Assembly: GCF_006345805.1 (NCBI RefSeq)
Contig: NC_043011.1
Span: 53,952,464-54,016,463, forward strand
Length of the DNA stretch: 64,000 bases
Origin: Octopus sinensis
Lineage: Eukaryota
Direction: 5' to 3'
Shown: in pieces, positions 1 through 64,000 of the stretch
Position numbering within the stretch: position 1 is the first letter of the stretch
Layout: each line of letters starts with the position of its first letter
Notes under the pieces: model-generated
Seen by the model: the letters and a program-made list of their open reading frames with translations, nothing else
Database searches by the model: none
What the model was told of the DNA's origin: nothing
Program-made: the position numbers and the translations under genes

Positions 1-29
1 ACCAGCCAGCTGTTATCTTTGTCCACTGC

Positions 30-939
30 AACTGATGCTGCTACTGATGCTGACGCTACCGCCGCCGCAACCACCACCACCACCACCACCACCACCACCA
101 CCACTACCACTGCCACCATTGCTGCTGCTGCCATCGTCACCGCCACTGCTGCCACCACAGCCACCACCACCACCACCACCACCACCACCAAAACCACCAC
201 CACCAACACTACCATCACCACCACCACCACTGCCGCCACCACCACCACCACCACCACCACCACCACCACCACCACCACTGCCACTACCACTACCATGACC
301 ACTGCCACCACCACCACCACCACCACCACCACCACCACCACCGTTGCTGCTGCTGCCATCGCCGCCATCACTGCCATCACCACTGCTACCACTGCTACCA
401 CCGCCACCACCACCAAACACAACAACAACAACAACAATATGATGAGCCGGCAAAGACTTAAGCCTCAAGGCAGTCACTAGACCAGCCAAATTTTCTTCCG
501 ATTACACATTAATTTTCTTAGAAAAGGACACATTATAAAATGTGGTTCAGGTTCCTCTCAGATGGGATGGTCATAATTGGATTATATTTGATCATAGATC
601 TATTCAATAGTGGTTGACCTAGGATTAAACAACAACAACAACAATAACATTAAGGGCAAAGGAAAGAACCATTCTGTAGCCTGCTAGAAATAACAGTCAA
701 AGCATTTACCATCATTACATTGGATGATGTAATTCTTGATATAGAAAACAGACAGGATGGTCATGGCTGGAATGCTGTAAATCAGATATTGTTCAAATAG
801 GATTGACCTTGGGTTATACAGCAACATTACCACCATCACCATTAGCATCATTATCATTACACCACCATCAGCAGCAGCAGCACCACCACCACCTCTACTG
901 CCACTAGCATCACTACTGCTACTGCTGCTGCTACTACTG

Positions 940-972
<33 letters not shown>

Positions 973-2295
973 TACTACTACTACTACTACTACCACAACC
1001 ATCACCAATCTCCACTACCACCACCAACCACACCACCACTACCACTGCCACCACCATTACAACCTTTCATAGCACCACCACCACTACCACTACTATCCTC
1101 ATCACTTCTCCCACTTTATTACCCCCTCCTACCATTACCACCATTGCTACAACCTTCCCCACCAACAACAAGGACAACCACCTTTCATATCATCACCATC
1201 ACCACTACCATCATTACCACTACCACCACCACCACTACCATCACCCCCATCACCACCACCACTGCCATCATTACCACTACCACCACCACCACTACCACCA
1301 CCACCACTATCACCATCACTACTACCACCACCATTACAACCTTTCATAGCACCACTACTACCAACAACAACATTATCATCATTACCACCTTTCATGCCAT
1401 CACCATCATTACAACCACCACCACCACCACCACCACCACCATAATCTATACCACCAACACCACCATTACAGCCACCACTACCACCATAATCCACACCAAC
1501 ACCACCATTACAACCACCACCACCACCATATTCTATACCACCGATACCACCATTACAACTACCACCGCCACCACCACCACCATAATCTATACCACCATCA
1601 CCACCACCACCACCATAATCTATACCACCATTACAACTACCACCATCACCACCACTACCACAACCATCATCATCCCTTTCACAACACTCACCATCACCAT
1701 CAAAAAACCACCACCATCAGCACCACCACCACCACAAATACCACCTACACCCTACCACCTACCACTAATATATGAAACCCTATTTGATAATTGAAATGAA
1801 ATGCTTTAAAAGTTTCATGTTATCAATTTTCTTAGGAAAAAAGAAAAAACTTGAAATTGTTGGAAGAATTATCAATTTGAAATTGGAGAAAAACTGTTAA
1901 TTTTGATTTTTGAATACCCAACACAGCAGAAATGGTTATTAGATAAGTTTATAAGATGATCAGCCCTGAAAATGACCTCTGGTATTTTGGAAAGATCAAT
2001 ATTAATTATTCCAATAACGATGAAATAATTGTTCAATTCTTCAAAATCACATTTTCCCCAAGTATTGATTTTAGAATTATGCAAGAAAAGAAGATTGTTT
2101 TTCACTGTTTGTTTCTACTGTTTTGTTTTGCTTTGCTTTTTTTTTTTTTTTTTTTTTTTTTTTTTCTTCTTTTACTTTAAAGAAAAGATAGAAATTTAAG
2201 AAATCATATGATTGGTGATGATAGTTATGATGATGATAACGATAATGATGATTGGGGATAATTAAAGATTAAATATGTTTATTTTGCTGCTGTTT

Positions 2296-2330
<35 letters not shown>

Positions 2331-2639
2331 GGAATAACCAAGCACAGATTTGTGTGCCTTGAGTATGTGTAGCGCTGTTTTCATTCTTCTTTTTTTTTTT
2401 GTTTTGTTTTGTTTTGTTTCTATTTTCCTTTTTCGACGATTAGAATTTTAATTTTATTGTATTGAGAGTAATTCTATACAACATGTGTGCCGTGCCTTGT
2501 AGTACTATTTTCTGTTATCCTCATCACCATTATCCTCATCATCATCATCATCGTCATCATCATCATCGTCGTCGTCATCATCATTATCATGATCATGATC
2601 ATGATCATCATCATCATCAGCAGCAGCAGCAGCAGCACT

Positions 2640-2673
<34 letters not shown>

Positions 2674-2790
2674 CCACCACCACCACACCACTACTGCTGC
2701 TGCCACCACCACCACTATCCTCATACACATCATTATCAACACCACCATTATCATCACCATCGTCGTCATCATCATCATCATCATCAATTA
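30..2790. repeat. Compound trinucleotide microsatellites (ACC, ACT, ATC, AAC)
   Basis: Directly visible; explains the poly-T/P/G/H ORFs. Confidence 0.95.
2340..2516 (-). mobile_element. R4/Dong-type LINE 3' tip
   Basis: QKIVLQGTAHMLYR and a 3' UTR resembling 23370-23400. Confidence 0.55.
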
Positions 2791-3719
2791 ATGTCCATGC
2801 TCCATGCATGGGTTGGATGGTTTGATCTGATGGGTCCAAGAAACTCCACCACACTCCTTTATTTACTTTGCCATGGCTTAGTTTTCTACAGATGAATGTC
2901 CTTCCTAATACCAACCACTTTACAACATGTATTGAGTGTTTTTTCTCCTTTTTCATGACACCAGCACTAGTGAGGCTGTCATGCAGTTTGCAAGATTAGG
3001 ATCCCATTTGAGTTTAGAAAGGGAGGCAGCTTTCTGCTTGGAGATGAGTAGTTAAAGTATGATAGAAGGAGTGAGAAAAGAATGGGGCTTTTACTGTATA
3101 GGATCTACATGGTTCCTCATATTATAAGAGAGAGGGTTGGAATGACCAGGGTGGAACTGGAAAGAGGTCGAAATTGTGGTGATGAAGTATCAGGGTAGAT
3201 CCTGTAGATATGGAGTGAAAAGAGTGAGTGGGGACAAGAGAACAGGGAGTGTGGGTGGGTAGAGGTTGCAAGGATATGGGAGAGTGAGAGTTGGATAGAG
3301 ATGGGAAATGGGCATGGCAGTGAATATAATGAAGAATAAATGTTGATGTATGTTAAGTAGGGAAAGTAGGGAAGAGTAGGTGACAACTGTAGAAATTTGA
3401 TGGGTTTGAAAGGTGGGATCAGTGAATGGTAGATCAGAGGTGGGGAAGTGAAATTGTGGTCGTGGCCAGTGTCAGTGACATGTAAAAGCCATCCATGTTG
3501 GTGACACATAAAAGGCACTTGTGTGAGGCACCTGTGTGAGGCACCTGTGTGAGGCACCTGTGTGAGGCACCTGTGCTGGTGACATGTAAAAGGCACCCAT
3601 GCCGGTGACATATAAAAGGCATCTGTGCCGGTGATATATGGAATGTACCTAGTACACTTAGTAGAGTGGTTGGTATTAGGAAGGGCATCCAGCTGTAGAA
3701 ACCAAGCCAAAACATAACC

Positions 3720-4068
3720 CCTTTTCTTCTGCATATTGAGCAAAACCATCTTCTTGAATAGACCAGGGTCTTGTCTAATTTCCTGCATACTAAAGCCTTT
3801 GTCTTTGCTAAGTTTACCGTGAGACCTTTTAATTCTAGATTTAGTTTCAATGCCAGGAATTTTCTCTCTAACTTCACTGTGGATTCAGCTGTGACAACTA
3901 GATCATAAACATTTAGGCGTGGCTTTGTGGTAAGAAGTTTGCTTCCCAACCACATGGTTCAGGGTTCAGTCCTACTGTGCAGCACTTTGGGCAAGTGTCT
4001 TCTACTATAGTCTTGGGCCGACCAAAGCCTTGTGAGTGGATTTGGTAGATGGAAACCGAAAGAAGCCA

Positions 4069-4160
<92 letters not shown>

Positions 4161-4890
4161 TTTATGTGTTTGTCCCCCCACCTTTGCTTGACAACCAATG
4201 CTGATGTGTTTATGTCCTTGTAACTTAGCGGTTTGACAAAAGAGGCCAATAGAATAAGTACTGGACTTACAAAAAAAAAATCATGATCCATTTGACTAAA
4301 ACCCTTTTAAGGTGTTGCGCCGGCATGGCCACAGTCAAATGACTGAAACAGATAAAAAGAAAAAAGTAAAAGAATACAGGAGTTCCCACGGAAAGCCAGT
4401 CTTAAATTACTCTCTGATGACTCGTCAGACTACAATAAATAGGAGAGGGTTGAGGACTAAAGTTTGATCCAACTCCTATCTTCACACTAAATATGTCACT
4501 AAAATCATTGTTGACTCTCACTTTACTGTCTGCGTCTTTATATCTCACCTGTACAGCTTTCACAAACCATTCTCATCTACACCCAGTTTCCTTAGTAACC
4601 ACTAAGTTACTTGGGTACCCTGTCAAAGCCCTTCTCCAGGTCAACAAATGTCAGGAATAGTGGTTTAATGTTAAGCCAAATGTTTCTCCTACAGTTGCCT
4701 GACCAGGAAGATTGCATCTGAGATACCACTGCCAGGCACAAAGCCAAACCACATCTCATCTAGGTCTACTCTGTCATGAATAAATTGTGCTATGACTCTT
4801 CATGACCTTCATAATCTGATATCGAACTCATCTATAATTTCCTTTCTCTTAGGCATCTCCTTTGCCTTCATAGCAGTTCACAATGCTTCT
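3720..4890 (-). mobile_element. RTE LINE RT fragments interrupted by a SINE
   Basis: DLVVTAES...GLTVNLAKTK...WFCSIC (3720-3910) and NYR/FVDLEK-like RT motifs at 4600-4880. Confidence 0.65.
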
Positions 4891-5980
4891 GCTACAGCAA
4901 CGAATATGTCTAATTCCTGATGTTTTAGAGATGCATTTCTCTGCATATCTTTTTATTGTTTGCAAGACACCCCAGGGATTGCATTAGTTTTTTGTTCCCT
5001 GACACTCTGGTTATTTCTAGTTCCAGATATTTATATCAAGATACATTCCACATCTCTCATTTCTTTTAGAAACGCTGTTTATTGGCATTGATACATCAAG
5101 ACTTTGACACTAATATCTGAATAATTTTCATTAATCTTTTTATCTTTCTAAACCAACATATCTATCCTCAGTGTATGGTCACTTTGTTATTTACTGAGAT
5201 ATTTTCTATTGAATCTTTGTTTATAGCAGCACTTTCATTTCAGTATTCCATAATGCTGATATAGTTTCTAGTTTATTTCTAGTTTATTAAAAACCCTTTC
5301 CTCTGTTATTTCTCTTTATATATTCTGTTTTTAGCAAAGAACACATAAACATCCGGGAACTATACAATTGATTATTTTTTTCATAGACACTACATGTTTT
5401 TGCTGTTCATATTTTTACACAGCATTCTATTATATATTTTTAGTTCTGTCTGATGGGAAGTCTTATACTGCAATCAGAATCTTTCTGTCTCAATTTTGAT
5501 TACTGTGCCATGTTAGGATTTTCTTTATCCATTTCTTTTCCAAGTTGTCAGGTATTTGTCATGTAAAAACTTCCTTTCTTTATTCTTTCTATTTTTTTTT
5601 TCGTTTTTTTTTTTTTTTTTTGGTTGCAATAATATTTTACAGTTTTATTTCCTAGTCAGTTTTTAGCATTTTTCAATCATTTCTGTTGTTATTTCTCCAT
5701 CTTCCTCACAGCTGCTGTTTTTACCTGAACCTCTGATTTATATTTGTCAGTTTCCCTCGAGACAGAAAACAGGTTTTTAAAAATTTATTTATTTCTTTCG
5801 CTCATGTTTTGTAACTAATTGTTTTAGTTTCCTTTTTATGTTTTACTAAATATTTTTACAGTCCTGCAGTAGAAATATCATAGAAGTTTTCCTCTTGCTA
5901 TATTTGTCATTAATGCTATCATTATTTTCCTTGCTTTCCTGTCTAGTCTTACAAATTCATTTAACTTCCAATGGTGAGTA

Positions 5981-6354
5981 TCTCTCTCTATATAAACGGC
6001 AGTTTGTCTGTGTGTGTTTCTGTGTGTCTGTTAGCTTGTACCCTCACCCTGACCATGGCTTTCAACCGATTCTGATGAAACTTAACACACACATAGCCCA
6101 ATGTCATATTTCAAAACTAACGCAGAGAAAATTTTGAAAAGTTCCCCCAGTTCTGAAAAAAATCGATAAATTCGACATGGGGTCGAGAATCAGAAACACA
6201 AACCACAGACTGTCTAGGGGACGCAACTCGACCGTTTTAACTCTCAAAAAAAATTTACCATAATTTTTTTTCCATTTTTTTGGCTATAACTCTCTAAAAA
6301 TGCTTTATAGTTATTTCCCTTACAAACCCGAGCAATGCCGGGCGATACTGCTAG
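5981..6354 (+). mobile_element. Non-autonomous Helitron
   Basis: 5' TC (tctctctctatataaacggc), 3' hairpin cccgagcaatgccggg, terminal CTAG, inserted between A and T, no TSD. Confidence 0.85.
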
Positions 6355-7299
6355 TTATAACTACAACTTAACAACAGGAATCACCAGAGCATTTATACCT
6401 CCTGCCATTTCCTTTTTTTATCATTTAGCTCTGTTTGAAGATGGTCAGTTGACAGAGTAGCCAAAGTGTAGGATAGAACGTACAGCAATATTTGTTCCCG
6501 GTGTAAAGTGGTGAGCTGACAGAATTGTTAGCACATCGGACAAAATGCATTCTGAGCTCAAATTCTGTGAAGGTCGACTTTGCTTTCATCCTTTCAGGGT
6601 CAATAAAATAAGTACCAGTTGAACACTGGGGTTGATTTAATTGACTTAGCCCCTCCACAAAGCTGCTGGCCTTGTACCAAAATTTGAAATCATCATCATC
6701 ATCATCATCGTTTAATGTCTGCTTTCCATGCTAGCATGGGTTGGACGATTTAACTGAGGACTGGCGAACCAGATGGCTGCACCAGGTCCAGTCGGATCTG
6801 GCAGTGTTTCTACAGCTGGATGCCCTTCCTAACGCCAACCACTCTGAGAGTGTAGTGGGTGCTTTTACGTGCCAGTAAGGTGGTACTGGCAATGGCCACG
6901 CTCAAAGGGTGTTTTTTACGTGCCACCTGCACCGGAGCCAGTCCAGTGGCACTGGCAACGACCAATATTTATTCCAGCTGTAAGGTGGCAAGATAGCAGA
7001 ATCATGCCAGACAAGGTGCTTAGCAGTATTTTGTCTGTCCATATGTTCTGAGTTCAAATTTTGCTGAGGTCAATTTTGCCTTTCCTCCTTTCGGGGTCAA
7101 TAAAGTAAGTACCAGTTGAACACTAGAGTTGATATAATCAACTAATTTCTGCCTCTGAAATTGCTGGTGTTGTGCTGAAATTTGAAATCAAGATCTGTTC
7201 CAGCTCTTTGGATCCTGGCTTTACAAAGGCTTATTTTGCTTTTCACTCTTTTGAGTTCAGTACACCACATTTTCCAGCATACAAGTGAACATGGTATAC

Positions 7300-7697
7300 T
7301 CTTTACTCTCTCTCTTTTACTCTTTTACTTGTTTCAGTCATTTGACTGCGGCCATGCTGGAGCACCACCTTTTAGTACTTATTCTATCGGTCTCTTTTTG
7401 CCGAACCGCTAAGTGACGGGGGACCTAAATACACCAGCATCGGTTGTCAAGCAATGCTAGGGGGACAAACACAGACACACAAACGTTTGAACACAAACAC
7501 ACGCATACATATATATATATATACATATATACGACAGGCTTCTTTCAGTTTCCGTCTACCAAATCCACTCACAAGGCATTGGTCGGCCCGGGGCTATAGC
7601 AGAAGACACTTGCTCAAGATGCCACGCAGTGGGACTGAACCCGCAACCGTGTGGTTGGTTAGCAAGCTACTTACCACACAGCCACTCCTGCGCCTAT
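7300..7697 (-). mobile_element. tRNA-derived SINE family A with internal (TA)n/(CA)n. Other copies: ~3915-4375 +, 27130-27535 -, 29712-30107 -, 34775-35230 +, 36315-36731 -, 47620-48031 -, 53587-53993 -, 62650-62878 -
   Basis: Head ggcgcaggagtggctgtgtggtaag...ggttcagtccc (A/B boxes), conserved body, central microsatellite, agtaaaag tail; more than 10 copies. Resembles described octopus SINEs; family not verified. Confidence 0.9.
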
Positions 7698-8274
7698 ACA
7701 GTGTAAACGTTCAAACATCCTTGCTATCTTTCCAAAATCCTTCTGCATTTCACATGAGATGTTTATTTCTCCAAAGCTGTCTTGATGTGTAAGCCAACCT
7801 ACCTTCTTCGGCTGCAAATTTTGGTCAAAATTCAAACCTGTATTCCAGAAAATTCAGTTTTAAATAACAGCCCAGTTATAATCCTCTTTCCCTAAAGTTG
7901 TCACAGTTAACATGTTCCCCTAAATCAAAACTGGAAGGACCAACAGGATGTCAGTGTCTGTTTGTGACAACATTATCTCCAAAAACAATTAGTGAAAATA
8001 TTTTACATACCACCAACTTATTCTCAACTGGGAGTGACAGCCACACATAGTTTAGCTTTGTTCTATGTAATTAATATAATGTATCTATAATGTTTCTCCC
8101 TAATATTTTCTTTCATTTGTGTACATTGAACTTTGTCTTCTTCAGAAATTCTTTACTATTTGTAAGCTTCACTTTTGTATCTTGTCTCTCTCTTTGTTTA
8201 ATATGACATGCATTTTGATGCCACTTTTCCTTAATGGCATATCCTCTCTCTCTCTCATATATATACATATATAT

Positions 8275-8940
8275 ATCATCATCATCATCATCATCGTTTA
8301 GCATCCGCTTTCCATGCTAGCATGGGTTGGACGGTTCAACTGGGGTCTGGGAAGCCAGAAGGCTGCACCAGGCTCCTGTCTGATCTGGCAGTGTTTCTGC
8401 GGCTGGATGCCCTTCCTAACGCCAGCCACTCCGTAAGTGTAGTGGGTGCTTTTTACGTGCCACCAGCACAGGTGCCAGGTGAGGCTGGCAATGGCCATGA
8501 ATGGATGGTGCTTTTTACGTGCCACCAGCACGAGGCCAGTCAGGGCGGCGCTGGCAATGGCCACGATCGGATGGTTCTCTTACGTATCACTGGCACTGGT
8601 ATCACAGCTGCAATTTCCATTGATGTTGATCGATTTCGATTCCGATTCTCACTTGCCTCAACAGGTCTTCACAAGTAGAGTTTTGTGTCCTCAGAAGGAA
8701 AGGTATGCATAAGTGGACTGGCACATCCCGGGTTATGGTCTCACTTGTCCTGCCGGGTCTTCTCACGCACAGCACACTTCCAAAGGTCTCGGTCTCTAGT
8801 CATTTCCTCAGTGAGACCTAAAGTTCGAAGGTCATGCTTCACCACCACGTCCCAGGTTTTCCTGGGTCTGCCTCTTCCACAGGTTCCCTCAACCGCTAGG
8901 GTATGGCGCTTTTTCACACAACTATCTTCATCCATTCTGC
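8275..8940 (-). mobile_element. RTE LINE 3' end
   Basis: C-terminus GRGRPRKTW...DLRTLGL...RDRDLW (8741-8935), then a subrepeat-containing 3' UTR and (GAT)n tail. Confidence 0.85.
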
Positions 8941-9330
8941 TTGACTAAAGGTGGTGCTCCAGTTAAATGACTGAAACAAGTAATAGAGTAAAGTGTAAAA
9001 ATATATACACACACACACATATATACATACATACATATATGCATAGATATATACACACACATATATATATATATATATATGTGTGTGTATGTATATATGT
9101 ATGTATGTGTGTGTGTGTGTGTGTGTATGTATTTTTACACTTTACTCTTTTACTTGTTTCAGTCATTTGACTGCAGCCATGCTGGAGCACCACCTTTAGT
9201 CGAGCATATTGACCCCAGGATTTATTCTTTGTAAGCCTAATACTTATTCTATCAGTCTATTTTGCCGAACCACTAGCGGATGGGGATGTAAACACACCAG
9301 CATTGGTTGTCAAGCGATGTTCGGGGGACA

Positions 9331-9900
9331 ACATGCTACAAGAGCAAAGGAGATGCTTTAGCAAGAGGAAATTACAGAGGTATCAAAACGTTGGATCAGA
9401 TTATGAATGCCATGGTGAGAGTCATAGCACAACTGATCCATAGCAGGTTAAATTTAAATGAAATGCAGTTTAGCTTTATGCCTAGCAGAGGAACTACAGT
9501 TGCAGTCTTTTGAATGAGGAGACTGCAAAGAAAATACTTGCCTAAGAATATACCATTATTCTTGTCATTCATTGATTTGGAGAAGCCCTTTGTCAGGGTA
9601 CCATGGTTGGTAATTTAATGGTCACTAAGGAAACTAGGTGAAGATGAATAGCTTGTGAGGGCTGTGTATGTGAAGTACAAAAATGCAGTAAGTAAAGTGA
9701 GTCAACAATGACATTGGTGATGAGGTAAATTTAGAGTCAATAACAACTTCAGTTGTTATTAGAGTCTATCAAGAGTTCTACTCATCATAGACCCATTGGC
9801 CATCACAGATAAGTTTATGACTGGGCTATCCAAAGAAACACCTATAAGCTGGTGATTTAGGTCTCATAGCAAAATATATAGTGGAATTGAGAGAAGATTC
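9331..9900 (+). mobile_element. RTE LINE RT fragment, degenerate
   Basis: YKSKGDALARGNYRGIK, QFSFMPSRGT, FIDLEKPF with stops. Confidence 0.8.
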
Positions 9901-9914
9901 TGAGTGAAAGAGTG

Positions 9915-10557
9915 TGTAGCATGGCAGTTTCAGCCATTTTGAAATATGACTATAGCGATTGCTAATATCTTCACTGTGTGAAAGGCAAGGCAGAAATGAT
10001 CTCGTTTGAGGTTACAACCATCTTTGGTCAACTGGTTCTTGTTCTAAATACTAACTTGATTGGCTGACAGGTGACACGAGTGGTCTCTACGTGTTTCGCG
10101 CCACTGGTTGACATGTGACACGAGGGTCCCTACGTAGTCCGCGCCACTGGTTGACACGTGACGCGAATTGTCTCGACTTATTTCGCGCCATAATTGCGAA
10201 TCAGCCAATCAAGACCTTCGGTTAAAATTCCATTTTCTGGAGTTCGGTGAGCCAACCAAACAGTATATAAAGCAGGGTTCACAGACACTTATGTCTTGAG
10301 TTCCAGTTCTTCTAAGAACTAACTTAGGCCACCTGCTGCTCAACTTAGAGATATGCGATTGTCTCTGCTACTACCTGTTGCTACGCTAATCTATACAAAC
10401 ATTGAAAGCCTCTCGAGTAGATTCCAGCATCTTGCCCTATGAACAGTAAACTAAATGCCATTCTTAATTCTATGTTCAGTACCTTTGGGTATGCTTCACG
10501 CCACCCGAACACACAGACACAAAACATGCTAACGCTTACGAACTCTTAAAATCCACA
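9915..10557 (+). mobile_element. Probable solo LTR
   Basis: TG...CA ends, three ~45-bp internal repeats (10071-10190), CCAAT boxes, TATATAAA at ~10264, AGTAAA, CpG-rich. No clear TSD. Confidence 0.5.
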
Positions 10558-11112
10558 TGATTATAAAATATGTAAAATAAATAATATTTATCTACCAACA
10601 GAAGACTTGTGTCAATTCACTTATGTCCTATTATCGTTTGTATGTATTTTATGGCTTTGAATAATTCGTTAAGAGTAGAACCGCGTATTTCCTATACAAC
10701 CACATGTGATCCTTATCTCTTACAAGTGTAAGCTGTTGGTCTGTGTTGCCTTTGATAATGTCAAGATGAATGCAGTGAAATGTCTGGAGACATAAAGAAT
10801 TGGAGCAGCACTGTTTATCTTTTTTCTGAATGCCCTCATTGTGTAAAAAAAAAAAAAACAAGTCTGTCTTCTTTAATCTGAATGCCCCCATTGTGTAAAA
10901 AACAACAAACCAAGTCTGCTTCTTTAAGTCCGCTTTATATGTGTGTCTCTATAAATGTAATTGTCTCATTTAATAAAATTTCATTACAACGATCGTTTTG
11001 CCTTCGCAAGTCAGTAAGTGAAGCGCTTGACTCTTTGCTTTTTTATTCCCGGTGAATATTGATATTTTTTTACGGATTTCTATTATTTTAATATCTATAA
11101 TTTTATATAAAC

Positions 11113-11421
11113 ATGAGCAGTAAACAAGTACCTCATATTTCTCAGGAAGGATTTATGGAAAACCGAGTTGATTTTGTAGAACACATGGACAATATCGGAT
11201 AATTTTTAGATCATGCTTTATCCAATGGTTTATTGACTTTAGAACATAAAAATGAAATAAGGTCCAAAATAAATCCTGACGACCAAAGACGAGAGTTACA
11301 TGATTATATATATAGGAAACTTCCGAATGTTTCAGATAAATTGATATCAGCCTTGAAAAAGTCGAAACATTTAAAGATACTTGATCTTTTGATCAGACCA
11401 CACGGTGAGGATCTTTTCTAA
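11113..11421 (+). pseudogene. Disabled duplicate of the CARD ORF
   Basis: Identical to 32798-33106 except TCA>TAA at codon 30 (11200-11202) and AGA>ATA at codon 53. Confidence 0.75.
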
Positions 11422-12181
11422 ACAATTTGAAACTTCGTATACTGGTAGAATGTGTCAAAAGAAAACATTAATTTCAACTAGATTGTTTGAGAAAATTGTA
11501 TTTTGTAACTTTTATGTAGTTTAATTCTTCAAAATTTAACCAATGAAATCCCAGCATTTAACTTAAATTCATTTGCTGAGTCTAAGTTAACAGCACACAC
11601 ATACACACGCACACAACAATAACACACACACACACACACACACAACAATAACACACACACACACAGGTACCCATGTTTATTTCAATGTCATCCCTGACTT
11701 ACGGAATGATTACCTGTGCGTGTGTGTTTTTGTTGTGTATGTGTGTGCGTGTGTGTTTTTGTTGTGTATGTGTGTGTTATTGTTGTGTACCTGTGTGTGT
11801 GTGTTATTGTTGTGTATGTGTGTGCGTGTGTGTTTTTGTTGTGTATGTGTGTGTTTTTGTTGTGTATGTGTGTGCGTGTGTGTTTTTGTTGTGTATGTGT
11901 GTGTGTTTGTTGTGTGTGTTATTGTTGTGTACCTGTGTGTGTGTGTTTTTTTTGTTGTGTATGTGTGCGTGTGTTATTGTTGTGTATGTGTGTGTGTGTG
12001 TGTGTTTGTTGTGTATGTGTGTGCGTGTGAAGTATGTAAGTGGTGCTTTAAAATCCCGGTCGTGTTGTATTAATATACAATGTGAAATTTACATGCAAAC
12101 ATACATATAAACATGCACACACCTACATACATACATACAAGCATTTCTTTTTGTTTTACCATTATAACTACAAAATGAAAA

Positions 12182-12740
12182 AATGGAAACGCAAATGTGT
12201 AACAGTTGTAAGGCATCGTATATTGACGTAATAAGACGGAAAAAAAGGGCGCTGACAAACGGGGGGGAGGGGGCTCGGAAAATTGCCTACGTGTGTGTCA
12301 AGTTTCATCAGAATCGGTTGAAAGCCGTGGTCAGGGTGAGGGTACAACCTGACAGACACACAGAAAAACTGCCGTTTATATATAGAGATTTTTAGAGAGT
12401 TACTTCCCTTATGCCAACAATGCGTTTAAATGGTGAAAATTGATGGTAAATTTTTCTTTAAATCGTAGGCAATTTTCCGAGCCCCCCCCCGTTTGTCAGC
12501 GCGCTTTTTTTTCGTCATATTCCTTCAATATACGATGCCTTACACCTCTTACACATACTTTTTTCCATTTTTGCCACCTGGGCGTGGATCCTCTACGGTT
12601 GATCCTGGGAATTTTCCGACCCCCCCCACACCACCCCCGTTCGTCAGCGCCCTTTTTTTCCGTCTTATTACGTCAATATACGATGCCTTACAACTGTTAC
12701 ACATTTGCGTTTCCATTTTTTCCACCGGGTGCGGATCTAG
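12182..12740. mobile_element. Rearranged Helitron pieces in inverted orientation
   Basis: Minus-strand 5' end (tctctatatataaacggcag at ~12388) homologous to the 5981 element; 12182-12291 is inverted at 12467-12721; ends in cgggtgcggatCTAG. Confidence 0.7.
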
Positions 12741-13499
12741 ATATTAACCGAAATATATTTACAGTTTCACAATTATTAAAATTGAAAATTTCTCCGATAA
12801 TTTTATTTTTCTATCTTGTTTATTTATTCATTGATGAGTGATTGGCAGCAAATGCTTTTAATTACTTTCTCACCTTTACATAAGGGAGCGGATATGGGTA
12901 CGTAGTTTAAGCTCGTTTATTCAACCGTGCTTCTTGGCTCGAATACGTTTCACTCTACTGAACCTGGACTAGAGTCATTTATTATAGTTTCGTATTTATC
13001 AACCCCTCGTAAATGGAATTCTGTTATGAGAAACTATTTTACAGCTCATCGTAGTGAGTTTTTATAGTAGAATTCTAATTTAAGAACTTCATATAACTAC
13101 TCCATTTCTTTTATATTTGGAATTTTCAGAAATTTTTTGCAAGTTTGTGTTCTTCATACAAGAATTCCTACGATTATATAAAAAAATTTATTATTATTAT
13201 TTTTAACCTTCTTCCTCTTCCCAACTTCTTAAAGTTCCCCTCCACTCTTTTTCAATTTTTAAAAAATTTTTACCTAAGAGTTTAAAATACGGACTGTCCG
13301 AAATTTTTGCTAAAACTCCAACAATGGACCACCCTTGGGGGCATCATCATTCCATTAAATGTGTTATTTGGGAGAAAAATATTGAAGAACATCGACACAT
13401 GTCAGAGTGACAAAGAAACGAGGAAGGTATCAGGTGGTCGTGGGATGCACATTTAGACCAGTGGTTATCATCATCATCATCATTTAACGCCTGTTAAAT

Positions 13500-13672
13500 A
13501 ATAATAATAATAATAATAATAATTGTGTACAGTGCTCAGGTGCACTACAACTCATCTAAAGTGTATATATAATCAGGTGTAGTTTCGGCGGATTTCGGGA
13601 AGCATGAGGGCCTTAAAGGATGCAGTGTCATGGCAGTCAACAACTGCCGCAACTTCAGCAACTCTGAGCGTG
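13500..13672 (-). mobile_element. CR1 3' tip
   Basis: Homologous to 33718-33870, with an (ATT)n tail. Confidence 0.75.
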
Positions 13673-13674
13673 TT

Positions 13675-14790
13675 GTCCATGCTAACCAGGGCTGGAAGGC
13701 TGCACCAGACTCCAGTCTGATTTGGCAGTTTCCACAACTGGTTGCCCTTCCTAACACCACCAACCACTCCGAGAGCATAATGGGTACTATTTGCGTGACA
13801 CCGGTATCTGTCACAACTGCGGTTTTTCTCAGCTTGATGGGTCTTCTTCACAAGCACAGCATAATGCCAAATGTCTCGGTCATTGTCTCCATGTGGTCAA
13901 ACATTTGAAAGAAGCTCATCCACTTTGCCTCCATGAAGCCTAATGCTCAATAGGTGCTCTTTACATGCCACCGGTACGAGTACCAGTGACATGATACCAG
14001 CATCAGCCATGACTACAATTTCACTTAGCTTGATCGGTCCTCTCAAGCATAGCACATTGCCAAAGGTCTCGGTCACTGGTCATTGCCTCTGTGAGGCCCA
14101 AAGTTCAAAGATTATGCTTTGCCACCTCATCCTATGTCTTCCTGGGTCGTGTACCTCTACCACACGTTCCCTCCACAGTTAGAAATCAGCACTTCTTTAC
14201 ACAGCTGACTTCGTCCATACGCATCGCCTGATAGGTAAGTTGTCGGGTGGCTTGGCTGGCTTCCTGAAGTTGGTGTTGCAAATCAATAGGCTATCTGCAT
14301 CACAGAACTCCAGTAGCCTTGTTCCCTCTTCATTTCAGGAACCAATTCCTTGGCCCCCATATGCACCATGGAAGATACCAGGCTGTTATCCAACATGCCC
14401 ATTGAAATCCCCAGACACGAAAATGAGATCATTGTCACTCATCTTCAAGGTAGCCTGCAGAAGTATATCATAAAAGTGGTCCTGCTGTTCATTTGGTAGG
14501 CCCACATGTGGGACATAGGCAGAGATAATTGTTGCTATACTATTCTGCAAGACTAGCCTGAGCTTAAGTTCTCTATCATAAACTCTGACTATCTTTATGA
14601 CCTTATCCATCATTGTTACATTCCCAGAAGATTTTATACCTATGTGTCTTGCCTATGAGGAACCTAGCTGAAGCTCCTCTCCACCTTACCTCTTGGATGC
14701 AACATACATCAACATGCCTCCATTCAAGCATTGCAACAATCTCGCTAGACCTACCTTTCAGTGTGCCTACATTGACAGTGCCAGCTCTGA
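13675..14790 (-). mobile_element. RTE LINE endonuclease and 3' fragments
   Basis: GTVNVGTLKGRSSEIV...VDVCCIQEVRW, ISAYVP, GDFNGHVG (APE domain), followed by the RTE tail. Confidence 0.82.
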
Positions 14791-16670
14791 AAACTAGGAA
14801 AGGAACATGGCAAGGATAGATGGTTTTCAGCACCGGAACATAAAAAATTTTACAGTTAAAATTTATGCACGATAAATTGGAAATCCTTCTACAATACACA
14901 AAATATTTCAATCTTTTATACTTTGTGGTTCAACAAAGGGACCAATAGAATAAGTAACAGGCATTAAAAAAATTAAAATGGGTACTCAAAGATTGCAAAT
15001 CTCCCATAAGGTAACACCAACATCATTTCAATGATTAGCCAGAGATGATTTTTAAAATGTGAATATCTGAAATAAAATCAACTGCTCTCACAAAAGAGAA
15101 TACTAAAAATGAACCTGACTGCTCACAAAAATTAAGTAAAAAATAGGAAAAATCATCCAGTATCCTTGTTCAGTACTGGATCAATCCCAAAATCTAATGA
15201 ATTCATGCCAGTCGTGATGCCAAACATCCCTGAAAGTATCATCTGAATCCATCCAGCAGTTCTGAAAACAATACCTCCACCTTCGCTAAGGCAGAGGTAA
15301 TAAGTACTGGGATTGATTCATTAGACTAAAGACTTCAAGGTGGTGCCCCAGCTTGGCTGCAGTCTAATGACTGGAACAAGTAAAAGGTAAAAGGTAACAG
15401 GTAAGAATGCTCTCATGATATTTTCATTCTACAGTATTGCTATTTTCTGGAATCTCCTTATAGGAATCTGTCTATTTCTTTACAAATCTGGCCATGTGTC
15501 ACTCTTGCATCCACCATCATCCAATGTGTTATAGCCATCAAGGGGCCAGTGACATCTGGCATTTGGTGCTGAGCTCCATGGCTCAAAGTGTCTGTAGCAC
15601 TGAATCTCACTAGAGATCTGGACAAAACGTTTTGCAGCATTTCATCCATCTCTCTGTTCTGAATTCAGATTTCATTGAGGTTTTTATTATTTTGCCTTTT
15701 GGTCTTTAAGGGTCAATAAAATAAGCACCAGTTGAGGAACTGGGGTCAGTGTAACTAACCTATCCCCTCTCCCAAAACTGCTGGCCTTGTGCCAAAATTT
15801 GACACCAATATTTATATTTCTGAAGGTGGCAAGCTGGCAGAATTATGATCTTGCCATACTAAATGCATAGTGGCATTTCATCTGTCTTTACATTTTCAGT
15901 TCAAATTTCATTGAGGCCAACTTTGCCTTTCATCCTTTCAGGTTCGATAAAGTAAGCACCAGCTGAGCACTGGGGTTGATGTAATCAACTTACCCCACCA
16001 CCCACCCAAAATTGCTGGCCTTGTGCCAAAATTTGAAATCAGTATTAGATGATTGACTTACTCTATCACCACCACCACCACCACCATCATCGTTGCCACC
16101 AGGCCATTGGGCACGGGTGGCAAAGTCTACCCCTTTGTAAATATTCAGACCATATCTGAAAATTAATCTCGATATTCAAAATCCCTTGATTTCACCCACA
16201 CACACACACCTGAGAGGGGAATATGTCAATAAAATCATAATTAACTGATCCACCTGTATTTTCTTTTACCCAAGGCCAGGAACTTTTCAGCACCTTCTTC
16301 TGTGTATGTGTGTGTTTGTGCCTTTTTGTATTTGTCCCCCACCACTGCTTTACAGCTGGTGTTAGTGTGTTTACATCCCTGTAACTTAGCGGTTTGGCAA
16401 AAGAGGCTGATAGAATAAATACTAGGGTTTAATTTGTTTGACTGAAACCCTTCGAGGCAGTGCTCCAGCATGACCACAGTCTAATGACTGAAACAGCTAA
16501 AAGATAAAAGATATGCAAATGTAGACAATGCCGTTTAACTTTTAAGTGGACAGACTAATTTGCATATATTGATGGCAGCATATAAGACAATATCCAATAG
16601 TCATAAAGGTAAAAAAATAAAAAAAAATATATGCAAATTAGCTTATGCACTTGCAGAATTAAATCAACAT

Positions 16671-17252
16671 GGGCGGCGAGCTGGCAGAAACGTTAGCACG
16701 CCGGGCGAAATGCTTAGCGGTATTTCGTCTGCCACTACGTTCTGAGTTCAAATTCCGCCAAGGTCGATTTTGCCTTTCATCCTTTCGGGGTCGATAAATT
16801 AAGTACCAGTTACGCACTGGGTCGATATAATCGACTTAATCTGTTTGTCCCCTCTGTGTTTAGCCCCTTGTGGGTAGTAAAGAAATAGGTATTTCGTCTG
16901 CCGCTAAATTCTGAATTCAAATTCCGCTGAGGTCGACTTTGCCTTTCATCCTTTCAGGGTCGATCAAATAAGTACCAGTTACGCACTGGGGTCAATATAA
17001 TCGACTTAATCCCTTTGTCTGTCCTTGTTTGTCCCCTCTGTGTTTAGCCCCTTGTGGGTAGTAAGGAAATTGGTATTTCGTCTGCCGCTACGTTCTGAAT
17101 TCAAATTCCGCCGAGGTCGACTTTGCCTTTCATCCTTTCAGGGTTGATTAAATAAGTACCAGTTAAGCACTGGAGTTGATATAATCGACTTAATCTGTTT
17201 GTCTGTTCTTGTTTGTCCCCTCTGTGTTTAGCCCCTTGTGGGCAATAAAGAA
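16671..17252 (+). mobile_element. SINE family B with triplicated body. Other copies: ~6505-6690, 25420-25635, 31105-31340 -, 34275-34506 -, 48900-49128 -, 51840-52089 -, 52765-52997 -, 57515-58350, 58778-59050
   Basis: Head ggcggcgagctggcagaa...gagttcaaattcc and body gtcgactttgcctttcatcctttcggggtcgat; three tandem ~180-bp bodies at this site. Confidence 0.88.
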
Positions 17253-17922
17253 TTAAATCAACATCACTTACAAAGTTAAAAGCATGGCTGTGTCATTGAG
17301 AAATTCATTTCAGAAAAATGTGGGTCTGGATTAGATTACTCTACTTTAACCCTTTGGCATTTAATCCAGCCTTATCCAGCCCAAATATTTTACCTGTTTT
17401 ATGTTCAACTGGCCAGATCTGGCCCCTTATATTTACCCAACAAAGTTATTTAAAGAATAAACAATCACATCCTCAAAATCACAATGTAACGAGATAACGC
17501 ATGATTAATTAAAAGCAAAGAGAATAAATAAGCATTAATAAAGAAATAAATATGCTTTGTCCTTGAGCAAGACACTTTACTTCCTGTTGCTCCAGTCCAC
17601 TCAGCTGGCAAAAATGAGTAGTACCTGTATTTCAAAGGGCCAGCCTTGTCACACTCTGTGTGACACTGAACCCCACTGAGGATTTCGTTCAGGGTACATG
17701 TGTCTGTGGAGTGCTCAGCCACTTGCACGTTAATTTCATGAACAGGCTGCGTAGTAAGTAGCTTGCCTACCAACCACATGGTTCCGGGTTCAGTCCCACT
17801 GCGTGGCACCTTGGGCAAGTGTCTTCTACTATAGCCTCAGGTCGACCAAAGCCTTGTGAGTAGATTTGGTAGACGGAAACTGAAAGAAGCCCGTCGTATA
17901 TATGTGTATATATATATGTATA

Positions 17923-17964
<42 letters not shown>

Positions 17965-17967
<3 letters not shown>

Positions 17968-19233
17968 ATAAAACGGTAAGATAACAAAAGAAAGAAAGAG
18001 ACCTCAATATTATGTAAATAGAGGAAATTTATCTATACAATAATATGTTACATTACTCGGTAGTCAAGATAAAACTCTGAGTTTCAGATGCCGAAGTGGA
18101 AATCCACAACACCATCTCTTTGGTTATCTGGCTATTTGAAAACGCTATGAAAAAATACCATTAAATAAAGGGAAATTACTCTGTTATAACTCTGCTTGCC
18201 TGCATACTTATACATCGCTCGCATTTTTCGTCATAAAAATTATATAAAAATACATAAAAAAATATATAAAAATATATAAATTCTTCTTGGGACATAACAT
18301 AGAAAGCATGTTCTATCTGTTTTCTTTAGGGGACCAAAAACGTAACAGAAAATTTAGTCACATGTGGGCATGATCCGAAAAGCTCTGTCCTTGTATTTAG
18401 ACATGTAGTAGGGTCTAAGCTGCTTTTCCAGATAAGCCATCTCTCCATGTCGCATAGACCGCACCTTCCGCTGCCGTTAGTATAGGGCTTACATCTGGCC
18501 AAAATCTTCCATTGTATGTTATAATCGACACCTTTATCTCTTAAAGACCAAATATGATTAGATAATTGTGTCGCTTTTCTTTGTTCCAGTGCCTAAAGCT
18601 CAAAGTGTGGTTATTGAACCTGGCCTTGAAATTACCCTCTGTAAGGCCCACGTATTTCTTTGTCGAAACGGTGTCTTTAGTGGTTATAGAGTTTACGGTA
18701 GCTTCATATATGATGGTCTTGGACATGCAAGCTCCATTTAGCGGGCACAATTCTTTATTCCTGCATGAACAGCTGTTTTCTTGTTGTGTTTTTTGTATGT
18801 TATGTTTGATTGTTTTTAAAATTGGTAGTTGAACTAAAACTAATTTTTAAATTGTGTCTATTGAAGAGTTTCCTATAAGTATGGTTAACTGGAAAATGTC
18901 TATCTATCAGTGCTAGGAAATATTTACCTATATTGAAGGCCACCTTGGGTGAGTAAGGGGGCGTAAACCAGATGACCTTCCTATTTCTATTATTCCTTTT
19001 CCTTACTGTTGGGCTAGTGATAGGTGTATATTTTATTTTTTCGCTTAAACCACTATCTTTTAAAGCCTTATTATAAACTGGGATGAACTGGAACCGTCAT
19101 CCTGGTAGCCGACAGAGTGTCAGTAGTAGTAGTAGTAGTAGTGGTGGTGGTGTTTTGTGGATTTCCACTTCGGCATCTGAAACTCAGAGTTTTATCTTGA
19201 CTACCGAGTAATGTAACATATTATTGTATAGAT
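17965..19233 (-). mobile_element. 5'-truncated Penelope-like element with inverted terminal copy
   Basis: GIY-YIG fragment CPLNGACMSKTIIYEATV...KYVGLTEGNFKARFNNH (18541-18750); 18031-18107 is inverted at about 19156-19233; (TA)n on both sides. Confidence 0.85.
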
Positions 19234-19234
19234 A

Positions 19235-19303
<69 letters not shown>

Positions 19304-19579
19304 CTGTATATGTATGTGTGTGTATACGTTTGTGTGTCTTGACAACCGATGCTGGTGGGTGTTACGTCCCCGTGACTTAGCGGTTCGGCAAAAGAGACCG
19401 ATAGAATAAGTACTAGGCTTACAAAGAATAAGTCCTGGGGTCGATTTGCTCGACTAAAGGCGGTGCTCCAGCATGGCCCTCCCCCCCAGTCAAATGACTG
19501 AAACGAGTAAAAGAGTAAAGGAGGCTGTTCCGCTGATCAGAATGAACTGGAACCGTCATCCTCGTAGCCGACAGAGTGT

Positions 19580-19620
19580 CAGTAGTAGTAGTAGTAGTAG
19601 TGGTGGTGGTGGTGGTAGTG

Positions 19621-19652
<32 letters not shown>

Positions 19653-19668
19653 TGTAGTAGTAGTAGTG

Positions 19669-19701
<33 letters not shown>

Positions 19702-19749
19702 ATAGTAGTAGTGGTAGTAGTAGTAGTGGTAATAGTAGTAGCGGTAGTG

Positions 19750-19786
<37 letters not shown>

Positions 19787-19809
19787 TAGTAGTAGTGGTG
19801 GTGGTGGTG

Positions 19810-19866
<57 letters not shown>

Positions 19867-20890
19867 CTGGTGGTAGTAGTAGTAGTAGTAGTAGTGGTAC
19901 TGGTGGTAGTAGTAGTAGTAGTAGTAGATAATTTTGTATTAATTGCTGTACAAAACCGAGTTGTCACAATGTATCGGGCAAGGGAAGGAACTCTATTGTG
20001 TCTAATTTTTAAAAGTGTAATATCTGTAAAATAACGGATGTTATTTTGTAATACTTTTTTCAGTAAAAACGATTTTCTGTGTCTGTAAAAAGATGAGTTT
20101 AGAATTATTATGTTATGATATGTCCATGGACGGAACAAAATTCCTAGTTTTCAGTGCTCCTAAGCCTTTTTCTGTCTTGACAAATCCTTTCTGACTAGTT
20201 CTAGATGTTCCCATCATGCTTTTTCTTGAAATCGGCTGAGATAATTGTTACCCCTGTTGTTTCCCATATAATTAGTGCCATTTGTGCGTCATTAGACATC
20301 GTAAGGGCTTCTTTCACTCTCTCTTTCTCCATCCCTCTCTCTCTCTCTCCTTCTCTCTTTCACTCTTCCTCTCTCTCCTTCTCTCTATCACTCTTCCTCT
20401 CTCTCCTTCTCTCTATCACTCTTCCTCTCTTTCCATCTCTCTCTTTCACTCTTCCTCTCTCTCTCTCCATCTCTCTCTTTCACTCTCTCTCTCACTCTTC
20501 CTCTCCCTCTCTCTCCATCTCTCTCTATCTATCTCTATCTCTCCCTCTTTCCATCTCTTTATCTCTTCATCTGTTTCTATCTATCTTTATCTATTCATCT
20601 CTCTCTCTACCTTTCTCTGTTTCTCCCTCTCTCTTTCATCTCTCTCTATCTATCTCTATATCTCCCTCCTTCCATCTCTTCATTCTTTCTTTCTCTCTGT
20701 CTGTCTGTCTGTCTCTCTCCATCTCTCTCTACCTATCTCTGTTCCTCCCTCTCTCTTTCTTCTCTCTTGCCATCTCTCTGCCTATCTTTGTTTCTCCCTC
20801 TCTCTCTCTCATCTTTCTCTCCATCTCTCTCTCTATCTCACCTCCCTCCCTCTCTCTCTTCGTCTTCCTCTCTCTCCCTTTCTCTCTCTC
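19580..20890. repeat. (GTA/GTG)n at 19580-19927 and (CT)-rich tract at 20310-20890
   Basis: Directly visible. Confidence 0.92.
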
Positions 20891-20949
20891 TGTGATAAGC
20901 ATTATTATGTTTTTAAAAGCAAAGTACTTTTATTTATTTTATTCATGCG

Positions 20950-21250
20950 CCCTTTTAAAGCCTAGCCAGGCTCATGGGCCCGGTTTCCCGGTTTCCATGG
21001 TGTATGTGTTCCGCCACAGCTGGACGGGACGCCAGTCCATCGCAGCGTTACTCATGAAACAGGAAGAAAGAGTGAGAGAAAGTTGGGGGCGAGAGACTAC
21101 AACAGGGGTCACCACCACCCCCTGCCGGAGCCTCATGGAGCTTTTAGGTGTTCTCGATCAATAAACACACACAACGCCTGGTCTGGGAGTCGAAACTGTG
21201 ATCCTCCGACCGCGAGTCCGCTGCCCTAACCACTGGGCCATTGTGCCTCC
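20950..21250 (-). mobile_element. tRNA-derived SINE family C (degenerate copy ~62140-62350)
   Basis: Head ggaggcacaatggcccagtggttagggc...tttcgactcc. Confidence 0.7.
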
Positions 21251-21494
21251 ATAGAAGAAAGTACTAGAGTCACTTTAACCCTTTTGTTACTGTATTTATT
21301 TTGAGATGCTCTGTGTTTCTTTCAATTACTTTAAATATAACAAAGAATTTAGTAAAATAACTTTGTTGTCATTCAGCTAGTGTTAGGAACATAAATTGTG
21401 ATTAAAGTCTGGTGGAAGATTTTGATTCAAAACTTGTGAAAACAAGACATTTGTACCACAGAGCCAGAGACGGTTTCAGCCGGGTTGGTAACAA

Positions 21495-21872
21495 ATAATA
21501 ATAATAATAATAATGAAATTATTGTATACGGTGCTCAGGTGCACCACAACTTGTCAGAAAGTGTGTATAAAGCGTATGCAGTAATGTACAAATGTCTGGA
21601 AAGCGAACAATGTATGAGTCAGAGATTCATGCTTGCATGTGTATGGAGGGGAGAAAATCAGGTTTAGTGTTGGCGAATCTCAGGAAGCATGGAAGTTTTA
21701 AAGGATGCAGTGCTCCGACAACTAACAACTGATGCCGGCAGTTTGTTCCATGCTTCAGCAACTCTTAGTGTGAAAAAATGTTTCCGAAAGTCATGGGAGC
21801 TGTGCTGTTTTCTGACTTTGTAAATATGTCCACGGGTGTTAGACAGGTGGAGTTTGAAAAGGTGCTCAGAGT
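21495..21872 (-). mobile_element. CR1 3' end inserted in a piggyBac-like MITE
   Basis: TRGHIYKVRKQHSSHDFRKHFFTLRVAEAWNKLP; splits the MITE 21279-21878. Confidence 0.8.
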
Positions 21873-22407
21873 TAAGGGTTAATCAACTGATGCTGGTAAC
21901 TTCCGAGGTTTTTTTGCAACAAGAGACAACAGTTGTATCTTGTTCTTCGTTAAGGCCAGATGAAGGTGTAGACTTTTAATGAAAGTGGTCACTAATTTGA
22001 AATATGAAAGTGTTTATGACAAAGTCCATTAAATGCGCTTTTGAGGAGCATGTGTTAATGAATATCAGCAGGCAGTTTTTAAGCAAAACATTGTACTTTT
22101 ATTGAATTAGGAACGAGAGCTGGCAAGTAGCAAGAGGTGTGGCTGATTGGCTGGTGTATGCCAGAGCACAACTGTGCTATGCTGCGACGACACAAATAGC
22201 TTTCCTAACTCACGACAAACTCTATTACGGTGAGGAGCAGCAAACCCAGGGAATTTTGTCTTTAAAATGTGTGTGTGTGCGTGTGTGCGCACGCGTATGA
22301 ATGTGTGTGTGTGTGTATACATACACATACTTATAATATATATATATATTTTTTTTTCCAACGGCGGTGCATCAGCATGGCCACAGCTCTGAGCTGAAAC
22401 TAGAAAA

Positions 22408-22442
<35 letters not shown>

Positions 22443-23329
22443 ACACACACGTGTCTCTCTGTGTGTGTCTGTGTGTGTGTGTGTGTATGGATATATACTC
22501 ACACACACAACGGTGAATCCACAATGGTGGATTCATTTTCTTTATTTATGGATAAACAATGCAACCAATGGTCTCATGTGAAGAGATCTTTACAATTGTT
22601 CAAGCTCATTAATTTGAAATATTGCTACTTGTCTCCTTGCGCCTATATTAGAAAGGATTGCTCTTATTATTATTGTTGTTGTTGTTGTTGTTGTTGTTAT
22701 TATTATTATTATTGAGTGAGCGAGCAGAGCATGCCATCAAAGTGACACTGGGGTAAAATATACGAAGCCCAGTATACCCATCATGACTACCCGTCTGATA
22801 AGGGTACACCAGGCACATGCATCACAACCATATGTGCGTGACATGGTGATCTCATATCAAGATAAACAGCACATGACCTTGCAGGTGGAGCCTAGTTAGA
22901 ATTTTCTTCAGATCGAGTAACCCATCCCGCTCAAAAGGTCCCTGAATAAGGGTTGTTTAAGGACGTTGAACGAAACACCCATGTTTCCAAAGGTGAATTA
23001 TTCAAACCCCAAAGAATCCCTCTCAACACATGGCTATGATGCTCCCCCACTAGCTCGTGATCAGAGATGCACATATCGTCAGCCACTAAGGGACATGCTC
23101 AACTGGTTAAGGTCAAACAACTGACAAGCAAATCTGTGGTATTGAGCAGAATATTTGCTGTAGCCCATCTTTTATACCAAGACAAAACAATGTACATGAT
23201 AACACTTCCAATCAGTTAAGATCAGAAGCCATGAGAGCCACTGCCTGGTACTGCATCAGGGCATGGCAAATCTGTGGTATTGAGCAGAAGATTTGCTGTA
23301 TATTATTATTATTATTATTATCATTATTC

Positions 23330-24459
23330 AGTAGTTTTATTTTTATAGCGTGCTTTCACTTCACTACCGAGCGCAGCTCTGTGTGCCTTGGGTATGTGCT
23401 GTGATTTGTGTGATGCTCTGATGGTTATTGTATGGAAAGTGTTCTGCGTAGGATGTGTGCAGTGCCTAGTAGTGCAATTTTCTGTATGTTATATGTGTTT
23501 GTAAGTCCTGGTGTTTTTGTTATGTATTTGTCTGAATATTTTTTTATCATGCCTAATGCACCTACTATGATAGGAATTGTTTCTGTTTTCAGATTCCACA
23601 TTCTAGTTACCTCTATTTCCAGGTCTTTGTATTTTGAGAGTTTCTCCATTTCTTTTAGAGACACGTTGTCATCTGCCGGTATTGATACATCAATTAGAAA
23701 GCATTTTTTTTCTTCATGATCTCTGACAACTATATCTGGTCTGTTGGCCTTAATTTCTCTATCTGTGTGTATCGGCATATCCCAGAGTATGGTTGCTTCT
23801 CGTTTTCTGTGACCTTTTCTGGTGTGTGCCTATACCATCTTTTTTCTGTTGTTATTCCATTATGTTGGCATAGCTTCCAATGTATGTAGGCTCCAACTCT
23901 GTCATGTCTGTGAATATATTCCTTCTTAGCCAGGACTGGGCAGCTAGAGATAATATGATTTATTGTTTCTTGTCCATCTCCACATATTCTGCAGTTACTT
24001 GTAATATTTCTTTTCATTACATGTTTTTGGTAATTTCTGGTGGGGAGGCTTTGGTCTTGTGCTGCAATTAAAAAATCCCTCTGTTTCTGCTTTGAGTCCT
24101 GAGCTTCTCAACCATTGCTGGGATTTTTCTTTGTCTATTTCTTTTGCGTTTAGTTTAGTGCAGTATTTACCATGAAGGGGCTTTTCTTGCCATCGTTTTA
24201 TCATGGCTCGTTGCTGTTCTATTTTTAGTTTGGATTTCATTTGTTTTATAGCTTTTGTTGTTTCTTCATCTTCTTCTTCTTCTTCTTCTTTGTGTTTATT
24301 AGGTGGTATGATTTCTTGTTTGTATTTGTCAGCTTCCTTAAATACTGAGAACAGTTTTTTGTTTTGCTCGTGTTTTGCTGCTATCTGGATCAGTTTTCCT
24401 TCCTTCTGAAGTAGGTATTTTTGCAGTCCTATGGTGGTTATTTTATAGTAGTTTTCCAG

Positions 24460-24460
<1 letters not shown>
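23330..24460 (-). mobile_element. R4/Dong-type restriction-like-endonuclease (RLE) LINE, 3' part
   Basis: CCHC finger CRICGDGQETINHIISSC, RHD motif, NRPDIV...IDVSIP...EKLSKY, QKIALLGTAHILR; frameshifted; (TAA)n on both sides. Confidence 0.88.
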
Positions 24461-24494
<34 letters not shown>

Positions 24495-24495
<1 letters not shown>

Positions 24496-25398
24496 GCTCT
24501 TTATCACAGGTTTCGTTGGAGCTCCTGAGGTCTTACATGCGTAAGCGGGTTTGCTGCCTGCAGCCTACGGTACCATGCTATCTGTTCTTTTCAACTCTAA
24601 TACTTTCCTGATTATTCTGGCTGTGCCGAGGAGGCAAACCTTTTGTAACAGTTCTACTGGGCACTCTATTCCAATTTCCTTCATATTCCTCTTGATGCCT
24701 TCTGACACTGTTCCCAACGACCCAACAATAATTAGCACTATCTTCACCTTCTTCATTTTCCATAACTGGGCTATTTTGTACTTGAGAGGATTGTGTTTAT
24801 CTATCTTTTTCTCTTCCTTCTTAACTATTCATGGGTCAAAGGGGCATGCAATATCAACTATATAGCATATGTGTTGCACTTTTTCCACCACCCCTAGGTC
24901 CGGTCTGTTATGCTCTAGCACCTGATCTGTTTGGATTGGGAAATCCCAGAGGATTTTGCTAGTCTCCAACTCCGCCACTCTCTGCAGCTGGTGCTTATAC
25001 CATGTCTTGCCTCTCTCTCTAGCCCCCACTTTTCGCACACTTTCCAATGTAGCACTTTCACTACTTGATTGTGTTGCCATAACTTGTAGTGGTTTTGGGC
25101 TAGTTTAGGGCATTCGATCGTGATATGGGCAATTGCTTCATCCACTCTATTGCAGATGCAATACAGCAGAGACACTTGCTCATTCCTAAGGTTGACCCTC
25201 CAGTTCATGGCCAAAGTTTGGTCTTGCGCTGCCAGTATAGTGCTCCCAGTCTCTTTTTTTAGGGTTCCTTTCATCAGCCAATCCCACCTATTTTTTCCAG
25301 CAACTTCTGTTGTGGTTGCATGGAATTGATTGTGTAGTCCCTTCTTGCATAATTCTTCTTCATGTCCTTTTTGTACTAATTCCTTTGTTTTTCCTTAT
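24495..25398 (-). mobile_element. Second R4/Dong-type LINE 3' fragment (different family)
   Basis: ILAAQDQ, CICNRVDEAIAHITIEC, ILWDFPIQTD...NRPDL...VDIACP, LQKVCLLGTARIIRKVL. Confidence 0.85.
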
Positions 25399-25654
25399 CA
25401 TTATTATTATTATTATTATCGCAGTGAGCTGGCAGAATTGTTAGCACACTGGATGAAATGCTTAGCGGTATTTCACCCATCGCTACATTCTGAATTCAAA
25501 TTCCACCGAGGTCAACTTTGCCTTTCATCCTTTCGGAGTCGATAAATTAAGTACCGGTGAAATACTGAGATCGATGTAATCGATAAGTCCCCTACAACCA
25601 ATTTTCAGGCCATGTGCCTTTAGTAGAAAGGACTATTATTATTATTTAATTAAA

Positions 25655-25850
25655 GCTCTTGGCTTCTTTTGCCGGGTATGATGGAAAGTGTCAGCTGTCC
25701 ACATCCAGCAGACTAAGGTGACACTTGTTTACTGGTCCTGCTTCAAGAACCCTGCAAAGAATTCTTGCAGTTCCGAGTAATGCTGATTTTTGTAGGGGTT
25801 CTATCTTTGCACTCCTACCAAGCTTTCTGAGCCTTACAGTTGTACCAATC
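25655..25850 (-). mobile_element. Third R4/Dong-type LINE 3' tip
   Basis: LQKSALLGTARILCRVLE next to a long (TAA)n. Confidence 0.75.
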
Positions 25851-25857
25851 TTTATTA

Positions 25858-25894
<37 letters not shown>

Positions 25895-25938
25895 CATTAT
25901 TATTACTATTATTATTATTATTATTAATATTATTATTA

Positions 25939-25972
<34 letters not shown>

Positions 25973-26784
25973 CATTATTATTATCATTATTATTATCATT
26001 ATTATTATCATTATTATTATCATTACCTAGATATTCAGGTTTTACATTGAAACTATTAGTTATGCCATAACATGGCTCTTCAGGTAATGTAAGATAAGGT
26101 GTATTTGTTCCACCTTTATATGCTTATTCGTCAAAGAAGTGAATGGAAGCAAGACTGGTGTCTTTGGAAATGGTTTACTTGATTTATGAGATGTCTGTTT
26201 TCATTCAGTACTGTGTTTACAGATTCCTGTGTCTATATTTGTTTAAACAATTCGATGTATGTATGTATACATGTAAGTATGTATGTATGTATGTATGTGT
26301 GTATGTATGTATGTATGTATGTATGTATGTAGGTAGGTAGGTATGTGCATGTGTATGTATGCATGTATATATGTATGTGTGTGTAGGTAGGTATGTATGC
26401 TTGTATGTACATATGTATGTACGTATGAATGTATGTATGTTTGTAATGTAAATGTTTGTATGTAGGTGTGTGCAGGTCTGTATGTGTAGGTATATGTGTG
26501 CGTATGTATGTATGTATGTATGTTGGTGGCTGTGTCTGGTGCAATATATATGCATGTGTGTCAGTGTGTCTGTGTGTCTGTTGAGACAGCATTATTCATT
26601 TCCATATTATTTCGTTTGTAAGACGTGTGTTTTCATTTGGCTTTCTGTATCTGTGTGTTCATTTAAATAGTTTGATGTATGTGTAAGTATTTATTCCCAC
26701 CCCTCCCACACACACACATATATTTATACATAGGTGTGTGTCTATTTATCTGTCTATCTCCCTCTCTATCTATCTATTAGTCTG

Positions 26785-26843
<59 letters not shown>

Positions 26844-27339
26844 GTTTATCTATCTATCTGTGTGTGTGTGTATATGTATATATATATATATATATAACAG
26901 GAAGCTTTATGAAAATAAACAAAAGACGAAGGCAGGTGGAATATAAACAAACAATTGTATTAGTATAGCGCTCAGGAATATAAATAAAACAAGTCTTTTA
27001 TGTTTCGAGCCTACTCTCTTCAACAGAAAGATACACAGAAAAGAAACACGGAAAGAAACAAGGAGAGAAAAAAAAATGCGTGCAGAAGCTAGCGAATCAA
27101 CATATATATATATATATATATATATTTATACTATTTTACTCTTTAACTTGTTTCAGTCATTTGACTGCGGCCATGCTGGAGCACCGCCTTTAGTCGAGCA
27201 AATCGACCCCGGGACTTATTCTTTGTAAGCCCAGTACTTATTCTATCGGTCTCTTTTGCCGAACCGCTAAGTGACGGGGACATAAACACACCAGCATCGG
27301 TTGTCAGGCAATGCTAGGGGGACAAACACAGACACACAA

Positions 27340-27370
<31 letters not shown>

Positions 27371-28211
27371 CATACATATATACGACAGGCTTCTTTCAGT
27401 TTCCGTCTACCAAATCCACTCACAAGGCATTGGTCGGCCCGGGGCTATAGCAGAAGACACTTGCCCAAGATGCCACGCAGTGGGACTGAACCCGGAACCA
27501 TGTGGTTGGTTAGCAAGCTACTTACCACACAGCCAACACACATATAAATTTTGTAAATAAAATTATAAGTGTTCACCATATTCTCAGTATAGCAAATAGT
27601 CTAATATTAGGGCATATAAGCTCACTTAATGATAAAACCTCACCATTTGTACAGGGACTTATACACCTTACTTTTAGTCTATTTTCTATAGTTAATATAC
27701 AGGGAATGCTTATAATTCTGTTTACAAAACTTCAATCACTGCTGTTTCCTAATTCATGCTAAATTCACACATTTTATATTTTTTCTTACTTGTTTCAGTC
27801 ATCAGCCATGCTGGAGCACTAGCTTAAGGAATTTTACCCAAACTTATCAACCCAGTAATTATTATAATTTTCTTTGTAAAGCCTGGTACTATTATCAGTC
27901 TCTTTTGCCAAACTGCCAAGCTGCTTGGATGTAAATGCACCAACACCAGTAATCAAGCGGTGGTGGGGAACAAACACAGACACACAGATGTATGTTTGTG
28001 TATGTATATATGTGTGTGTGTGTGTAAGTAGCTAGGTGTAGGAGTGGCTGTGTGGTAGGTAGCTTGCTTACAAACCACATGGTTCCAGGTTCAGTTCCAC
28101 TGCATGGCACCTTGGGCAAGTGTCTTCTACTATAGCCTCAGGCCAACCAAAGCCTTGTGAGTGGATTTGGTAGACGGAAATTGAAAGAAGCCTGTCGTAT
28201 ATATGTAAATA

Positions 28212-28290
<79 letters not shown>

Positions 28291-28344
28291 TATATATATA
28301 AAAGATTAAAAAATTTTTTTAATCCCCCCCCCACCAAAATAAAA

Positions 28345-28772
28345 TCAAAATCGAAATCAATCAACATTAATGGAATTTGTAGTTGTGGTACCAGTGCCGG
28401 TGGCACATAAGAGAACCATCCGAACATGGCCGTAGCCAGCACTGCATCGACTGGCCTCCATGCTGGTGGCACGTAACAAACACCATCCGATCGTGGCCGT
28501 TGCCAGCCTTGCCTGGCCTCCGTGCCAGTGGCATGTAAAAAGCACCATCCGAGCGTGGCCATTTGCAAGCCTCGTCTGGCACCTGTGTCGGTGGCACGTA
28601 AAAAGCACCCACTACACTCATGGAGTAGTTTGCATTAGGAAGGGCATCCAGCTGTAGAAACACTGCCAGATCTGACTGGCCTGGTTGCAGCCTTCGGGCT
28701 TCCCAGACCCCAGTTGAACCGTCCAACCCATGCTAGCATGGAAAGCGGACGTTAAACGATGATGATGATGAT
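28345..28772 (+). mobile_element. RTE 3' UTR copy inserted in a SINE internal (TA)n
   Basis: Reverse complement of 8275-8650; ends in (GAT)n; lies between the two halves of a SINE. Confidence 0.75.
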
Positions 28773-29059
28773 GATATATATATATGTGTGTGTGTGTGTA
28801 TATGTTTGTGTGTCTGTGTTTGTCCCCCCAACTTCGCTTGACCACCAATGCTGGTGTGTTTACGCCCCCGTAACTTAGCAGTTCGGCAAAAGAGACCAAT
28901 AAAATAAGTACTATGCTTACAAAGAATAAGTCCTGGGGTCAATTTGCTCGACTAAAGGTGGTGCTCCAGCATGGCCACATTACATGACTGAAACAAGTAA
29001 AAGAGTAAAAGAGTATGTGCGGATATGTTTACATGTCAATATATGGTGAGTGTGTGTGA

Positions 29060-29104
<45 letters not shown>

Positions 29105-29306
29105 AAATAGAAAGATGAATAATCTTGTAGCAGATTAATCAAAAGTTTAAACGATACCTTGGTAGCAAAAATCACAGCAGAAGACAGCACGGTTGGAGGT
29201 ACAACCATATGGTGTTGCAACCGTGCGTTGGTGCGGATAATTGAATTTTAATATTATTAGTGAATTGAAGAAATGGAGCTGAACGAAGATTGAACAGAAA
29301 TCGTTT

Positions 29307-29399
29307 TATTTCATTCTACACGTGTTTCGAAAGGCACAATTTACCAAAATCCGATTGAATAATGAGACCATATTGTGTCTTTCTCTTCAGGAAGAAATA
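29307..29399 (-). ncRNA. Mirror copy of the hammerhead ribozyme
   Basis: Exact reverse complement of 29538-29630 within the perfect palindrome. Confidence 0.8.
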
Positions 29400-29537
29400 G
29401 GAAATCCGTTGGAAAAAACAAAAACAGAACAGAGGCGGAGCAAAACAAATCGAACTAGGCTCCTGGGCTCTTAGGAGCCTAGTTCGATTTGTTTTGCTCC
29501 GCCTCTGTTCTGTTTTTGTTTTTTCCAACGGATTTCC

Positions 29538-29630
29538 TATTTCTTCCTGAAGAGAAAGACACAATATGGTCTCATTATTCAATCGGATTTTGGTAAATTG
29601 TGCCTTTCGAAACACGTGTAGAATGAAATA
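29538..29630 (+). ncRNA. Minimal type I hammerhead ribozyme (PLE type)
   Basis: Stem I tatttcttc/gaa(t)gaaata; core CTGAAGA (29547-29553); stem II gaaagacacaat/attgtgcctttc (11 of 12 pairs); GAAA (29609-29612); palindromic stem III cacgtg; cleavage triplet GTA ending at 29620. Confidence 0.8.
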
Positions 29631-29680
29631 AAACGATTTCTGTTCAATCTTCGTTCAGCTCCATTTCTTCAATTCACTAA

Positions 29681-29712
<32 letters not shown>

Positions 29713-32700
29713 CTCTTTTACTTGTTTCAGTCATTCGACTGCAGCCATGCTGGAGCACTGCATTTAGTCGAGCAAATCGACCCCGGGACTTATTATTTGT
29801 AAGCCCAGTACTTATTCTATCGGTCTCTTTTGCCGAACCGCTAAGTTATGGCTACGTAAACACACCAGCATCGGTTGTCAAGCAATGCTAGGGGGACAAA
29901 CACAGACACACAAACATACACATACATATATATACATATATACGACAGGCTTCTTTCAGTTTCCGTCTACCAAATCCACTCACAAGGCATTGGTCGGCCC
30001 GGGGCTATAGCAGAAGACACTTGCCCAAGATGCCATGCAGTGGGACTGAACCCGGAACCATGTGGTTGGTTAGCAAGCTACTTACCACACAGCCACTCCT
30101 GCGCCTTATATATATATATAGTTCAAATTTACAGAAAATGAAAGACAAAGACAGGTGAGGGAACAACAAGCAGGTGTATTAGTTTGATGTTTGGAGAGAA
30201 TATAAAAGCCTTTGATGTTTCAAGCCTATGCTCTTTGACAGAAAAGACTGAGAGAAAAAAAAATGTGTAGGGATTAACAGTTCAACATAGTGAAATGACC
30301 CTATATATATATAGATGAGTAAGCACATACATGCTAAACAAGGTGGGAAAAATAGTACTCGAATACTGAAGGTAGAGTAATAGGATATTTATACACCCCT
30401 GACCAGCCCAACCATTCGTGAATACAATATTGTTTGCAAATTGTTTTTGTTACACGTTATTCTGTGTTCTGAATACTTATATTTTAATAAATGTTGCTTA
30501 CTGCAAGTTATGGATGATTCTTTTATGACTTCATTGCTTTCAGGCTTAGCTTAAGGTATTTTCCCGCCCGACATCACAAAATGCGTCTGAATAAACATTG
30601 CCGGACAGCAAACAGGGACTCGGACATTGCTTAGAAAATATTTTTCATTTTTAACCTTGTATATTGTACGCACTAGGGATTTTGACCTTTAAATTTTGGG
30701 GAAATAATGCGGATTATACTCGAGGATTTACGGTATATCAAATGCTATCATTTATTCCTAAGATACTGTGAAGTGAGTTAATTTGGTTGCTTTTTGTAGC
30801 AGGCCAAGGGACTGTGTAGAGGCTCCCACACTGATTTATACTGTGTGGTGAGAAAGGTAACTGTATAGCTCTAAAAATGGTTAGCATATACAAGTGTAGC
30901 ATTGTAGAAAGGGCAAGGCTCTTATCAATCACTCCGCTACTCACTGACCTCAACAGCCAAAAAGAGTAACAGCAACAACAGCAGCAGTAACGAAGAACAA
31001 CAGCGACGACAACAACAACACCATCAAAAGCAAGACTGTCGACATCAGTAGAATGAAAATAATAAGAAAAACACAGAATTGGAATACTGAACTAAACAGT
31101 ATCTGTTTCTTTATTGCCCACAAGGGGCCAAACATAGAGGGGAAAAAACAAGGACAGACAAACGGATTAAGTCGATTACATCGACCCCAGTGCGTAACTG
31201 GTACTTAATTTATCGACCCCCGAAAGGATGAAAGGCAAAGTCGACCTCGGCGGAATTTGAACTCAGAACGCAACGACAGACGCAATACCGCTAAGCATTT
31301 CACCCGGTGTGCTAACGTTTCTGCCAGCTCGCCACCTTTACTAAACAGTATCAATTACTTCATAGTCAATCTATCGACATATATATATATATATATACAC
31401 ACACACGCATACATACATACATATATATATATTTACAAATTGAGATAGGGGTTGTAAATGCAACCCTCCATGGGATAACATATATCCAATATACTGCTAG
31501 TGAAGTACCCAACAAAGTTAATACATAAATGTTAAGAATTGCGATGCAATTAATTCATTTACTGTATTATATGGGCAAAGGTAAAATGTTTTACCACAAA
31601 TTCATAATGCAAAATAAGAAAATGGAGAAATACATCTAAATCAAATATCAACGGTGGTTTAATAAAGTATGTGATTGGGTATTATCTGGTAATTGATATT
31701 TGATTTAGATGTATTTCTCCATTTTCTTATTTTGTATATATATATAGTTGAAATTTACAGAAAAACTAAAGATGAAGACAGGTGTATGAACAACAAGCAG
31801 GTGTATTATATGTATATATATATATATAATAGAGCTATTAGTGAGGGATTATCAATCCAGACAAAATACTTTATAAGTTCTCTGTTAGTACACCAGGCTA
31901 ACAGTATTTTTGAGATTAGTAAAGAACTCCACATATTCTTGTGGCAGGGTCCAAGGTTATAGTTCATCCCCTTTCTATATTGTAAATTCATGGTAGTGCT
32001 CCAGTTATACTGGTTTTTACACAGAGTGGTATACAAGACCAGGTGTAAATAACAGTCATTACATGTTTTTTTCTTTATTGTAGTAAATTTGACTAACGGT
32101 TGCTTTTAGTAGTCATTATAGGTTTGTTATTGATAGGTTGACCTAAAAAGTTAATGTTACTTTCAGAAATGATTCTGATGAAAGCATTAACATTTTAGGT
32201 CATTAAATTAAATTCGTTTTGGCAGATTCTCTCTGACAGAACAAAACTGGGCAGACAATGTAATGACTGTTATCGTTTCCTTCCTCCCTCCCTCCCTCCC
32301 TCTCTTCCTTCCTTGCAGACAGAACAAAACTGGGCAGACAATGTGATGACCTTTATCGTTTTATACCCACACATACGAGAGAAGTGGGAACAGTTAACAA
32401 CGAAAAATAAGATATTATTTATTTATCTCCCTAACAAGTGCGTGCATTATAAACACACCAACCATTGACTCCTTACATCTCTTGATTACACATATAATTG
32501 CATCTTGTATACACACATACAATGGGGAAAGCGAAGACAGTTAACAACAAATAATAACATCTTGAGTGCCGGAAGATGTGGTAGATTTGCAGGCATTCAT
32601 TGGAAACACAGCTAAGGATCTCAGCTGTGTCCCTCCAAAAAGTGCTTCCCGCCTTGGCCGACTGGGATTCAAACCCAGGCTGATCAGGCTGTTGTTTACG

Positions 32701-32797
32701 GGCTTTACTGAGGCGCAGTCATTCCATCTGGCTGCTGATAGAGTTCGGCGTGACAATATAATCAACTTTAGAACACGTCCTGGCCTATTATATAAAC

Positions 32798-33106
32798 ATG
32801 AGCAGTAAACAAGTACCTCATATTTCTCAGGAAGGATTTATGGAAAACCGAGTTGATTTTGTAGAACACATGGACAATATCGGATCATTTTTAGATCATG
32901 CTTTATCCAATGGTTTATTGACTTTAGAACATAAAAATGAAATAAGGTCCAAAAGAAATCCTGACGACCAAAGACGAGAGTTACATGATTATATATATAG
33001 GAAACTTCCGAATGTTTCAGATAAATTGATATCAGCCTTGAAAAAGTCGAAACATTTAAAGATACTTGATCTTTTGATCAGACCACACGGTGAGGATCTT
33101 TTCTAA
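32798..33106 (+). CDS. CARD (death-fold) domain ORF; probably an internal exon at 32831-33089
   Basis: FMENRVDFVEHMDNIGSFLDHALSNGLLTLEHKNEIRSKRNPDDQRRELHDYIYRKLPNVSDKLISALKKSKHLKILDLL fits the six-helix CARD pattern (NR..LV, LD.L...G.LT.E...EI, Q.R.L.D, I.AL, DLL). Acceptor tatttctcag| and donor cacg|gtgagg bracket the domain. Confidence 0.7.
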   Translation: MSSKQVPHISQEGFMENRVDFVEHMDNIGSFLDHALSNGLLTLEHKNEIRSKRNPDDQRRELHDYIYRKLPNVSDKLISALKKSKHLKILDLLIRPHGEDLF

Positions 33107-33717
33107 ACAATTTGAAACTTCGTATACTGGTAGAATGTGTCAAAAGAAAACATTAATTTCAACTAGATTGTTTGAGAAAATTGCATTTTGTAACTTTTAT
33201 GTAGTTTAATTCTTCAAAATTTAACCAATGAAATCCCAGCATTTAACTTAAATTCATTTGCTGAGTCTAAGTTAACAGCACACACATACACACGCACACA
33301 ACAATAACACACACACACACACACACACAACAATAACACACACACACACAGGTACCCATGTTTATTTCAATGTCATCCCTGACTTACGGAATGATTACCT
33401 GTGCGTGTGTGTTTTTGTTGTGTATGTGTGTGTGTTTGTTGTGTGTGTTATTGTTGTGTACCTGTGTGTGTGTGTTTTTTTTGTTGTGTATGTGTGCGTG
33501 TGTTATTGTTGTGTATGTGTGTGTGTGTGTGTGTTTGTTGTGTATGTGTGTGCGTGTGAAGTATGTAAGTGGTGCTTTAAAATCCCGGTCGTGTTGTATT
33601 AATATATAATGTGAAATTTACATGCAAACATACATATAAACATGCACACACCTACATACATACATACAAGCATTTCTTTTTGTTTTACCATTATAACTAC
33701 AAAATGAAAATAACGGT

Positions 33718-34250
33718 TGCTCAGGTGCACTACAACTCATCTAAAGTGTATATATAATCAGGTGTAGTTTCGGCGGATTTCGGAAAGTATGATGGCCTTA
33801 AAGGATGCAGTGTCATGGCAGTCAACAACTGACGCAGGCAGTTTATTCCATGCTTCAGCAACTCTGAGCGTGAAAAAATGTTTCCGAAAGTCATCGGAGC
33901 TGTGTTGTTTTCTGACTTTGTAGGCATGTCCACGTGTGTTAGACACATGGAGATCAAAAAGGTGTTCAGTGTTGTTATTGGTGAGGTGGTTGACAACTTT
34001 GTGGGTGTTTACCAAGTCCGTCGCCAGACGCCGGAGCTTCAGTGAATCCATGCCCAGGGAAACAAGGCGCTCAGAATATGGTAGGTGTCTGATGGAGGGT
34101 ATGCGTTTGGTTGCACGTCTCTGAACAGATTCCAGGAGGTCAATGTTCTGAGCAAGATAGGGGTTCCAAACTGATGATGCGAATTCCAAGTGTGGTCGTA
34201 CCATAGCTGTATACAGTTTTAAATAGATGGATGGAGAGCGGCTAACAAAT
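33718..34250 (-). mobile_element. CR1-type LINE 3' end
   Basis: MVRPHLEFASSVWNPY...LESVQRRATK...YSERL...LRRL, TRGH..K, FFTLRV...WNKLP. Confidence 0.88.
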
Positions 34251-37200
34251 ATTAACCATTTCGGTTAATATATATATATTTCTTTACTACCCACAAGGGG
34301 CTATACACAGAGGGGACAAACAAGGACAGACAAAGGAATTAAGTCGATTACATCAACCCCAGTGCGTAACTGGTACTTAATTTATCGACCCCGAAAGGAT
34401 GAAAGGCAAAGTCGACCTCGGCGGAATTTGAACTCGGAACGTAACGACAGACAAAATACGGCAACGCATTTCGCCCGGCGTGCTAACGTTTCTGCCAGCT
34501 CACCGTAAATAAAAACTTGTAACTTTGACCTGACTCTAATTTGCGATTAAAGGTGTTGGGACAAATTATATACGAAGGGAGGTAATTCCATTGCTATATT
34601 TATCCACCTTTACATCGTCTTTCACTCAATTTCTTGTCTACAAAACCATTCTTGTCTACAAAACCATTTTAAATCTATGCTAAACTACGTAAGAAACTTT
34701 TTCGAAATTATAAACTCACAGACTAATATAATCACTGCATGATATAAATTTCTTAAACAATATTTTTAATATGTGTAGTAAGTTTGTTTCCCCAATTATG
34801 TGGTTCCGAGTTCAGTCCCACTGCGTGGCATTTTGGGCAAGTGTCTTCTACAATAGCCTTGGGCCGACCAAAGTTTCGTGAGTGGATTTGATAGATGGAA
34901 ACTGAAAGAAGCCCGTACATTCACACACACATGTATGTATGTATGCATGCATGCATGCATACATACATACATACATGCATGCATGCATTCATTCATACAT
35001 ACATACATACATACATACATCTACTTGTGTGTCTGTCTCCGACCACCGCTTAACAACTGGTGTTTGTGTGTAAGGTAGCGGTTCGGCAAAAGAAATCGAC
35101 AGAATAAGTACCAGGTAGAAAAAAAATAAAGAAAGAAGTACAGGGGTTGGTCCGTTCATCTAAAAAATTCTTGAAAGCGGTGCCCCAGAATGGCCTCAGT
35201 CTCACGACTGAAACAAGTAAGAGATTAAAGAACATAGGCAGCAGGTCAGAAATTTGGTAGGAGTAGGATTGAATCGGCTGCAGTCCTTAATTAGTATTTC
35301 ATTTTATCAACCCTATAGGGATGTAAGGCAAAGTTGACCTCAGCTAGACAAGAATTCAGATCGTTAAGATTTGGAGCAAACCCCGCAAAGCTATTTACCG
35401 ACGTTTTAACAAATCCGCCACCACAATAACTGAAAACATTAAAAAAAAAAGAAGTTTAGACTAATTCATGCCCACCAACGGTAGGGCCGTTAAATGTAGA
35501 CCGACTTAGTAGGAATGATAGCTAATTTCCTGCTAAATACTCCATAATGTCTTTATAAAGAAATGGACAGATTAAATAATATAGTTCTAGATACACTTTA
35601 CCAGAAAGAAAAAGATTAAAACTATATGATGATTACAGCTGGAGTATCTTTAATCGTAGGTTTACTCGATCAAAGCTGACATGGAAATAAACATCATGGA
35701 AACATTATTACGCACGCAGGACCGGTTTTAAGCCAATTAGGCAGATTTATTCAAATTGGGCCCATGCCAAGAGAGGGCTCTGCGCACACGTTCGAGAATA
35801 GGTGCTATGATGAATTTTTAGTATATCATTGTGACTAATGATGGTGCCCCAAGTCCGCAACGCTTTTTGGTTAGGACTAGCGTAGTACACGAAGCATAAA
35901 ACATCAATCTTCAGCTTTTGTAGAGTAGAGGCCCCCACTGACAATGCTCTTATTGGGTCCCGCTCTTCCTAGCACCGGCCCTGGTTACACCATACTTTAA
36001 ATATCAACGACACGGAATTAAATCCTTGAAAGTCGCTATACACATAAGCCCCAGCATCGCCTTTTCTAAACACGCTCCGCCAACTTAACGAAGGTTTTCT
36101 TACAAAATTTGACTTTTCTCTTCAAGACCCTAAAAATACTTCAGTCCCCTCACAGTTACTAATCCATTACAAAGATCAGGTGAACCCTACGAGGGACTAC
36201 CTACATTTTGGACGGTGCAGCTTCTGAATACACAGATATTCTTGACGGTAGCTATAGGAAGGCCACTGATGCCCCCTGTGTGCCTTAATACATACATACA
36301 TACATACATATGCCCGTACTCTTACTCTTTACTCTTTTACTTGTTTCAGTCATTTGACTGCGGCCATGCTGGAGCACCGCCTTTAGTCGAGCAAATCGAC
36401 CCCGGGACTTATTTTTTGTAAGCTCAGTACTTATTCTATCGGTCTCTTTTGCCGAACCGCTAAGTGACAGAGACGTAAACATACCAGCATCGGTTGTCAA
36501 GCAATGCTAGGGGGACAAACACAGACACACAAACGCACACACATACATATATATATATACATATATACAACAGGCTTCTTTCAGTTTCCGCCTACCAAAT
36601 CCACTCACAAGGCATTGGTCGGCCCGAGGCTATAGCAGAAGACACTTGCCCAAGATGCCACACAGTGGGACTGAACCCAGAACCATGTGGCTGGTTAGCA
36701 AGCTACTTACCACACAGCCACTCCTGCGCCTACGTATAGCTAAACTTAAGATTTTGGAGAGAGAACCAAAATTCTTAATTCATATACTACAAATGATCAT
36801 GATACCTGGGATTATAAAAATCTGCAAGGCCTTTTGATTGATTGATTGATTTTAGTTTCAGCTCATGAGCTGTGGCCATGCTGGGGCACCGCCTTCTTAA
36901 GATTTAAAGTAATAGTTCTTTAAAAAATGCAAAATTTATAGATATACCTCTGCCACCCCACCAGATTCCTTTATCGTAACAAACCTATGTTAAAACATAG
37001 GCTCTCTATTGTGGTTCTTTCGCACATTGACCTATACACGTCCTTTTAAGCCGCATCAAGGTCACTTGTCCAAAGGCCTAGACACGAGCGCAGGTGTGGC
37101 CGCGTGGTAAAAGGTTTGCTTCCCAACCAGATTGCTCCAGGTTCACTCCCACGGCACGGCACGGCACCTTCTACTGTTGCTGTGGGCTTTTTGGTTAAGA

Positions 37201-37393
37201 CTAGCGTAGTACACGAAACATAAAACATCAATCTTCAGCTTCTGTAGAGTAGAGGCCCCCACTGACAATGCTCTTATTGGGTCCCGCCTTGTGAGTGCAT
37301 TTGGTAAAAAACCCCCAGAAAAACTGAAAGAAGCACGTACGTCGTAAATATATATATTATATATATATATATATTATATTATATATATATATA

Positions 37394-37481
<88 letters not shown>

Positions 37482-39059
37482 TATATATATATTATATATA
37501 TATATATATATAAATTTGATTTAATTTCTGTAATTGAACTAATTGGATAAGGAAATGGCTGTAGGACAGGAATTTTATTATATTGATTTGAATAAACTGA
37601 TGTCTGTATTTTGATTTCTCTATTTTCTTTCTTCTCATATATATATCAGATCCACAAACAGAAAATACCAAAAATACAGAAAACATCGAAAAGAATGGAA
37701 CAGAATCAGACCCCAAACAGGCTTATACCAAACACGCAGAAGACCTAACACAAATCTGCCAAATATACGATGCCGAAATAAACAAGACAGAAGCACATCT
37801 TCAACAGGGAAATACCAGAAGCATGGAAGATCTACTCACAGAAACCTGTAGTATGTTAAATTCACTTCTCTCAAAAATTGATACGCTCTTTGCAAACATT
37901 GCTTCAACAATAATTACAATCCAAAATATTCTCTCTAAAAATAATCAAGCAAACACAACTGACAACACAAATCTTCTGGCGGGACCACCCCAATCACAAA
38001 GGACAACAAATGACGAAGAAACAAAAACTGACACAAACCAAGAAGAACCTTTAAAACCCCAAGACTGGAACAAACTTCTAAACCAACGCAAATATGCTTA
38101 TTGGAAAAGCATACGCTGTAAGAACAGAGCCAACATATATCAAAACTGGCGGGACTTGAAGAACCCAATACTCCCTAGAAAATTTCTTATCAAAGAAATA
38201 AGGGGTGAAACACTAGAAGAAACAACAATACGTGCAACCCTAGCCCTCTGCCGACTAGAAACGGAAATTTCCCTTCTACAAACACGAAGCGCACACCAGG
38301 AAGATAAGATTAAAACAATCGATACCGTCATAATGGCCGAGATAACAGAAAAGAACAATAAGCAAAACAAAGAAAAACTACAACAATTATGGAAAGAGGA
38401 TACCAAACGAGAGGAGGAAAGATCCAGAATTATGTGGACCAAACAACATGAATGGTTTTTAAACTACGAAAAGAACTATGGGGAAGAATCAATTATGAAG
38501 ACAAAGAAACTACCAAAACAAATGAATAGATACAACAAACCAACACCACAAACATATTGGACTCCCAGACATCAAAATAAGCCCTACCAAACACAAACCA
38601 AAATCCCGCTCCTTACACTGCCGAACCCCCCATTAACAGATACACAAAATATGAAAGACAACCATCAACCCAAAACCCCACAAAAACAAACACACCACCA
38701 GCAAGACGAGCACAATACATACAACCAACAACCTATAACACTTGGAGAGAAGAAATAGAATATGAACAACCACAACACATAACACTGGACACCCTAAAGG
38801 GACACACACATGGAACAATAAACAAGTGGATAGAAATCACACATAACCTACAACAAACATCGAGGAAATCGAAACACCACACAACACCAACCCCATGCAA
38901 CCCCACAAATTTACAAGACGGATAAAAAACAACTCCCACTATCAATACAATACAAGCACAATACATGAACCATCCACCTACCCACAAAGAAACCTGAACC
39001 CCAGTAATAAATATGGCTCAACCAACACAGAAGATGGGAAGAAAACAACTACCAAAGAC

Positions 39060-40650
39060 AAAACAACACATACAGACCACACAGACCACCCCAACTACAA
39101 GAAAACCTAAGAACTGAAAATGGAATTTGGAGACGTAAACACACAACCCATTTTTTTGGGAGAGGATACTTCAACCATACTCCAGACCCAATACACCAAA
39201 AATTCCGGATGAACTCACAAAACATATACAGACCACACAGACCACCCCTACTACTACAAGAAAACCTAAGAACTGAAAATGGAATTTGGAGACGCAACAA
39301 CACAACCCAGTTTTTTGGGAGAGGATACTTCAACCATACTCCAGACCCAATACACCAAAAATTCCGGATGAACTCACAAAACACATACAGACCACACAGA
39401 CCACCCCTACTACTACAAGAAAACCTAAGAACTGAAAATGGAATTTGGAGACGCAACACACAACCCAGTTTTTTGGAGAGGATATTCAACCATACTCCAG
39501 ACCCAATACACCAAAAATTCCGGATGAACTCACAAAACATATACAGACCACCAGACCACCCCTACTACTACAAGAAAACCTAAGAACTGAAAATGGAATT
39601 TGGAGACGCAACAACACAACCCAGTTTTTTTGGAAGGATATACTTCAACCATACTCCAGACCCAATACACCAAAAATTCCGGATGAACTCACAAAACACA
39701 TACAGACCACACAGACCACCCCTATACTACAAGAAAACCTAAGAACTGAAAATGGATTTGGAGACGCAACAACACAACCCAGTTTTTTGGAGAGGATACT
39801 TCAACCATACTCCAGACCCAATACACCAAAAATTCGGATGAACTCACAAAACATATACAGACCACACAGACCACCCCTACTACTACAAGAAAACCTAAGA
39901 ACTGAAAATGGAATTTGGAGACGCAACAACACAACCCAGTTTTTTGGGAGAGGATACTTCAACCATACTCCAGACCCAATACACCAAAAATTCCGGATGA
40001 ACTCACAAAAATCACATACAGACCAACACAGACCACCCCTACTACTACAAGAAAACCTAAGAATGAAAATGGAATTGGAGACGCAACAACACAACCCAGT
40101 TTTTTGGGAGAGGATACTTCAACCATACTCCAGACCCAATACACCAAAAATTCCGGATGAACTCACAAAACACATACAGACCACACAGACCACCCCTACT
40201 ACTACAAGAAAACCTAAGAACTGAAAATGGAATTTGGAGACGCAACAACACAACCCAGTTTTTTGGGAGAGGATACTTCAACCATACTCCAGACCCAATA
40301 CACCAAAAATTCCGGATGAACTCACAAAACACATACAGACCACACAGACCACCCCTACTACTACAAGAAAACCTAAGAACTGAAAATGGAATTTGGAGAC
40401 GCAACAACACAACCCAGTTTTTTGGGAGAGGATACTTCAACCATACTCCAGACCCAATACACCAAAAATTCCGGATGAACTCACAAACACTACAGACCAC
40501 ACAGACCACCCCTACTACTACAAGAAAACCTAAGACCTGAAAATGGAATTTGGAGACGCAACAACAACCCAGTTTTTGGGAGAGGATACTTCAACCATAC
40601 TCCAGACCCAATACACCAAAATTCCGGATGAACTCACAAAACACATAGAC
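39060..40650 (+). repeat. 159-bp tandem repeat x10 inside the PLE
   Basis: The marker cggatgaactcacaaa recurs ten times at about 159-bp spacing. The unit encodes 53 aa without a stop in one frame. Confidence 0.95.
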
Positions 40651-42877
40651 CCCAAATAATAAACTTATCTAAAAGAGAACTTGATGAAAATGAAATGAAC
40701 TACTACTACTAAAAGGCCTCAAATTACACCTACACCACTCCAAACCTCATAGAACTAAAAACTGATATAGACAACTTCAGCATCATCCGCCTTATGGAAT
40801 TCTTTGAAAACAAAGAAACAGAAGATAACTCAATCATAAGAAAAAAATCCCATTTCACCCCTTTACAAGGGAAGTGACAACACCTTGACGCATACATAGA
40901 GACAATATCCAAATTCCCTCTCCACACACACAAATGCAAACAGAATCTCCGCAGAGGAGAAAAACAAGCCTTACAAAAACTAAAAAGACAAGTCAATCAT
41001 TTAAAACAAGCTGACAAAGGTGGAACAATAGTAATATGGATACAGATTACAACAAAGAAAAGATACTGGAGTTACTGAACAACCAGACATACTATAAAGA
41101 GGAACCAACACCACCGGAAGAAAGCAAAAATAAAAAAAATTAGAACTTTAGTCAATGAATACCAGGACTCCTTTACAGATAAGGAGAAAGACTATCTATG
41201 CAACTCACGAACCAAAGAAAGCAATTTTTATGGATTACCTAAAATTCATAAAAGCTCTGAAATACAGAGAGCCATAAAGGAACAGAGGAACCACTATATA
41301 GAATACAAAGGCCTGCAGACCTCACAATGAGACCAATGGTGGCAGGACCCCAGGCACCAACACAAAAACTAAGCCACTTCATAGATATACTCTCAAACCT
41401 TTATGCCCCCCACAGATACCAAGCTACATAAGGGATGACATAGACTCCTCACACACATTCCAAATACAGTCCCGAAAAACACCATACTTTGCAAGCTTTG
41501 ATGTCACAAATCTATACACAAACATACCACACACCCTAGGTCTAGAAGCTATAAAACAACCAATAGAAAAATACAGAGAACTTATAGATGAACGCTTCAA
41601 GACAAACTTTATCACCCAATCCACTCAACTAATACTCGAAGAAAATACTTTCTCATTCAACAAGACATACCGACAGATATGGGTACAAAATTTGCACCTT
41701 CATATGCCAACCTGGTGATGGGCTTCCTGGAGAACAAACTATATGATGAAATAGGGAAAGTCTTCGAACACGACTTCAAAGAAGACATCAAGAAAAAGTG
41801 GAAACGCTACCTCGATGACTGCTTCATCTTTTGGAACAGATCAGAAGAAGACCTACGAATATTCCACAACATCCTCAATACGCTGCACCCATCTATCAAC
41901 TTCACAATAGATATTAGCCACAATGAACTTCCCTTCCTAGACATCAACATCAAAATACACAACTCCATTGTCACTGCAGACATCCACTACAAAAAAACTG
42001 ACACACACCAATACTTAAATTTCCACTCCTGCCACCCATCCCACACAAAAAGAAACATCCCATATAGTATGGCAAGACGAATATGTAGCATAGTAACTGA
42101 TTCACAAATACGACTAATAAGACTAGATGAACTCAAAAACTTCCTCCTAGAGCAAAAATACCCCCTTAAACTAATAGAAATGGAATCACAAGAGCATTAA
42201 AACTAGACATCACACAACTCAGGACACCCAAAACAAAAAACAAAGAAAACACTATCCCTTTTATAAACACGCACAACCCTGGATTTACCAACATCTTTCA
42301 AACCATACATTCAAACCTACCAATAGCCTTACAAAGCCCCAAAATGAAAAACATATTAAACAAATATAGCATAAAAAACAGTAGATGACAGGACAAAAAC
42401 CTAAAGAAACACCTAACAAGAGCGAAATTCTCTTCAGAAACTAAAACGGAATTCTTTGCAAAAGAGTGCGGAGATGGTAGATGTGGGATCTGCAGCAACC
42501 CCACCTACAAATACATAGAGGGAAACAGAGAGATAAGATTTAAAAGTGGTGACATATTCAAAATAAATGCAGATATGAACTGCAAGACGCAGAACGTTAT
42601 ATACTGCATAACCTGCCCCACGTGCAAGGAGAATTACGTTGGTGAAACTGGTAATTCTTTGTGCCAGCGAGCCAGGATTCACCGACAACATATTTGGCAG
42701 GAAGAACTACGCAAAATACCATTAAGTACACACCTAGCTACGTGTGGAGAAGGAAAATTTAAGATCTTTCCCTTCTACAAATGTCCGAAGAACGACACCT
42801 GTTTCAGGAGGAATATGGAAAAATATTTCATAGCTAAGTTCTCCCCCAAATTAAATGGCTGAAACTTTACTCATCAT

Positions 42878-42916
42878 ACATTGAAGGACAAATCTTTCGA
42901 TATAGTAGAACATTTA

Positions 42917-42963
<47 letters not shown>

Positions 42964-43251
42964 GTGTGTGTGTGTGTGTGTGTATATATTGCCTGTTATA
43001 TACATGATATTATTTTTGTAATTTACTTGATCTTTACTTGCTAATTGTCATTCTAATTCTAACCTTCCTATATGCAATTTTCAAGATGGTGTAATTTGAT
43101 TGTTCATTTTGAATCGATAGAATGTGTTTTTTTCTAATATTTCATGTATAAGCATGTATATATATATAGTGACATTGAAGGACACATCTTTCGATTTACA
43201 ATCTAATATAGTAGAACATTTAGTATATGTCTGTATATGTATATATATATA

Positions 43252-43292
<41 letters not shown>

Positions 43293-43397
43293 CCTGTTAT
43301 ATACATTATATTATTTTTATAATTTACTTCATCTGTACTTTTTAACTGTCACTTTAATTTTAACTTTCCTATGATATACAATTTTCAGGATGGTATA
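42878..43397 (+). repeat. Diverged tandem duplication of the PLE 3' end (pLTR-like)
   Basis: acattgaaggac...(TA)n...tattgcctgttatatac...caattttca.gatggt occurs at about 42878-43093 and 43152-43397. Confidence 0.75.
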
Positions 43398-43443
43398 TAC
43401 AGGTGCTTACAATTATCAAGTACTCACCCTGAATTTTTATATT

Positions 43444-43477
<34 letters not shown>

Positions 43478-43752
43478 AGATCCACTACATCTTGACAACC
43501 GGTGCTGGTTTATTTATGTCTTCCTAACTTGGTGGTTCAGCAACAGACTTAAAAAAGATATGTACTGGGGTAGATTCGTTCGACTAAAACTCTCCAAGGC
43601 GGTGCTCCAGCATGGCCGCAGTCTAATGATGGAAACAAGCAAAAGAAATAAAGAAAGACTTCGTCGTTTTTTTTCCATCCTGATTTCCTTTGCTTTAAAA
43701 CAAATAAAAACAACGTGTGAAGTGTTATTATATTCAGTGCGGACCTATTCTA

Positions 43753-43766
43753 GTTGCTATGACAAC
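43753..43766 (+). promoter_or_regulatory. RFX X-box, probable CFAP298 promoter
   Basis: GTTGCTATGACAAC closely matches the X-box palindrome GTTGCCATGGCAAC. It lies in CpG-retaining unique sequence ~90 bp before a consensus splice donor, upstream of a cilia gene. Confidence 0.7.
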
Positions 43767-43856
43767 AGACAGCGCTGCGACGTTTTATGGCAAACTGTCG
43801 TGTCCTGACAGGTTTTCTAGCCACAAGGAAATATACCAGGATTTCTCTTCGGTCAG
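43767..43856 (+). other. CFAP298: Putative non-coding first exon of CFAP298 (start approximate)
   Basis: Ends in consensus donor CAG|GTAAGT. The first coding exon has an acceptor 6 nt before the ATG, so an upstream UTR exon is required. Confidence 0.55.
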
Positions 43857-44318
43857 GTAAGTAACGTTTATTTAAATCATAAATGAAAAATTTGAATACG
43901 AAATGAGATAAAAATTGTTTTTATAGTCACGAAAAAACTTGCAAGATCACTTTGAAAATGAAAAGAAACAAGAAAATTGTTTTAAATATTTAATATTTTC
44001 GTAATTACGTAGAACTTTAATAAAAAGAAAAAAAATGTGTCGATCGAGAACCTTCTACTTTCGTTATCTCAAATCCTGCCAAAAGTTACATACACACACA
44101 CACACACACATTATTACATACATACGATACACACAATTGCATTCTTTGATGTACATTATTTCTTTTATTTCGTTCGTCTCTCGTAATTCTCTGCTGTTCC
44201 ACCAAGTTTTTTTCTCGTTTTGTGTGTTCGTTCAAACAACAAACAAATAATTTACTTATTCCACTCCCCCCCCCCGCTTTACGTATGCTAATAACATCAT
44301 CAACCCGACATTCTAAAC

Positions 44319-44498
44319 CAGTGCTTTTCAAACTTTTTTGCTGGAGCGGAACCCCAAGGAAACATTCCACTGGCTCGAGGAACCCCTGTGCAATAATTTA
44401 ATAGTCTTATGCACACATATCTGCACAGGAGAATTAAAAATTACTGCCGATTTTAGCAGTTTTGTAACTTCTTGCGGAACCCTGGTTGAAAACCACTG
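44319..44498. mobile_element. hAT-type MITE
   Basis: TIRs cagtgcttttcaa/ttgaaaaccactg and a perfect 8-bp TSD ttctaaac (44311-44318, 44499-44506). Confidence 0.9.
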
Positions 44499-45439
44499 TT
44501 CTAAACCCTTAATATTTCCATTACTTACATTCGTGGTCAGACTTCACAGCCGTGTATATCTATCTATCTATCTGTCTCTCTTAAGAGTTCTTCCTTCATG
44601 TCGTCTCTGTGATGACCAGGTTATCAACTTTACACTTTGTCGGTCCTGAAGTCGATCATTAGACCTATTTTCGCATGAAATCCGCAATTATAGTGGGGTC
44701 ACGTAGTAGCAGAGCCAGGACCCGATAGGACTTGCTTTCCGTGCAGCCCACCACCCTATCATTCGTTAGGATCTCTGGTCACATCAGAGGACACACCGCT
44801 ATGCCAAACTGAGCGATCTTGAGCAAGACGCTTTAAGTATACATACATATATACATAAACTTATACAGGAGTTCAGGACAGGGCAGGGCAAAAGAGAAAA
44901 GCGGCTGCAAACATACCGCCTGCACTGACCCATAATCCTCATACTCGTAACATCTAATGTGGCATTAGAGTCCCGCCAACGATTTGCAAAAGAAGCCCGT
45001 TCTGATGTTTATTTTAGTGGGGTTATCACCTAGAGCAAGCAGTTGGGTTTCCTCAGTAAAAATTGGTGACTAGTCTGCTAACTCACCCTAAATATGCTTT
45101 ATGATTGACAAGGAAACTGTAGGTTGTGTCGGTTCCTCATACGTCGAAATAGACGAGTGAATCCATCACACACACACATATATACATTACCACTTCCATA
45201 TCCTGATCATAAACCAAAAGAATAATGTGTGTGTGTGTACTCTATTTTTTTGTTGTTTTTAAAAAAATGTCCAGTTCCTTTGGTTTGTGTCTATGTTTTC
45301 GTTTCTCATTGTGTTCGACGTCCCTTTGGTGTCCTGTACTCATATATGCGTGTATATGTTCATGTAGAGGTAGGTACGTACATATATGTTTATATATATG
45401 CATATGTTTTATTTCATTTATTAATATATATATATATAT

Positions 45440-45473
<34 letters not shown>

Positions 45474-47807
45474 ATATATATATTCACACACACGTTATTC
45501 TTTTGGCTGCTAAGAATATGGAAGTGGCAATGTTTTTTATATTCACTGGTCTCGAGGTGGACCTGTCGACTAGGTAAACCTACCCTCATTGTTTACCAAA
45601 AATTTCTTTGGGTTCTTATGAAATATACATTCAAACAATGATGTTATCTTGAACTATATTAGCCAATGTATCTATTAATTTTTATTCAATTGCATATGTG
45701 TGTGATTATCTTATCTACACGTTTGTTTCTTCATCTGCACACACACACAGAAACACACACTTGTGTGTTGAAGTGTCCGTTGAAGAGAATTCGATATATG
45801 AATGCTGTCGAAATTATCCTCTTGCATCTATAAAGCTAATAAAATATTTTAATTACTTTTGCCTCTGGAATTAATTCTGTTTGAGGGTCGAATGTTTAGT
45901 TAGTATAAACAAAATATAGTCGAAGTCAACATAAGATTGTTGTTAGTTTTTAATCAATTCATGCTGAGATCCGTTTCCAGCTTCTCTCATTCTAGGAATT
46001 AGCTTCTTTTAAAGAACAACACACAGGGACATATTAATCGATTGATTATATCAATCTCCTATTTATTTTCCCGAATGATCGATAGTACAAAAAGCAAACT
46101 GAATCGACTTGTGATTGGACTCATGAGTCCAGCATTCAGCTGGTCGGTTGACTAAACTACTTCTCTTGAAATTCACCTGTGTTTATGGACCCCCAAAATC
46201 ACGAAAGACAACGATCACCTCTTTAGTAGAACCAACTCTACTAAATTTACTGCTTTGAATCTCTGTGAAACTCAGCATAACTTCGCAAGTGCGACTATCC
46301 CCGATTTATTTCCTCATAGCTTTCAGAGAAATGAATATTTTTAAATGAAATTTTCTACAAATACCTTTTAGATAGATAGGTGTAGATTACGATTATTTCG
46401 AAATTCAATGTGAAAGTAATAAAGAATTGGTGGGTACGAACCACAAACGTACTGACACGCATTTCAATTTTATTCAAAATTCTGAGTGTATATATGGGCG
46501 GACGTAAAGAATGTGGACTGCACCCCCCTTTAGGGTTTTTTTTTTTTAATATACAGAACCCCCCATTCTCGAGTACGGAGATTCTGATTCTGCAAAACCC
46601 AACAAAAAAAACAGCATTTTAAAATTTTAATTCCCCCCACCAACCCTCCAGATTCTTCAATTTTTCACTTTTTTCAGAAATTTATTTTTGCGAAATATGT
46701 AAAAAAAAATACGGAGATATTTCGATATAATCATAATCTATGGCATCTGAAAGGTATATATAGAATATTTCATTAAAAAAAAAAAAATCAAATTTTCTTT
46801 TGAAAGTTGTGAGGGAACACGGTCGCGGGTAGGCACTCTTGTGTAGGTAGGCTCTAAAACCAAGCATAGAAACACCTGCTTTTATTATTCCTTGTTTTGT
46901 GCATTAAAAACCCCCATTATTCCTTATTTTGTCCGATGTTTGCCGTGTTTGGGGCTACGATGGTAACTCGGGGCTTTACATAGCTTTGCCATTAATGTTG
47001 TTAACACGACTAACTATTTTGAAGTGTTCGATGTTATTGTTATTGTTGTTATATGTTATTGTTGCTTATTTAGCACTGATAAATACGCCTATAATCAAAG
47101 GCAGTCCAAGCATGACCATCCCGCTTTCCTTTTCAGCCTGTGTATCTAAAATTACGTTATCCAATGTGTCATTGATTCCGTTGTTTTTAAACAGTAACGT
47201 GTGATTTCAAAGTTATATGTGTAGCTGCTATTTTCAGTAAATTCATTGACCACGTAGAGACACCTTGGAAGATTCAGGTGATCTTTCAAAAGGAAATGAA
47301 ACACAATATCTATTTACGAAAAGTTACCTTAAATTATTATTTCGAATGGCTGTTGGTATTTAAGAATTATAAATAGTTTTAAAATTAATATCGATAATTA
47401 TCCAGAACCATTTACGACATTTACTAATTTGTGGCAGTCCTTAGTAACACTTATTTATGGCTGAATGTCGTTTAAAGAATTTTCGGCTGGCAGCCAATTC
47501 CTTTCGATGTTTTAGCATCATTTGGGGTTGATGCAATTCTATCGTCGTCGTTGTATAAACTCTGTGTCGTCCCTGATCTAGAAGACTTACAGTAAAAGAT
47601 TTTTCAGCTCTGATCATCTCATACTCTTTTACTCTTTTACTTGTCTCAGTCATTTGACTGCGGCCATGCTGGAGCACCGCCTTTAATCGGGACTTATTCT
47701 TTTGTAAGCCCAGTACTTATTCTATCGGTATCTTTTACCGAACCGCTAAGTAACGGGGACATAAATACACCAGCATCAGTTGTCAAGCAATGTTGGGGAG
47801 ACAAACA

Positions 47808-47853
<46 letters not shown>

Positions 47854-49819
47854 CATATACATATATACGACGGGCTTCTTTCAGTTTCCGTCTGCCAAAT
47901 CCACTCACAAGGCTTTGGTCGGCCCGAGGCTATAGTAGAAGACACTTGCCCAAGGTGCTACGCAGTGGGACTGAACCCGGAGCCATGTGGTTGGTAAGCA
48001 AGCTACTTACCACACAGCCACTCCTGCGCCTATCTTTTTTTTTTCATTTTGTTCGCCTTTTTTAATGATGGTAGGATGATCTGAGGTATATTCGGTTACT
48101 GTTTCTAACAAATCTAGCGACTACGCAGACCTTGCTTTGTTGGTTTGAAAAAACTCCCGTTTCGTGCACAACGGAATTCTTTTTTTACGTTGCTATGTAA
48201 ACATGTCACGTGACCCTACTGGCCTCATCGTGTCATCCTTTGTTTGTGATCCATTCATGTCGGTCTGCCGACGTGGAAGTTCTATATAGTTGGTCGATAT
48301 GCTAGAAATAGTAGTCCAACCTCAGTTGAATCCCAAACAGAAGAGAATACATTTAGTATAGTGATTCTAGGTGCACCGTGTCTAGAGAAAAATTACTGAA
48401 TGGTCTTGACAGGAATGCTTTTAATCAAAGATCTGCTCAATCAGAGCAGACCTTTTTTTGAAGTCAGTTTCCACGGATGTAAACTTATATCGTACTCACG
48501 ACTCTTCCAACACTTACTGGATGTCATAGGTCAGGCCAGGCCAAGCGTTGGAGAATGTGCCGTTGTTGCGCTTTGCTGCGTTTACCATTGTGTCGGTATA
48601 TTTCCAGGTCCTTCAAGGCGACCCGCCGAGTTAAGCCCCTTATCTGCCGTGACCACGTAGCTTGTGGATCGACCAACGCAAGACGTCAACTGAGGCCAGA
48701 TAATAAGTGAAGAGAACACGGTAAGCAGGGTCTGACTCGGAAAATCGACCAACGTGACCAAACAGTCTGAGCTGGCGCTCCCGAATCATACAACTGTTTT
48801 CTCTCTTCTTAACTGGCACTCTGTCGGTTACCACAACGAGGGTTCTTCCAGTTGATTCGATTAACGGAACAGCCTACTCGTGAAATTAAAGAATACGTAT
48901 TTCTTTACTACCCACAAGGGGCTAAACACAGAGGGGACAAACAAGGACAGACAAACGAATTAAGTCGATTATATCGATCCCCAGTGCGTAGCTGGTACTT
49001 ATTTAATCGACCTCGAAAGGATGAAAGGCAAAGTCGACCTCGGCGGATTTTGAACTCAACATAATGACGGACGAAATGCCGCTAAGCATTTGGTTCTACG
49101 TGCTAACGATTCTGCTAGCTCGCGGTCTTTTAATAAACAAATAAATAAATAAATAGATAAATTAAAACTTAAAACAAAAACTTCCTTGATTAAAGTGTAA
49201 CGAAAGATAACCCTTTACAAATATATCTCAGATAGTATAGATTAAATAGCAGACTGGAATTTGTTGTGATTTTTTCCCCCCAAGAGAAGTTTTGGATATT
49301 TTGATGATGCAGACAACAATTATTTTCGGGGAGGGGGGACTTTTGTAAATTATTCCAACGTAGGAGCATTCCGGAATTTGTTAAATGAATATATTTAAAT
49401 AAACTGAACCCTGTTGGATGAAAAGCGTATCAGGCTTGCACTCTTTCGATAAGAGGCTCTGAGAAGGCTGCTATATAAATCTTACAATCACAGTTGAAGA
49501 ATATGAATTCTACCCTTTCGTAATTTTGCAATTTGGCTGTTATGTTGGTTTGAGTACACGAAATCGTGCTGTTAGTGTCAGGTGTTGACTTCAACGGCGC
49601 TCACATGACAATTGTTTACGAAGTTACCCAAGGTACTTTAACGATAACAATGTAGAAATTGTGCGTGCGCGCGCGTGCGTTGTGTGTGTGTGTGTGAGGG
49701 GAAGAGAATGAAACATCGTGACACGATTGTCATACTCTTAGATACCAAAAACAGCAGAAAACACTTGAAAATCGTGATTTAAAAAAAGGTACAAGAAATA
49801 AGAAATAAAAACAACTACA

Positions 49820-49827
49820 TATATGTA

Positions 49828-49863
<36 letters not shown>

Positions 49864-50008
49864 ATATATATATATATTATATATATATATACATGTACAT
49901 ATATATATATAATATATATATATATATTATATATATATATATGTACATGTATATATATATATATATATTATAATATATATATATATTATATATATATATG
50001 TACATGTA

Positions 50009-50054
<46 letters not shown>

Positions 50055-50442
50055 ATGTACATGTATATATATATATTATATATATAATATATAATATATA
50101 TACATATATACATGTACATATATATATATATATATATATCTATATATATATATACATATATACATGTACATATATATATATATAATATATATATATATAT
50201 TATATATATTATATATATATATACATGTACATATATCTATATATATATATATACATGTACATATATATATATATATATATACATATACATGTACATATAT
50301 ATGTACATGTATATATATATATATACATATACATGTACATATATCTATATATATATATACATATACATGTACATATATATATATTATAATATATATATAT
50401 ATATATCTATATATATATTACATGTACATATATATATATACA

Positions 50443-50483
<41 letters not shown>

Positions 50484-50510
50484 TATATATATACATATAT
50501 ACATGTACAT

Positions 50511-50546
<36 letters not shown>

Positions 50547-50885
50547 ATACATATATATACATGTACAATATATATATATATATAATGTACATATATATAT
50601 ATATATACATATATCTATATATATATATATATAATAATATATATATATATATATATATTATAATATATATATATACATGTACATATATAATATATATATG
50701 TACATGTATATATATATATATATACATGTACATATATAATATATATATATAATATACATGTACATATATAATATATATATATAATATACATGTACATATA
50801 TAATATATATATATAATATACATGTACATATATAATATATATATATAATATACATGTACATATATAATATATATATATACATGTC

Positions 50886-50916
<31 letters not shown>

Positions 50917-50943
50917 TGTATATATGTATATATATATATTATA

Positions 50944-50989
<46 letters not shown>

Positions 50990-51013
50990 ATATATATATT
51001 ATATATATATATA
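49820..51013. repeat. 1.2-kb (TA)n satellite with interspersed catgtac units
   Basis: Directly visible. Confidence 0.95.
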
Positions 51014-51627
51014 AATAACTGTCTTCCCCCCTTTCTATTGTCAGCTTATTCGTCGTGTACAAGCATTTCCTTCACATTTCCAATTTAAATTCTATTCTTT
51101 GATTGTAGAAACTGTTGTTTTACTGATATTTCATGAGGTGAATAATATTGTTTCTTCAGACACAAGATCTTCACCATAAAGATGGTATTTCTTTCCCAAT
51201 TCAATTGTGCATCATCATCATCATTTAACGCCCGTTTTTTCATGCCGGCATGGGTTGGATGGCTTGATAAGAACTGGCAAGGTCAGGGGCCGCACCAGGT
51301 TCGATGGTCTGTTTTGACTTAGTTCCTACAGCTGGATGCCCTTCCAGTTCCAACCACTTTACAGAGTGTACTGGGTGCTTTTTATGTGGCACCAGCACCA
51401 GTGCCTTTTACATGGCACCTTGGTTTTAGAGTCTCAATTCTGTTGTGTTGAATGGGTTTTCTGAGTACAACAATGCACCAAGGAGAGGGAGTGAGAAATG
51501 AAGAACCCTTCTGTGTGGAGGTGTTAGTCATTGATTGATTGGTCGTATTTCCAGAAGATTTGATTCCTAGTTTCGTTTTTGGATTTGGTTTGCAAGATTC
51601 TTTATATGAGTTCGTGTGTTGAAGCAT

Positions 51628-52146
51628 ATTTTGTTGTGTCTGGGGAGAGTCATTTTCTTTCTGTGCCTTATAATATAACACACTCACCGGTAAAATTTCC
51701 ACTTTTTACTTGTTTTTATTTTCCTAAAATTTTCGTTGTGTCTTCTATTGAAAAAGTTGCAAGACGCAACGGAAATTTTAGGAAAATAAAAATAAGAAAA
51801 AAGTGGAAATTTTACTGGTGAGTGTGTTATATTATATATTTTTTTACTGCCCACAAGGGGCTAAACATAGAGGGGACAACAAACAAGGACAGACAAAGGG
51901 ATTAAGTCGATTACATCGACCCCAGTGCGTAACTGGTACTTATTTAATCGACCCCAAAAGGATGAAAGGCAAAGTCGACCTCGGTGGAATTTGAACTTGG
52001 AACGTAATGACAGACGAAATACGGCTACGCATTTCGCCCGGCGTGCTAACGTTTCTGCCAGATCGCCACCTTGACCAGCTCGCCACCTTAGTGTGTTATA
52101 TCATAAGGCACAAAAAGAAAATGACTCTCCCCAGACACAACAGAAT
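51628..52146. repeat. Foldback element split by a SINE B insertion
   Basis: Left arm ~51628-51744 pairs with ~51761-51836 plus 52090-52146. The SINE is flanked by a 16-bp TSD agtgtgttata(t/c)ata. Confidence 0.8.
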
Positions 52147-53324
52147 CTGATTCCTAGTGTTTTACAGACAGGGTGAACTGAATTGAAGCACATCATGATC
52201 ATTGTTTAACAGCTGTCTTCCATGTAGGCATAGGTAGGACAGTTTGACAGGAGCCGGCCAGGTAGCAGCAGACTACCCTGTTCAGTGTTTAAAAAATCCT
52301 ATTATATTTTTAGTGTTAAATATTATTAGGAACTGTATTTAAAAAATTGCTAAAGTACAGCGGTGGTGCCCCAGCATGGCTGCAGCCTTCGGGCTAAAAT
52401 ATTTTTAAGGATTTACGTGGTCTATTGTAGACGTATAAGGAATTTATTGCTCATAAATTTTAACAAAAAACCTTATATGGCTCCCATCCCTCCAAGGGCC
52501 ATATGGACCCCAGTAGTGAATCAATGTTCTAGGGGAATTCTGATGTAATGTTAGAATTTAAATTATATAAATGTTTGGTTATTTGATATCAAATAAACTA
52601 AGCCCTATGAAGTGTAAGGTTGCTGTAATCTTCATTTCAGCTGTCATCATCTTCATCATTGTCATCATTTAATGCTTGTATTCCATGATGGCATGGGTTG
52701 GATGGTTCAGCAGAATCTGATTATCCTGAGGGCTGTTGGTCCCCACTGTCTTTGGAGAAGTTTCTTATTTCTTTATTGCCCACAAGGGGCTAAATATATA
52801 AGGGACAAACAAGGATAGACAAAGGGTTTAAGTCGATTACATTGACCCCAGTGCATAACTGATACTTAATTTATCGACCCTCGAAAGGATGAAAGGCAAA
52901 GTCGATCTCGGCGGAATTTGAACTCAGAACGTAACGGCAGACGAAACACTGCTAAGCATTTTGCTCGGCGTGCTAACGTTTCTGCCTGCTCACTCGCTGT
53001 CTTTGGAGAGGTTTCTATGGCTGGATACCCTTCCCAACTCCAACAACTTTATAGAGTGTACTCAGTGCTTTGTTTTGTGGCACCAGGACTAAAGACCCCT
53101 TGACGGAATAGGGGTACAGCATTAAAGGAGGTTGCTGTGTGCCAGATGTTGAGAGGCTGAATTATGAAAGAGGAACGAGAACAGGTGTCTTGCTGTAAAG
53201 GAGCTACGTGGTCACCGAAGGAAGAAAAGGGAGAAAGGATCGGGGAGAGAGCCCTCAGTTGAATTCACTTTATTTATAATAACTGTGTCATGATGCTGTT
53301 ACGTTAAATTACTTTTTTCCAATT

Positions 53325-53430
53325 GTGTTCACCTGTTGTTAAAGAAATTAGCAAAGATTACCTCAGCATGACCATCACTGTTGAGGAATGATAATTTCTC
53401 AAAAATGAAGTTGGCTATAAAGGCAAAAAT
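53325..53430 (+). mobile_element. Possible degenerate hAT transposase C-terminal remnant
   Basis: Frameshifted LLKKLAK / DYLS / FSKMKL resembles the hAT dimerisation motif. Confidence 0.35.
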
Positions 53431-54006
53431 GACATATGGTATTTGTTGTTTAGCTCTGAGTGTATTCTGACCCAGTTGACCAATGGTCAAAGATGTTCCA
53501 TCTATGATATGACCATGTGTCTTTGTGTCTCCACCCACTGCCCTCACCAAGTATCATCTATCTTGGACTATATTATCCAATATCATATACTCTTTTACTT
53601 GTTTCAGTCATTTGACTGTGGCCATGCTGGAGCACCGCCTTTAGTCGAGCCAATCGACCCCAGGACTTATTCTTTGTAAGCCTAGTACTTATTCTATCGG
53701 TCTCTTTTGCCAAACTGCTAAGTTACGGGGACATAAACACACCATCATCGGTTGTCAGGCAATGTTGTGGGGACAGACACACAAACATATACACACACAC
53801 ACACATACATTTATGTATATACATATATACGATGGACTTCTTTCAGTTTCCGTCTACCAAATCCACTCACAAGGCTTTGGTCGGCCCGAGGCTATAGTAA
53901 AAGATATTTGCCCAAGGTGCCACGCAGTGGGACTGAACCCGGTACCATGTGGTTGGTAAGCAAGCTACTTACCACACAGCCACTCCTGCGCCTTTTATGA
54001 CATTAA

Positions 54007-54226
54007 CCCTTTAGAATTCAGATTACATTGTCAAATGTATTGCCTATTCATTCACATTGTTTTGAACTAATCATGCATTTTCTTGTAGCTTTGAGATTTC
54101 AATGATGTGATTGTTTATTTTTAGAATGACATTGTATGATAGGTGTCAGAGGCCATATCTGGTCATTTTGAACATAAAACAACTAGAATATTTGGGCTGC
54201 ATATGGCTGGTTTAAATGCTAAAGGG
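54007..54226. mobile_element. piggyBac-like MITE (also 56337-56551; partial at ~17350-17530)
   Basis: TTAA-CCCTTT...AAAGGG ends; three related copies in the window. Confidence 0.7.
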
Positions 54227-54584
54227 TCAGGATGAGATTTGATGAGGGTTTGGCTGCCATTTCTAGCATGTTCAGTAACTTGATAGAGACATCTTTGTTG
54301 GTCTGGATGTCTATTAGTGAATTACAAAGCAAACGATCTCATGGTACTCTAACATACACTGGTTTTTGCTTTCACCAATTCGTCTCTTGATGTTGACCAC
54401 CATTATAATTTCCTTGAAGTTCAGTGATTAATGTATTAATTACATTCATTATGGTTGCAGGCCAAGCCTCTTCAGCTGGGGGAGAGGCATTAACCACAGC
54501 AGAATTGTAAATACTACTGCCCTTGCTGAAGAGGATTGGTCTACAGAGCCCTGTGCTGGCACCAGTTAAAAGGCACTTGTACTG

Positions 54585-55340
54585 GTGCCATGTACAGAAC
54601 ACCTGTGCTGGTATCATGTACAGAACACCTGTGCTGGTATCAAATACAGAACACCTGTGCTGGTATCATGTACAGAACACCTGTGCTGGTATTATGTACA
54701 GAACACCTGTGCTGGTATCATGTACAGAACACCTGTGCTGGTATCATGTACAGAACACCTGTGCTGGTATCATGTACAGAACACCTGTGCTGGTATCATT
54801 TACAGAACACCTGTGCTGGTATCATGTACAGAACACCTGTGCTGGTATCATGTACAGAACACCTGTGCTGGTATCATGTACAAAACACCTGTGCTGGTAT
54901 CATGTACAGAACACCTGTGCTGGTATCATGTACAGAACACCTGTGCTGGTATCATGTACAGACCACCTGTGCTGGTATCATGTACAGACCACCTGTGCTG
55001 ATATCATGTACAGAACACCTGTGCTGGTATCATGTACAGAACACCTGTGCTGGTATCATGTACAGAACACCTGTGCTGGTATCATGTACAGAACACCTGT
55101 GCTGGTATCATGTACAGAACACCTGTGCTGGTATCATGTACAGAACACCTGTGCTGGTATCATGTACAGAACATCTGTGCTGGTATCATGTACAGAACAC
55201 CTGTGCTGGTATCATGTACAGAACACCTGTGCTGGTATCGTGTACAGAACACCTGTGCTGGTATCATGTACAGAACACCTGTGTTGGTATCATGTACAGA
55301 ACACCTGTGCTGGTATCATGTACAGAACACCTGTGCTGGT
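54585..55340 (+). repeat. 26-bp minisatellite, about 29 copies
   Basis: Unit cacctgtgctggtatcatgtacagaa, nearly invariant, embedded in an RTE 3' UTR. Confidence 0.95.
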
Positions 55341-55801
55341 GCCACGTAATAGCACCTGTGCTGGCAGCACTTATAAAGCTCTCATTCTGGCGCCATATAA
55401 CAATACCTGTACCAGTGCCATGTAAAAGTACTTGTGCTGACTCTACTTAAAAAGCTCTTATGCTGGCGTCACATTGTGGTACCCATGCCGGTGCCGTGTA
55501 GAAGAACCCATGCTGGTGCCACATAAAAGCACCCAGCACCCTCTGTAAAGTGGTTGGCATTAGGAAAGGTATCCAGCCATAGAAGCCAAGCCAAATCAGA
55601 CTGGAACTTGGTTTAGCTCTCTGGCTTACTAGCTCTGGTCAAACCGTCCAACCCATGCCAGCATGGAAAACAAATGCTAAATGATAACGATGGTGATGGT
55701 TACATTCATTGTGGCTGTTTTGTATGTTGCATTGAATGATGTGAAAACTACTGGTAACTTCTGTTTAAGAACATCTTTTAAATTATTTTTTGCAGCTGAA
55801 A

Positions 55802-55940
55802 ATGGTGAAAATTACTGTTAAAAGGAATGACGAACCGCAGTTTCTGCATGAAACCACTGGTGACACTTCAATTGATGTCCTCATTACGAATATAACCACT
55901 ATCTATAATGGCAGGTTGAAAATTGAGCGGATATGTTTAG
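55802..55940 (+). CDS. CFAP298: CFAP298 (C21orf59) first coding exon (exon starts at 55796)
   Basis: Acceptor ttttttgcag|ctgaaa, ATG at 55802, MVKITVKRNDEPQFLHETTGDTSIDVLITNITTIYNGRLKIERICL, donor g|gtttgt (phase 1). Matches the CFAP298 N-terminus (IYNGRLK motif). Confidence 0.93.
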
Positions 55941-57716
55941 GTTTGTATTACAAAATAATCCAAAACATTTGAGTGTCCGGCTGTGTATTCTTTACATTTA
56001 TTAATAATAGCAAATAAATCTCCCTCAGTAATTTCCTTGCCAAGGTGATGTCAAGCCTCTGGGGGATTTCCCCAATCACGTCCAGCCATCTGATACAGTG
56101 CCTGCCACAAGACCTCTTCAAGCCCACAGCTGCTGCATTGAATGAGAGTAAGACCTTTGTAGGTTGATCCAGCAAGAGACAGAGAATAGAGAGGGGCATG
56201 AGATCATCAATGATGGAGAGCACTGGTTTACCTGGTTGGCATGATGACGTCTCTGGGACCCCTGGCCTGGGATGACCCTTAACACCATCAAGCAACAGCA
56301 TGAGGCAACAGCAAGCAACTTCGTTACTGTCTTTAACCCTTAAGCATTCAGATTACTACCAAATTTAATGCTTATTTATTCACATTATTTTGAATTAATC
56401 ATGCATTATCTCGTAGCTTTGAGATTTTGATGATGTGATTGTTTTTAGAATGGCATTGCAGGCTAGGTGTGAAAGGCCAGATCTAGCTAGTTTGAACATA
56501 AAAACAAGTAGAATATTTGGGCTGGATATGGCCTGTTTAAATGCTAAAGGATTAAAAAGCATCAACCACATATTTTGCATCCTGGACGGTTTGACCACAA
56601 TTGGCAAGCCAGAGAGCTACACCAAGTTCCAGTCTGATTTGGCCTGGCTTCTATGGCTGGATACCTTTCCTAATGCCAACCACTTTACAGAGGGTGCTGG
56701 ATGCTTTTATGTGGCACCAGCATGGGTTCTTCTACACGGCACCGGCATGGGTACTACAATGTTATGCCAAGCATAAGATTAATTTGGATGTTATTAAGCT
56801 GGTGTCTGGAACATCAATTAACTCGAAATTTTGATAGGTTTTAATTTGTATTACCATATTTCTGCTGTGTTTGTTTCAATTAATTTTTGAAATAATGAAG
56901 AATTTTGTAAAAATAGCTTTCTCAAAACCTTCACAAAGTACTCTGTTTTGATCTTCTGGCCAGAAGGAACCCGGAGGATGTAAGGTAATGCCCTTACCGT
57001 CAAAAAAGCACCAACTACACTTTGAAAGTGATTGGTGTTAGGAAAAGTGTCCAATTATAGAAACCATCCTTAAACTCAGACATTGGACCAAATTGTTGTC
57101 CACCAACACACTCTCTCTCTCTCTCTCTCTCATACACACACACACACAGCATACACCATACACCACGCATACATTCATACACATGCATGTGTGTATGTGT
57201 GTGTATATGTGTGTGTGTGAATAAAGTATTTCTCTGGTGCTTCTTAAGGAAGGGAAATAACTCTGAACACACTATTTTGTATTTCATTTACTTTCAACAG
57301 CCACCGTCAATTTAAGCTGGTCCTTTCTCATCTATGAAATGATTATATGTTTATATTTGTCATTATTATAACGGCTTCAGGAAAGCCTTTTATACGATTC
57401 TTATCATTACACCACAAAAAAAAAAAAAAAATGATATTCGTGTGTTGTTGTTTTCCGTTTCCTTTTTGTTTCTAGTTTTGCCAAAATGTTACTCATTAAT
57501 TTATCGAAGATAGGGAATCGTTAGCACGCCGGACAAAATGCCTTAGCGACATTTCGTCCGTTTTTACGTTCTCAGTTCAAATTCCACCAAGGTCGACTTT
57601 GCCTTTCACTTTTTTTGGGGGTCGGTGAAATAAGTACAAGTTACGCACTGGGAGTCAATGAAATCGACTTGTCTCTTCTCCAAAAAATTTCAGGCTTTGT
57701 GCCTTTAGTAGAAATG

Positions 57717-57749
<33 letters not shown>

Positions 57750-58359
57750 GGCGGCGAGCTGGCAGAATCGTTTGCACACTGGGAGAAATGCTTAGCAGTA
57801 TTTTGCCTGTCGCTACGTTCTGAGTTCAAATTTCGCCGAGGTTGACTTTGCCTTTCATCCTTTTGGGGTTGATGAATTAAGTACCAGTAAAACACTGGGG
57901 TTGATGTAATTAACTAGTCCCCTCCCAACAAATTTAGAGTCTTCTGCCTTTAGTAGAAAGGATTATTATTATTATTATTATTATTATCGTTAGCATGCCA
58001 GCCCTTTAAATTTTGCAATGGTTGACTTTTGCCTTTCATCCTTTCTGGGTTGATAAAACAATTATCAGTTGATCCCTGGGGTTGATGTAATTGACTTTCT
58101 CCTCCCCTGAAATTGCTCCTGTTGGGAAGGGGAAATGCAGTGACTGGAGAGAATCTGGGTATATGGAGGGAGAGCACATTGAGTGAAATGCTCAGCGGTA
58201 TTTCGTCTGCCACTACATTCTGGGGGTTGACTTTGCCTTTCATCCTTTCAAGGTCGATAAATTAAGCACCAGTTGAGTATTGGGGTCAATGTAATCGACT
58301 AGTCCCCTTCCCGAAAATCTGAAGCCTTGTGCCTTCAGTTGAAAGGATTATTATTATTG

Positions 58360-58726
58360 CTAGCACTATGACCTGGCAACGCCGGGTTATAATGCTAGTG
58401 CATGCATATACAGCTGCGTGCGTGCGCACATACACGCGAGTACTGTCCAAATCTCTGAACAATCACATACAGCTAGCTAGCATTCAATTGGCGTATCAAA
58501 TTTCAGGCATTTTATTGGGTTTTGGATAGAAAATTCACAAAAGAGTCACTTCTATTGACTTTTTAGTGGCTTTGCGGGGTGACTGGGGAAATGTAAAGAT
58601 GTGCATGACCACCTTTGGATGGTTTTGAATGACCATAGAAAGTGCGAGCCCTCTAACTGAAAAACTGTGGATTTGTATAAAGGACACACACACACACAGA
58701 CATTTTGCCGTTTATATATAGAGAGA
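58360..58726 (-). mobile_element. Non-autonomous Helitron in a CFAP298 intron
   Basis: Minus strand begins tctctctatatataaacggc and ends with hairpin cccggcgttgccagg followed by CTAG. Confidence 0.8.
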
Positions 58727-59071
58727 TTATTATCTTTTTAATTATTATTATTATTATTATTATTGTTATTATTATTATGGCAATGAACTGGCAGAATCAT
58801 TAACCAGGCAAAATGCTTAGTGGCCTTTCGTCTGTCCTTACGTTCTGAGATGAAATTCTGTCAAGGTTGACTTTGCCTCTCATCCTTTTTGGGGTTGATA
58901 AATTAAGTACCAGTGAAACACTGAAGTCAATGTAATCAACTAGTCCCCTCCTGCAAAATTTCGGGATTATTATTATTACTATTATCAAAGGTGGTGGGTT
59001 GGCAATTGACTTACCCCTCCCCCTAAATTGCTGCCCTTGTGACAAAATTTGAAACCATCATCATCATCATC

Positions 59072-59105
<34 letters not shown>

Positions 59106-59111
59106 TGGCAG

Positions 59112-59279
59112 AGTTAGGAGAGCTGGCCAAGCATGGAACCTCCCTGCCTATCAACATGCAAGGCCTTACAGATGAGCAAATTACAGAATTAAAACTGATA
59201 GATGAATGGGCTGAGAAGTGCAGGCCCAGTGGTGGAGATGCCTTCAACAAGGACACAATGGGACGACGCAATGGAATTG
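59112..59279 (+). CDS. CFAP298: CFAP298 coding exon 2
   Basis: cag|AG...ATTG|gtaagt, 168 nt, phase 1-1; ELGELAKHGTSLPINMQGLTDEQITELKLIDEWAEKCRPSGGDAFNKDTMGRRNGI (conserved MQGLTDEQI and GRRNG motifs). Confidence 0.95.
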
Positions 59280-59577
59280 GTAAGTTTTAACTCTCGTACT
59301 CTAGGCCAGCGTTTCTCAACTGGGGTTCCCCAGAATCCTAGGGTTCTGTTGCGGTAAAATCCTGACACTCCTGTGGGATAGCAAGTCAATTGTCCTAAAC
59401 TGTATATAGGTGCATGTGCACTGTCAATGAGGGACAGTGTGGTGTGTGCAGGTGCTTTGTGAAGTCATTGAGAAGAGATATTGTTTGTTGTATGTTGTTT
59501 CTGATTTATATTTGTATTTTTGGAAATATTAAATTTCTAAATATCTCATAGAGATATGTACGGAGGTGGGGCGATAG

Positions 59578-59767
59578 AATGGTTGTATACTGTCAATTTA
59601 ACGTGACAGTAGGGGGTTACACCACTGCTGTTTAGCCCTAGGAAGCACCGACGCTTCCTGATGGAAAAAATGTGTCAAAGCCATCAGGAAGCGTTGATGC
59701 TTCCTAGGGCTAAACAGCGGTGGTGTAGTCCCCTACTGTCACGTTAAATTGACAGTATACAACCATT
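59578..59767. repeat. Palindrome, 87-bp arms, 16-nt loop
   Basis: 59578-59664 pairs with 59681-59767 with five mismatches. Confidence 0.92.
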
Positions 59768-61010
59768 TGTATTTTTATAATCTTGTTATAAGTCCACGTT
59801 GTAAAGTGGCATATATGGTGAGTTCAAAGAAGGACATAACAGTGTTAACAAGACACGAGAGTGGTGACAAGACATTCGAAGTTTGCAGTGGACGGTCTTA
59901 GCATGGAAGACCTGTTTAGCTTTCGTGGTTCAGTTGCAACGGCAACTACAGCAGCACTAACAAGAAAAATATTACAACATTACAAACATTTTTAGGGCTT
60001 GCGAACTATTACCAAACATACATGTTTTTATTTTATGCGTAAGCCCGCATAGCTCAGTCGGTAGAGCATCAGACTTTTATGACTGAATCTTCACAGAGTC
60101 ATCTGAGGGTCGTGGGTTTCAAGTCCCCCTGCGGGCAAAGCATTTGTTTTTGACCGATAGAATAAGTACTGGGCTTACAAAGAATAAGTCCCGGGGTCGA
60201 TTTGCTTGACTAAAGGCGGTGCTCCAGCATGGCCGCAGTCAAATGACTGAAACAAGTAAAAGAGTATACGTACCAAACATGCATGAGCTAAGAGCACCCC
60301 TAAACAACCTATTGAAAAAAGGTGTAAATTGGTATTGGTCAGACAGGTGTCAAAAAGCCTTTGAAGAAATTTAAAAAGTTTTAACATCGGGACTGTCATT
60401 AATTGTACTTTGATCCAAATTTAAAATAGTAGTAGCATCAGATGCTAGCAAAAGTGGTACAGAAGCGGTAATTTTACCCAAGTATGGAAATGGTTGCCTA
60501 AAACCCATTGCACATGCTTTACATTCATTGCTGGCTGCTGAAAAGAACTACAGCCAAATTGAGAAGGAGGCACTAGCCATTATTTTTGTGGTGAAAAAAT
60601 TACACAAATTCATACGTGGAAGGAAATTCAGTCTGCAAACAGATCACCGCCCATTGTTATCAATTTATGGATCGGAAAAGGGTCTCCCCACACACATACT
60701 CAACCGATTGCAGTGCTGTGGGACGATCCTGCTAAATTATGATTTTAAGATGGAATTTCTACCATCGAAAAAATTAGGGCATGCGGATGGGCTGTCAAGA
60801 TTGATCCCTAAATACAAAGAACTGTTAGAAGATACAGTAATAGCAGCATTAAAAGGCAAAACTGAAATAAAAAATACACTCTGCAATGTAGTATGCGAAT
60901 TAGCTGTCACTTTAGAAGAAATAAAAATTAAAGCAGAGAAGGGTGTGTTCGTAATAGAAATGAAAAAGATAGTTAAGTTTGAAACAAATACAAAAACTCA
61001 CGTAACTGAG
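59766..61010 (+). mobile_element. Ty3/Gypsy LTR retrotransposon remnant
   Basis: RNase H motifs SDAS, AEKNYSQIEKEALAIIF, TDHRPL, HADGLSRL (60420-60810). PBS-like TGGTGAC at ~59862 followed by a degenerate gag start. Interrupted by a tRNA and a SINE. Confidence 0.8.
60043..60137 (+). tRNA. tRNA-Lys(UUU) with 21-nt intron (60080-60100); possibly a pseudogene
   Basis: Acceptor stem GCCCGCA/TGCGGGC, D-arm TAGCTCAGTCGGTAGAGCA, anticodon arm TCAGA-CT-TTT-A^A-TCTGA, intron after position 37, oligo-T terminator downstream. The T-arm has one extra T and one stem mismatch. Confidence 0.85.
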
Positions 61011-61459
61011 CAGTATTAATAACAAGGGGTAATATTTATGCCCACTTAAATACAGATGTTCTGTTAGAACAAATTATACTTTAGTTGATACCATGAGAGA
61101 AACTCTCATTTTGGTTTTTGGTGCAAAATGCAAAACAGCCAAAGCAGAAAAAAAAAAAAGAAAAAGAAAAAGAACAATTTTGTACTAAAAGCCAATATGA
61201 GAGATTCTCTCTTGTTAACTAGTGCAGTATAGTTTGTTCCAACAGAACATTCACGTTTAAGTGGTGATAAATATTACCTCTCTATTGCTACAGTGTTCGC
61301 TTCCACCTCTACATCATTGCTCAAATGCTGTTACAATAACCATCATCATTCAACTCTGTCTCTTCATCTCAGTCATAGCATTACAGATTATAACTTTTTT
61401 CCACTTGCCACACATCTGTCTGTTGCTAATAGTTGTTGTATTTTCACTTTCTATTCCAG

Positions 61460-61527
61460 CACCCAATGAACATATGGCTGGAGTTTTAAATAAAAGTTCA
61501 AAAGAAGCAAAAGATATGATTTCCAAA
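61460..61527 (+). CDS. CFAP298: CFAP298 coding exon 3
   Basis: ttctattccag|CA...TCCAAA|gtgagt, 68 nt, phase 1-0; APNEHMAGVLNKSSKEAKDMISK. Confidence 0.92.
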
Positions 61528-62962
61528 GTGAGTTACATTTTGTATATTACTGTCTGCCTCTACTATTTTTCTTGTTTCCGCATCCAATATACGTATAGAT
61601 GCAAACACGGCTGTACGGTTAAGAGGTGGTTCACTTTGAAACACCATAGTTTCAAATTCCAATACAGTATGTAGCACCTTGGGCAAGTGTTTTGCTACTG
61701 TAACTTCAAGCTGACCATTGTAAGTGATAGCTGGTAGAAGGAAACTGTATGGAAGCCTGTCATGAGCATGTGTGTGCGAGTGTATGAGTGTGAAAATCTC
61801 TGATTGTTTTCACATTGACCTCATTCTACTTATGTCCCTCATAAACAAAATATCTAACAGCTTGGCAGTTGGCGTGAATGAAATTGTGGAATAAAGTACC
61901 TTAATTGAAAACATATAAAGGCTGGCAACAAGAAGAGCATTCTGCCATAGAGTATTGCCCCAGGATTCTTCTAACTCATGCCGACCTGGAAAAAGCAGAT
62001 GTAAATATGATAATGTTGATAATGATACTGCCATTGCTGGCTCTCTGGTATTTTAGGTGCCACAGTTATTTTTTTTCTTTTTTAGTTTTAGCTCAAAAGC
62101 TGTGGCCATACTGGGGCACCACTGTTTATAAAGGATAAAGAGCCCTTTCCAAGTCATATAGACTCATAGGGCCAGTTTCCATGGCATATATATTCCCAAC
62201 CTTCATGGGATGCTGGCCTGCCACAGGGTTACTCACTTCTGACAGATTAGAGGAATGGGGCAATGTAAAATGAAGTGTTTTGTCCAGGAATCGAAACTAC
62301 AATCTTATGATCATGGGTTCAACACCCCAACCTCTAAGCCACACACCTCCACGTATTGTCATGTTTGGATTTTATTTACTTGAGCATCCACCCTGGAATC
62401 TCATAAACTAAAGGTGGATAACTTTTTATTTTCATTTGTGATTAGGCATAGCTGTGTAGTTAAGGAGTTTGCTCCCAACTTCTTGGCTTTTGGTTCAGTC
62501 CCACTGCATGACACATTCAACAGCTGATTGAAGGGTGTCAAAAACCCTATGACTGGATTTGGGGATTTGGTAGATGGAGAATATAAGAAGCCCATTGTGT
62601 GTGTGTGTGTGTATACACACATACACCCACACATCATCTATGGGGGATCAGTTGTCAAGTGATATTAGAGGGGACAAACACAGACACACGAACACACACA
62701 CGCATATATACATATATACGACAGGCTTCTTTCAGTTTCTGTCTACCAAATCCATTCACAAGGCTTTGGTCGGCCCGAGGCTATAGTAGAAGACACTTGC
62801 CCAAGGTGCCATGCAGTGGGACTGAACCCAGAACCATGTGGTTGGTAAGCAAGCTAGTTACCACACAGCCACTCCTATATATATATATGTATGAATATTC
62901 ATTCTTGATGGACATGACATTTCAAAGTTTCAATTAATTTCTCTTCTTTTGGCTTCGAACAG

Positions 62963-63121
62963 AAAAAGATACAGGCTGACATTTGCGTTGATCAGAAAAC
63001 AGTGAAAGATGCCCTGGACATCCTCCGTGGGGCTGTTATGATTGTCTACCCTATGGGGTTACCTCCGCATGACCCTATCAGAATGGAACTGGAAAATAAA
63101 GAGCAACTTGATGGCACCCAG
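62963..63121 (+). CDS. CFAP298: CFAP298 coding exon 4
   Basis: acag|AAA...CAG|gtagga, 159 nt, phase 0-0; KKIQADICVDQKTVKDALDILRGAVMIVYPMGLPPHDPIRMELENKEQLDGTQ (diagnostic LRGAVMIVYPMGLPP.DPIR). Absent from the ORF track. Confidence 0.96.
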
Positions 63122-63304
63122 GTAGGATCACACAGGTTCACCTGTATATTTGTGTAATTTATACATTTGTCAACTTTGCTACCTCGTCATCGGCGTTGGT
63201 GTCCTCCTCCTCCATCCCCTTCTTTTTGTTTATGCCTACATGTTTTGTTTGTTAGATTTTCTGATCATATTCTTCAGTCTGTTAAATTTAATTAATTTTG
63301 TTAA

Positions 63305-63751
63305 CCCTTTCGTTACCATATTTATTTTGAGATGCTCTGTGTTTCTTTCAATTAATTTTAAATATAACAAAGAATTTAGTAAAATAACTTAGTTACTACC
63401 ATTAAGCTAGTGTTAGGAACATAAATTGTGACTAAAGTTTGGTGGAAGATTTTAATTCAAAACTTATGAAAACAAGACATTTGTACTCAGAGCCTGAGGC
63501 AGTTTCAGCCGGGTTGTTATCTAAAGGTTTAAGAATTGTCTCTCTGTTATATATTTTAACCCTTTTACCATATTTCTGTTGAGATGTTCTGTGTTTCTGT
63601 CAATTAATTTTAAATATAACAAAGAATTTAGTAAAATAACTTAGTTACTATCATTAAGCTAGTGTTAGGAACATTAATTCAAAACTTATGAAAACAAGAC
63701 ATTTGTACTACATAGCCAAGGCCGGTTTTGGCCGGGTTGTTACCGAAAGGG
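63305..63751. mobile_element. Two tandem piggyBac-like MITEs of a second family (63305-63528, 63560-63751; also 21279-21878)
   Basis: TTAA|CCCTTT...AAAGGG|TTAA termini and a shared internal sequence. Confidence 0.75.
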
Positions 63752-63929
63752 TTAATGTGTCTAATAATGCAGGGCATTATCCTGATTATGGTATCAAGTG
63801 TAATTGTGGTACCTAGTATTCCCTTAGTGTAATTGTGAACATTAGTAAAGACTTTTGCTGTCACAGACTTCCACAAGTTTTGTTTCTATTCACCATAGTC
63901 TACTGTATCGTTCCCTCTGTCTGTTTCAG

Positions 63930-64000
63930 GCTTCTCTGGAAGTCATTCCAGTTGAAAATGCTGACCTCTGGTGGGCAGGTAAGCAGTTGCTACGTGGTAA
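63930..64000 (+). CDS. CFAP298: CFAP298 coding exon 5 (runs off window)
   Basis: ctgtttcag|GCT, phase 0; ASLEVIPVENADLWWAGKQLLRG (conserved LWWA motif). Confidence 0.93.

What the first reader, a model, noticed from the sequence alone, without database searches (positions are those of the whole stretch)
29101..29688. Perfect 440-bp palindrome encoding a hammerhead ribozyme on both strands
Seen: 216-bp arms with no mismatch found and an 8-nt loop, in (TA)n. Each arm carries a complete hammerhead core (CUGAAGA, long stem II, GAAA, palindromic cacgtg stem III, GUA, stem I). Known: minimal type I hammerheads with palindromic stem III typify Penelope-like pLTRs and are thought to work as dimers; PLEs also generate inverted pLTRs. 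Inference: this is a young, protein-free PLE-derived foldback unit. A read-through transcript from either side would contain the ribozyme and its own antisense, so it must choose between self-cleavage and a 216-bp dsRNA (Dicer/ADAR substrate). It could be a non-autonomous retrozyme-like family. Stem II is unusually long for a minimal hammerhead.
Basis: partly seen in the sequence, partly recalled or inferred. Interest (0 to 1): 0.85.

Follow-up and report, generated by a model that had tools for sequence, protein, structure and literature searches.

The report
Mirror-image Penelope retrotransposon insertion with hammerheads
The palindrome is two copies of the hammerhead-bearing end of a Penelope-like retrotransposon joined head to head, a known insertion form that is common in this genome, and the ends of its sister copies suggest that each such insert is likely built from two separate reverse transcripts of the element's uncut RNA leader.

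Summary
Observation confirmed: 216-nt perfect arms, 8-nt spacer, a type I hammerhead motif on each strand. It is not an independent retrozyme. It is a 588-bp insertion of a young, abundant Penelope-like element (Hydra-clade-like; open frames of about 900 aa exist elsewhere in the genome) into (TA)n: one arm carries a 148-nt tail, the other does not. Head-to-head pairs with palindromic joints, a one-sided tail and opposite-strand hammerheads are in print. The centre here is unique among 7 like loci, so the palindrome does not copy itself. New details: 7,300 matches of a hammerhead with a 53-55-nt covarying stem II; 32 of 37 pairs are one tailed plus one tail-less arm; either arm can be longer; many arms stop at one initiator-like site, often with an extra G (128 G, 50 A, 11 T). 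This points to two cDNAs primed internally on the 5' leader of an uncut, probably capped sense RNA, against published antisense self-priming. No cleavage, transcript or spanning read was shown. The scan noted a similar palindromic PLE stump in another genome (e1-7858806).

The parts
29061..29101 (.). (TA)n target, left side
29101..29248 (-). 148-nt one-sided tail: continuation of the pLTR that in tandem copies runs on to about 50 nt before the ORF's ATG
29249..29464 (-). left arm: pLTR copy of the tailed arm, starting at +20 from the inferred transcription start
29317..29390 (-). hammerhead motif, minus-strand copy
29465..29472 (+). 8-nt spacer; native pLTR sequence that belongs to the right arm (+12 to +19), with one shared base at 29464
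29473..29688 (+). right arm: tail-less pLTR copy ending at the family's second fixed 3' end
29547..29620 (+). hammerhead motif, plus-strand copy: core 29547-29553, 55-nt stem II domain 29554-29608, GAAA 29609-29612, self-complementary octamer 29612-29619, predicted cut after 29620
29683..29712 (.). (TA)n target, right side; no target-site duplication can be read in the microsatellite

Best explanation
The 588-bp unit is a single insertion of a Penelope-like retrotransposon made of two head-to-head copies of its hammerhead-bearing pLTR, one with and one without a 148-nt tail, and it likely arose from two separate reverse transcripts of the element's uncut RNA leader. Steps: (1, shown) the sequence is the pLTR of an RT-EN element with intact natural copies; (2, shown) family copies end 3' at one of two fixed points, about +236 and +384 from a sharp 5' boundary, nearly always in (TA)n, and pairs are one of each; (3, inferred) the element's endonuclease cuts both strands of (TA)n and each DNA end primes reverse transcription at one of the two sites, as the anole element does in vitro; (4, inferred) when the sites in the 5' pLTR and leader are used, both cDNAs run off the RNA's 5' end, often adding a C that reads as an extra G; (5, inferred) the two cDNA 3' ends are trimmed and joined, which makes a new palindrome centre each time; (6, inferred) the hammerhead is a dimer-dependent ribozyme that is mostly uncut on the RNAs that are copied. 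This locus is a likely dead-on-arrival product that has lost the start site itself.
For: Parent element: 51 matches at 97-100% from 40 of 1440 candidates scored; direct pLTR-ORF-pLTR copy L049 and inverted-pLTR copy L034; open frames of 908 and 899 aa in L102 and L103; RT-like and GIY-YIG-labelled clusters at 0.94-0.98 in the Atlas. Orientation: among the first 100 of 7,300 hammerhead matches, 19 neighbour pairs lie within 5 kb and all 19 are head-to-head, 9 with gaps of 29-154 nt (this locus would score 152). Ends: of 122 distinct hits, 53 end at the tail, 53 at the short end, 13 run into the ORF, 3 other; 32 of 37 pairs are tail+short, 1 tail+tail, 1 short+short, 3 with another end (loci came from several searches, not a random sample). 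The short arm reaches further 5' in 17 of 30 pairs, the tail arm in 11, 2 equal (one mis-paired row dropped), which one folded-back cDNA primed at the tail cannot give. 5' boundary: of 100 consecutive arms on C1, 56 match the upstream motif exactly; of the other 44, 27 stop within 14 nt of the anchor, 1 at 30 nt, 16 continue. Base before that boundary genome-wide: native C 1783, G 128, A 50, T 11; 30 of 30 G loci inspected are true junctions, 14 on tail arms and 16 on short arms, both arms at one locus, 25 with a partner of the other type and none of the same type. Uncut template: 3324 of 3906 copies read through the predicted cut. Two internal start sites, cutting and extension of both strands, and use of uncleaved RNA were shown in vitro for the anole PLE (PMC11167929).
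Against: This locus itself has no extra G and starts 11 and 19 nt inside the boundary, so its origin from the leader is inferred from the family. In a second sample anchored downstream only 3 of 30 arms ended near the boundary, 8 ended earlier and 19 ran beyond it. The boundary lies beside short self-complementary motifs that could favour joining there on their own. An extra G can come from terminal transferase activity at any template end, not only a cap (own knowledge). No RNA 5'-end data, no cleavage data, no spanning reads. Pfam names no RT or GIY-YIG domain in the ORF and the PDB search found nothing. The tail (148 nt) is far longer than the 30-40 nt in print, so the link to the two in vitro start sites is by analogy.
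Confidence: 0.72

Rival explanations
1. Same element, but both arms are ordinary 5'-truncated cDNAs primed at the 3' pLTR, and they meet here by chance or because short self-complementary motifs at this spot favour joining.
For: Truncation points are spread along the whole element; two of the 7 near-centre loci are joined exactly at a self-complementary hexamer; this copy lacks the extra G.
Against: 27 of 100 arms stop in one 14-nt zone and 1 in the next 26 nt; G excess at exactly that base, 128 against 50 A and 11 T, also where the partner arm ends far away.
Confidence: 0.12
2. One cDNA (or an antisense RNA template) folds back and primes on itself, as proposed for rotifer Penelopes.
For: Arms are identical here; in 21 of 21 pairs examined they never differ at a shared polymorphic site (the script stopped after 21 of 31 pairs); 12 of 30 pairs have arms within 40 nt of equal length (some loci were chosen for short centres). 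Proposed in PMC3846280.
Against: Here the tail-less arm holds 8 native bases that the tailed arm lacks, and the tailed arm holds 148 that the other lacks, so neither can be a copy of the other; the short arm is longer in 17 of 30 pairs; the extra G occurs on both arm types and on both arms of one locus, which needs a sense template with a 5' end.
Confidence: 0.1
3. A non-autonomous, retrozyme-like family that multiplies as a palindromic unit.
For: About 600-bp protein-free palindromes with hammerheads are common: 9 pairs among 100 matches. Retrozymes are argued to derive from pLTRs (10.64898/2026.07.22.740005).
Against: 7 of 7 loci with a centre near this one have different centres; no head-to-tail pair within 5 kb among 100 matches, whereas non-LTR retrozymes are defined as tandem repeats; the sequence is 97-100% identical to the pLTR of ORF-bearing copies.
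Confidence: 0.04
4. Assembly or library foldback chimera.
For: Perfect palindromes are a known artefact class (own knowledge); no read spanning the centre was seen (contigs only).
Against: The asymmetry follows a family-wide rule (tail on one arm, fixed short end into (TA)n); the spacer is native sequence of one arm; the flanks are not mirrored.
Confidence: 0.02

Closest known systems
Hydra clade of C-terminal EN+ Penelope-like elements (Craig et al. 2021, PMC8557442; includes Hydra-1_Obim and Penelope-13_HM)
   Same: Single RT-EN ORF, DKT motif, CxxC and CxH around the conserved E, no CCHH, (TA)n targets, hammerhead near the 3' end; Penelope-13_HM carries an inverted 5'-truncated copy with the hammerhead on both strands.
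   Different: RWL in place of RWK; no CxCX5C linker in 7 of 7 ORFs against 45 of 58 relatives; ORF about 900 aa with N/S-rich inserts; stem II domain 53-55 nt against at most about 25 nt in the listed Hydra hammerheads; its hammerhead differs from that of Hydra-1_Obim (by eye).
Inverted pLTR insertions with one-sided tail (Adineta vaga Penelopes, PMC3846280; Fig. 2 of PMC8557442)
   Same: Head-to-head pLTRs, palindromic joints, tail on one of them, Inr-like sequence in the pLTR.
   Different: Tail 148 nt rather than 30-40; a near-strict one-tail-one-short rule and an extra G at a fixed 5' boundary, which favour two sense-template cDNAs over antisense self-priming.
Minimal PLE hammerheads (Cervera and De la Pena 2014, PMC4209133)
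   Same: Type I, small palindromic helix III, predicted dimer; dual motifs 100-700 bp apart on opposite strands were already reported and tied to truncated PLEs.
   Different: Helix II of 12 pairs plus a distal hairpin rather than 6-8 pairs; no unpaired base between A9 and G10.1.
PAc, Poseidon element of Anolis (Frangieh et al. 2024, PMC11167929)
   Same: AT-rich target, both strands cut and extended, two internal start sites that bound the tail, uncleaved RNA as template.
   Different: Other clade; there both strands used the same sites without bias, the hammerhead overlaps the start codon, and no assignment of one site to each strand was reported in the parts read.
Non-LTR retrozymes (10.64898/2026.07.22.740005)
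   Same: Non-coding, type I hammerhead, pLTR-related.
   Different: Retrozymes are head-to-tail tandem units; this is a head-to-head pair with a unique centre.

Membership tests
Penelope-like element (EN+) | pLTR repeated around a single RT + C-terminal GIY-YIG ORF | tested here: met
   L049 direct, L103 direct, L034 and L102 with inverted copy; YRDD and V/IY...YV/IG motifs; Atlas labels. Pfam gave no RT or GIY-YIG hit.
Penelope-like element (EN+) | inverted 5'-truncated copy and one-sided tail | tested here: met
   tail is 148 nt, longer than the published 30-40
Penelope-like element (EN+) | telomerase-like RT fold or phylogenetic placement | not tested
   no model was obtained and no tree with reference PLEs was built
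Hydra clade | DKT in place of DKG | tested here: met
   6 of 7 ORFs; the seventh reads DMT
Hydra clade | N-terminal RWK motif | tested here: inconclusive
   RIRWL in the 6 of 7 ORFs that include the region; RWK itself in only 29 of 58 relatives
Hydra clade | [quoted passage not shown] | tested here: met
   CxxC-E and CxH in 7 of 7; absence of CCHH judged by eye
Hydra clade | CxCX5C linker before the EN | tested here: not met
   0 of 7 against 45 of 58 relatives; hence 'Hydra-like', not filed as a regular member
Hydra clade | insertion into (TA)n | tested here: met
   103 of 106 fixed ends pass a TA-run filter
Type I hammerhead ribozyme | conserved core CUGANGA / GAAA / NUH with three helices | tested here: met
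   88% of 592 cells paired, 15 of 33 pairs with changes on both sides, 0 of 500 shuffles reach the covariation score; the structure was derived from this alignment and the rows are related
Type I hammerhead ribozyme | Rfam Hammerhead_1 gathering score | tested here: not met
   14.8 of 34 bits; the model has no room for a 55-nt stem II
Type I hammerhead ribozyme | self-cleavage | not testable with these tools
   no pile-up of 5' ends at the predicted cut
Non-LTR retrozyme | head-to-tail tandem units each with a hammerhead | tested here: not met
   0 same-strand pairs within 5 kb among 100 matches
Non-LTR retrozyme | circular RNA | not testable with these tools
   only contigs were available

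The most novel reading that the evidence does not exclude
This family records the missing steps of Penelope-like transposition: a two-headed RNP primes one cDNA at +384 on one DNA strand and another at +236 on the other, on capped, uncleaved sense RNA, and hundreds of 600-bp palindromes are copies of the mRNA's 5' leader, not truncated 3' ends. The long-stem-II hammerhead would serve mainly as an RNA dimer and protein-binding handle through its self-complementary helix III, and (TA)n targeting would not need the cysteine linker.
Probability: 0.3. Interest if true: 0.75.

Novelty: new variant of a known kind. Interest (0 to 1): 0.5.

Why it matters
How PLEs make inverted pLTRs and a one-sided tail, whether the template is sense or antisense, and what the hammerhead is for are stated as open in PMC8557442, PMC3846280 and PMC11167929. 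A young family with thousands of copies gives exact coordinates to test: a 5' boundary, two start sites 148 nt apart, one per arm, and an uncut template. It also adds a hammerhead variant with a 55-nt stem II that Rfam misses, and a case of (TA)n targeting without the linker proposed to cause it. Hundreds of perfect 200-bp hairpin loci could feed dsRNA pathways if transcribed; that was not tested. The locus itself is an ordinary product of a known process.

Tried and rejected
Rfam: only miRNA-hairpin artefacts on the palindrome and a sub-threshold Hammerhead_1 hit on one arm; the whole window gives one tRNA. Reads: 4 of 24 listed runs laid, all contigs; the centre was neither confirmed nor refuted and RNA status is only guessed. 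Pfam and PDB do not recognise the ORF; no structure model was obtained. A first pair count used a mis-registered structure and is discarded; one search replaces it. Genomic footprint of cleavage: 4 of the first 100 copies seemed to begin at the predicted cut, but a strict genome-wide pattern gave 17 hits, 9 clear junctions, 1 unclear and 7 small mutations, against 35 raw hits one base downstream, 14 of them not simple deletions and not inspected, so there is no evidence of a pile-up. The count ratio alone (1286 and 1607 of 2458) was too confounded by mismatches, so 44 loci were inspected. Two-RNA test: no pair with arms from different subfamilies in 21 examined, so one RNA versus two is unresolved. 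Core versus flank conservation is only modest (core 0.93-1.0, flanks 0.70-0.78). An ORF seeming to start inside the inverted pLTR of L004/L034 is a chance open frame across an inversion joint. An intron in the leader (5 upstream ATGs) was not tested.

Full report
Observation. The palindrome is as described: arms 29249-29464 and 29473-29688, 216 nt, 100% complementary, 8 nt apart, between (TA)n runs. A hammerhead core with a 55-nt stem II domain lies at 29547-29620 (+) and 29390-29317 (-), with no match in 100 shuffles. Rfam sees it only weakly (14.8 bits) and the monomer folds no better than shuffles. The 148 nt at 29101-29248 are not mirrored.

Parent element. A search of the own genome with one arm gave 51 matches at 97-100% identity from 40 of 1440 candidates scored. 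Longer fetches show the sequence as the pLTR of an RT-EN element: L049 and L103 have direct pLTRs around the ORF, L034 and L102 have an inverted copy at the 5' side. Open frames of 899-908 aa exist as natural copies, and relatives go down to about 60% amino-acid identity. Pfam and PDB do not recognise the protein. Its identity rests on Atlas clusters with RT and GIY-YIG labels, on 110 homologues at 30-43% and on motifs that match the Hydra clade as defined in PMC8557442 section 11: DKT, CxxC and CxH without CCHH, (TA)n targets. The CxCX5C linker is missing in 7 of 7 ORFs against 45 of 58 relatives, so I call it Hydra-like. In tandem copies the 148-nt piece runs on to about 50 nt before the ATG: it is the PLE tail.

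The palindrome is a product, not a family. A pattern for this hammerhead type has 3646 + 3654 exact matches and 0 for the reversed control. Among the first 100, 19 neighbour pairs lie within 5 kb; all are head-to-head and 9 have gaps of 29-154 nt. Seven loci have a centre within 30 nt of this one, and all seven centres differ. Tandem units, which define non-LTR retrozymes, were not seen. Opposite-strand hammerheads 100-700 bp apart, head-to-head pLTRs with palindromic joints and a tail on one of them and a Hydra consensus with the hammerhead on both strands are in print.

The ribozyme. Nineteen copies from subfamilies across the range align with an invariant GAAAC, a near-invariant CUGANGA and a stem II domain of 53-55 nt. 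A structure with stem I, a 12-pair stem II, a distal hairpin and helix III has 88% of 592 cells paired, 15 of 33 pairs with changes on both sides, and a covariation score reached by 0 of 500 shuffles and far above slid controls (RNAalifold found stem II on its own). The rows are related and the structure was fitted to them, so this is support, not proof. The central dinucleotide of helix III is CG, UA or UG in 7260 of 7300 matches and CA in 40, as a dimer would need. Metazoan PLE hammerheads cleave poorly and need dimers or protein. Here 3324 of 3906 copies read through the predicted cut and no pile-up of 5' ends at the cut survived a control.

How the insert was likely made. Copies end 3' at one of two points, the tail end or a point 148 nt earlier, almost always in (TA)n; 32 of 37 pairs are one of each, 1 tail+tail, 1 short+short, 3 other (non-random loci). 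Either arm may reach further 5' (17 short, 11 tail, 2 equal of 30, one mis-paired row dropped). At this locus each arm has bases that the other lacks, so neither is a fold-back copy of the other. Arms never differed at shared polymorphic sites in 21 pairs (run incomplete), so they come from one RNA or one source locus. The 5' ends pile up: of 100 consecutive arms, 27 stop within 14 nt of an anchor and 1 in the next 26 nt; most stop at the A of CAGTT, which resembles an initiator (consensus recalled). A second sample anchored further downstream had 3 of 30 there, 8 earlier and 19 beyond. The base before this A is the native C in 1783 copies, G in 128, A in 50, T in 11. Thirty of 30 G loci inspected are junctions; the G sits on tail arms (14) and short arms (16), on both arms at one locus, and the partner is of the other type in 25 and never of the same type. 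An extra G is the recalled mark of reverse transcription reaching a capped or blunt RNA 5' end. From this site the cut lies at +168, the short end at +236, the tail end at +384 and the ATG at +434. The window's arms are +12 to +235 and +20 to +383. I infer that both strands of a (TA)n cut primed at the two sites, as the anole element does in vitro, here on the 5' leader, and that the two run-off cDNAs were trimmed and joined. This conflicts with self-priming on an antisense template as proposed in PMC3846280.

The dsRNA idea. Any transcript crossing the centre makes the antisense arm first, and the hairpin (-418.7 kcal/mol) outweighs the ribozyme fold, so read-through would be expected to give dsRNA without cleavage. 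The locus has lost the inferred start base. Expression was not shown: the runs were contigs of guessed type.

Literature seen. PMC8557442: passages, section 11, part 2 of the supplement and supplement searches. PMC11167929: parts 1-2 of 4. PMC4209133: parts 1-2 of 4. PMC3846280 and PMC13282606: passages. 10.64898/2026.07.22.740005: part 1 of 5; its supplements were not available and could list related motifs. Searches found no paper describing a one-site-per-arm rule, an extra G at PLE 5' ends or a 55-nt stem II in Hydra elements; the library lacks most subscription papers, including much of the Drosophila Penelope work, and two plant PLE hammerheads in the supplement of PMC8557442 also have long stem II regions.

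Verdict. Real feature, known kind: an inverted-pLTR insertion of a PLE. The variant details (long stem II, long tail, strict pairing of ends, fixed 5' boundary with extra G, missing linker) are new as far as searched and make an open mechanistic question testable. Interest 0.5.

Noticed in passing
window 37601-42200: Pieces of a second, unrelated PLE-type element: a 201-aa RT fragment with YLDD (RVT_1, E 0.001), an upstream 385-aa frame and a 10-copy 159-bp tandem array at 39065-40647. PLE type is judged from recalled motifs.
   Followed up: partly
window 60414-61019 and 60043-60137: RNase H-like fragment of an LTR retrotransposon (RT_RNaseH, E 4.6e-21) next to a tRNA match.
   Followed up: no
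window 28775-28979, 29713-30106, 27113-27535: High-copy SINE-like repeats flank the insertion on both sides in opposite orientation (very high depth). From recall these repeats and the 2.7-Gb genome suggest an octopod; no call names the host.
   Followed up: no
G000, genome-wide: The two central bases of the helix III octamer stay self-complementary: CG or UA 5760, UG 1500, CA 40 of 7300 matches; CG, UG, UA in 18 of 18 aligned rows. They cannot pair within one strand, so this favours a dimer, though it reflects few founder lineages.
   Followed up: yes
L102, L103, L085, L087 versus L091, L092: N/S-rich inserts between RT and EN have grown by about 100 aa in the youngest subfamilies, recalling the asparagine-rich inserts of rotifer Penelopes.
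   Followed up: no
L101:3526-3599 (-): A different hammerhead-like motif with a 57-nt stem II domain, unrelated in sequence to this family.
   Followed up: no
window 54574-55364: 30-copy 26-bp tandem array at 96% identity.
   Followed up: no
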